Below are positions 1 through 64,000 of a DNA stretch of 64,000 nucleotides, piece by piece; positions within the stretch are counted from its first letter, which is position 1; each line of letters starts with the position of its first letter. Location of the stretch: NCBI GenBank assembly GCA_040357565.1, contig JBDODJ010000018.1; one strand, 5' to 3'. Below the pieces are notes generated by a model that did not search any database, had not been told where the DNA came from, and saw only the letters and a list, made by a program, of their open reading frames with translations. The translations under genes and the position numbers were made by a program. The stretch comes from Cercozoa sp. M6MM (lineage: Eukaryota; Protista; Endomyxa: Ascetosporea).

Positions 1-421
1 TGTCGTTATCAATCAAGGTAGCGTGCACTTTGTTTGTTCATCGCATTTACTTGAGCTGATTATTTTCTGTATGTTTTGATGAAGGTTCGTGCCGCAATCT
101 GGCACATTTGCACGCCAAGATTCGCTTCCGCACGAAAGATTGGCAACGGCGGATTGACGACTGGAGCGGTAAACCCGAAGGTGCTTAAAGTGTACGTATC
201 CCGAATCTCATGTGTCGATACATTTGACAGGAGAGAAAGTCGGTAAGCTACGTCGAATCGCGTCACTCGTGACCAAAAAAGAGGTGCGCGCACTTTCTCG
301 TGATGTAGGCTGTTAGTAATGGCAATCGCAATGGATGTGAACGCAGGTGTTGCACGGCTTTGTGGGTGGTCGGTTGAGTAGCTCTGTTCAGGGACAAGCA
401 CCGAGGGGTCCAAGTTTTTAA
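1..421 (+). CDS. 3' end of a HIT-like protein (partial, 3 introns)
   Basis: Splicing three GT-AG introns gives VVINQG-SCRNLAHLHAKIRFRTKDWQRRIDDW...GPSF*. NxG followed by xxHLHxK resembles the HIT signature with the third His replaced by Lys. TAA at 419-421. Confidence 0.45.
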
Positions 422-892
422 GTTTATCGTATCGTATTTCAGTTGAGCAACTTTCACACTTAGTTTTAAATGCAATCAGCCAGAGTTTATCACAGCACGG
501 CAACATATCCGATCGCATCGCTGATCCCTCCCCTCCGCTCTAGCGTACGCGTGTCCGCGTTCACCTGGTTCGAGTGAATTAAAAAACGCGTTGCGATAAA
601 TTTAGTGAATACTTTGCGTGATTTGTTGTGCGTAGGTCAGATCTTTCGCTGCCGCGGTCCTGAATCGAGTGCGGGTTCGTTATAAAGTTGTAAGTTTAAG
701 TCGCGCAGCTACGCGACGCTAATCCCGTACGGTACTGTAGGTAAACACTGTGACACGCAACGGCGGCGCGGCTGTCGTGTTAACTGACGTGAGGCTGAAG
801 CAGCGCAGGTAACGTCCCATGCCCGTCAGTCGGTACTAGAGCTCTCCAACTCGTCGACGCCTGCTTCCGTGTTGTAGATTGGTCGGTACACA

Positions 893-2869
893 CTACAGCA
901 TCTGCAGCTCTCGTCGTTTGCGCCACCGCTCTGCGCGTCTACTCATGACGGGAATGTGTCAGAACCGCGCACGTTAAGTTAAAATAGAAATGTAACATAG
1001 ATACCGCCTGCCAGGCGTAATGTAGCCTTCGGGAGCATGTTTGGGCAGCCTTGGCAGTCCTTTCCTGTCAGCAAAGATCAATAATACTCTCATGAGATGC
1101 TCACAAAGAACGCAAGCTACCGACCCCCAGACGCCACGCCAGGTTCGGTCAGCAAGTCATCTGCGTTGGCAGATTAAGTTACTGTGGGTAAGTCCACGAA
1201 TGCGTATCGAAATAAATTGTACCTGGATCAACCTCCGTTGGCTGATCGAATATTGACGGGTCCATCAATACCTAAGTGTGCATACAAAATGCATGTGAAT
1301 GCAGCCAAGTGCAGTCCAAATACTTCAATTTTGGTGTCACGCTGAGGGCCCTCTCGGTCGCGAAGTTGGTTGTCTGCCGGACGAACTGGACGAGCGGGCG
1401 TTGGGTCGACACCTCTACTCATGAAAAAAGATACAGCACCCCCCCCCATACAAAGGAGCGATGGTCGGAAAAGACCGCAGCTCGCGCAGCAATGCGTGCT
1501 GCTCGCGCAGACAGAAGTCATAGGAGCTATCGTTTCTGCAAGCAGAGCACAGGGGCATTGTGCGACTCACCGAACCTTCACAATATGAAGTTACCTGGGA
1601 GCAGCAGCTGTCGCAATAAAATTGCGCAAGTCGTTGATTCCATCTTTCGTCTTGGCTGCACATACACAAATATACACAAGCTACACGTCCGATTATGTGG
1701 TATGCGGCTATACAGCTAGTGAGAATAACGTTCGGTCGCAGGTAAATGCGGTCCTCTCGTTTGACGTCACGAAGCACCTGAACCGCGTGTTTGATGAGAG
1801 CAAAGACACACAGACAAGAGTACCTCCTGAATGTCGAGGTCAAGTTGCTGGGCGAACAGATCGCCGTCGCTGCCGTAGTCGGATTCGTTCTTTCCATACA
1901 GCGTCGGTGTCAAGAAAGTAGTGCGACAAAGCGAGAGGGTACCAAGCTGAAGTGCGATTTGTCGCACTTGGTCACCACAATTTGCACCGGCACCTTGTGC
2001 ACCAGCAACATGCGGAGGAGCTCTGCGTCGTGTTCGCCCAAACCCTGTCGCACAGCGGGAACCAAGAGACACACACAGCGCAGGACTTCACGTGGTCTCT
2101 CCTGCACACATTCACACCTAGGGCACACGAAAGTTCCACTTCCAACGTACCGTGAGCAGGTTGACCGATCGACGCAGCCACATGCCACGTTCACGCTGCG
2201 ACGCGCGTGCGTACCCGTAGCCTGTAGAGCGCAAGATATAAACACAAAGTAAAATATCGCAGAAACGATCTACCGGGCAGATCAAGCAGTGCGAAACGGC
2301 GCGATACGACAAACCAGTCGATCTTGCGCGTCTTGCCTGTGCAGGTCCAATTCCGTGTAACACATGCCCTATTGAAGCAACCCTCCGATCGGTACCAGGC
2401 TGCGATGACGTCTCGGCCATGCGCGAATTGTCCACAACAGCGTTCAATAGCGACGATTTGCCGCAGTTACTGGCACCAATGAAAGCCACTTCGCCGTAGC
2501 CCTTGCCTGAAGTACCAAGGAAACCGTTGTTCTTTCTTCTTGTAGTGTCAACAAAAACAAGAAGGAAAACACACCAAGCCCAAGCGTGTAGGCAGATGGC
2601 GCATCGATGCTGCGTCGGATCGAAGTACGTTTCTCCACCTAAAGGTTAAGAACGCCGAGCTGTTAACACATGCGCTCGCACGATGCTGGACTACCCTTTT
2701 AAGCAGTTGCAGCGGCAGTCGCTTCAGCGGCACTGCGTTTTGCGCGTCCACAAAGTGCCTACATCGACAAAATAAACTGGATGGAACACAGTCAAAGAGT
2801 GGTAAACCATGGCGACGTATTGCGGAGCAGTGTCGAGGCGCAAGATGGCATGAGTGCAATCGCGAACAT
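893..2869 (-). CDS. EngB/YihA/YsxC-family ribosome-biogenesis GTPase (GTPBP8-like), probably organellar
   Basis: Spliced motifs: G1 EVAFIGASNCGKSSLLN, G2 PGKTRKI, G3 LLDLPGYGYA, G4 VVTKCDK, G5 region SAKTKDGI. Ends approximate. Confidence 0.85.
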
Positions 2870-3178
2870 CCTATTCCTATTCATCAGTTGCGCAGAAAGG
2901 CATGGCGCACGCCTTATCAGTCTCCAGCGCGCTGAATGCATATTTGCGATCTGTTCTAACGATACTTTGCCTCTAATCACGCGCGATCGACGGCGCCGGC
3001 AGCTCTGAGCCGGACGTCAGGTCCATTTCGTTTCATCTGGAGCCGGTTGAACTAAAGAGCTGTCTACCTTGTCGATTGTCTTGTCTGCATGTCTGACGGT
3101 GTGCTCAGGGCAAATTTGTGTGTTTCAAGTGAGCGCAGTGTGTCGATGTGTCAATAGAGTTTGACAAATAAACGAAAC

Positions 3179-6073
3179 ATGCCAGGCAAAGGCAAAAGCA
3201 AGGCTATTCGGTCACATTTGGTCGCTGCAGGCGGTGAAGACGATGTGGAATTGCATTCCTATGGCGGCGGAAAGGTATTTTAACACACACGTCCATGTTT
3301 ACTGAGTGTTTCTGGGTGTGAGCAGCAGCCGTCAGTGCTGGCGCCGAGTGCAGGAGGCGGGCGAGGCAAGCGTCTGATCGGAGCCAAGGCACGCGGCACA
3401 GGTGGCAGCAGCACCGAGGAGCAGGAGTCGCGCGACAGCGATGACTATACAGGCGAGCGCTCGTTGCAGGGCGATATGGACCTGCCGAGCGATCACTTCG
3501 ACGACGGTTTCTCCAGCGAGAGCGACGGCGGCACCGACGCTGACACCGACGCGGACACTGACGGTGACAGCGACACGAGCGACGAGGAGGACACCGTCGC
3601 CAACTCGGCCGACGCGCAGTCGCGGCGACTCGTGTGCTGTCCGCGCACGGTGGCCATGCTGCCGTCCGCGGTGCCACCACCGTCGCTCCTCAGTCTCGCC
3701 GACGGTGCGGCCACTGCCGGCGCCGATGATCCGCAATGTCGGCGTCACCGTCTCGTACCCGCCGTTCCTGTCGACGCCAGTGGCTCGCTCCGGCGCTACC
3801 GCCGTCTGCGTCGACTCGGTAGGCCCATCTCCCCTATTCCGATTCCGATGCCCCGATCTTTAAACCCATACACCATACCCATATCCCGTACCCCACACTT
3901 CATACCTCTGATACCCCATGTGCCCAGGTGAAGGCACGTACGGCACGGTGTTTCTCGCCAAAGACCTGTGGACGCGCAAGAAGGTACCACTGACCACGTG
4001 CGTGCGTGTGACCCATGTGATTGCTTGTGACCCGTGTCAACAGGTGGCACTCAAACTCATTCGACAGATCGCCGAGCACGAGGGGTAGATGGGTTCTGGG
4101 GTGTGGGGTGGGGGGGGGGGGTAAAATGGGGAGTAAAATGTCTGTCTGGGTGGGGGGGGGGTGGGGGTGCGGGTGTGTGTGTGTGGGGGGGGGGGGTAAA
4201 ATGGAGTAAAATGTGCAGCTTCCCGGTGACGACGATGCGCGAGTTGCGACTGCTGCGACAACTGCGGCATGAGAACGTCGTCACACTGCGCGACGTGCTG
4301 ACGGTGCCGTCGCACGAGGTAACTGACTGAGTGACCACGACTGAGTGACCACTGAGGGTGACCGCTGACTGAGTGAGCACACGTGCCCAGTTGGACGACG
4401 AGCTGCGCGAGATGGTGCGCGCTTCGACGCCGGACGAATGGCACGGCGAGCCCGTCACCTTCCTCGTCTTTGACTACTACGACTCCGACCTCGGTAACCC
4501 CCTCCATACTCTCTTATTCCTCTTACCCTTACCCTTTTAACCTCCTCCCCATTACCCTTATCCCACCAGGTGACTTGGTGGACGGCATGGCGGCCGTGTC
4601 GCCGTCGGCGCACGCCACGCGCAGTTTCGGCGAGATTCCGCCGCCGCTCGACCGTCGACTGTACGCACTCACTCTGTCACCCACTGTCTGATTGATCCGT
4701 GATCGCATGTGACATCGTCAGTGACCCGGGTACACGTGTGTGTGTATGTGTGTGTGTGTGTGCAGTAGCGAAGGCGAGGTCAAGTGTCTCATGCGACAGC
4801 TGTTGGACGGCGTGGCCTACATGCACAAACACTTCATCGTCCACCGCGACCTCAAGCTTAGGTATGGGGTGGTTAAGGGGTAGAGGGGTAGGGGGTAATG
4901 ATGGTGTTTGTAGCAACCTACTGTTCCGACATGGACACGTGGCCATTGCCGACTTTGGTACTGCCTTACTTAGTCAATTTGGTCAGTTTGTGTCACGTGT
5001 CATGTGCGTAGGTCTTTCGCGTCTGTTCAGTTTTCCTTTGGCGCAGTATACGCCGCGTGTCGTCACTCTGTGGTAGATCTACCTCCTCCCTTTACCACCC
5101 CCCCCCCCCCCATTTCCCATTTCCCCATTTCCCCATCCCCATTTCCCCATTCCCTCATTTCCTCATTCCCCCATGCCCCCTCTTGCCTCACCTGGCAACA
5201 GGTATCGTGCGCCGGAACTGCTGCTGGGCGAGCCGCGCTACCACACCGCAGTGGTAGCCTGTTCTTTACCGCTGTACCCCTGTACCCCCTGTACCCCCTG
5301 TACCTCTTCCCCATACAGGACATGTGGTCGGTCGGCTGCATCATGGCCGAGTTTCTCCTCGGCGTGCCTCTTATGCCTGGTGACTTTAACTCATCCCTAC
5401 CCCTCCCCACCCCACCCTTTTACCCCCTCTGCTACTATGCATAGGATCGACCGAACTGGAACAACTGGCGCTCATCTATCGACTCGTCGGAAGGGCGGAT
5501 GTACTCATCATTACCCCCCCCCCCCTCTCCTCCCTTTTACTTCTCGTGGCACAGGCACGTGTGTGGCCACAATTCGCCGAGTACCGTTTCACTGGCGTGG
5601 TACCAAATGACTGACCATGCGACCACGTGAGTGACCACGTAGGTGGTGACCACTGTGTCCACTTGTGCAGGCCGAGTCACCGCGCTGCGTGCTGGAGCAG
5701 GCGCAGCGTGAGTTCCAACAGCAGCAACAACAAGAGAACGACGACGGTGACTATCACGGTGACGGTGACCGTTGTGATTACAGTGACCTCAGTGACCACC
5801 CAGATAATCGTGCACGTGGTGGTGGTGGCAAGTCCGTCCAGGTGCTGCGCATCTTGCGGCATGACGACGAGGATGTAGCTTCATCCCACTCTGCCTCCTT
5901 ACCCCCCCGCCATAGGACCTACCCCCCTTCATGACAGGAAAGAGCGGTGGGCGACCGGTTGGACCGAGTATTCGCGCACTGCAGCAGCTCATGTCGCGAC
6001 CTGCTGCGGCAGCTGCTGCGCTTCGACCCGGCGCAACGCATCACGTACTTGTCTTTGTATCTTATACATATAC

Positions 6074-6108
<35 letters not shown>

Positions 6109-6411
6109 TAATGTGTGTATGTGTGTCTGTGCCTCTGTCTATGTGTTTGTGTGTGTATATGTATGTGTTTATGTGTCTGTGTATATGTGTGTATGTTTAT
6201 ATGTGTATATGTGTATATGTTTATTTGTTTATGTGTATGCATATGCGATATATTGTGTAACAGGGCCGAGGAGGCACTGCAGCACGCCTATTTCGACGAA
6301 GAACCGCGAGCACTGGCACCGGCGCAGTTCCGCTCGCTCGCGCGATTGCTCAAGCGGCGTGACTTGCGTACCCCTTCCCCCCCCCCCCCTGACCGTTTTT
6401 CCGCCTTTACC

Positions 6412-6452
<41 letters not shown>

Positions 6453-7095
6453 GCAAGAAGAGACGTCGGAAACGGCGTGGCGAGGACGAACGACCGCCGA
6501 AACGGCGACGTCGACAACTGGAAGAAGAGGATCAGGTGCAACATGAGGCGGTATGACTACTCTTCTATCCGTCCATCCATCTGTTACTCTACCTATACAC
6601 CTATCCCTCTACTGATACATCTATTGGCAGGAGGAGTACGAGACAGAGGAACTCGGCGAGCAAGAGTGGCCGCAGTACTACCCGCCTACGGAAATGTACG
6701 AGCACGCGCCACCTGTCTATGCCTACGAACAGCACGTGCCACCGCCACTGCCACATACCTTCGAGGACATGCCTCCGCCTGTATCACTCTAATTCTTCCC
6801 GTATCCCCTTGCCTTCCGTGTCCCCTGACTCGTGTTTTGAGCAGATACCGTCGTACCAGCCACAGGAGTATCCGTACAGGTACTGTCTGTTACATAGTGT
6901 AGTATGTGTGTATATTACATACTTTCACACAGGTTGCTGTACGACACGTCGAGCGCGGTGCAAGACCTCGCGTTCGATCGCGTGCGACAACTGCAGCAGC
7001 AGCAGCAGCACGAACAACAACTGCGCTTGCCAGACTTGCCTCTTGCGCATGCGCCACTGGCTCCGATGCCACCGCACGAACAACAAGATCAGTGA
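3179..7095 (+). CDS. Cyclin-dependent kinase, CDK10/CDK11 type, with acidic N-terminus and Gln/Tyr-rich tail
   Basis: Spliced motifs: [23 protein letters not shown] (PITSLRE-like), [58 protein letters not shown]. Confidence 0.9.
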
Positions 7096-7575
7096 CACTC
7101 GCGCACTTAGACGGCCCACCGTGCTGTCTTGTGGGACCAATCGGGCGCGGTTCGGATGCTGTATGCTATGACAAATTCAACTGAGCTCAAGTGGACACGA
7201 CCAAACCCGACCGAACCATCGGTACGTTTTTCGTCGAGCCGGTCAGTTGTTACCGCAGCCGGTCAGATAGGGATTGTTGGTAAATTGAGGGTACTTTGCC
7301 AGTGATACCCCGCCAGTGATACAAAAAAAACTAAGGAACGTAAGAAACGAGAGTCTCTGTTCTTAGAGGGGAGAGTGACCAGTCAATTTGAAAGAGTGAG
7401 TTACCCCAACGGTTCAGTTGGGCGGCAAAGCACTGGTAGACGAGATGTTACGTTTCATTACCCGAAAATGAAACCTTGATTATGCAGCTGCATGCCGTGA
7501 ATGCCCGGCTGGCATCATCAATTCCAGACTCTGACGGTGGACGAAGAAATCTAGCTTGGCATTTAACGTGATCCA

Positions 7576-10301
7576 TCAGATATCAATTGGAGAAGCGCCA
7601 GAGGGCGAGCTGAGGATCGATGCGGCACCTGCAAGAGAGTCAAACCGTAGTTCTATCTATAAGTGGACTTCAAGGTACCACCGTTATCATTACAGAATTG
7701 AAAGTACCGGCGAGCTGTAAGAGTCGGCGCTGCGCCGTCGGACTGATCACGCGGTGAGCCGCCAGCGGCTTGTCACTACTCGACCCCATACCTGCTCCTT
7801 GAGACTGGTCCTGCTTGTCAGGCGTAGCGGCCTTTTCTTGAACGGAAGTGTGAGCGATGGGGACGGGAGCTGCGGGTGTAGCAGTGCTTAGCTCTCTTTG
7901 GGCTTGTGGTATCGAAGACAGCACGAGATCTTGGCGTATTTGACTGCAGCAGTTACAACACAAAACATCTGCCTCTCTCCCTGCAAAGTAATCAAGCGAC
8001 AAGAAGGCAGCCGTACGGGTCGACGGAAACGAGCCGCTGCGCTCGCTGCGTTGCCATTGACGCATTTGATTGCTATTGTGAAATATGATTCCATATCCGT
8101 TTAAAAAGAACAATGGCGATAGGGCCAAAAAGAACACACTTGAATGCGTCTTTGCAGTTCTGCGCGCTGAAGAAATTGCGCTTGTAGCAGCTTCAACCTA
8201 AACTTATTATCATCATTGTGATGCTAAGATATGGGGGGTGCATCTTGCGGTATACTAGCTAATACAAAGTGGCAAGTACCGTTGCTCGTGCAACATGCGA
8301 GCTTTCTCCGCCCTCTCTTCAGCACCCAGCGACGAGATGTCCTGTCTCTTGGCACGTGCTTCAAGTCGCGCCTCGCTTGCGATGTCAAGCGCAGCATGAC
8401 CCTCGCGAGTGCGCTTCTGGCCGACCTAGAGTGAGTGGGAAAGGGAGCACCTTGACATGTAAAGCTCATCACGATACTGAGAAAGTGCTACCTGTGCCTG
8501 AGCCAGTCTAGTGTCGATACTCTGCGTGATACCCCCAAGTTGCTGCACACGTCGAAGTAGCGCTGCGTTCTCCTTTCGCAGTGCTGGGGGTAGGGTGCAA
8601 AGAAACCGGTAAACACATTATTAGTAGCAGAGAATAAACGTAAGGAGAAAAATAGAAAGATAGGGCACAACGCAAGTTGTCAATTGCGATGCGCAGCAAC
8701 TCAACGCGCTCGGTACGCAGTTTTTTCACGCGTAGAACATCTGCGAGTGCCTTCGCAGATATTCCATTTTGTAGTCTAACCCTGAACCTCTCCACAGAAC
8801 ATCAATTTACCTTGAATCCGAGCGCTTGCAGCTTTCTACGTTTTGACTCGCGCAAGTTCTTTCTCGACTTGCTTGGCGCTACAAATAAATATCGAAATAA
8901 AATAGAAGCGCCACCTCCCCCCGCGGGAAGTCGAAGGCTCAATAAGTTGGCGCGAGAAACAAAAGAAGGGTAAATAGAGTTATCGAGCTCTGGGTACCGC
9001 CGTTTTCTTCGATTTCCTGTTCGTACGTTTCTGACACCGCTTGATAGAACTCTGAGAGGGATACCAGATACGGAAGTAAGTCAGCGAAAAAAACAGACAA
9101 TGATACGTCCAGTATAATACCAGTACAGGCGGAACTCCGCAGCGCTGGATCGTCACTGTCGCGAAGCGGGAAACTCAGACTTCCGTAGTCGTGCGATGCC
9201 GCTAATACGCTTCTCGAACTCAGCTGCACACGATGAATAAATGTCGTGTCAGAAAAAAGAGAATGATAGAAACTATTTAAGCAAAGTGTACTTGTAATGG
9301 TTCGACCGGTGTCAAGAGTGCATCGACGCCACTGTCTGCTAGAAGCAAAGGAGCACTTGCTTCAGGTTTTTCAGAGGAGACGTGCGGAACAGATATCCCG
9401 CCGACGTTGAGGTCACCACCGTTGGCTCCCTGCGATTGGCCGCTTGGTGTAACTCGACTGCCAGCGGTGCTTCTCTCCGTTGAATACACTACCGATCGCT
9501 GCAATGACTGCTGCTTCACCTTGTCGCTCCGACGTTGTTGCTCTTGCAGTCGTAGCTCTCGTTGGTGTTGTTGTGCGCTTAGCTGCATTTTATAAGAGTA
9601 AAGAGAAATTAAATCAGCACTGTACTGCAGGAGCAAACGGTACGTTTTGTAATTCGGTGGCTGCTTGCGTGTGCATCAATAACTGCCCGGCTACGTTGGG
9701 TGGCAATCCGAGCGAAGCTCCACCTGGAAAATAAGGGGGGGGCTATTGGCAAAACGACCACTGGCAGCAGGAAGATAAGAGTTAGTTTGTACCAGTCGGA
9801 GTTACGCTAAATGGATTTAGACCGTCGAACGAAAACACTGGCCTCGCGCCCATTGGTGTCAGCGCGCCGCCAAAGCCCAACGAAGACAGCGGTGTAAAAG
9901 GTAGCATCAAAGACTGTGCACGTTTGCGATTTTTACACCGACGGCTTCCTCCCATATAAACACTTAATCGCATCAAGTAGTAGCTACCGATAGGCCGGCA
10001 AACCCAGCTGGCGTCAGCTCGGCTTGAGCTCCTGGAGGTGCTCCCAATATCGATGACGCACCCTGTAAAATAGGAAGTGATATCCACATATCGACGAACT
10101 CCTGGCAATGTAACAGGATTACATTCACAGTAGTGGTGCTCAGCACACCCGCTGTACCGTCTTCTGGCTCCTCTACCACCAAAGGACTCGGCCGCTTTGA
10201 TATCTGGGGGGGGGTCAAAATTGAAACTCCTATGTTTGTACTTCCGGGCAAACGAAAGAAAGTGTCTGTCGTACTCTTGGGGAGCTAGTCGTCTCAGCCA
10301 T
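7576..10301 (-). CDS. Low-complexity protein with a bHLH domain (putative transcription factor); 3' end approximate
   Basis: Removing a 60-nt GT-AG intron joins SRKNLRESKRRKLQALGFK to ALADVLRVKKLRTERVELLRIAIDNLR, matching the basic-helix-loop-helix pattern. Flanks are Q/P/S-rich. Confidence 0.6.
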
Positions 10302-10680
10302 CACAAGTCCCACGAGTGAGTATCACACACAACGCTTTCTAGCGCACAGCCGACAGAGAGGCTTCAATCTCTGTGAGGGACGAGGCGTGACATCGGGCCA
10401 ACACACTCTCGCAAAAGTCCGAAGGCCGACCTGGGCTGATTTATTGGGAGTGCATAGTGACATTCTAGTTACAGCTAAGTTAAGAGCAGCTGTCAGGATT
10501 ACCTCTAGACGCTGGATCTACCTGTTTTGTAGTTTGTATTTTGTTTTTATTACACAAAAAACACGAAACCATCAACCCCTAAACAGACGCTTGGTCTGCG
10601 CATGGCTGTGCTGTAGTTATTTTTAACAGCTCCACACGCACATTGCGCCATTCAGCTCGTGGCATCCAAGCGATCACAAG

Positions 10681-13600
10681 ATGAATGCATTCATCGTTGA
10701 CGCTGGCGCAAGATGTTCTCGTGTGACATTTTTGTTGTCGAATGAGCCTGTGTGGCACAAGCGCATACCATCTTACAAGTACGCTCGATCTTTTCCGTGG
10801 CTTGTGTCGTTTTGTAGGATATAATGTGCATTTTGACTTAGAATTGCGGTGAGAGTCCCGCCTGTCCGGCGTGCCAGTCACTCTCTCAAGCACCGGTGTG
10901 GTCGATTCAATGCGCTCTGTCCTTCGGTTACATTGTTACATTAAACGATGCACAGATACACAACGCGCCTACAGAGTGAAGCAGACTGCGAGAAGGTAGC
11001 AGAGACAGGAGCCAGGGACCAGGACGGCCCAAGTGCAGCGAGCGAGAGCTTGAGCTTGGGGAAACCCGTGTCGCTGTGCAATGACTTGCTGCACTCGGTG
11101 TTCTCGTTCGCCTGCAGCGACGTACGTGATGCGGCTCGCTTGGCCTCTGTTAGTTTGCACTGTCTTGTTGCCGTTCTTGCCTCTGGTTTACCATTATGTT
11201 ACCACCTCAGGTGTGCAAGCCATGGAACCGCGCACTCCGCTCGCACCAGGTCTTGTGGAAACACCTCGTGATGCAACAGTGGCCACACACACAGGTAGAT
11301 TGAGCTGCTTCAATATACTCCGGCTGACCATCCCAAGTGTGTGTTGTCCAGGAGAAGAAGGATGTCGATTGGTTCTCGCTATTCGCGGTGCGTGCCATGG
11401 TGAGTAATTGGGCCTACAGTCATGCACATGTCTGTCGTACCATCCATGACATGGAAATTTAGGCTGGTTCGCATGCGACCGTTTCAATCGAGAACTGCGA
11501 CTTTGGGATGCTCACACGGCAGTCCAGCAGCAGTGGGGTACATTTGGTTCTTTCTCCAGACTGGGTATGAGTTTAACACGCACATATCTGCAGGAGTGGC
11601 GCGATCACGCGACATTTCGTTTCCAGTGTCCTCTCCGCGTGGACGGTCCTCTTATGCGACGCACTGACAAGGGTAGAAACTGGGTCAACGCAGACACCGG
11701 GATGATGTGGAAAGTGACCACGTGTGTGTGCAGTCGACGTGGACCATTGTCTCGTGTGTCAGCGTGATGTGCACATCGTCGATGCTGTGCCTGATTTGCT
11801 GCGTGTCGTGGATTCGTACTCTTTTAATCTTGCCCGACGGTATATGACTGTGTGTGCGCGCATTGCTTGTTATATTGCAGCGGCGAGTGCGTGCGTTTCG
11901 CAGCGGATGAGAAAGGAAAGGTGTTGCAACTAAGTGTAAATGTTTGGGGATGCACCCTCTGGGAGCATGAATATTCTGCGCAGATTGTTGAATACAGAAA
12001 GGGTGCCGGCGAGCTGCGCTTGATGGCTGGTCTAATGATGTAGCATTTCCTTTGATGTCCCCCTTATTTTGTTCACTGCCTCTTTTCACACAGGCAAAAC
12101 ACACGTCTGTTTGGCGAGCAAGCACTTGCAAAACAGTTCGGGCTGCACTCGCCCAAGTGGCCTCTCCTCTTTGGCAACAAGTTTGCCGACGCTGACATGT
12201 GGGGCTACCTTGTGATGATGCCATTCAACGCGTGTGCCTTTCATCTACAAGATCATGCGTTATGAGGAGGTGTGTGTGTGTGTGTGTATATGGACACGCG
12301 CTTGTGCGTGTAGACGGAGTCCGAGATGAGAATCTGCTGTTTGAAGAGAGCCAGCACAATGTATTCTTGACAATTCGCAAGGTCCGTCAAACTCTATTTG
12401 ATCTGACCTGTGTGTGTCTGCTGGACGACGTGCTGGACGTGTGTTTTCACCAAGACCATACCATGCCGTTTGTATGCAGACTCCGACTCGCCAGGAGGCA
12501 ACCAACATGTGCGAGTTGTTCTTTGACTTCGAGGTATAAGACACCTGAGACTTCAAACGAGGGCGCTTGTGATGCGATTTTGCTGCGCACAGGCGCCGTC
12601 GATTTCGTTGCTGCACGAAGCAGCCTGTGTGCGATCATTGTATGAGTCTGAAAAAAGCAAAGATGCCGACGAAACCGACGTGCAGACTGTGGTGCTGTCG
12701 ATGTCAGCCTCGCACACGACCGCTACCCTGCTAGTCGACACCAACATCGACACTGACACTGACACTGATAACTCGAGTGTGTACGTCACTCATATCACCC
12801 CTGACTGCAAGGGAATCTGCGTGTCGGGCGATGTCGTTGGCGATGACATCTGCCAGTGGTTGCAGCGGCGTGCTTCTTTAGTCAAGAGTAACTCTTTGGT
12901 CCTTGTACCTCTTAAACCTATATCGCTACCCTTTGTCTACCTGCAGTGCCCAAAAGACGCAACGTAAGTGAGGGTGACATCAGCAAACCCGCACTACCGG
13001 CACAAGTTATTCTCTCGGACGAGCGGCATCGCTCAGGTTTTGGCATTGTTGCACACAAGGTACTTCACTCAAACTTTTCTTGTCGCTGTTCATCTCGACG
13101 TGCGTATGTGAAGCTGGTGCACACATGTGCGTCGCGCGACGAGTTCGACCGCGTGATGGAACAAACTAACACCAATCTCCGTGCTGACACCATGCTGTGT
13201 GCAGAGCTGCCTGTGTTTGAGAATTTCAACGGTATCTTTTCTGTGTGCAATTGCTTGGGTTTATGAGCACGAACGTCTGTCGCTCTGTCTGCACAGACCT
13301 GTTTGAAGAAGGTGGCACCTTTAGCGTCTCGCTGAAGGAGGCAGCGTTCGCTGGTGAGTGCCGTTTCCAGCGACTGCTGGCATGTTCCACTGTTCCGGAG
13401 CTGCTGGAGTCGCTGGTATAGATCTTGTTTGCTGCCTTCTGGGTTTTCTTGACTTATAGTACAATGTGCATGTCCTTATCTCAATGAACTCAGCTGCAAG
13501 AGGCACGTAACCGTGGTGCGTCCGTGTCGACCAAGCTGTGCGTACTGGTGGAAGGTGCCTACGCCAGCGATGGTTTCTGCGAGCGACTCCAGCACGAACT

Positions 13601-13871
13601 GCAACAGCTCCTACCCGAAGGTACATCTGCCTCTGTTGCCCGTACTTCTGTGAGTCCTCCCTCATGTGCCACTACGCCAGTTCATCACTGGAGTGTGCAC
13701 AACATGGGCGTCGACGCCGTGCACCAGGGTGCCGTGCAGCTCGCCAGTGCATCGCCAGAGCGGCAGCGACGCCACGTGCTTGTGACGGTGCGTAGCAGCA
13801 CCGGCGAACAGGCAGGACAGTCGCTCGACGACGCTGTATGCGCCTTGACGCATGCGAAACCCCGTCATTAA
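10681..13871 (+). CDS. Divergent actin-related protein with an F-box and Cys-rich domain inserted in subdomain 2
   Basis: Actin-like blocks in collinear order: AFIVDAGARCSRVTF..P...IPS; LFGEQALAKQFGLHSPKWPLLFG; ESQHNVFLT; RQEATNMCELFFDFEAPSISL; VLVEGAYASDGFCERLQHEL; AVHQGAVQLAS. F-box: LCNDLLHSVFSF...AARLASVCKPWN. All junctions are GT-AG and keep frame. Confidence 0.8.
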
Positions 13872-15053
13872 TATTGATTCGATACTGACTGGACGTCGGC
13901 GTAAACCGCGCCGTCTTTAAGTACTCCGCTGCAGGACATTAGGTTGTTGTCCGGTCGGTTGCATGTTGACGTCCGCGCCGGTCGACAGACTTTTCGATAC
14001 GAACCCCTGACGTCTAAACGATAGAACTAAATAGGTAGCCGGGGTTTGGATGGCCCCACCCGAAGCGAGTGGTGGATTACGGCCATGCTCTTGTGACCCA
14101 CCCCCACGAGACTGACTCAATCCCACGTGTTAGCTGGAGAATTCACCCTTAAAATACATATACCACAATCTACTTATCTATGGTGCTGTACTCCGTCATT
14201 GAGTATGTCGCGGTTTCGTGTGAGGCTCACCTTCGCTAAGATTGGATGCTGTCTCAGTCTCTGCTTCGACCCACCGATGCTACCAGCGAGTACGGATTGC
14301 GTCGCATTGGGCCAGCGAAGGAGACGATCTGGGCAACTAGTGACAAAACACAGTGTTTCATTACGCTTCATGTGCGTTTTACAATGACTGTATCTGTACC
14401 ATCTGCAGCTCGGGCTGACGCGGGTGGAACTGTCACCGGCTTCCCCATCAAAGCGTCGAGGTAGCGTTTTGGCACCGTGCACGTGACACTTTGGCGAGCG
14501 TTTTTTCGATGCCGTCACATGGGGAACCGTTTACCCAGTTCACCGAGAAGCTAGCCATTGCGGCCCTAGCAATTTAATTTTGTCATATCGCCAAGACGCG
14601 CATTTGGAGTGCTCGCTCTTCAAGGCGAAAATCTGAGGTGTATAGCGAAAATAAATTCGAAACACCCACGACCCGTTCCCGGCACCGTGCGGCCGAAACC
14701 CGAGCCGTTTCATTTTACTGCAAGAGCACGAGAACTGAACTAAACTGGCTGAATCCAGCTGAGGGAATTTACGCTCACGGTGGAGCCGGTATGCCCAAAC
14801 CAGGATTGCACTTAACTAGTACAGTACTCTAGATGTGCGAGTATCGTACCGTGAATTAGCGTCGTACCGTACTGAACGCAGATTACTGTAATTCAAACTG
14901 CGCTGGTAACGCCTGCAGCTACAGTAATGATCACTTTTGGGTAGTAGCCACAGCCGTCGCGGGCGGCGGAGCCGGCTTGACGTCACGGCTGCACAGAAAC
15001 AGGTTATTCCGGGTAATGCCAGATTGTATACAGTGACAAGGAGTGCGTCAAAT

Positions 15054-15588
15054 TTACATGCGTTCTCCAGTCACAGCGAAGTGTTGAGCCGAAGCCTTGT
15101 CGACACGAATGTCTAGTTGGATCGGAGGTGCCTTCGCTGCGCGTCTGGCGATAAGTGCCTCCACTGTTGCAAGCTACGCAATGGAAACGACGAGTGACGG
15201 ACGATGGAGTCGAATTGACGGAATGTAAGCTTACATTTTGTCTGCGAGCATATCGCCTCCAAAGCGCAAAGAACTTTCCTGCCTTCAGCGTACTTTTCGT
15301 CTGCATGGCAGCCAGCATTAGGGTGTGCATCTGCTGCAGTCTTTCGACGTCATTGATACCTATTTACAAATCAACATGTCCTACAAAAACAATATCCCCA
15401 TCGCCACCAAGCGCCACTTTTTGATTTCCCAGCCCACCAACCACGTCAAACGCGATTTGCTCCAGCATCCCTTCCGAGTAGTTTCGATTACCAGATAACG
15501 TGGCGCTTGATGGCGAACCAAACTTTCCGTAGATTGGATGTTGTCTGCGTCCGCGCGGATCTGCGGTGATCGGAGTGTCAAACAACAT
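15054..15588 (-). CDS. Hypothetical protein (tentative 2-intron model)
   Basis: ORF pieces join in frame through GT-AG introns; no recognisable motif. Confidence 0.3.
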
Positions 15589-15720
15589 CTGCGAAACAAC
15601 TTGAAAAAGTTGAGAAACGTCATCGCAAGCACCTCCCGCACTAGGATTGCTATTCGGTGCTTTATTAAAGCGTTTTTAGAGGGCACACACTGCCACGTAC
15701 AGTTGCGATCCTGTGTCAGC

Positions 15721-16897
<1,177 letters not shown>

Positions 16898-17020
16898 TTA
16901 AGACAGCGGTCATGCCACGCCTTGATACTCGCGAGCGAGTTGATGATAGTTCGCTTATGACCCACCCCAGCAGGACTGATACAGGGAAACTACATAGTTG
17001 GTTTCGTTTCTTAGTAGATT

Positions 17021-17058
17021 GAACTAACTACCGTACGGTAGTCGAGTTCAGTTAGTTC
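17021..17058. promoter_or_regulatory. Nested palindrome at a convergent gene junction
   Basis: Perfect 16-bp palindrome ACTACCGTACGGTAGT (17027-17042) inside inverted arms GAACTAACT/AGTTAGTTC. Function inferred only. Confidence 0.5.
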
Positions 17059-18340
17059 GCATGGTCAAGGTGCAGATCAACGATCACCGTCACGTCAGTC
17101 TCGTCGCTCACGCAGGCGTAGGAACCGTCAGCCCCTACATACAAAAATGCGGCACTGGAGAAAGGAAGATAGCACGGGAGAGTGTGTGTGTACGCAGGTG
17201 TCGCCTCACATCGGCAGCGATGGCAGCGCGCACCTGCGCCGTGAGTGCCGGCAGCGAGGGCTCGGGCGGCGACGCGGTGGCACGGCACCACACGACGACG
17301 TCGCTGCCGGTGGCAGAGAACACGGCGCCACTCGGTCCGCCTTCGTGCACGTGCGAGTCGCCGTGCGAGTGGCCATGTGAGTGACTGTGACTGTGGCCGT
17401 GCGAGTGACTGTGACTGTGGCCGTGCGAGTGACTGTGACCGTGTGAGTGACTGTGATTGTGATCGCGTGAGTGACTATGTGAGTGCCCATGTGAGTGCTC
17501 AAGATCATGACTATGACTGTGACCATGTGAGTGACCGTGTGAGTGACCATGCGAGTGACCATGACCGCCATCACCGAGCTGGCACTGATCGGCTAGCGCG
17601 CGCAGCGTGGTGCCGAAACTTGCCTCGCGCAGCTGCGGGAAATCGCGCAGCACACGGCGCCGCAACTGACCCAGGAAACCGTCGCTGCCCGGGAAGGGAG
17701 GACAAATTGTCAGAGTAAAGGGGTAGAGGGTAGAGGGTAGAGGGTAGAGGGTAGATGGTAGGGGGTAGGGGGTAAGGGGTAAGGGGTAAATAGTAAAAAG
17801 TGAATTGATAAATTGTAAAGAGGAAAAGGTTAAAGTGTAAAGATGGATACTTATAGAGTCGCTTTGGCGTCATGTGCAGCAGCGTGCGCATCACTTGTGC
17901 GAACAGCGGAGCCACTCTGGGGGGGGGGGTAAATGGGGCATGGGGTACGGGGCAATAGCACAGGCTACAGGTAGACAGAGATAGCGGCGGCCACGACGAT
18001 CTTGGTGGCCTCGATGGTGCGCATGTTACTCAGCACACCGTCAGTGGCGCCATCAGTACCCTCAGTGGCACCGTCAGTACCGTCAGTGGTACTCTTTGAA
18101 GCGTCAGTGACACCGTGTTGCACCGTGGCCCACGAGGCCGCGAGCCAGGTGAGGCACATGTCACACGCACGTGCCAGTACCAGTAGCATGGCACTGGCAC
18201 CCAGGATACGATCGCCCGGCAGGTGACCATCCAGTAGATGAGTGACCACCTGATCGCGTGCCAAATAGACCAGTGTCACCGTTAGTGTCACTGCCTGCAG
18301 GAAGGCCATCACCGTCCACACCGCATCGTGTGTCTCCAGT
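17052..18340 (-). CDS. 3' part of a divergent cation-diffusion-facilitator (ZnT/MTP-like) membrane protein with a His-rich tail; 5' end lost in gap
   Basis: Hydrophobic helices, then VAPLFAQVMRTLLHMTP (matches the CDF 'PLLxxSxxxLLQxTP' junction), then a C-terminal domain ending TVIVDL, with a long (HS/HG)n tract. Confidence 0.55.
17345..17575 (-). repeat. Coding His-Ser/His-Gly tandem repeat
   Basis: Encodes GHGHSHGHSHGHSH...HVH; built from GTGACC/GAGTGA units on the + strand. Confidence 0.9.
17720..17790 (+). repeat. (GGGGTAGA/GGGGTAA)n G-rich intronic repeat, G-quadruplex-capable
   Basis: About nine G3-G5 runs spaced by TA/TAGA, inside an intron of the minus-strand gene. Confidence 0.85.
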
Positions 18341-18362
18341 CTACATACAAAGGTACTCAGGC

Positions 18363-18410
<48 letters not shown>

Positions 18411-18510
18411 NNNNNNNNNNNNNNNNNNNNNNNNNNNNNNNNNNNNNNNNNNNNNNNNNNNNNNNNNNNNNNNNNNNNNNNNNNNNNNNNNNNNNNNNNN
18501 NNNNNNNNNN
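18411..18510. other. Assembly gap (100 N)
   Basis: N run flanked by (CA)n and a G run. Other gaps: 45389-45488, 50822-50831, 57451-57550. Confidence 1.
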
Positions 18511-18529
18511 GGGGGGGGGGAAGTGAAGT

Positions 18530-19292
18530 GCACGTGCAACTGCGTCATTTCGGCTGTGAGCGAGTCGCGAACAGCGTCTCGCAGATGCACCCGGCACAGG
18601 GCGTGCAGCACGAGAACCGCCTGTCTGACCAAAGGCTCCTCAGCGAGAGTCCAGCGCTGCTCACTGCGCTCAGTCTCGGTCGACGAGGCCATCACGGCCA
18701 GCAGCACCACCTGTGCCACGTCATGGATGCCCTGCACGTAGTGTATCCGCGCATCGGCAGCGAACACGGCGTCCAGCACCACGCGCAGCTGCACGCGACG
18801 GCGCTCGCACTCGGCCTCGCTGCGCCGCTCCTCGCTGTGCGGGAAAAAGAAGCTGCGCTCGACGTCCTTCGCCACCACCAGTTCGAACTCGTGACTGCGC
18901 ACTTCCTTCAGGCACTGACGCCGCTGCTGCACCTTGCTGTCCCCCTCGCTAAGTGAGGAAGTTGGCGTCTCGTCCAGGTCGACCGGCTCCTTCTCACCAG
19001 AGTCGCAGAAGAGAGCACGCGCATTCGCGAACCTCGTTGGAAGATCAAAAAGCGACTCTTCAATGTCGTGTGCCAACTCGCGTGTGCTACTGTTGGACGA
19101 AGGCGACAGCTCGGCCTCGTCGCATGTCGTCCCGATTGGACTGTTCTCTCTCAGCGCGCTGCTCGCCGGAAGACCAAGTAGAGCTGGCCAAACTTGCACT
19201 CGAAGCTCAGCAGGTACGGCTTCTGCGCGAACACGCTTCCGCAGCGACGAAACATCACGAAGGGCCACAAGCTCTCGCCAACTCTCCGACAT
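18530..19292 (-). CDS. TBC-domain Rab-GAP, TBC1D20/Gyp8-like (5' part; rest lost in gap)
   Basis: ELRVQVWPALLG, VVAKDVERSF (Arg finger), HYVQGIHDVAQV (Gln finger). Confidence 0.85.
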
Positions 19293-19729
19293 TTCCAAAA
19301 CTACGGAACCAATAAAACCCCACGATCTCGTTGCGCGCTAGCACCGATCAGTCGGCTAGCTGTGCATACAATCAGCAGTACAGTATCGTGCACTACTGCA
19401 CTGTAGTTCTACTGTACTGTACTGGACTGTACGGTGGATGTTCCTTGTAGCCAGCCGTTGGGACCAGGGTTGTACAATTGTACCGTGCAGCCATGCACCC
19501 CCAAAACTTTTGTCGACTTCACCAGAGTGACCAGGTGGTGCCAGGTGCTCAGTGCTAAGTGTGCCGCCGGTTAAGAGTTGGGCAGCGCTCAGAGACACGT
19601 TTCCTTCCTTTGGTCAGGCCTTGGATTTTTCCCCTGGTCGGTTGGCGATCGTGCGTGCCAGGTGAGAAAAGCCTCGTATTCTTTGGAACAAACCAAAGCT
19701 CACACCAAATCACTCTCCAGGGTCCAAAA

Positions 19730-21681
19730 ATGGAGGTCGAAACGACCGTCACCACCGAGACGGTGCGCAGCACCCAGGCTTCGTCTGCCCACCGACTACC
19801 GCAGCGAGATGACGACCATTCGCTGCTCGCGTATCATCAATACTGAGATACTTCGTTCCACACGATGGCACTCTTTTGTGTAGGTGTGCTCTGCGTGAAG
19901 CCCACTCAACGCGTCTAGTGCAGGTATGTTTGCCTGAGAGCAGACCTGACAAATGACACATTTAGTTACTGCTGCGTTTTTTGGATTTAGGTGAACGTGT
20001 CGAGTTCGAGCGTTGAATTTAAGCAGCGCTCGCAGCAAGACGACGATGATTTTGCGCTGCGCTTCAACTGCGACCTGCAGAAACGCGACCGCACGGCCGT
20101 GGCGCAGCGCAAGCGGCACGAGGAAGCCAAGCGTTCGCTCGCTGCCGCGGCCGAAAAGGTGTGGCACGCCTGAGTGCTGTAGTGCCTTGTCGTGATCCTC
20201 CGATACTGTTGTTTTTGTGGTTATGATAGCGCATGGAGAAGATCAAGCTGCGCAGCGAGGCCACGGAGGAACTGGACGCGACCAACGTGAGTGACTCGGT
20301 CGCTGACAGCACCCACACGACCACCGAGGCCGCCAGGGACGACGAGCCCTCTGTTGCTCCCGAGGAGGACGAGAACTCGCCTTTTCACCAGGACATGCAA
20401 CCGAGCGCTCTGGTGACGGACTTTGCGTTGGCCCCAGCAACGACTGAATCGGTGCGCAAGCTCATCGACAACGCCAAGGACCAGCAACTTGGCCTCATGC
20501 ACAAATACTGCCGCACGCTGCCTGCCGAGGTACTACTCTCTTCATCCTCTTTTTGGGGTCTGTATGTATTGTGCCTGCTGGCAGTATCAAACACAACCGG
20601 GACGCTACGCGTTGCCGCCGCTGTGGAAGCAGCCAGAGATGTCGTCGATCCTGGTAGCTTGTCCCACCCTGAATAGATGATGCAGAATGCATTCGTTTTT
20701 ATTTTAGGTCTCGTTCGACACGATCTGCATGGGCACCACGCGTCAGATTGAGCCGTTTTTTCTCTCGGCGAGTCTGTTTGACACCAACACACAGCAGCGT
20801 GTGTCCGAATGGTTCCACACCGACAGTCTGAACGGTACCACTCACCTGTACGTGTTTTACTCTGATCCACACACCTGCTTTTTGTAGACGAGTCGACCTT
20901 GACAGGGTATCTTGCGGAGACTTGATATGTGTTCTTAAGCAAGGTCATGTTGCAATACATTTAGCGACTTGAACGTCATGCGGAGCCTTAGCACTCCCGT
21001 CACCAGAAGTCGAACGGTGCGCTGCATGTGTGACCTCAAGGATGTGTTGTACCACATGTGTCTTGTATGTACACAGGCGATCTTCAAGGTGGCGGAGCGG
21101 CGGCCGGAAATCATCTTAGTGGTGCGCGTGGAACGCGTGCTTCAGGGCGACAATGACGCGGCCTCCAAGCCGTACCTCAGTCAGCGCGAGTTGGAGAAGC
21201 TCGGCAACCCAAAGGAGCTGGACAAGCTGTCAAACAAGGCGCGCGAGACCATCAGTCGCCTCGTCAAGTGGCGCACGAGTTTTGCCTGGTGCTTCCAGCG
21301 TCTCTTTGACGCCGAGGGCAACCTCCAGCCGTCGAACGCGAGTCTTGGAGGCTCGCTGGGTGCTGCCGCCGAACAGTCGTCGGACCCGCTGCTGGCGCCG
21401 CGTGCCTACGAGATTCCGCAACTGTTCTACCAGAAGGAGCCTGAAAGCGAGTACGACTTTGCGTGCCGCGTCTCTCAGTGCGCCAATGATCCCTCGGTAC
21501 TGCGCAAGCAGAAGCAGTTCCCGACGGCGTGGCTGCGTCTCGCCGCTCGCTACCTGGAGCGCGACATGCCGCAGCATCGCGTGGACGGACAGTGCATCCC
21601 GCTGAGTCTGCCGCCTTCGGCCTCGCCGGTGCAACTCGATGAGGACGAAGGTATTTTCTTTATGTTGTTGCCTGCCTGCCT

Positions 21682-21766
<85 letters not shown>

Positions 21767-24700
21767 GTCCTCTCTGTGCAGTTGCACGCGAGGTGATGGA
21801 GCTGCAGGAAGAGCGTCGAGTGCTGTACGTGTTTGTACCTATGAGGACTGCGGATATAGATCATGTGTGACTGTGCCGTGTAGCTCGCCTCACCTGCGGC
21901 AGTACCGCCATCAGCTTCTCGTGCGGCCTATCTCGGTAGTTTTTATCGAGCCTGCTAGAACTCCTTGTGTTTACGTTTCTAAACAGGTCGGTTTTGCGGG
22001 CAAATATCGCAACATTGCCGTCAGTGTCGAGTTTAGACAGAATGGTGTTGCTCCTTTGTCTGAGAGTTTGTGGTTGTATCTCGGGTTTATGCCTTAGATG
22101 AGACCTCGGTCGATGCCGATCGTGCTGGTCTGCCGGTGCTGCTGTCACGTGGCAGTGGAGGTACACCTTGTGTTTACCCCCCACCCTCCGTACTCATTTC
22201 ATGTGTCCTTGCAGCCGAGTTGGTGCCGCAGCAGCGCACCTCGGTGGCGTACCACAACAAGAATCCTAGCTGGAATGGTACCAATTGCCCCCCCATGTCT
22301 TCCTTTGGTATTCCTTGTTCGAAACAGACGAGTTTAAGGTGCTGCTGCCGACAAATCTGACCGAGCACTCGCACTTGCTCTTCCGATTCACGTAGACCAT
22401 CTCCAGCGTGTCTGTCTGTATGTCCAGACATGGCATATGCGATGGTATCTGCAGCAAGGTGTCTTGCAAGTCGGCCAAGAAGCACGGTCACGAACTGATC
22501 GGTGCCGCGCTGATTCCGCTCGTCGAGCGCGGCGGTCTTATTCGATCTGGCCAACACGTAGCCTGCTCCTCCCCTGACCCTGCCTGCCCAGACCCATTAC
22601 CCTCTCCTCCTATGACGTAGCAACTGCCTGTGGCCACGGAGCTGCGTGAGCGCTACAAGCTGGGTATGCATACGATCCCCACACCTTTGTCCCCCATGTG
22701 GATCATGGATCATGGTCATGACGGGTACTTATGCGTTTGTGCGTACAGCGTACCAACGTCGCGAGCTGCAATTCTACCACCAAGGACGCGAGCTGTTCGA
22801 CGTTGAGATTGTGGTCGACAGCACTGTGATGTGCAACGACATCGGTGTTGTCGAGTTCAGCACCGGCTTTCCTGGCGACCCTGGTAAGACTCCTCTTGGC
22901 CATATGTAGCAATTTTGCCTCTGGAAGTACCCCTCCCCTCCCGTGCCACAGAGATCCAGCGATCGCCACAGGCGCACCTGCTGCTGCGAGACTGCGCCGA
23001 TGCGATCCGCAAGGCGAGCAGCGAGCGCTGCGTGGAGTTCCTGGCGCCGCTGCTGGACCACTTGCTGGCACTGTGCGCACAGCGACAGACAGAACCGGCC
23101 GTGCTATGCGCCTTCGATGCCGTGCTCTCTGTGGCCAAGAAGGTCTCGGCCTTTGAACCGAGTGATCGCGCCTTCCTGCCGCCTCGCCTGCGCGGTGCTG
23201 GCTGTCAGACACACTTGGCCTCGTACCTTGCCTCATACAAACCTCATATAGACATACAAGACATACATACATTTCTACATATGCTGGTGTTTATCTATGT
23301 TGATATGGCAGGTACGTGTCCAACCTGTACGGCTGGCAAGTGCCTCTGGCGAAGGAGCGTGCCATGTACACGCGTCTGGCTGGCGCCTATTTGCAGCTGC
23401 TGCGCTGGGAGTTGCACAAGGTGCTGCGCGCACGCCTGGCCGGCGAGGATCCACGACTGGGCCACATGGTCGACTTGGTGCAGGCCAGTACGTTAACGTT
23501 CGACCTGATCGTCAAGTCGCTCGCGCTGGACCGCGAGCAGGTGTCGGCGCAGAGTCACCGCGAGCGCCAACTGACGCTGCGACCGCTCATGGAGCGCGTG
23601 CTCTTCGTGCTTGGCGTCGTCATCGGCACCTTCGGACGTCTCGGTTTCCCGACGCTGCCGCTCAAGGGCGCCAATCTCAGTGTGGCACTCTTTCTCAGCG
23701 ACATCATGCGCGTCGTCGATCGCGCTGTCGTCGTTGCTCTCATGCGGGCCTATCTGGGAGGTGTCTTTTGCTATCCCCCACCCGCGTATGTGTTATGTAT
23801 ATTCCTTTGGATGATAGGTTTCTCGAGCTCGCTCGAGCAAGTAATGGACCGCTTCTCGTCGCTTGCTGACACGAGTGTGGACCTTCGAAAACTACTCGAT
23901 GGTAGGCCGAGACTGCAGGGTTGATGTCCTGTAGTACTCTTGTGTGTATGGTGTGCATGTGCTCCTGTGTGCAGAGACGCATCAGTTGCCGCTGGAGATT
24001 TTCAAGCAGTCGACCGACGCGCTGGTGCAGGAGGAGTTCTGGCGCGACCTTGAGGAGTGTATGGAGGACACGCAGTCGCTCACGCGTGACAGTCAGGCCA
24101 TCGAGTTTGGTAAGGGGTTTTCACTTTTATCTTGCTATGCACTCTCATATATACACAGGCATTGAGTTCTGGAAGACCTTCCTGACAGCATACTCGGCCA
24201 AGGAGTTCGTGCGCTGGCACCAGAGTACGGAGACGGTGAAACTGCTTGAGAACTCCACCGTGCGCGATCAGTGGCAGCGTGACTTGTATGTTTCCTTTAT
24301 CCCTACCCCTGTATACACGTGTTTTGTGTACGTATGTGTATGCGTATGCATGTCTTGCGCAGCCCGCTCGCGTTCTACTTCTGCCAGTTCTGCGTGAAGA
24401 ACATTGGCTCGTCGCACGTGGTGTCCACGCAGAACCAGCACGCACTGATCGACCTGGTGCGCTTCGCTATGCTGCGCGCCGACGTTGACGACTCCGTGGC
24501 CGAGCCGGCGCTCCACACGGCGGCGTGCAACCTCTTCTTCCCTCTCATCCTTCTGTTCGACGACTGCTCGCAGCATGACACGGTACACCTATCCCCTCTT
24601 TCCGTTTACCCCTCCTTTACCCCCCACACAGTGGGACCACCAGGCGCAACGCAACTTCCAGATCATTATTCTGCAACTGTTGCGACACGCCGACCGACAG

Positions 24701-27700
24701 CTGTACCTTTGCTGTGTATGAATTGCTTGGGCGAGTACAAAATGGGTGTCTTGTGTGTTTTGGTAGCATCCGTTCCTACCTGGTGCGTCTGCACGAGCAA
24801 GGACAGGCGGCTTCATTCCTGGCCTTCTTGATCAAGACGCTCGGCCTGTTCGACTACCGTGGCGCCAACGACTCCACCAGTTTCTCCAGTGTTGGTATCG
24901 ACACCCCTCGCACCTTATATCCTACTGTTATCCCTCGGTGTGTACCACGCAGCTCTCAAGTCGAACCTGTCGCCGGAGGCGCTGCAGTCGTTGCTGTTCC
25001 AGAACGATGGCTCGTCGATGCAGACGGCGTCGTCGCTCAAGACGGAGCTCGAGTCGCTGTCGCTCGTGAATCTGCGCGGCACGATCGGACGGCAGCGCGG
25101 CGTGTCGCTGCGGCGGCTGCGTCGTGAGCAGCAGCAGTCGCTGCGAGGCCGGCCGGATGCGCTGGGCTCAACGGACGCCTCGAGCGGCGGCGGCCGGGCC
25201 AGCTCGGCGCGCACGCGCACCTGGAAGCGCGGCTCCAAGTTCAAGGGCGGAAATACACTCAAGAAGATGTCGGGCGACGCCATCAGCGACGTCACCATGG
25301 CCGAGGCGCAGCTGGCGGCTTGCGTGCAGCGCACCGTGCTCCGCGTGCTGGTGGACTTCCGCGAGGACATCGAGGCCGAGCTGCGTGCCTGTCGTCCGCG
25401 CGTACAGCCCGAGGCGTCCGCTGTCGACTTTGGCAGCGATGCCGGCTCGGTGCAGGTGGCGCTGCAGCTGCTGTCACTGTGCGTGGAGCTGCTCAAGGTG
25501 AACGCGCCCGACGCCGTGCTCATGGACACCTACCCGGCCGTGAAGCTCGTGCTGTCGACGTGCGCCAAGCTCTTCTTCGGCTTCCAGGTGTTCTACCCGA
25601 CGATGCGCGAGCTGGTGCGACAGGCCGTGCGACACTGCTCGTTCGTGAACCCAAACACGCGCTCGATGGCGGCCTCGCTGCTGTACTCGGTGGCCAAATT
25701 GTGCCAGATAGAGCTGCGGTCGCTCGTGCTGTTCGAGGATGCCGTGACCCTGTGCCTGGCTGATGATGTGCTCAGCATGTATGGCTACTCGCTGCACTAC
25801 CTGCAGCAATCACTTCAGTCGGTCGAACTCTTCCGCGAGCAGGACAAGGACTCGGCGCTCCGCAATGCGCAGATTCGCTTTGAGGTACCTACCCCCTACC
25901 TACATACCTACATACCTACCAACTCCCTACCTACATACCTGCCTATCTGCAGTACAAGCAAGCGCTGAGTGCCGTCATGCGCAAGGTCGTCACGATCTTT
26001 GACGATGCGCGGGTACGTTAACCTCTCTGTGTATAGGTATATGTTCCTATGGGTTTGCGTGTGCAGGCCATCCTGAAGCAGGAACTGCTTGCTGCTGATC
26101 GTGCGGATCCGGCCAAGCTGCAAGAACTCATTGTTGCCATGACGCAGACCTACCAGGTAGCCCTTCTCCCTGTCCTCCCAACCTAGAGGGAAAGGTACAC
26201 CCTAATGTTTGTGCGGTGTGTGGTAGCACTTGCCGGATGTGCGAGTGGCGTGGCTGCGCAACCTGGCGCGGCACCACCATACGGCTCAGAACTTCCCGGA
26301 GGAGGCACAGTGCTGGCTCGAGATCGCCGACCTGGCCGAGCAGAGTATGCGCGCCGCCTCCGCTCCTGTGGTGGCTGAGGCTACGCAGCCGACCTCTCCG
26401 GTCGCTCGTCGGCAGGCCAAGAAGGGCCCGCCGGTGGCCAGCAAGCTCACCGAGGACCCCGAGGACGTGCTGGTGATGGCGTTGCAGCGCGCATGCGACG
26501 CCTTCGAGGCCGCCAACATGCTGGAGACGGTGGACGCGACGTACGCGCGCATCCTGCCGCTGTACCGTCGTCGCGGCGCGCTGAAGGAGATGTCGCGCTC
26601 GTTCGGCACGCTGCAGGCCGTGTTCGACCGACTGATCGGCTCGCTGCGCTCCATCGAGCAGGCCGGCCAGCAGGCGCCGGTGGGTTGCGCGGCCTGTCAC
26701 GACGCGCGCACCTCGCTCGCGAGCTACTACCGCGTGAGCTTCTTTGGCGAACGCTTCGGCGCCGAGAACGGCGTCGAGTACATCTACAGTGTGCCAGGCC
26801 TGACGCGACTGTCGGAGATTACGAGCGACCTGCGCTCGCGGTACAGCAAGCAGCTCGGCGTGCCAGTGCGCGTGCTGGGCTCATCGGCGCGCTTCGACCC
26901 AACCACACTTAAGGAGGACGAGCACGTGCTGCAGATCACGTACGTCAAGCCGTACTTTGCCGACGAGGACTGCATCGACGAGGACTTTGCGCCCTTCTTC
27001 GCGTCGTGGCGTCCGCGACCGTGGCTGGCGTCGTGCACCAAGCTGTCGGCCTTCTCGTTCTCGACACCGTTCACGCAGCAAGCCAACGGACGTGCGCATG
27101 CGGCCGACGTGACGCAGCAGTACATGCGGCGCACGGTGATGCGCGTGGAGCACGAGTTCCCGTACTTGCAGACGCGGCAGCGTGTGGTGACGCGCGAGGA
27201 GCACGAGCTGGACCCGATCGATGCCGCCGTGGCGAACCTCGACTCGCAGGTGCGGCGCCTCGTGTCGCTGCTAAAGGACCCGTTGTGCGACACCAAGGTG
27301 CTCACGTCGCTGCTGTCGGGCTCGCTGCTGCTGCAGGTGAACGGCGGCACCAAAGAGATTGCCGAGCTCTTCTGGCGACAGGAGAAGGGCGAGCCCATCT
27401 TTGATGTCGACCGACTCAAGGTGCTGCGTGCCAGCATCCGACGCTTCCTTGATGCCATTCAGGAGGGTGTGGCTGCCTACAAGAAGCACAGGTACCCACT
27501 CGCCCATTCCTTTACGCCTCCTTCTTGTCGTTGTGACTAGTGATTGACTGTGCTATGTAGCGGTGCGACACCAGAACTGCTGCATGAGTACGAGTCAAGC
27601 TTCTCCTCTCTTTCTGCCACTGTACGTTGTGCCCACTTGCGTTTTACGAGCCTACTTTGTTTTGTTGGAGATAAATCGCACTTTCTTTCCCTTCGTCAGG

Positions 27701-27750
27701 TGATGCGAATCGTCAAGAGCGGCGGTCGCAGAAAAGCGCGTTTTGAGTAG
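19730..27750 (+). CDS. DOCK-family Rho GEF, DOCK-C/D (zizimin/SPIKE1-like)
   Basis: DHR1/C2: SVAYHNKNPSWNDEFKVLLPTNLTEHSHLLFRF. DHR2: PDVRVAWLRNLARHH, YYRVSFFGERFG, QITYVKPYF, FSTPFT..GRAHA, FPYLQTRQRV, LSGSLLLQVNGG. Confidence 0.95.
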
Positions 27751-28216
27751 ACACTTATGCGACAAGACCAAAAACAACTCAGTGCAGCAAACTTAACGAA
27801 ATGAAAGTTAAGCATGCATCGACGCGCGCACATTATCATGACCGGAGGCGACGCAACCAATGCGATCGACGTTAATTACTTTAACGTTGACTTTAGTTAC
27901 ATTACGATATCATTGCCGTTCGTTGGTGGATTAACCGGCACATTAAATCGCCTCATTGACAGAACGGAACAAGACCCCGCCCGCACACCTCAACTCGTTC
28001 CAGCCTGAGGTATGCGTCAGTTTTCGTATTCGATTTTGATGCCCAGACCATTGCATCTTGCCAGTAAATTTACAACCATGTGCTCTTTTGTTCTCCTTGC
28101 GTTTCTTCAAAATCGACCGAAAAAAGCGAAAAAACAAACTGAACTGACAAGTTTGAGCTGCTATACGTCCGCCACGAACTACAACGACGATAGGGGTTAA
28201 CCGGTAGAGCTGAGGT

Positions 28217-30613
28217 ATGGTCAGCAGCAGGCCACAGACATCGTTCTCTACGCGAGTCAGCAAGAGGAATTTTCCCCAGCGTCCAGAGACTTCGCGAGCA
28301 CGTTGTGGCAAAGCGGGTGGAACTCCAGCGCGTCGGGGATCTTTCGGTGTCGTTTCCCCCAAGCCCGCTTCTTTAGTTCAGAACGATGCGCACCAAACTT
28401 TGACAAAACCTACGAAGGCTTCATCTGCAGTCGAAAACCGCGACACCTCTGCTCTCTCCAGCCACCAAGAACTGCAAAGAGTGGCGGACACAATCAGTCA
28501 GTTACACAAAGAAAGACAAAGTGCTGAGAACGCAGTTCAGATCGGCGAGAACACACTGACGCACCTCTCCAATGAAAACCCCTCACACTCAACCTTTCAA
28601 TTTGACGAAGACAGGCTTGGGAACGAACCCGAGCTTTCGCGACCACCTTCTTCTGCTTCGCACAGTAGCTTGTCCTCGTTGGCACCTTCAGCTGTCACAA
28701 CAGAATCCAGAGTGTCGTCTTTGCTGGATTACCTTGACAAGGTCGACTCTGAAACCGCAGCAGACTACGATTCGGTGAAAAATAGTCGCTCTGCAGGAAC
28801 GATGCCGTCGTCGACTGGTGCTTCCGCCCGAGTGACAGCTGGTTTCACACAGTTTTGCGAGCGAATGAAAGCAAAGATTCGGTCGCTCAACTCGGAACTC
28901 GCCGAACGCGGAGCTGTGATTGAGTCGCTACGACATCAACTCGGGTCCATCAAAGAGATGAATCGCGCCGCCGAAAAGAATCGCATTGCTGAGCATAAGC
29001 ACGCCCTCGAAGCAGCAGGACGACAGCACGCCTTGTCGCTCGAGAGGTATTCACAGAACATTGAATTGGAGTCCAAAAAACACCAGTCTTTTACGGATCC
29101 AGGCACGTAGAGATGTCGAAAAAACTGTCCAGTCAAAACACACAACTTGTGAACAAAATTGAGCAGCTATCACAGAAGCTTGTCGAAACTCAAGAACAAT
29201 GTAAGAAACAGCTGGAAAAATGCCGAGCTGACCATGCACGAGCCTTGCGCAATCAAAAGCGCGCCCTACAAGCAGCGGCAAAGGTGGGCAGAGGTGAATG
29301 GGAGCGCCGTCGCGAAGCTGAGATTAAGGAAAAGACGGTGAAAAGTCTTGAGCCTGAACTGGAGCGCATGATGGCACAGCACAAGACGCAACTTCGTGCT
29401 TCTGACGAAGCGGCACAAGACGCACTGCGCCGCCAACGTGCCTCTTTGGAAGCTGCGCACGAACAGCGCATTGCCGAGATTCGTCGCGAAACTCACGAAG
29501 AGCTCGAGCGCTCGATTGTGAAGGAGGCTGCTGCCGCTGCAACACGAGCACGAGAGCTGCAACAACGCGCGGACGATGACGCAGCCGAGCAGCGCGAGCG
29601 AATGAGAAACGCGTTTGAGATTGAAAGGGAGACATGGCACGCCGAGCGAGAGCGCGAGCGCGCAGCAGCGGCCGATGCACTGAGCAACCTACGGCAGCAG
29701 TTTGAAGCAGATATGCAAGACCTCCGGCGACGCCACTCCGAGGAATGTGTGGCGCTTCGCCGACAACTCGAACAAGAAACAGCAGCTATGGAGGCTAGAT
29801 GCTGCATGGAGCAAAAGAAGTTTGAAATGACACTGCGCAATCGGATCGAGAAAGAAACTGCCGACGAACGCAGCAAGATACGTGAAGCACTCCTTGCCGA
29901 GAGGGACGAAAAACTGCGCACCGTCGTCAAGCAACTCGAAGAAGAGGTTCAACTCGAGCGTATCGCTCTGCAGAAGCAATATTCCCGCGATCGCGAACAA
30001 CTCGCAGCAACGCATGAGAGCGAGTTGCGCCAGTTGCAGCAGAAGGTATTATCTTGGCGAGATTCACATCTTGTTTCAAGCGTGTACCAATTAATAGAGT
30101 TGCTTTTCCGTACTATAGCTGCACTTCTGGAGCAAAAAATGCGAGGAAGAAAGCGAGGCAGGCAAGCTAACAGCTAAAGAGTTAGCGGCAGCACGCGAGC
30201 GAGTCACACGCCTTGAAAGCGTCATCCGCGACAAGACACAAGCGACGAACGAGCTCCGTGAGCGATTAGAGCGTGAGCGCGAGAACTGGCGCACTATTAG
30301 CACACAGCACCGCGAACAAGCGCAGACAAAACTCCAGCAAGCCGAACAGCAGTTGCGTGTGCTGGGACAGCAGAAAACGGACATTCAGACTCGCTGCGAG
30401 GAAGCCGAGATGTCAGCGCAACAGCAGGTGCGGGAACAGGAACAGCGACACGAAAGACAGCTCGACTGCATTGAGACACGCTTTAAGCAGAGTCTTGCAC
30501 GCAAGGACGCCGTAATCGAGCGACTACGCGACGAGCTGGCATGCCTGCGGAGCGATATAACGGCTCGCGACCAACTATTCTGCCAACGAGTCGAAGAGCT
30601 TGACGCGAAGTAG
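28217..30613 (+). CDS. CEP131: CEP131/AZI1-like centriolar-satellite coiled-coil protein (2 introns)
   Basis: SLLDYLDKVD, LERHVEMSKKL (via 56-nt intron 29047-29102), EWERRREAEIKEKTVKSLEPELERMMAQHK, ERDEKLRTVVKQLEEE, RFKQSLARKDAVIERLR. Confidence 0.75.
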
Positions 30614-31279
30614 TGACGCCGTTTTAGCAGGTTGGCTGCAGTACATTCCAATACAGCACCACTCAGGCTGGTTGGCGGACTCGGCGGTGACTACTGTGCT
30701 GCCAACAGTATTTTCTTTGTGATCGATACTGATACAATCCTGCTATTTTTTAAACAATTATTCTGGCCGTGTGACCGAGTCAGCGATCTCTTTGCAAGTG
30801 AGCGTATGGCTGAGTGCTGAACACAGTGAACACGTGTACATAGTGCTGCCGGGTTAGACACGTGCAAGGAGACCAGAGAGCACATCACGACTCTCAAAGT
30901 TGTCGGAGCTGCAGAAGCGGTCCGTTGTAACCGACAACCTTCCCATCATCGCGGTTAGGCTCGATCGTATCGCTAGGCGGTTTCTGTTTCTATCCCTGAC
31001 GGGGAAGGTGTTCTGAATTACTTGTTATTGTGATTAGGCGTGTGGAAAGACGCATAGACGAGACAAAGAGAACGGTTTGCGGATGATGACCGACGGTTCG
31101 GTCCCTGAAGGCGGAGGGGGCAATGGCTCCAGTAGTATCGAAAAGGGCGTACACGTGGCACGTTTCAGCGCTATGGTTCGAAGAGCACGCCGCAATGAGG
31201 TGCACTATTGTCAGTGAGAGGTTGTGTCATCTAAGTGCTACACACCTCAATGAGTGCGTTGTAGCTCCTGCTGCGTCGA

Positions 31280-34200
31280 ATGAGCAAATTCGCCACACGC
31301 CTCGCAGTGGCCGAGGAACTCCACGCAGGTTCATTTTCGCGAACACTTCAATTCTCTGTCACTTTGTTGAGCTGCGTAGAGAAAGTGAACAACCTGGTCG
31401 AAGCTGAGCTTGCGAGATTGGTAGCTTTGGCTCGACTCGACTGAGTGTTTATTTATAAGTGTTCATGCCTGTGTCTGCAGGAAGTGTCGGAGGAGGCGTT
31501 GCGGGGAGAGACGGACCCGGCAGGACTGTGGTCGCAGGAGTCGCCACTGCACCGGCACGTGCTATCTGTGCTGCGTGCTACCCGTGGACAGGTGTGTTTA
31601 CGCTACCCCCACTCCCAGTAGGAGACCTGGATGTTGCTTTCCGTCCCTCTGTGCAGGCATCCGAGGTGGCGGCTTATGCCAAGGAGTTGACAAAGTCAGT
31701 CAAGGAGGCTATGCAGGCAGTTGAGTGAGTTATCCTCTCTGTCTGTATGTATTTCCCCCTGGAGCATCACTCTGAGTTACAGGGCCCAGCGAGCCTCACA
31801 AGAGAGTCTGTCGACGCAGTGGCGCACCTTTGAGCGTACCTTGTTTGTGTCACCCTTCTTGCCTTGGTTTGTGTATACCTGTGTGTGTGCAGGTCATCGG
31901 TCACAGCAGCAGCTCCACGTGGCGCAGTCCGAAAGGGTACTGCCTGTGTACGCATATACACGTATATGCCTGTGCGCGTATGCATATACATTATATGCAC
32001 GCACAGGCCACACTGAAGGCCTACCTGAAAGCGCAGCACTATCTGCACAAACTGCACCGCATTGGTGACCCATTACTCATGGTACAAAAGACATGTACAC
32101 AGCATCTCTGTGCCTGTATTTGGGCACATCTGAGTAGGAACAGAGCGTGCTGCAGTCGCTATCGCCGGTGCCGCAAGCTGCGCGCAACGTGCGCCGTCGC
32201 GAGCGGCCGGATATTCCGTTCGACGACGCCGAAGACGAACAGTACCGAGTTCATATATACCGTACATATGTACCGTCGGTATGTACCCATGTACACGCCT
32301 TTAGTATGACAATGGCTGTGCCGCGCAATCGCAAGAAGGCGGCGCACGCGTGTGCCAACTATGCCGTCGCTCTCGATGATGTAGCACTCACTCTGGATTT
32401 TGTTCCGTGTCTTTACCTTCTTTACCTGCTACCCTCACCACACATAGTTGAGAAGCAAGGCGGAACAGTTCCATCGGCAAGACTTGCCTCGTGCGCTGGA
32501 TGCACTGCGCAGCTGGGACGCCAACGTACTCTCTGCCCTTGGTCTTTGTGTGCATAAGTGTATCCTCACTGTATACCGGCAGAACTGCGAGTTGACGGGC
32601 TTGTTCCTCATGCTACTGCAGCTGTGTGGCAAACGACGAGCAGAGCGAAACCGCGTCGGCATGCAGGTGGTCTCTATGGGCATGGAATGACATAGGGAGA
32701 TGAGGCATACTTTCGTGCGCACACAGGGCTACTCCAACACGAAAGCACCAGAGCCAGCGACCGACGCGAGTGCCGACCTGGCCGTGTGGCTACAGCAGCA
32801 GGAACAGCAACATATGCAGGCAGGCGAGATCACGCCGAGCGAGTTTACCACTTCAGTGTGGTACGCGTCCTTCTCACTCTCTGTATGTGCACATAGACAC
32901 ACTACCTGTGTGTCTGCGTGTTGTACTGTGGCAGGGCGGCAGCCTCGACGGCTCCTGCAGCCGATCAGATCGACGACACGATGCAGCGTTGGCGACTGGA
33001 CGAGCTGTCGTACGACCTGCCATTGCAGCCCGAGCAGCTCAGCCCTGAGGTGGCCGAGGAACTCGCCGCCGCCACGGCGCTGGCGCAGTCGAGCTCCGCT
33101 CCGTCCACACCGTCGACACGGGTACCTCCCTCCCTTGCTTCTCTCCTGTACGCGATTCCCCTTTACCCCCTCGCGCCCAGCAGAAACACAGCGGTGACAA
33201 GCGGCGGTGGCTGCGGTCCTGGCGCTCGACACATTCGCATGATAGCAGCGGCGCTGCCACGACGAGTGCCACTGAATGTACCTTAGCTGAGACACACCTC
33301 TAAGACCACTCGTCTCTCTTTGAACAGCAGACATGCACTGTACGTAGGCATGACACTGGACGCCGCAATGTCGGGCCTGTGCGGTGATGCGTTCAGTGTC
33401 TTCCTGCAGCGGCATGTGTGGTACTGGACCCTTAGTCGCCCCTTGCATTGCAGGTGTACGACCTGAGTATCTCTGCAGCGCCGAGAACCTCGAGTTCCTC
33501 ACCGAGGTCCGACACTTTCGCGCGGCTCCCGACGCCGCGAAGGCCACGGCGCTGTACGAACGCTACATTCGTACCGACGCTAGCGACCACGTCAATATCA
33601 GCGCGGAAGCGGTACCTCCAAGCATTTCTCTGCACGCGTTTCTCTGCGTGTGCCTAGCTCCGGTAACACCGGGATGTGTGCAGGTGTACCAAGTCGAGAG
33701 TCGTCTCGAAGGTGTCATCGATGGCACCGACGACGTCGTGCCGGGTGACGTCTTCGACCCAGCCATTGCGCAGGTGCGAGCCTTGTTGCGCACCGACTGC
33801 TTGCCCAAGTTCATGCGCTCGCCCGAGTACAAACAATACCTGCGACTGGTACATCGCACTGTACGCATCTGTGTTTTTCTGTTTATCTTACTCCCTGTGT
33901 TTGTGTAGAGCAACCGAGAGATGTCATCTGATGGAGCTGCTGGCTATGAGTCTTCGAGCAAGGCTAAGAAAAAATGGTTTAGTCTCCGACGAAAGTCACG
34001 TTCCGACCGAGTCAGCATGCACGACGTCGAGCATATCCTCGAACTGGTTCCGAAATAATCAAGTATCATTTTTGTTGGGGAGAAGTTTTTTTGCTTTTTG
34101 TAGCCGGAGGAGGGCACACGGCGAGGCACTGAGAGCGTAGGGGTAATTTTGCGTGTAATCACACTCTGTGCGCTACACCTGTTGTTTCGACAGGAGACAA

Positions 34201-34331
34201 GCGTTTCAGTCTCCACATCGACAGATGACAATTTGTCGCTCACGGCTTTTTTGCAAACAACGTCACCTGAGTCATCTGGTAGAAAATCGGCGCCTTCTTC
34301 CTCATCGAGTCAGCGGCACAGAACAGCGTAG
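31280..34331 (+). CDS. RGS-domain protein with an N-terminal helical (F-BAR-like) region
   Basis: RGS: FSVFLQRHVCAENLEFLTEV..F, LYERYI, DHVNIS, FDPAIAQVRALLRTDCLPKFMRSPEY. N-terminal ACANYAVALDDLRSKAEQFHRQDLPRALDALR resembles the F-BAR helix-4 pattern. Confidence 0.8.
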
Positions 34332-34593
34332 TGCTCTGCCGCTCAACTCGCGCACTTCAACGTTTTCGCTTCGGTGCTCTGAGTTAACCGACCAATATGC
34401 TCAGCCGGTCTTGGTGGATCTCCGTTCCGCTTCGCTTCACTCCCGACCAATTCGATTTATTATTCGATTTTAATATGAATAAGTAAATCAAATGAATGAT
34501 ACGATCAAAGAAAAACAGACGGGAAGAGCTGGAGACCAAACGTCCTTTGCTTGCGCCACGCACAGTTGTCGGCGATGCCAGGCAATTGCGTGT

Positions 34594-36002
34594 TTAGTCG
34601 CAGGCGGAAGACTCAGTCTGGACAGTAGCAGGATCGTTGTCCTGAAGTCCATCAGGAGGAGCACAGTTCTCTGCGAGTCGAGAAGAGGTCGCCTGGTGAG
34701 GAGCAGATGCCATGCCCATGTGACTGGGTAGCGCAACGATGGCGTTGGTGGATGAGCGACGAGTCAGCGATTCCGCGTGCTGCTGGTCGAGGCGTTGTGA
34801 GAGTCCAACCACTCGTCGTTCCAACTGCCCACAATATTCGTTTGGCAGAACTGCCCTTCCGACAAGAAGAAACCAAAATGGTACGGCAAGTATCCGCGCC
34901 ACCAGCGGCTGCACCGAATTGGCTACGGCACCTGCCACTAGGTCGGTCAACTCCTATCAAAATCCCAGGCATAAAGACAGACAGTAAGAAACATGGGGTG
35001 GGCTGGGGTGGACGGGGGCACCTCCTTGGTGAGTGACATGGCAGAGGACGTGTTGTCGGGTGTCGCACCCAATGCGAACCGACCGAAAACCGAACGTGAG
35101 CGACGCTTCGGAGGTGGACTTGTCGGCTGTACTCGAAACACACGGTGACCAAGCGGCATGGGAAAGCGAGACCTCGAGAGGAGACAGAGCATACATCGTA
35201 GGTGTGCACATTGTGAATGCTGGGAGCCTGCTTCTTCTGGGCGGAGGAAACGATCGGTGACACACGCTCATTGGGTGACGCCTCGACTGGCATGTTGCGT
35301 GTGCGGCGTTTTTTGGTGCCCAGTCGCACGCGCACCGAGCCCGGCCGAGGCTACACGCCCACAATCCAGAAGAAGCCCACACACGCACATGCACAACATG
35401 CCAGTACCCGCGACTCGTCGGCTCCGGCATCTAGTGCACTCGGCGTCGTCTCTGCGTTGTCTTTGTGTTGTCAACACACATCGATCGGAACAGAGTGTCA
35501 ACCATCAGTCACAACCGACGTAGATCTACCAGAGGTGTTGCAGTCGCTGTGCACAAGTGGCAACAAGGTGTGACTCACCTCTGCCTCAAAATCCGCCGAG
35601 TCGCCTGATTCTGCACCAGCACAGACACGCGTAACTGCAACTTCAGATGCCATTTGCATCAACAACACACCAGATGGCACTCCAGCCGAGCCGAACATCA
35701 GAAGTTTCTGGAGTGGCAGCTGCGCGCGTGCCTTTTCAGGCAGTTGCGCCCTATGTGCATGCAGATATACACACAGATCCCTGTAATTCGCGTGACTAGC
35801 ACACAGAGTATAGAGCATGCGTACCACAGATTCAGCATGTCCTCACGCAGGCTTTGCACATCATCGCTCATGGCACTGGCTTGTCTCAATAATAATAAAT
35901 AAGCACGAAAAGGACACCCACACAGTATAGTGCCCGTGCAGCTGGCGATCAACGATGTGCTACGTCCACACACAGTCTGCACACACAGATTGTCTAGTCA
36001 TG
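34594..36002 (-). CDS. Hypothetical multi-exon protein
   Basis: Several open segments separated by intron-like GT..AG stretches; no family recognised; ends approximate. Confidence 0.35.
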
Positions 36003-36358
36003 CCTTGCCGTTTTTTTGTTTTTGTTAAGGGAGACGTCAAACCAACACCGCGCTACCAGACTACAGCACCTGTTGTTACTGTAGTATTGTAAGACACAGC
36101 TGCTGGCAGGAGCCCTAGGGTTGAAGTTACTGAACGCAACACTGTGTCATCGCTAATTCTAAAGTCCGAGTGGAAGAAAAAGCACTAAACGTGATATGTG
36201 GCGACGGTTTCAAGCACCAAGAAGCTAACCCGCAACGTCAACCCGATTCTGTAAGCCAGCTGCATGTGCGGCTTTGCTTGCGCAGTGTTCAATGGTACTT
36301 GTCAAAATCGGTTTGTTTTGGCACACTGACTCTGGCACTGGCAGAGTGTGTCGCATTG

Positions 36359-36872
36359 ATGGAGGATGCACCGTCCCCACTACGGGTATCTAGAGAGGTC
36401 TTGGGTGACTGGTTTTATATTTACAGCCGTATTTATCCCCCTCAGCTGTTGATTTCTTGCTTGGCTGCGTCGTCGGGATGCATCTTCCATGTGCAGTCGC
36501 TAGCTAATACAAAGACGTGCCGTCACAGTGTCGGTACCGTACCCTACATGCGGGCAACAATAGTGGGGAAATGGGTGACGCGTAGACATCGTTTTGCATT
36601 GAACAGAGAAGATTTTCCCGCGACGGGCACTGCATGCGGTTCTCGGTGCGTTTGTGAGCATGGCTACCTGCGCTGAGTTTGCGCTCCGAGAATACAGCGA
36701 AAGTCTCCCTGGTTGGATCGGCATCCGCTTGTCGCCTGCACCGCCTTTGCTGTTTATTTTGGTTGGATTCGTGCTACACACCGCCGCAGTCGTGTTACTT
36801 TCTGTGCCGGTGTGTTGCTCAGGGTATCGATACTCCCCTACACATGAACTGAGAAATAGCATATTAAGTTAA
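36359..36872 (+). CDS. Small hypothetical membrane protein
   Basis: Two-intron model keeps frame; hydrophobic segment LLFILVGFVLHTAAVVLLSVPVCC. Confidence 0.3.
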
Positions 36873-37724
36873 CTGTGAGTTCAGACCAGCATGCCTGCTG
36901 GGATCACAAGTGACCTGTCTGCTGTTGCGGTACACGCTCTCGTCACTGCATGAACTGACGCCTTCTCCAATAAGGTACTCGACCGGTAAGTATTGATGTA
37001 AATTTTCGCATATTTCCACTGACAGTTCGCTCTGGGACTTTTCTGCCATCGTACTGTTAGCCGACACATGTACTGCATTTTTAGTCTCCTTGTCAGTTGC
37101 TTTCTCGTCAGTTGCCTTGTTCCGTGATTTTCTATACAAACGTTTTTCCATCATCCAGCATACACGATGCTTTGTTGGATAAGAGGCGACTTGAAACCTG
37201 ACAAGGCAACCCTCATTGTGGAAGGTGTCGTCTTGTTGGCTATTCTACAGGTAGTTCCGGAATGGGTTTCCCGATTACCATCATTTTCCTAAACAACAGA
37301 TCAGCGCGGAGCATCGGTACCCGCCAGCTGCAGTTGTTGCCGTCTGTGCATTCTTCATCGACGGTGCCCGTGAGATCTCGGGTATTGCAGTAATTTATAC
37401 TCAGTACTTACTTCGCATCAATTGCAATAGATTTATATTTACCTTCTTTAGAATTGCGAAAGCCTGCGTTGTGCGGTGTACTTTTGGCCGCATGTATCGG
37501 AATAGCTGGACCGCTCAGGCTGCTAAACCACTCAAAGGACTTTTAGCCCGAGTACGGACTCAGGCTTTGTGAGCACTTAGCTCAGGCTTGGTCCGCAGAG
37601 TTGAGTAACTCAGTTCCGTTCAAATTCAGTGCTGTATTAACATCTGTCATTCATTGGCACCGTACCATTTAACACAAGCTAGTAGATATCAGTGGGTTCT
37701 GCTTCCAACTTAATCGTTTCATTG

Positions 37725-40093
37725 TCAGTTCGCCTGAGTTGTCACGGTGTCATTGCAAAGATCAATAGAATTTTGAATGATATCTCGACCCGGGTTAGCC
37801 CTGCGAAGCAAAACATGCTTTCGCTCCAGTCGGCTCACAGTCAGCAGTACTGGACGCGAAGCCAGTGGTCTGAAAGGTTTTCCAGCTTGTCGACTGAAGA
37901 AATACCGACACAATGTGTTCACACTCGACTGTCCTGTAAAAAATTGTGTTTTGTAATTCGCTGTACCAAACTGCTTTCGTGCGTCGATGGGTTTTTTGCT
38001 CAAAAGCTCTTCGGTGCATCGCTTTAGAGCTGCGTGGGTTTCAGGGTCGCGGCGCAAGAAGTCGCTCGCGTCGAGCGCCGCATTGTGCCCAAGCACGGTC
38101 CTTGCGAAGCAAGGGAAGAAAAATTGAATTTCTCGCAGCGCACTCGCTTCCGAGTCTGCTCCATGGCAGGCGTTCATGGTTGCATCCGTGCCGAACCGGC
38201 CTCGGATGCTCATGGGAGCGTTTTTTCGTGCGGTAAAAGTGTTTGTAGGTCCAAGGTAATGTCTCCATGCAAGTATTGCATCGTCTCGCTTTAAAACCTG
38301 CAGGTATTTCATGGATGGGTACTAAAATGGAAGGGTGGTTTTGGGCGAGGCGGTACCAATGCAAGTATTGGCTTTGAACACATGAAGTCAAGAAGCTCTC
38401 CAAAGAATCTTTTCCCCTTGTGCTCGGCATAGAATTCACCGGCAACATCCGGTGTCAATTGAACTAACCAAAAGTAGGAGTCATTATATATAGCTATGCA
38501 GGTAGAAGTTGTCGTGACGGTATGTGCAGAAAAACATACCAACCTTACGCCGCACAATTGAGAACCCGCACTGATCGATTACATCAAGAATCGCATCAAC
38601 GCTGCCGTTGGCCATTGTGTCGGGTTTCAACATCGCGTACGTATACTGCGTTCGGTTCTTGCCCGCAAAAAGTGAGTAGTTGTTTGAGATCTTGAGGTAG
38701 TCACTCTCGTCACAACGAAGTCTCACGAGGGCTTCTGCGCCTCGTCCTTCTACGTAGTACAGGTGCGCAGTTAAGAAGTCTGCCTTTAGCTCCACAACTT
38801 GTTCTTCTGTTAATTCTGTCTTAGACTGCTCTGTGACGAAAAAACAGCCTTCCCCTGCCTCGAGTTGAACTCGAAGAAGTTCGAGTTTTTTCTTTGATGT
38901 TGATGATGGCACTGCAACAACGACACGCTGCAGCTCTCTCGACGCGTCGATTCCGAAGTACTCAGCCACGTAGTGCTTGTACTCGGGAGATTGGCTCTCG
39001 CAGAAGTGCGCTCCGCACAGGTTGTCGATAAGCTCCCGAATGTGATTCTTCGCGTTTCTCCGAGTTACTTCAAAGGCCATCACGGCACCCGCACCAAACC
39101 TAGTGTCCAGTTGGTCTTGCTCAAGCACATGCGCTTTTTTGCGTTGGAAAAGGAAATCGCTTTCAATCATCTGTTTTTCCAGCTGCATTGCCGAATCCAA
39201 AGGGCAAACTACGACCAGGCTCTCGAGAGGCATTCGCAAGTCCTCTGCTGCCACTGTTTCTTGCGAGAAGAAGGAATCCACTTCGACCGCATCAGCGTAC
39301 AGTATGGCAACCTTAGATTCTCCAAGCTCTTCGCTGGCACGAAAATGCAGCGACTTCAGTTGCTCTACCAGGTCGGAGATCTTCCAAAGGTAAACGTTGC
39401 TTCGTCGCAGCTTTTCCTGCATCTCAGGTCCTTGGCGCTCAATCTCATCGTACCCCCACCCAAATGCCCGCCAGCTTTCCTCACTCAACGCCCAAAGCTG
39501 AGTCATTCGATGCTTGTGAACGTGAATGGAGGCCGACTTTTCTAACTCAGCCGTGATGAAGTCATCGTCTAGAGTGTTCAATGATCGTAGTGCAAAGACT
39601 GCTTGCTTTTCCGTTTCTTCCGCCTGTTCCATGCACACGCATTTAAAATTTACAGCTTTCATCACAAATTTGGGAAACTGAAGAAAGCCACCTCGACTTC
39701 AGGCTCGCCTGAGGCATTAGAGCCTGCCGACTGTTCCGATTCTTGCTCAATCATCTCTCTCTCTCTCTCTCTCTCGGCTACTAATCCGTTAGCTGTGCAC
39801 CTCGTCGCCTTCCGTCACCGACTTTCCTGGTATTCTTCTGTGAAACGCTCGGACAAACCAAACGCAACTGGTTCGCTTATTGGGTGTCGATACGGATATC
39901 CTTCGGCAGCGGACAACGGTAACCTCCCGACATACAGATCGCATCTAAAAGATACTTGCGGTGGCAATGCAGCTGACGCTCGCGGCTCGCTCACTTCAGG
40001 AGGCGTGTAACGGTACGATATCGTACGTACCTCGTCTATCGTTTCGTTTCGCTGAGATATATCGTGTTCGTGCACGACAACTGAAACAGACAT
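37725..40093 (-). CDS. Group II nucleoside-diphosphate-kinase-domain protein (NME5-like, Dpy-30-like tail) with long N-terminal extension
   Basis: TYAMLKPD, EFYAEHKGKRFFGELLDFMCS, AWRHYLGPTN, SIRGRFGTDATMNACHGADS..A.REIQFFFP, then AALKRCTEELLSKKPIDA. Confidence 0.85.
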
Positions 40094-40194
40094 GAAACGA
40101 AAACGAAAGTCCCTCGAGTCGAGTGACTGAGGTAGTCACGTCTCCGCACTTAGTTAGACGAACGAACCGCACGGGAACGCAACCAACGACTTGC

Positions 40195-41751
40195 TTAAAC
40201 CGACCGCTGCTCAATCCACTGCTTGACAACTTCGCAGCTTTCTTGTCGCGTGCTTGGTTCTACAACACGGACGGATATAAAAAGAGTCAAAGTTACATGA
40301 ACAAGCGATGCGCAAAAGCGAAAACGACGAGTACCAAGAAAGAGGCAATGTGGGCCATCCTCCACTAAGTGCAACGTTTTGTCCTTAGAGCGCGACTCGG
40401 CGAAAAGTTGCTCGCTGAGCGTTGGCGAGGTCATGCGATCGGCAGTGCCTGAAATATATTTTTAACAAGTTCGGAGAGTTCGACACAAATAACAAGGAGA
40501 CCAACAAAAGCTTAGTTACCGTGCAAAACCAGGAAAGGCACGTCCAGCAAATCCAGACACGTTGCGATATGAAGAGAAGTGTCGAGCAGCTCGCACGACA
40601 ACTCGGTTTTGAACATGTCGGTGCTGTAAAAGGGTCCATCGCGTAGCCGACGTCGCATATCATTGTCCCAGCAGCTGCAGCAAACTCGACTCAAAAGATA
40701 CGTAGTTTACACTGACAAAGAAGTTGATCTACAGTGACCCGATGATGGCACTTCGCGGTATCAATTTCGCCTTCGGGAAAATCCAGCGTAGCGCCTGCAA
40801 TAGCTGCACACAGACCCATCGATGTAAAATACCACTACCACAACAACAAAAACAACAACAGCAACAGCAGCAGCAACAACAACATCCACAACAACAAGTG
40901 TCGGTACCTTAATCTGATACTCTGGCGGTTTCAATAGAATGCCGAGCATCGGCGCGGAAAAGATTGAACCGCGGTGGCCCAAAGCACGCAGCTGCCGTTT
41001 ATATCGCGTGCTTAAGTAGAAGTTGACTGCGCCGCCCATGCTCTCACCTAGTGTGAAGAAAGGCACGTCGCGACAGTCTTCCAAGAAGCTCTCCTCTTCT
41101 CGCACATGCCGAACGAAGCTCAACTGCGCAACGAGCCGTCATTCAAAACAGCATGCACATAGAAACAATACATAAATTGTTACAGTGTCATCAACGAGAC
41201 CGTCGAAACCGTTGGCGCCGAGTTCAATCCAAGGGCCGTCACTAAATCCGTGTCCTTCCGGCTCCAGCACGCAGATGGCAGCTTCAAAAATAAGGCATGA
41301 TTGCAACTTACATACAAGAACATGACGTACCGTCTAACAGGTGGACCCAACGGTGAAACTCCAGCAATGACACCCATCGTGCTCTGCCATTAACATCAAC
41401 GAGGAAAGAGCAAAAAGGTGTAGGTCTTTTTTATACGATTCGTTTAGTCCGAGGATGCGGACCAGGACGAGCTTCACTGGCCGATCTCTTGGCCGCCACA
41501 AACGATACTACAGTCTTATACCAACGTAAACATACGGACGGGATAGCAGGCATGATAGATGGACACACGGCAAGTCGGCGCCCTTCGAGACACAGAGTTC
41601 CGTCCTTGTTGAGCAAACCCGGTGGTGTGCACAAATCGGCGTCGCGCGGAATGCGAAGCCTCCGCCGTGCCGCACCTGACTCCCTGGGCTCACCGTCAAA
41701 CGCGCCCTTGTTGAACTGAAGGTGTGCACGCGCTATTTCTTCGTCACGCAT
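40195..41751 (-). CDS. Alpha/beta hydrolase, monoacylglycerol-lipase/lysophospholipase type
   Basis: EGHGFSDG, nucleophile motif GESMGG, SAPML, PFLVLHGTADRMT (Asp), GPHCL (His). Confidence 0.9.
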
Positions 41752-42220
41752 ATTATTTCGGACACCGTCTGATTTGTCGGAATGTTCACGTTCAGCAGAA
41801 ACGCGCCACTCAGAGCAAAGGTGCTAAGACATACCCACTTGCGGCACACCAGCTGTGGCGCCTGTTTAGACGACAAAAGCCTGAAGCAAAGGACAGAGCA
41901 ATGATGTAGTACTGTAAGACCGTACCGTTACAAAGTCAATCCGGGTGATCGCACGACTTTGGCACTTTTGAGGTCCAAAATACCAACAAAATGCACTTGC
42001 ACACTCTATGTGCCGCTCACTGGCTGCACCGTGCTTGCGGACGCTTGCGCGGACAATGATCGGTTTTTACTGTACAGCACGTACAACCTACAGTACAGCA
42101 CAAGTAGTATAGCGCAAGCGGCTTGTGCAGCAGTGTGCCCTTTGAGTTGTAGTGTCTAGCGCCCGATCACGTCTCGTAGTGGCGAGCTTTTTGTGAATCC
42201 TCTCTGGGGAGCAACACACA

Positions 42221-42756
42221 ATGGGGGCCTCTGTGTCAAGCGATGCCTTGACTGGCGGTGTGCCGAGTGAGTTGTTTTTCTGCTGTAATAATCATGTCAA
42301 TACACATGGCGGCATTGATTTTAATCCAATACGGTAGTTGAATCCTCATTTTGTCGCAAGAAGGCCTCCAAGGTAAAGATTAGTCCCACATCTCTTGTGG
42401 AGTTGATCACACAGTTTGTGTTTTCAGATGCGAAGGAAGGCGACGCCCGAATCGCTACAGCGTGACGTGGCGCGACTGAACGCACTGTGCCGCTGGCTGG
42501 CGCACCCGCGTAAAGCTTCCAAAGTGCACGAGAGGTGTAGAGCTTTTGCACCTCCGACTCTGTTCTCGTAGAGACTGGCACGAAACTGTTCTTTGAGGTG
42601 GCAACACGCTTCGACAATCCTTCGCTAGCGCGCTCGTTCTGGCGGCTGCCGAGGTAGCGCGTCTGCTGAGTTGGAACAATGTAGCAGCAAGTGTTTGTGT
42701 GTCTTTGTGTCTGTGTCTGTGTCTGTGTCTTCTGCCTTGTGTCTTGTGTGTGTGTG

Positions 42757-42836
<80 letters not shown>

Positions 42837-43826
42837 GTTTGTGCATGTAGAGCCACCGTGATTGTGGCGTGGCAACAAGGCGAAACCAGGGCCGACGGTG
42901 GCAATGCACACCTGAGCACTCGACGGTACTTCCTGGTGCCGACGCGACGCCGACCCGAGCATGTACCTTCCTAACCTCAGACAGACAAAACAGCAAAATA
43001 CATTAGTGTCCTTGTGGGTGTGCAGTTGAGCTCTCCGCGTGCGTTGAGTGTGCACGACTTCTACCGCGTGCTGTACTTTGTGCAAAACAACGCGAGCGCC
43101 TTCACACAGCCCTCGGAGGAACCATCGCACGACACGGTCGATCAGGAGACACACGATGACGACGATGACTTTAGCGACGACGATGGCGACTGTCCAATGT
43201 AACTGTGCGTGTGTATGACATGTGCGTCTTTCCTTCTCTTTATTATCTTTGTCCAGCTGTCTGGAACGTGATGCCACTGTTGTTCTCTCTTGCACGCACA
43301 CGTTCTGCTCTGGTGGGTCTATCTGTATGTGTGCGCGTGTCTGTGTTTACGTGTCTGTTTACGTGTCTGTGTTTATGTGTCTGTGTGGTTGTTAGAGTGC
43401 ATGGAAGAGTGGCGTCAAAAGCAGGTATCCGCTTGCCTCTTGTTCGGCAGTCTGCCCACACATGGGCTTTGGTTCAGTCCGAGGCGGCTGAGTGCCCCAT
43501 GTGCCGTGCCAGTTGTGCCGACGAAGCCAGTGATTGGAACCTCCTTGACGAGGATTCGGTAAGTCAGTCTGTCTCTGTGTTTTTATTGTATCCGATGTCA
43601 ACCCTACATTTAGAACGAGCTGCTCGACTCGGTTCTCAACTCGCCGTTCGCTTTTGTCGCAGCTCAACCGTACCTGGCTTTCCAATCAACTCATCGCACC
43701 TTGACACGCTTGTTTTTTTTGCCTTCAATGATGTGACATACCGACAGTCGCTTGGACGATTCAAATCTGCAGCTGCTCGCTGTGGCCACCGGCGCTGCGC
43801 GAGAACCACCTGTCGACAACAATTAG
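42221..43826 (+). CDS. C3HC4 RING E3 ligase, RNF141-like, with N-myristoylation motif
   Basis: Start MGASVS (MGxxxS). Spliced RING CPICLERDATVVLSCTHTFCSECMEEW...ECPMCR followed by SDWNLLD. Confidence 0.8.
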
Positions 43827-44134
43827 AACGGCATTTTACCAAACGAGCCCCGAACTGATTATTTGTAGAAATACAACACGATGACGCGGACATGCTATGT
43901 CACGTTAAATCGGGTCGGGTAGGGCTGAATGATTGAAGAAATCACGAGATATTCATCAATCAGCCAGTCAGGTGGTCACAAGGTGCTACAATTTAATTCG
44001 GAAACTATCGGCACCGCAGTGTGTGTGAGTGTGCCCAGTGTCTGAACGAGTGCCAACGTACGTATATGGTGCTTTCAGTGTCCTGTTGGGGGTTCGTCAG
44101 GTGAACTTGTTTGTTTTGTGCACCATTGCTGTAG

Positions 44135-45327
44135 ATGGCAAGCGAGCAGCAGCAGAAGGTTCTGGTGATTGGAGGCGGCTGTGCCGGTCTTGGCACCGCT
44201 GTCACACTCGCGTAAATTTTCTGCTTTGCTGACTAGACTTGAGATATTCTGGACGCTCGATTTGTTTGTAGTTCGCGCGGCGTGCCGACTGTGCTCGTCA
44301 GCGATGAGTTTTCGCCACTTACGACATCAGACGTTAGTGCTGGGTATCCATCTAAAGACGATTGTGGCAGAAAGCGGTCTCTGTGAATTGCCTAAATTAT
44401 ATGTTTGATGTAAATTTAGCTTCTGGGAACCGATTATGGTGAAGGAATGCGGTGCCGACGCTGCTGCCTTGGAACGCACGCGTCGCTGTAAAATGCACAG
44501 TTTTAACCCCTTGCCTTGGTGTCCTTATCTTGTTTATTTCTTTCGATGCTGGTTAGGGTCGGGCACAACGTTTGACTTTCTGACTGAGGTGATGCACGCT
44601 TTCGGTACGCCGGCTTCGGGGTGCTCGCTGTGCAGTGGCTTCGGTACGCCGCCGCCTAGCTCTTGCTCTGTACAATTGATATGTTGGATTCTTGCTGTTC
44701 CCAAATCAGAGCTGCTCAAGGAGAAGAACGCAAAGCCGCACTTTTACTCGGACCTCGCTATCGGCTTCCGTAGTCTCTCGGACCGCGACATTGCACGCAT
44801 TACAAATGGCAACGATTACGGCACGGCGTTTGCTTGGACAACTGTCATGTGCGACCAGCGAATGTACTTGCCTTTTCTGCTGCGTCACTTTGTCGCGCTC
44901 GGCGGCGAGGTGCAGCAGCGCCGGGTCTCTAGTCTGCTGGAGGAAACGCAGCAGTACGCTGCTGTCGTCAACTGCACTGGCCTGGTATACACTATAATTG
45001 TACTGATTAACCCTACATATCTACGTGATACCTACTGGACAGGGTGCTACTGATCTCGATGTCGGCGAATCCAACATGCTGCCTACTCGTGGTCAGGTAG
45101 TTATCTCCCGTTGTGTTGGGTGCTGTCGCTGTGCATGTTATTGTGCACCCAGGTCGTCAAACGCAAGAACCGCGGTGTTTCGCATTTCTGGATGACTGAC
45201 GATGTACCTCTCTGTGTGTTTCCCACAGTAGTTGACAGATATACACTCTCTACAGGGTCCGGGTGGACACTGCGTTTATGTACTGCCGCGTCCTGATTCG
45301 ACCGTCGTCACTGGCGGCACTTTCCAA
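44135..45327 (+). CDS. D-amino-acid/D-aspartate oxidase (3' end lost in gap)
   Basis: KVLVIGGGCAGLGTA (FAD binding), TTSDVSAGFW, YLPFL, VVNCTGLGA, PTRGQVV, YVLPRPDSTVVTGGTFQ. Confidence 0.9.
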
Positions 45328-45330
45328 GTA

Positions 45331-45388
<58 letters not shown>

Positions 45389-45488
45389 NNNNNNNNNNNN
45401 NNNNNNNNNNNNNNNNNNNNNNNNNNNNNNNNNNNNNNNNNNNNNNNNNNNNNNNNNNNNNNNNNNNNNNNNNNNNNNNNNNNNNNNN

Positions 45489-45537
<49 letters not shown>

Positions 45538-45558
45538 CTATCACCGTCTTTCAGGCAG

Positions 45559-46567
45559 GTGCACTGGCAGCATGTGTCCTCGCAGTACTGGTGACGGTGG
45601 CGGCGTCACAGTCGACTTATGAGCTGCACGTGCATCATTATATCATCGCCTTGTTGCTGTGGGCACTTACACCCTTTCGACACTGGACTTCGTGCCTCAT
45701 CCAGGGCGCCTGCATCGGTATCATCCAATGCAGTGTTGCAGACTGTACATAACGCTTCTGACCCACCCGCACAGGCATGTTCATTGATGGCATTGTTCAA
45801 TGGGGCCCCGACCCACTTTTTTCGAGGCATGTGACGCCTCGCTTCGCCAGTTTCGACGTGCTCACTGTGTGGAAACATTCTATCAATTTACGTTTGTTCT
45901 CGTGTCCGCCTTGTACCCTTTATTTCTTGGTTTGCTCACAGGATGGCGATGGCTCGATTGGCAACTTTAGCGTTATCTTGGACTGGTCGTCACCTGCGGT
46001 TCACCTTTATTCTCCCTAACCCATATGAGCTAGTCCTCTTCAATATGAGCAGAACCACCAATGGCAGGACGAGCTGAATCGCGCGCAGGTCTCGGTCAAC
46101 AACGTCTTGATCTCGGATGCTCTCGACAGCACGCGGCGCTTTGTGTTTTCGGAGCAACTGCTGGAGGACCTGCTGGGCGAGAGCAAGCAGGCTGGTAACG
46201 CTTCTTTTGCTTTGTTAGAAGAAGTTTTGGCTAAGTGTTTCGTATGTACAGTATTCCTTGCGGGTGCACGATTTACAGGTGGGTTTCTCGCAGAGTCGAC
46301 CTACTGGTCGCGGCCTGTCCAACTGTACCATGCTTTTGTTTCTTGTTGCGATGCTGTTCTTTGACTGGATGTGAATCTCGCAATATTGTGTTTTGCAGAG
46401 ACCTCGCGAAGCTGCGCGAGCAAGCGAGTGAACCAGAGGCTTCGAAGCCGAGAATTCGAGCAGCAAATTTCGCGGGAAGCAACGACCAACATCGGTATCG
46501 CTCGGCCGAGCTCGGCGAGCTTGCGATGAGCATAGGCCGGGTTTTTGACTTGAGAAGCGAAGGCTAA
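45559..46567 (+). CDS. 3' part of a membrane protein with an HxHHY...GxFIxGxxxWG motif
   Basis: YELHVHHYIIALLL and GMFIDGIVQWGPDPLF recall the C-terminal membrane region of fungal LCCL-domain proteins. Not a continuation of DAO. Confidence 0.45.
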
Positions 46568-46884
46568 AACTCGACTGCGTCCGCATGCGTACGTGCGTAC
46601 TGTAGCGACATCGAATGAACTCGGGTCGAACCAACTTTAACCTAACTAACTAAACGTACACCACTGCCGTGTACGTACGCTACCGTACTGTGCTGTAGCG
46701 TAGAAAGTGCGAAACTAACTAAATTCCAGTCAAAATCCGACAACTGACACCACTTAGAAGCAGCGGGGCACGCCACACGCGCAGTTGTTTGTACTTTCGT
46801 TAGGCTAGTTAAATGCGAGCGTTAGTTCTCACTTCGTGACTATAGAACAGGTGTTTATGCTTTTCACCCCTTGCTCACTTTCAG

Positions 46885-48756
46885 ATGAGTGCAAACTTAG
46901 CCTGCATTGTGCACGTCATGTTGAAACTGCTGAGTTTGTCGCTGCTGTCGGTTTGCCGCGCCAGTTTTTCTGATGAACAGGTAGGTGTAATCTGCATCGA
47001 TCGCTGGATTTCATTGGCATCAAACGGCGGCCTGTAAAATTTGAACAACTTCAGACCCCGGTATACAGCTGGGAGCGACGTAACCAGCCACGCCTGCCAA
47101 TGATCGCCGCAACACAGCCTTGTATTGTCGTTGCAGAGGCATCCGACTTCCCTGGTCCTGATAGCAGTTGCCGACCCCACTGCTCGCGCCGGCACAGTGA
47201 CTCACATTTTGAGTTCCGAGCGAAGAGAGGTACCGCCCTGTAGTCACCACACACCGCTTCGCGGTTGTTCTGACACAATACTAGCGAAACTGGTTTGGAA
47301 GCAGTACTACCACGTTCCGTGTGTGTGAGTTGCGATAACGCAGACTTCTATCGACGCACAGCTTGCACTCCGGGAGACACTGACAGTGATGGCAGAACCA
47401 GTAGCAGCGACTCTGACACCAGCCAGGAGGTTTGCGTGTCTCCGATCACGCAGACGGCAACTTCGCCTCCAAACGGTGACTCGCAGCCAAGCTGCGAGGA
47501 AGAAGCTGACCGATTTGTCCGCATGTACTTCGGTAAATTGTTCGCTGACCTACTGTATCATAATTTGGAGAGGGGTTTTGAATTTTAGACCAAGAGCAGA
47601 AAGCGCACAGAGACGGCTTGCAGCCGACGACGTACCTGAACACGAACACTAGTCAATCGCCGTCACACCGGTACCGGCAAAGAGTCATGGCGTGGCTGAG
47701 AGATGGTACTTACTTGTTTTGCTTCAACGTGTCCCGCCTGGGTACACTTGAGGTCTGTTTAGTGGTGAAACTAAAACGCTACGATGCTCGTTTGTGTGCG
47801 ACGGCGGCATTGATTTACGACCGAGCTATGTCACAGTTGTGTCACGACGCGAGCTTTCGGATACCCCAAGAGTACCCTCTTCACCTTCAGTTTTGTCCAA
47901 TTAAGTTCAGTTGGTTTCTAAATCGATGGCGACGAATCTGGACAGACTGCAAGCTGTCGCAATCACGAGTCTCGTTTTGGCGTCCAAATACGTCGGAGCG
48001 TAGATATTATCTTACGCCATAATGTGTACATTTACCCTAGACCTGCAATGTATTGTGCAGACCCAACCCAGAGATGTGTGAGAAAGAGGCATCCCGGCTG
48101 TGTGCCGATGCTGTTGCGACATCACCATCGAACATTGCTGCCTGGCAGGTGTCTCGACACTCTTTCTCTAGCTAGTTTGCCCTTCCTTCAAGCGCAGTTC
48201 AAGCACAAACTGAAGTTTGTATTGTGTGATTTTTAGAGTCGCATCCTCAACCTCCTCCAGTTTCGTCTGATGATGCCAACTCTCGTGGATTTTCTCGACG
48301 AAGTGGCACCTTCGGTTGCACTAGAGCACTTGGCGTTCCTACGCGATCAAGTGGTGTTCAAAACGCACAGATTTGCGACAATGTATGCGCAGCCACAATC
48401 GTTGCAAGCAGTGGCGGTGCTCCAGTCGCTTGCGCGTCTCTCCAATGATAGAAGTGTCACAGAGCAGCTGGAGGTATTGCAAATCAATTACCACCTTGTA
48501 TCCTTAATTAATTACTCTCCAATTTGGATTGAGCTTGACTGAAACTGAACAGCTGCAAGCAGTTCGACTCCTGAAAGCAACGCCTGCACAATACAATTTG
48601 TCGAATCTGCCTGACATGGTTGGTACGCAGTCCAGTTCTTCGGAAAAGTGTCAAAGCAAACAAGGTCCAGTTCTTCGAAAAAGTGTACTTGGCAGAATCG
48701 ATTCTGGACGGTGCAACGTTGTGATGAAATCGACGCTGTTCACAGTCTGCCAATGA
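46885..48756 (+). CDS. Divergent cyclin (cyclin-box protein); ends approximate
   Basis: YRQRVMAWLRD, AALIYDR, LQAVAITSLVLASKY, ILNLLQFRLMMPTLVDFL. Confidence 0.7.
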
Positions 48757-49251
48757 AGTGAACTGTCCGACATATCCCAGAATCCAGAGATCGGACGCAA
48801 GCCCATCGATGCGGGCTGCAGGATCGTACGCAGCGCCGCTTTCGCTTACAGCCTGAGTAATTCATTTACGTTACCGTAAATTACAGGCAGTAAAATTTAC
48901 AGTACTGACAGTAGTTAGTTAGTTCAGTCTTCTAAGAACGTTGAAGCTTGGCGACACGAAGCCGTCAAGCGTGCGTCATTGGGGTACGAGGTCGTTCACT
49001 ACACGTCCACGCAGACTCCCTTGGCGTCAACGTTCGCCCTGCAGCAGTCTCGTCTCAGTACTGACAGTACTACGGTACGCGACTGACCAACCCTGAGCAG
49101 GCTGCCTGAGCGCTAGCTGAGGGTACCTACGAGTACGTACGGTAGACAACTGCACTTTAAATATCTCTTCGACTTGACTGTCGCAACGGTAAGTACTAGC
49201 TACGAGTATGTACGATAGACAGGTGCACTTTATATATATATATATATATAC

Positions 49252-51568
49252 TTACCGTTCGCGTCGCGCCCGAACACGAAGGAGCTGCCGGGTGGCCACA
49301 AAAGCCAACGTCGGCAGCGCGAGCCAGGTCAACGCTTGTGTCAGCGCACGCACTGGACATCGATGCTGTGCTTTCTTGTGAGGGCTGCTCAAGTCAGTGC
49401 TGGGACTGCCGCCGCTGTTGGCACGCAGGTTGCGTCGAGCGATGGCACGGGCACCCAGGAGACCCACCTTTGTTAAAACACAAGAGTTCATAGAAACATA
49501 GTCGAGGGCACAATAAGGCAAGGCTACATGTTCGTTGATGACGAGGTAGAGCGGAAATTGTTTCAACCACGGCGACACGCGACCCTTGGAGCACACTGCC
49601 CAGGACACGGAGATTACCAAGGCATCAAGAAGTGCACACGAAGGAGATACCCTTGTCATGGAAGGCGGCACCGCCCTTGTGGAGCAAGAGTGGCGCCAGC
49701 TTCGGTGCGATACCACCGGCCACATAGATACCACTCGCACTCCTACTTGAGAGCACATTATAGTGATTGACAGTTGGCTAAACTAGGAAAGCGGGTAGAG
49801 TACCAGGTGGAGATAGCGTAGTCGCCCACAGCGTTGGCGTAGCAGTCTACCCACTCTAGGTACAGACAAAAGACACCCCCGACAGTTGAAAAGAAAAAAA
49901 CGCACCAAGCCAAAACCGGAGTGCGCGCAAGCACCTGTTGTCATGACCTTCCTTGAACTAAGGACACGAGACATACCATATCCCTGCCGGAAAGACAGCC
50001 GCTTACAGCAGCGAGTCCTAGTCGCGAGATGGCGGCAGGTCGTGACTCGACTGCCGTCTGCGCGATCTCTTCATCCTCAGCATCGGCAGCACCCTCCTTC
50101 TGCAGAAACCAAGACACGTGCCTAGGTGGGAACCCTTCCGTGCATACCAGGGGCTGTGCACCTACCTGCAGGAAGAACTCATAGACGCGCAGAATTCCGC
50201 TGCCAGAAACGACGCGTTCCACCGAGACGCGATCAAGCGAGTCTCTCTGCAGGTACACCGAACCAGACACCCTACCGGTTTGAGCAAAAAGATTTCAGCG
50301 ACTCTACCTTTCGGATGAACTCGCGCAACTCGAATTCGGCGCGTTTGCGCGGCGCAAAATTCTGTCGTATCCAAGTAGCGCGATGGCTTAACACAAGAGG
50401 TATTTAAATTGAGATACGGCATGGCCGCCTTCGGTGCCGTGTGCAACGTAGTGGTCGCCATTGTGAGTGGCGTACACCTAGATATCATGAGAAGGTAGCT
50501 GTGTCTACAGGTGGGAGCATTCACAACCGTACCATGCCAAGACCAGTGCCGGCACCGACCTGTAGTCCAGGGATACAGAGAGGTAGAAGAGAAGGGCAGA
50601 CGACTGTACACAGGCGATAGGCGAGTGACGGTCTTCGATAGAGACGTCATCGTCCTCAAGGTCACTCGCGTTGCCGCTCTCACCGTCGCCATTGAAATCA
50701 CTGCACTGACTGTCACTGCTGCTTCCCTGTGCAACAAATGTGACAGCGCACGCAACACACACACACACACATGTACACACAGACACACAGACACACAGAC
50801 ACACAGACACACAGACACACANNNNNNNNNNACACACAGACACACAGACACACAGACACACAGACACACAGACACACAGACACACAGACACACACAGACA
50901 CACACAGACACACACACACACAGACACACACACACACAGTCCAGCAGTGGTACACTGAGACGAATGACGTCACTGCGCGCGAGTTCTGGTAGACCATACC
51001 CCACAGCCACGAAGTCGTTCACAATGGTCTGATTGCACACGTGCGTACATGCGCAAATACACACATCAGTACACAAAAACTTGGGCACCACAGTCTGTCT
51101 CGGCAGCCCAAGTGACTCGGCGAGCACGTCGGCACTGCAGTGCCAGCTCTAACACATGTAGAGTACAAACAACACATGTACATGGTGTGCAGATCCAAGT
51201 GTATATTACGACATTGGTAAGTCGCACTTCACCCTTCTCGACCGGCCCAGCGATGGCGAGACAAACGGCACCCAATCGCACATTCTTCTTCAACGATAAC
51301 AAACAAGGTACCATCGCCACAGATACACCGGAGGAACCAACGCACCACCCCCGACTGTTGCAAGAACAACATGATCAATGGCGCCAAACCCGAGTGCTCT
51401 TGAGTCTTGAATACGTGCTCATGCAGCGCCTGGGGCACACAAAGTAAAAATGCCGCGATTGGTCGCACGCGACACGGGATCGTCCCTCACCTCATCGCGA
51501 CCATCGCGAAACAACTGCAGACGGCAATTTGTGCCGCCCACATCGCCTACTAGATAGTACTGCCGCAT
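49252..51568 (-). CDS. glk: Bacterial-type (Glk family) glucokinase with hydrophobic C-terminal tail
   Basis: LVGDVGGTNCRLQL, CLAIAGPV, LTNV, VNDFVAVGYGL, GAGTGLG, TEGGH, VSVERVVSGSGI, KGRVSPWL, VGLLGA. Confidence 0.92.
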
Positions 51569-51965
51569 CTTCGTACACCAAAATGTCTACCTATCGACTG
51601 TACGACCTTGGCTTCACTAACTTGAACAAATAAAAAATGGTACTGTTCAAGAATTGCATAAATGATAAAAGTGTCAGACTGTAGCAGCATTAGATAGTTC
51701 GTTGGATTGTGCACCCTCTCTTTGGATTTCTTTCAACTTATATGAAAGAATGTAGCACAACCATCACCCCCCTTGTCAGTTGTTGTTGGGCTCACCACGG
51801 AAATATAGAGCCAGAATGAGTCGGAAAACAGCCGTTCTGGCCACGCTCACACTCGCCACACGTGCTCATACTGTGTTTAGGTGCGTGTTTGTTAGTTATA
51901 GTGCACAGTGTGTCTATTGGTCGTGTAAGCCTGTTTTTTCTTGTGACTTAGATCAGGTCTGAAGA

Positions 51966-54143
51966 ATGGAGCACGTTGAGAAGCTCGAGTCGCAGCTCTG
52001 GCAGCTGCTGGGCGATGTGCAGACGCGCTGCGCTGAGCAAGTGCCGGCACTGGCCGATGATGTACCCCTGAGACGATATATTTCTGCCGTCAGTGTCTGA
52101 TCGTGTCTTTGATCGTGTGTATGATCCTTGTTGGAGCAGAAAGTGTTTCTGGCCACTCTCCTCGGCGGTGCGCTTCTGATTGTGCTGCTTGGCAAAGCCA
52201 TGTTTAGCAAGAAGGTAGTCAGCTCATTGCGGCGGATGCCTTTGCCTTGATATCCCTGGTGTGTTCAGTACAACCGTGCTCCACGCTTCAACTACTTCCT
52301 TCGTGCACTTTCGGGCGAGTTCGACATGAAGAACGAGGGTGCTTTTTCTGTTTTAAAGTGCACATGTTTGTGTGTGCGTCTGCTTACTCTGTCTATACAG
52401 GCCCGCTCAAGCTACTGCGCAAGGGTGTTGAGGAGTGCGGCGAGATTTTCCACATGAAGGTGCCAGCACACCATGTCTTACGTTTGCATACGCCTGAAGT
52501 CTGTTTCTCGCAGGTCGCGCACAAGAACCTTACTGTTCTTATGGGTCCCGAGGCCACCAAGGTCATGTTCGAGAGCAAGGACCACGAAATCGGTCAGAAG
52601 GAGGTATGTGCTCTAAGCTCCGCTTGTGTTTGTGTACCTGCGTGTGCTCGTGTTAGGTGTACGATTTCACGATTCCCGTGTTCGGCAAGAACGTCGTCTA
52701 CGACTCGCCCGTCGAGGTACCCATGGTTGTTTTGTGTCCCGATGTGTGTTCCTCTATCTTGTGTACAATGCTTGTATGTATGTTCACCAGGTGATGGCGC
52801 AGCAACTGAAGTTTGTGTCGACGGCGCTCAAGAAGCGAAATGCTCTGCGCAACGCTGTTCCCAAGGCCGCTGGTACAAATTACACACACACATACACACA
52901 CACACACGCGCACACACGAGCACGTATTATCTACTGTGTTGACAGGCGAGGCTTTCAAGCACGTTGCCGCTGTATTTTTTGCCCTTTCACCTGCCCATAT
53001 ATATATATATATATATATGTGTGTGGGTGTGTGTATTTGTGGGTGTGTGTCAAAATGTAGATGTACAAGGAGGAAGGAGAAATCAACATTCACGAAATGT
53101 GCTCTGTGCTGACGCTCAACTCGGCTGCGCGTGTATCATATGTCCTAACCCATATCCGTTCGTTCCACCTTTACCCCCCCCCCGGTGCAGGTGCTGCTGG
53201 GTGACACGTGTCGCGAGTCGTTGCGACACGAATTCGGCTCGCTGTACCAGGTAAGCAGAACAGTGTAGTGCTCAGTGCCACGTAATACGTGTGCACCTAT
53301 GCGAAGGATTTGTCGGACGGCATGTCGCACTTGTCCTACTTCCTGCCGTACCTGCCCACCAAGGTGTGCTTCTTTTAAAGACGCAATGTTTGTACTCTCA
53401 TACACTATTATGTGTAGGCGCATCGACAGCGCGATGCTGCTCGCAAGAGAATCGGCGAGGTCTTCAAGGTACGTTTACTATTTTTGAGTTGTTTCCTCGA
53501 TCGCACCTTTAGCACTCTATCTATCCAGAATGTGATCAAGATGCGCAAGGCGTCGGGCGTGTCTGAGGACGGCTTCCTTGTACTCTGCTCTGTGCTTCCC
53601 CATTCCCTTTCTGTTGCGCATAATTTCGGTGGCGCCAGGATGTGCTGCTTGATGCTCGCTACCGCGACGGTCGCAAGCTCAACGGTGTCTTGGCTTTCGC
53701 TTCCTGTTTGTTCTACCGTTGTAACCTTGTTATCTCCCTTCTTAGACGACGAGATCTGCGGTCTCACGGTGGCCGCTCTCTTTGGCGGTCAGCACACCTC
53801 GGCCATCACGTACACATTAAGTCTATGTTATGCTCTGTCAGACCTTGGATTCCGAGTCCTTGTCTCAGCACGACGTGGCTGGCCATGCTGACATCCATGC
53901 CGCAGTACCGGTACGTGGCCGACAAGATTCGCGAAGAGTTTGAGGAGGCACTGCAGAAGACCGACTACGTGCTTAACTGGGTGTGTTGACCTTGACATGT
54001 CCGACCCCCGTGGGGATGTATGCTCCTGTGCTCCTGGCTGTAGGAGACAGTGGAGCTCATGCCGTTCGCGCACGCGTGCGTTAAGGAGACGCTGCGCATG
54101 TTCCCGCCGCTCATCTCGCTGCTGCGGTGTGCTGGCATAGGGC

Positions 54144-54182
<39 letters not shown>

Positions 54183-54904
54183 ATATTTGGCCATGTATGT
54201 ATATATGACATGTAAGGTGTGCAGATACGCCCGAGCTGACCTCAAGTGCGGCAAGTACGACATCCCCAAGGGTACGTGATAGATCCCTTGTGTGTTGCCC
54301 ATGGGTATGGGCACGCTCGTATCACACAGGCGACATTGTGGTGACGTCGCCGTCGGTGCTGCACCACCTGCCGCAGTACTACGAGGACCCGGAAGTGTTC
54401 AAGCCTGAGCGCTTCTTGCACGAGGACGTCTCGGTCGAGAACCAGCACGGTAGTTTTCCTTCTTTGTCTTTTGGCCCATTGTGATATATGCATGTGTTGT
54501 GGCGATGCAGGCTCGTCCTTTAACGATACCAAACACCTCTACATTCCGTTCGGCTCGGGCCGACACTGTACGCTCTCACATTGTGTTTTTGTTGTCGTTT
54601 CCTTATGTGAGTATACTTGCGTCTTTTGACCTACCGTAGCCTGCATGGGCGAGCGCTACGGCATCTTGCAGATCAAGATCGTGTTCGCTATCATGCTGCG
54701 TGAGCTCGACTTTGAACTCGTGAATCCCGACTTTGATCCCAAGGTCGATTACTCCGCCATTGTGGCTGGTACCTTTCTCCGCACCTACATGCCTCTCCTC
54801 CTCCTCTTTAGTGCAAACTCTCGTGCACAGGCCCGCCGCACGAAGACTGCATGCTGCGCTACAAGCGTCGCCACCCGTCGCCCGAGATCAGCATTGAGAT
54901 CTAA
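51966..54904 (+). CDS. CYP51: Sterol 14-alpha-demethylase, 21 introns by my count
   Basis: VYDFTIPVFGKNVVYD, AALFGGQHTS, KETLRMFPP, FKPERF, heme motif YIPFGSGRHSCMGE. Confidence 0.95.
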
Positions 54905-55316
54905 CTAAACGTTAACTCCTCCGTCCATGCATGTCGCGTGCTTACGATTTAAAGGGCCGTAGTACGTATAGCCAGGCGCCGCCCCGGCGTGGTACTAAAT
55001 AGTCCAATATTTGATCGGATGAGGCCAAACAACTACCACACTGAGGCTATAAGGTTAAGTTTAGATACGGGTGGTAGATGGCCGTGCAATTTCGACCCAC
55101 CCTAGACTGGTGCAGGGGAATTGACGTAGCTGTTGATTCTGTACAGACTCAACTAACTAACTACTGAAGCTTATAAGGTCTGCAATGCCTGTCTTACAGA
55201 TTTTTTGTCCTCTCGACAGTCGCTTCCGGTGAGTCGACACTCGTCGCTCGCGTCGTCGCGTCTGTCGGTTCTTTCAATGCACATGATTGGCTTGTTTCTC
55301 ACTCGAGCTAGTCGGA

Positions 55317-56730
55317 TCAATCGGAGAGAGGCGCGCTTTGCGGACGAAGTGGACGCGCGAGCTGCGAGGATGACGTAACAGAGACGAGCTTGCCGCCAAT
55401 GTGCACGGCCTCGATGACGCTGCCGTTAACTGAGCGTGCAACGGCTGCGGTCATGATGTCGCCTGCCACAGCGAGTGCTGCTGGGTGATGTTGATGCAGT
55501 AATTGCGTTTGGAGGAGTTGTAGCTGCTGAGACTTGCTCGACCTGGGCGAGTCAGTCTTGTCGACTGCACGTGCTTGGTGAAGCGCATCTGATGCTTGAT
55601 TAGGGGCATGTTCAGCATTTGCTTCGTGTGCGACACTTCCATGTCGATCGACATGCAAGCACGCGTACACGAGTGTCAACAGTGTACATAGCACACTCAG
55701 CGGTGTCCACGCCGTTGTATATGCGAGAATGACTGCCGCCAAATGTAGCAGCGACGTGGCGAGCCACACCAGTGACAGCAGCCACCAACCTGCAGCCATG
55801 CGCTGCCGAAGCGCTTTGTTGACCGTACTGAGAGTTAGGTACATAAGATGTGCCAAGGTTTGGTGTGCGTCACAGCAAATATACCGAAACCGCAGGAGAA
55901 CAGACATGTGCCGTCCGATCACGCAGACATGAAACGATGCTCCCAGACACTCGGCGACTGCATTTAGTGCCCTTTTCAAAATTCGTCAACCACAAAAAAA
56001 TTTCAGCAGTTGGCCAAGTCCCTTGAGTTTCACAGCAAACTGAAACTATGTGCGACGAGGGCATGTTACATAGAGACCGACCAACCTAACGCAGGCACAA
56101 TTGAGTGTGTACTCCATTGCACGAGTCGCAGTAGCAGGCATGGCACAAACAGCAGCAGCAACAGTACGCGCGCTGCACACAGTATTAAAATGCGGATTAA
56201 CCTGGTAGTACATAAGTTTGTATTTCCATACACTCAGTTATTTTATTACCATGCTGCGGATGACTGCGCGGTCGCATTGTCTTCACAGGCGCACATTCGC
56301 GCTGCACGATTGCTTGAGCCTATATCACAATTCATCGGAAATCTCTGGGCCCAAGGGAGTCGGTCAATGTCAAACTGATAATTAGTTACCTGCACTTGAG
56401 CGGTCAGCACCTGCGCAAAAAGTCGGAATGTTATGAATTAGGGCCTTGGAAGCCAAGTTTACCAAACACAAGCCAACATCTTGCAGCAGCATAAACACAG
56501 TTGAACCCGCTTGCTCCATTCTCAGGAAAAAGACCGCGGCATAGCAGAGGGAGGCAAGAGCTGACAAACGCCAGGTTTCTGCCACTGCGACATACCTTGA
56601 CGAATTCAAGGCTGGCCGCACGAGGCTAACTCACACCAATACATCCAGTATTGATAAAATTCACTATCAGTTGATACAGGAGTGCCCCGGCACAAACAAG
56701 CGACGTTGACAAGCCTAGGAGCGAAGCCAT
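55317..56730 (-). CDS. Hypothetical multi-pass membrane protein
   Basis: Several hydrophobic segments (e.g. WWLLSLVWLATSLLHLAAVILAY, LSVLCTLLTLVYACL) across exons; family not recognised. Confidence 0.45.
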
Positions 56731-57337
56731 CTACTCCAGTGCTACGACTAGAAGGTTCTTCAGGGAATCAATATGAGGGTGAAATAATGACGTGCTGGTG
56801 ACGTGCCAGATGTCGTAAATCGTGTGGCACCAGGCTCAGGGCAAGTCACGCTAAGATTGTTGCTTGTGAATCTCCTGTAGTCGCTTGAGTTATTTATAAA
56901 TTAGCGCGGTGGCTTAGTCCTACGAAAAACGAAATACCTTTATACATCTTTTGCTCTACCCCATACACCCTACCATTTACCCTCTTGATGCAACTGCTAA
57001 TAATTCATCAACTGGAAGACGCACTCTTTCGGAGACGCCTTTGCGATGTCTCGCCGAGAAACAACGACGAAAAACTGCCGATCGTGTGGCTGGCTGCTGC
57101 AGAGTAAATTGAATGCAGTTTAAACTTATATCTTATCCGTTTAATATACTCTTACTTGGTGTCCACAGGCTGGTCGCGGCGCAGGTGGAAGGCGCAAGAG
57201 CACAGCAGCTTCGGCTGGTATCAAGTTCGTTGTCGACTCACTTTGACTAATCTCCGGGAAGAGCGGAAGCGACGGACGTCTCTTCCCGCTGCGGCACAGG
57301 TACCGTCTGCCCCGTTCTTGTTCTTGATTTTGATGGT

Positions 57338-57450
<113 letters not shown>

Positions 57451-57550
57451 NNNNNNNNNNNNNNNNNNNNNNNNNNNNNNNNNNNNNNNNNNNNNNNNNN
57501 NNNNNNNNNNNNNNNNNNNNNNNNNNNNNNNNNNNNNNNNNNNNNNNNNN

Positions 57551-57597
<47 letters not shown>

Positions 57598-57769
57598 GTC
57601 AGCATGAGATCTGGTTGAAATCTGAATAGATTTTCCGTTGTGTCGTCAATGTCTTGCTTAAACTGGGGCATTTCGAATGCATTCATGTAAATATTTTCAA
57701 GCTTTTCTTCGTTCTACTTTTTGGCGATTCACTGGTGTTTGCCTACCCGGCTGTGATTGTGAATTGACA

Positions 57770-60700
57770 CTAAACTGAACGCTCTTTGTCATTTAAATCG
57801 CCAGAAGTGCTTCGCTCCTCGTATTTTCGTCCAGTTTCGGCGCTCTCGTCACGGTCCTCATCCGAAAGCTCGGCGGATGGTGTGAAGGCGCGTCTCAGGG
57901 CCCTCAACGGCGATGGACGCTCACCAGCAGCACCAACGCGTCTAATTCGCTGAAGCGCAGCCTGTGCGAAGCCTCCGAGATTTCTTCGGTCATCATCAAG
58001 AGAGCGTTGTGATGGCAAAGGTGCCGGTTCCTCGTGGCCCGCCAGTCGAGGCGCCGGAGATGCCGCAAGAAGAGCATGCACTCTCTCAGGGTCAAGGTTT
58101 CCCACTGACAACGAGCCGCGGGTATGTTGAGGCTTTTCCCGTAGCGCTGCAGTTGTATTAAACCAACTCAATGACACAACCTTTATAGGTTTTTAGATCG
58201 CAGTTTTTGATTGTACCTGTAGCAGCTTGCTGGGTAACTTCGAGACGGTCCAGTTGCACCTGCATCTTTTCCAGAATTCTTGTCAAGTCGTGCAGTTGGT
58301 TTCCTGCTCTCGATAACCTCGAACTGTGTTGGCTTACGCGATACATAAGTTTATAATCTCTTGTTAAAGTTACGCATTGTCTGAGTTCCTTCGGGTGGCG
58401 GAGCTCCATTGCCTAGCGGCTCTTCAGATGATGAGTGCGAGTCTCTTCGGCGTTCCATCTTTTTCTGTCTCGATTCTCGAACCTTTGAAAAAAAAACACA
58501 CACTTTTAAGCATATTGTTAGCGATTAGCCGATGAAAGACCGAACACTACAAAAAAAAACGTACTTGTTTTAAGATCTTGTGTCGTAGCGTTTCCCATCT
58601 GCCGGACGGTGACTCGCGATGACTCCAAATAAAAGCATCGAGGCCTTTCGCCAACAAGCTAAGTCCAAAAACAATGCGTCTGGACACAAGAGACATGAGA
58701 AGGCAATTTCTGTATCGAGCTTACGACCTCCTTTTTTTCGTAATGTCGGTTATCTTCTCATATCTTTCGCGAGCAACCTGGTTGAGGTGCGCAGATTTAA
58801 AACCCTCTATCTCTTGTATTTATGACAAAGAACAGTCAATTTACTTTGGCGATTTCTCGGGACACGCTTTTGTGATGAACGAGAATTTTCCTGATACCAC
58901 ACCCATAAGGAAACAACGATCCAGACTTATTATTCATTGCTGTACCATAGTTCCTTGACTGGTATCTCGTAAATCTATGGCAGGAAAGGTGGAATTTAGA
59001 CATAATAACTTATGCTCAAGAAAGCAGCCGTGAGAACTGTTTTGGCGAACTTACAAGGACGTTGCTCGCGCATTTCACACTAAATGTAAGTTAATAAATT
59101 AACACATAATTTGCACTACAATTCAGAGCACGTGACGGTATTTCTCAGTAAATACATCAAAGGATATGAGTATAAATTTTAACTTGTGCTTCATGGATGC
59201 AAAAACTGCAGGCAAAAATACTGGTGCCCCGATACAGCAGGGTAGGAAAAATACCTGTGAGTCCACGTTTGAGTAACGAACATGCCGATCAAGCCCAAAA
59301 CGTCTCCCTCGGGCAATGTCAGGTACACTAATTTGCCGTCCTTACTGGAGACGATCTCAACAATCCCCGTGTGTATGATTCCGACTGTAGACGCAGGGTC
59401 ACCTTTTCGGTACAGAAACTCGCCTAAATATACAGTACCCAGGGATCGGTAATACAAATTCAGCCGTTGTATGCTCAAACTTTTAATTGTACCATGACTC
59501 GCCATCTTTGGTGCCACCTTTGACAGCCATTCTCCGACAAATGCCCTGTGCACGGAGAAGTGCTTGAGGAAATGAGATCGTTCGATGAGTTCTTCGTGGA
59601 TTTTCAGGGATATCTCGTAGCAGAGCGCTCGCTGTATGAACGAACCCAATTTTACTTCTCGTAATTTGAAGGGGGGGGGCACTTTAAAGGCTCTTACCGG
59701 AAGGTCATCAAGGATTTCTCGTATGTCGACATGTTTACCAGGAGACTTCCAGAGCAACTGCATCTCCTTAATTACTCGATGCTGCAGGTCCACCGGAATG
59801 CTATTTACACACCTGGATCACGAAAAGTGTCAGCAAAAGGCAAAATTTAAACCGACCCGTGTCTTCGCATGAATACGAGGAGTGCTGACATTCTTTCGCT
59901 GCGCATTTGATGCAACAGGAAGTCACCGACTAATTTATCCAATATCCTGAACAAATCCGGATACCGAAACAGATTCGCTCGCCGATCTCCGGCCTGGACA
60001 ACGGATGAGAGGGTACCGGCGATGAACGAAAACGTCGTGGCACCGATCAGAAGCATTGGTATAGAGAACCATAATTCTGTGTCACGCAAAAGCAAAGCAA
60101 CAAAGTCTGCGTATGAATGAATGTTGAGTGGAGCAAGTGTAACTACCTTCGTACGTCATTGGCGTAATATCACCGTATCCAACAGTCGCCAACGTCGTGA
60201 TACTCCAATACAGAGACACGGTGTATCGGTATAAGATGGCTGTTTCCTCGAATTCCATGTCCATCCCCTCGAAGGTCCGTGCAATCCACGACTCAGGTTT
60301 CAAGGTTCCGTCGTCGTATCTCGATAGGTCTCCCAGAAAATACCTGCAGATTAGAGCAGAATATATCAGGTACTCGTTGACGAAGTCTGGAGTAATACCA
60401 AAGGCAAGCAGAGAAGTGCCCAAAAGTCAATATAATCTGTCAACACACCAGTGCGACAGGGACGTAGCACGGTAGCCAAGTACAATATTGTCCAAAGTAA
60501 ACCTGAATTTACAACAAAAAGACGTGTAAGCCGCAAAAAACCTTGATGTATGCGAGGACTGATCATAGACAAGACGGCTTCAAGTAACTCACGACATAGC
60601 ACAACAAAACTGACCTATACTCAATTGCCTCAAAGAATTTTTTGAAGCGATACGCACGAAGCAGTTTGAACAAGCGCATTAAACGCACGATTTTTAACAA

Positions 60701-61970
60701 GCGTGGTACACGCAGGACTTGCTTCAGATCTGCAATCCCTCCTTCAACCTGCACGTGACAACATTCCCAGTCGAACAGCATTCAGTTTTCGAAAAGACCG
60801 GGGATGAAAAGGTATCCAACTGATACTTACAAATAGTTGGAATGGGAAAGTCGCCAGTACGTCGAGTACAAACCATCCTTTGACATATCGTTTTGCGATG
60901 AGTTTTGGTTGAGTGACTAGAACCCCTTCGCTTGTTTCGTACGCCGACACGAACGAAACAAGGATGTCAGTAAAGAAGAGGCAATCAACGACCCATTCTA
61001 GCACTTTCATCGTCTTCCCCATTTCAAATGCGAAGTTGAGCGGTAGAACGACGACAGTGTAGATCAACATTAAAATTACGGCAACTGCACAAGGTAAAGG
61101 AATACCCGGGCAGGGATAGAGAAGGGCGCATGATACCTTCCCAGTACTTTCGAAACGCTGAACCTGGCCTGCGTTTGCGATTGTATTCATCGGCTCAGGA
61201 AAAGGCAGCGTAGTTTACATAATGATGAAGCATGCAGGTGATGGCTGTTTCATTATCTCCTCGCCAGCTGTTTCGAGGTCGTAAAATGAAGCCTCGGAAC
61301 TCCTCTCACTTTCAGATTCCTCAACAGGATCCTTGAATTCTCTTCCAACGAACACCCTACAGAAGGAACTAGAACATTTATTGGCAGCCTTTCAACAGTG
61401 CAAAAAGAATTCGAAGGAACTGACTCAGTTTCCATAGGACGACGATGCCGGAGTTTTTGGGATATTATGAGGTCTGTATATTTTCATGCTCGTCAACTTT
61501 AAAGCATGGTAATGCACTGTACCCGAATTGCGAACACTGTGTTCGACTGTGCAAGGTTTTTCCAACTCAGAAAAATGATCAGAAAAGCCACTCAACTCTG
61601 AAGTGTGAACACTGCTTGGGCTTTTTCCCGACCTGCTCTCCGACCTACTGCTCATTTCAAATGCAACAGATCGGCGTTGCCTGTTTTTCTTCCTTGCAGT
61701 TGGCCTGTCGCCTGCAACTGGAACCCTCACCACGTCTGCGCAAAGCGCTTTCACAGACGGCGGAATACGTATCAAACGAAAGTAAAACGAAGGTAAATTG
61801 ACTACCCGCACTGGACTGACCTCCAGAAACAGTCATTGTGGGATTGCTCCTTTCGTACACTCGTCAAGATTAAAGTTGGCGAGCTCTGGTGCGTCACCAA
61901 ATGACTTAAAGACTTCCGCGCGGACTCGTTGCGGGAGAACTGAGATTGAATGTTGTACCCCCGACCCTGG
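57770..61970 (-). CDS. Voltage-gated K+ channel with cyclic-nucleotide-binding domain (KCNH/AKT/CNGK-like); ends approximate
   Basis: S1-S3 (IAKRYVKGWFVLDVLATFPF), Arg-rich S4 (LRVPRLLKIVRLMRLFKLLR), pore SLYWSITTLATVGYGDITP, CNBD GEFLYRKGD...IHTGIVEI...LPEGDVLG. Confidence 0.9.
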
Positions 61971-62268
61971 GAACAAAAAAAAAACGACTGGATTTTTAAC
62001 CTCAAAGCGACAGCGTCATATGCAGACAAGTGCTTAAAATTAGTATGATGCTTAGTTCTGCAATAATTTGCAGTCCTTTCTTGGCAGCCTGCACCGGCTC
62101 GGGCAGAATCGACGAGCCGATCGGAAAGAAAGACAAGCAATCCATACGCTACGATCTGCGAGTGTTTCTGATTGTGCGTTAGTGTTGTGGATCTCCCGCG
62201 ATCTGCTTGCTTATTGGCCTCAGGTGCACGAATCACTGGAGACGCATTTGAAAAACGCAAGCACAAAA

Positions 62269-62808
62269 ATGGCGTCGGCCTTCGCTGCTCGAGCCTATGA
62301 CAAATGGCAAAAGTTCTCCAACGTGGCGCATAAGGTTGCGGTGCTCGGAATGGCAGCCTACTGCTGCGTCGGTATCTGTACGTTCGGCTTTACTTGCCAT
62401 TTCCCAGCACACGTGTGCATACTTTCCTGTTTGCGCAGACCGGTTGGGCAAGCTTGTTTTCGACAAGGGCATTGAGCACTACGAGTTCTTGCAGGAGTTC
62501 AACAAGCAGGTCGAAGAGCGCATGAGGGTAACGGGCGAGACAAAGATTGAAGCCGAGGTACCGAGTTGATGCATTGTCCTTATGTCTGTGTGTCTACCTG
62601 TGATCTGTGTGTCTACCTGTGATTCGTGTGTCTCCAGATGTCGCTTCGCGAGGAGATGTTCCTCACAGGCGCGCAAAAGGTTCCAAACATCAAGAAGACC
62701 CTCGAAGCTATCGAGCAGGAGAAGGATCGCCAGCAAGTGCTTAACGCCGACGATGTGCTCCGCGATATCGAACTGCTCGAAGCCACCACCGATGCGCAAC
62801 CGCAGTGA
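62269..62808 (+). CDS. Small single-TM protein, possibly COX14-like
   Basis: Clean two-intron model. WQKFSNVAHKVAVLGMAAY resembles the Cox14 'DxxHRxxVLxL' pattern; the family call is weak. Confidence 0.45.
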
Positions 62809-63125
62809 GTTCGGTGGACAGAGGGAGTCCGTCGAATCAACGACGAGATTTAGTTTCAGTTTTTACTTTGTGCCAAATTTACGGCGCCGGGGTCGCCTTT
62901 TGTTCCCTGCGCTGAGCGTGACATAGAAGAGAAGGGACAGTTTCACGGTTGAAAGAAAAAAATAAGAAAACTGAAGCACAGCCGTGGCCACTCACTTCCC
63001 GCACATTAGTATTCACCCACGTCTAGTTAGGTTGTGCAGCGCAGTAGGCTTTCGTGGAAGAACATTGGCGTGTGAGGAGCTTGGAGTCTAGGGCGGTCAG
63101 GTGGGCGCCCCCGTTCCCCAGCTGG

Positions 63126-63633
63126 CTACTCGGGTTTGGCGCTGTCGCTGCTACCCTTGTCCTTGCCCACGCTGCTGCGCTTAGGCAGCTGCGGCGTTTC
63201 AGGCGTGCCACTAAACAAATACACACACAGCACGGTAAGTGAAGTTAAACAGGGATACAAAAAATGACAGTGGTACGCAAGGTGGTTGGCGGCCTTCTTC
63301 ATATCGTTGGTGATGTCGTTCTTCATCGAAGAAAACTCGCTGCGCAGATCGGCGAGAAGGCCTAAAAGGAGAACACGCGTATTGTGGCGCGGTGCAAAGG
63401 CAGTCCAACGTACCGCCAGCTGGTGACTGGACAGCCTCCTTGGCAACGTTCGCCCTGGCAGCCGTGGCACCGGCAGCGGCCTTTGCGGCCGTCTCAGACG
63501 CATGCTCGACCAAGCCGTGCGTCGACTCAACAGCTCGCTGCATGAACCGCGACTTGATCAGCGCAGGCAAAATCACCTCGTCCGCCATCTGCTTCATGAT
63601 CCGCCGAAACAGCTGTCCACCGAAACCCGACAT
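63126..63633 (-). CDS. Small protein, possibly Mrx7/NCBP2AS2-like
   Basis: Two-intron model. ILPALIKSRFMQRAVESTH resembles that family; the family call is weak. Confidence 0.45.
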
Positions 63634-64000
63634 GTCGCCGCTCTATATATGAATCGCTGGATCCTTCGAAAAAACTCGCTTGGTCGCTACGCGTGCTCTC
63701 GATCGCTCCCGTCGAACTGGCGAGCGCTGCAACAACACAAGCTGCCGTACGCGTGCAAAATGTCACAAGTCGAGGACTAGAGCGCTCAAAAATGCGGACA
63801 CAAGATATCGGCTCATAATGGCTCCGGCTCATACGATCGGCGATTGCGGGGTAACACGCACCAAGCCATCAGTGTGTGCTGGAGTCGTGCGAAGCTATCC
63901 GTGCCAATTGGTGAGCACACAGGCGAGCGTCGTGCCAAATCTTCCATACAGAATTTCTTTCCCCAGCAAGACAGCACTCGGTTGGTGTTTGCAAGGACAG

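Follow-up and report, generated by a model that had tools for sequence, protein, structure and literature searches.

The locus at positions 10,681–13,871 of the window (+ strand; the window is the whole 64,000-nucleotide stretch of contig JBDODJ010000018.1 that was analysed) raises the question of whether an actin fold can carry, inside one of its own loops, an F-box, the element by which proteins attach to a ubiquitin ligase. The loop concerned is the DNase-I-binding loop (D-loop), the surface loop used by actin in polymerisation and in the binding of DNase I. The organism, Cercozoa sp. M6MM, is a marine amoeba whose present name is Lemnamoeba sinaloensis.

The product of the locus is deposited at NCBI (MES1908344.1, locus tag MHM6MM_001298; P0001 hereafter) and was retrieved by a search with the last exon. 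The preliminary description had called the architecture invisible in the ORF track; to annotation it is not invisible, since its product is on record as a hypothetical protein. Mapped onto the window, P0001 (677 aa) comprises 19 exons and 18 introns of 54–98 nt; all introns are canonical (GT-AG) and of the size usual in the L. sinaloensis genome, and the reading frame is kept through the 19 exons. The introns claimed earlier at 10,779–10,841, 10,896–10,955 and 12,040–12,093 coincide exactly with introns of the deposited model. Splicing keeps the frame both from exon 1 into the linker and F-box exons and from the final exon of the Cys-rich module into the exon in which the actin-like sequence restarts. 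An independent model, traced by hand with in-frame GT-AG introns, has the same junctions as the deposited one except for differences within the Cys-rich module and the last exon; there the lengths of the paralogues favour the deposited model. The annotation pipeline behind the deposited gene models drew on transcript reads (PMC11069148).

Two paralogues, P0005 and P0006, are present in the same genome, with 41–46% identity over the insert. The same domain order is found at three loci, with ~33% identity. In the paralogues a single exon, in which the ATG is immediately preceded by a stop codon, encodes the N-terminal hairpin, the linker and the front half of the F-box, and the actin restart is likewise encoded in one exon together with the final part of the Cys-rich module (P0006 included). 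As both junctions sit inside single exons there, the domain order needs no assumption about splicing. For the two closest copies the dN/dS ratio is 0.40 over 282 codons, and contig C1541 carries part of the 3' end of the gene as a decayed copy. Outside this genome, a representative search with the last exon returned P0001 itself and repeat noise only, while a word-index search with the whole protein gave no match besides P0001, which forms a singleton cluster. The same kind of search with the profile of the three paralogues recovered P0001 only; as it missed even the known paralogues, the evidence that homologues are absent elsewhere is weak. The family is lineage-restricted on these searches.

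The insert starts with a poorly conserved linker (aa 33–92, 10,842–11,079, + strand), which is made of exon 2 and the start of exon 3 and contains the intron 10,896–10,955; in the paralogues the linkers are of low complexity and rich in Ser and Asp. It is followed by an F-box-like domain (aa 93–136, 11,080–11,273, + strand), split by the intron 11,149–11,210. P0001 matches the Pfam F-box-like family PF12937 with 28.3 bits (E 1.5e-6), which passes the gathering cut-off of 24.3, and exon 4 taken alone matches profile positions 28–46. The best sequence match of this domain in the PDB is the F-box of Skp2 (1fs1_A). No Pfam F-box match was obtained for P0005 and P0006, though both align with the F-box of P0001 column by column, and the positions of the hydrophobic core and the Trp residues are invariant in the three proteins. 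In P0001 a Cys occupies the site usually held by the conserved Pro.

The preliminary description had seen in the protein an SCF adaptor, with actin-binding or chromatin proteins as its putative substrates. The F-box match above the cut-off agrees with an adaptor role, and genes for Skp1 (contig C1594) and cullin (contig C94) are present in the L. sinaloensis genome. For the complex predicted between the F-box region and the C-terminal exon of Skp1, the ipSAE score is 0.59 (0.01 for the best control), which counts as weak support, scores of 0.60 or lower being a weak pass by the calibration of the method; the score may also echo solved Skp1/F-box complexes known to the predictor. The runs share at least 82% of the contacts, with a pLDDT of at least 80 for the partner. 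These data are consistent with the binding of Skp1 by the F-box and with the assembly of an SCF complex, which we infer, and with them the role as an adaptor.

The second part of the insert is a Cys/His-rich module (aa 144–269, 11,352–12,039, + strand), with Cys and His columns that are invariant across the three paralogues. It is encoded by six short exons (11,352–11,399, 11,463–11,537, 11,594–11,672, 11,734–11,815, 11,881–11,920 and 11,984–12,039, + strand). No family in Pfam or NCBIfam was matched by this module, which probably binds zinc. According to the family profile, its second half recurs in two F-box genes elsewhere in the genome, on contigs C325 (31.4 bits) and C2 (24.0 bits). In the gene on C325 this half-domain is paired with an F-box of 30.3 bits. 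Both genes resemble P0001 in having the F-box followed by the same Cys-rich half-domain, but differ from it in that no actin-like body was detected downstream. Matches to the 2OG-Fe(II) dioxygenase family PF13640 are confined to contigs C25 and C130, in neither case beside an F-box or actin-like gene.

The actin-like sequence restarts in exon 11 (aa 270–316, 12,094–12,233, + strand), at about residue 52 of actin, i.e. in the helix of subdomain 2 and the return to subdomain 1. Exons 12–19 (aa 317–677, 12,314–13,871, + strand) supply the rest of the body, with subdomains 1, 3 and 4, recognized by Pfam, PDB profiles and the ESM Atlas. The body is very divergent but related to the actin family. 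In P0001 the Pfam Actin family (PF00022) is matched with 17.7 bits (E 1.4e-3) over aa 322–406, corresponding to profile positions 86–161, which is below the cut-off of 27 bits. P0005 scores 19.6 bits, and the score of P0006 (27.0 bits) equals the cut-off. The last exon alone corresponds to positions 330–365 of the Actin profile; searched exon by exon, the gene gave two Pfam matches in all, both weak, as single exons are too short. In alignment the body is colinear with the actin and ARP exons of the same genome, and the later actin blocks follow in the order of actin. When the profile of the three paralogues was compared with the PDB, 103 matches were obtained at E ≤ 10, and all of the 60 listed are actins or MreB. 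The best one (4efh_A, E 0.0024) is colinear over actin residues 80–324; others are colinear over residues 37–154, some of them beginning at residue 37. A split Actin match on both sides of the F-box had been expected; the F-box is matched and Actin follows it (in P0001 below the cut-off), while exon 1 alone has no Pfam match.

The structural support is that of the ESM Atlas, a language-model prediction with a mean pLDDT of 0.55. Of the 30 Atlas clusters that lie nearest to residues 262–677, 27 are Actin (top score 0.94). When the body is taken by itself, its Atlas model can be aligned with an actin model over 326 residues (TM 0.74). With the whole of P0001, 363 of the 374 actin residues are aligned (TM 0.82), the alignment starts at residue 1, and the N-terminus contributes 37 additional residues. 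About 11 residues of actin are left unaligned, a number that suits the length of the D-loop. AlphaFold2 models were unusable, both from the single sequence (pLDDT 36) and from an alignment of the actin body only, which left the hairpin unbiased (pLDDT 40); the dehydrogenase matches of a Foldseek search with the latter model are meaningless.

Exon 1 (aa 1–32, 10,681–10,778, + strand, from the exon map) encodes the candidate N-terminal β-hairpin. It contains a motif similar to the phosphate-1 loop of actin and other ASKHA proteins (aa 4–14, 10,690–10,722, + strand), which consists of three hydrophobic residues and D-x-G-A-x3-R. The D-x-G-A-x3-R motif is kept at the N-terminus of all three proteins, and the conserved residues of the hairpin correspond exactly to those of the phosphate-1 loop in actin. 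Among 123,730 residues of six-frame translation the pattern occurs four times, three of them being the N-termini of P0001, P0005 and P0006. Against a small HMM made from the actin and ARP hairpins of the same genome, exon 1 scored −0.8 bits, which is not significant; this negative result carries little weight, because a control HMM of the same kind, made for the restart in subdomain 2, likewise failed on a region for which other evidence supports homology. The third strand, which would follow the hairpin, shows no recognisable conservation in the paralogues. The segment just before the actin restart is part of the Cys-rich module and cannot donate the missing strands, because this module is also found in the F-box genes that have no detected actin body. 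Residues 1–32 may thus be expected to pack into the actin fold as its first hairpin, as their placement in the Atlas model suggests.

The nucleotide-binding motifs of P0001 are not intact. According to the alignments, the phosphate-1 loop retains the Asp, the Gly and the basic residue and has lost Ser-Gly; in the phosphate-2 loop both Gly residues are lost and an Asp/Thr repeat is inserted, and in the adenosine loop Gly-Gly is changed to Glu-Gly. With these motifs degenerate and the D-loop blocked, the body should neither hydrolyse ATP nor polymerise.

The interruption of the actin fold by an F-box and a Cys-rich module at the position of the D-loop, as claimed in the preliminary description, is thus borne out by the deposited exons, by the colinear actin blocks and by the two paralogues with their single-exon junctions. 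In the reading that we consider probable, the actin fold is split by an insert of linker, F-box and Cys-rich module, and the protein is most likely a non-polymerising SCF substrate receptor without ATP hydrolysis. Residues 1–32 would form the first β-hairpin of subdomain 1 with its phosphate-1 loop, residues 33–269 (~240 residues: the linker, the F-box and the Cys/His-rich module) would replace the DNase-I-binding loop, and residues 270–677 would complete the fold. The F-box would then jut out at the tip of the pointed end and dock on Skp1-cullin, and the actin-like body would serve as the target-binding surface of the SCF ubiquitin ligase.

The N-terminal hairpin could also be read otherwise: the order would be that of plant ARP8, with the F-box first and then an actin-like domain in truncated form, so that the N-terminal motif would be an unrelated leader (perhaps one that belongs to the F-box/Cys-rich family itself) and the first three strands would be absent. 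This arrangement agrees with the profile scores, by which the hairpin is not significant, with the third strand not being conserved in the paralogues, and with the N-termini of the C325 and C2 genes, which align loosely with the hairpin in MAFFT. In those two genes, however, the Asp and the Gly have gone, which would be expected of a motif that decays after the loss of its partner, and the residues conserved in the three paralogues are those of the phosphate-1 loop, in a pattern that is rare elsewhere. An actin fold deprived of its first hairpin would moreover be left with an incomplete sheet in subdomain 1, as follows from established knowledge of the fold, whereas the Atlas model meets actin from the very first residue and gains its 37 aligned residues there. 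We regard this alternative as unlikely. The same degree of doubt applies to a reading in which the split fold is real and the F-box is degenerate and does not bind Skp1, the protein being an ARP with a zinc-binding interaction module and a function outside the ubiquitin ligase. The replacement of the conserved Pro by Cys, the lack of Pfam F-box matches in the paralogues and the weak support for the Skp1 complex would suit it, but the F-box of P0001 is above the Pfam cut-off, its core hydrophobic and Trp positions are invariant across the paralogues, the score of the Skp1 complex exceeds every control by 0.58, and the pairing of F-box and Cys-rich module recurs in a gene (on C325) whose F-box has 30.3 bits.

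Exons 2–10 amount to 711 nt and lie between two phase-2 introns, and an in-frame ATG at 10,948 may give an isoform without the hairpin. The insert might on these grounds be a skippable cassette, with alternative splicing or alternative starts yielding a plain ARP, an F-box protein and the nested form. In both paralogues, however, the two junctions are intra-exonic, which makes skipping impossible there, and the skipped form of P0001 would be left with almost no loop in subdomain 2; a cassette is therefore quite improbable. Least credible of all is that the model arose as an artefact of annotation, or that the locus is a functionless pseudogene in decay. The singleton cluster without homologues found beyond the L. 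sinaloensis genome and the decayed 3' copy on contig C1541 could be taken in this sense, but the frame is kept in 19 of 19 exons with canonical introns of the usual size, the domain order is kept at three diverged loci, and the dN/dS ratio of the two closest copies argues against it as well.

Returning to the nested SCF receptor, all that can be said of its substrates we infer. It is conceivable, albeit somewhat doubtful, that we are dealing with a small rhizarian family of SCF receptors that evolved independently of plants, in which the F-box sits in the D-loop and the barbed-end and side surfaces of the actin mimic capture actin-binding proteins for ubiquitination. If this is true, receptors with the F-box nested in the D-loop would form a direct link between actin regulation and protein turnover, and this in an amoeba that has eleven genes for actin. 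The scaffold, as a non-polymerising actin, would offer a ready means to ask what an "actin mimic" can bind, and the protein would be a clear case from nature in which an autonomous signalling domain lies within the filament-contact loop of actin.

Divergent, non-polymerising actin folds with lineage-specific insertions in surface loops are known from the nuclear Arp4, Arp5 and Arp8 of chromatin remodellers. P0001 resembles them in its divergent actin fold with a loop insertion, and it is without assignment to an ARP class; the insertions of Arp4, Arp5 and Arp8 are not known to be autonomous signalling domains such as an F-box. The preliminary description knew of no such architecture from elsewhere, which is broadly right, as proteins that combine an F-box with ACTIN have been described in plants only, with the F-box at the N-terminus (PMC7562919). 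ASK1, a Skp1 homologue, is bound by the plant protein SUSA2 (ARP8, Arabidopsis At5g56180), whose ACTIN domain is regarded as the part that binds the substrate; the conserved nucleotide-binding residues are dispensable for the function of SUSA2 (PMC7562919). Like P0001, ARP8/SUSA2 unites an F-box and a divergent actin fold in one polypeptide, and by whole-protein features the ESM Atlas clusters nearest to P0001 are plant F-box + Actin proteins (score 0.87, to be read as a lead only). No sequence link between the two is established, and an origin of the rhizarian protein independent of plant ARP8 is likely. The two differ in topology: in ARP8/SUSA2 the F-box precedes a complete actin domain, whereas in P0001 it is nested after the first hairpin and is followed by a Cys/His-rich module, which ARP8 is not described as having. 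The pairing of F-box and actin fold in Rhizaria, in this different topology, suggests that on at least two occasions the actin fold was taken up to bind the targets of a ubiquitin ligase.

Strain M6MM, a marine amoeba (Apofilosa, Rhizaria), has since received the name Lemnamoeba sinaloensis (PMC13746701), and the setting of the gene at 10681-13871 (+ strand) is that of a eukaryotic genome with numerous short GT-AG introns. Tracing the gene by hand gave an in-frame model of 17 exons. When 1.84 billion protein representatives were searched using the last exon as query, the single true match was the 677-residue MES1908344.1 (hereafter P0001, 100% identical), which is alone in its cluster and is deposited under Cercozoa sp. 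M6MM as 'hypothetical protein MHM6MM_001298'. Mapped onto the window, P0001 comprises 19 exons; the 18 introns between them measure 54-98 nt. M6MM gene models come from funannotate, for whose training and updating transcript reads were used (PMC11069148). The three introns on which the preliminary description had based an F-box module placed inside an actin fold (10779-10841, 10896-10955 and 12040-12093) are identical to those of the deposited model, and this model together with the exons of two paralogues confirms the actin-like/F-box gene. Intron 11 contains a (GT)n simple-sequence repeat (12270-12289); simple repeats are unusually abundant in M6MM, according to its genome papers. Contig C25 (range 12000-21999) has a 2OG-Fe(II) oxygenase gene, followed downstream by long (GT)n tracts and then, at about 6720-10000, by a long open frame that by eye resembles a non-LTR retrotransposon, with endonuclease and reverse transcriptase.

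Pfam searches were run with the exons taken singly and then with the whole protein. An F-box-like domain is found at residues 93-136 of P0001 (28.3 bits, cut-off 24.3), within the insert (residues 33-269), which also holds a linker and a Cys-rich module. The Actin profile matches residues 322-406 at its positions 86-161, below the cut-off (17.7 bits against 27; E 1.4e-3), and the last exon alone matches positions 330-365. Of the split Actin match expected on both sides of the F-box, the downstream part was obtained, at this sub-threshold level, and exon 1 searched alone had no Pfam match. Against the PDB, P0001 as a single sequence retrieves only the Skp2 F-box. The body is colinear throughout with the actin and ARP exons of this genome; for residues 262-677, Actin clusters are 27 of the 30 nearest in the ESM Atlas (top score 0.94), whose own model of this segment aligns 326 residues to an actin model (TM 0.74).

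With residues 85-269 of the insert as query, two paralogues were found in the same organism, P0005 (partial, contig C762) and P0006 (contig C5), with 46 and 41% identity to P0001 over the insert, respectively, and about 33% overall. With 27.0 bits (E 2.2e-6), P0006 scores exactly at the cut-off of the Pfam Actin profile. A three-paralogue profile gives 103 PDB matches at E<=10, and all of the 60 listed are actins or MreB; the best (E 0.0024) is colinear along actin residues 80-324, and some begin at residue 37. In the paralogues, the hairpin (exon 1 of P0001, residues 1-32), the linker and the first half of the F-box form a single uninterrupted exon, with a stop codon directly 5' of the ATG that opens it, and the end of the Cys-rich module shares one exon with the restart of the actin fold. 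Since each junction falls inside one exon, neither needs any assumption about splicing. The two close copies differ with a dN/dS of 0.40 across 282 codons. P0006 is deposited as starting at a downstream ATG of the hairpin-encoding frame. This frame extends 43 codons further upstream, to a stop-preceded ATG (C5:234000-239000, 1033-1160), and the hairpin lies in that extension; the deposited model probably lacks its true 5' end. A short contig (C1541:1-2144) carries a ~89% identical copy of stretches from the last exons and the 3' flank of the P0001 gene (matching 13315-13449, 13652-13689, 13726-13923 and 14291-14584), with the adenosine-loop-region exon deleted, and looks like a decayed partial duplicate.

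The body of the family begins at about actin residue 37-52, therefore the first strands of the fold must have another source; the segment directly before the restart is a poor candidate, since it belongs to the Cys-rich module, which recurs in two genes (below) with no actin body detected. All three N-termini align in three hydrophobic residues followed by D-x-G-A-x3-R, where actin has its phosphate-1 loop. Six-frame translation of the window plus both paralogue loci (123,730 residues) contains the pattern [ILVFMY]x3-D-x-G-x4-[KR] four times (0.56 in shuffles), three of these being the N-termini themselves. Apart from the P0001 N-terminus, the window has a single match (2727-2870, - strand), which lacks a Pfam match, adjoins a GTPase-like open frame (2118-2489, - strand) and is taken for a chance match. 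In the ESM Atlas model of whole P0001, the alignment to the actin model starts at residue 1 and covers 363 of the 374 actin residues (TM 0.82), so that adding the N-terminus and the insert to the body gains 37 aligned residues; judging from the models, the ~11 left unaligned would correspond to the length of the D-loop. A small HMM built from the actin/ARP hairpins of this genome did not single out exon 1, but a comparable control HMM also missed a region for which other evidence supports homology.

The motif could also be the leader of an F-box family rather than an actin hairpin, a reading that we keep alive. Two further genes (C325:7000-13500, about 2130-3260, F-box 30.3 bits; C2:86000-93000, about 2340-3560) pair an F-box with the Cys-rich half-domain of the insert (C-x2-C, followed by a conserved Val-His/Tyr and after it G-[DE]-C-V-x-F), and no actin-like body was detected downstream in either. 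The hairpin motif can be aligned loosely with the N-termini of both, where the Asp and Gly are lost, and this likeness is what keeps the leader reading in play. The occurrence of such units where no actin body was detected would agree with the insert having arisen from a pre-existing F-box/Cys-rich unit. We consider it quite likely that the N-terminal hairpin belongs to the actin fold, and the nested architecture is well supported at the level of the gene and moderately at that of the fold.

In alignments, the nucleotide-binding motifs are degenerate: phosphate-1 has lost Ser-Gly, phosphate-2 both of its Gly residues, and the adenosine loop has Glu-Gly where actin has Gly-Gly. The D-loop takes part in the contacts of F-actin filaments, and these should be blocked by the ~240 residues that sit in its place.

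The genome carries a cullin and two Skp1-like genes. In a predicted complex with the Skp1 C-terminal exon, P0001 residues 80-160 score an ipSAE of 0.59 (best control 0.01). This lies above a mark that 51 of 78 solved complexes and 2 of 108 mismatched pairs attained, in the range (<=0.60) that holds only 5 of those 78 and all 4 mismatches that passed. Contacts agree between runs to at least 82%, and the pLDDT of the partner is at least 80. The pass may reflect memory of solved Skp1/F-box complexes, and binding of Skp1 by the F-box region is weakly suggested by these models; we infer a plausible SCF role for P0001.

The plant F-box + ACTIN protein SUSA2 binds ASK1, and the combination has been described as restricted to plants (PMC7562919). 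In comparison with SUSA2/ARP8, the amoeba family has another topology, the F-box being nested in the actin fold, and the Cys-rich module is a feature of its own. The amoeba proteins thus represent the F-box + actin-fold kind in another form, so far restricted to one amoeba.
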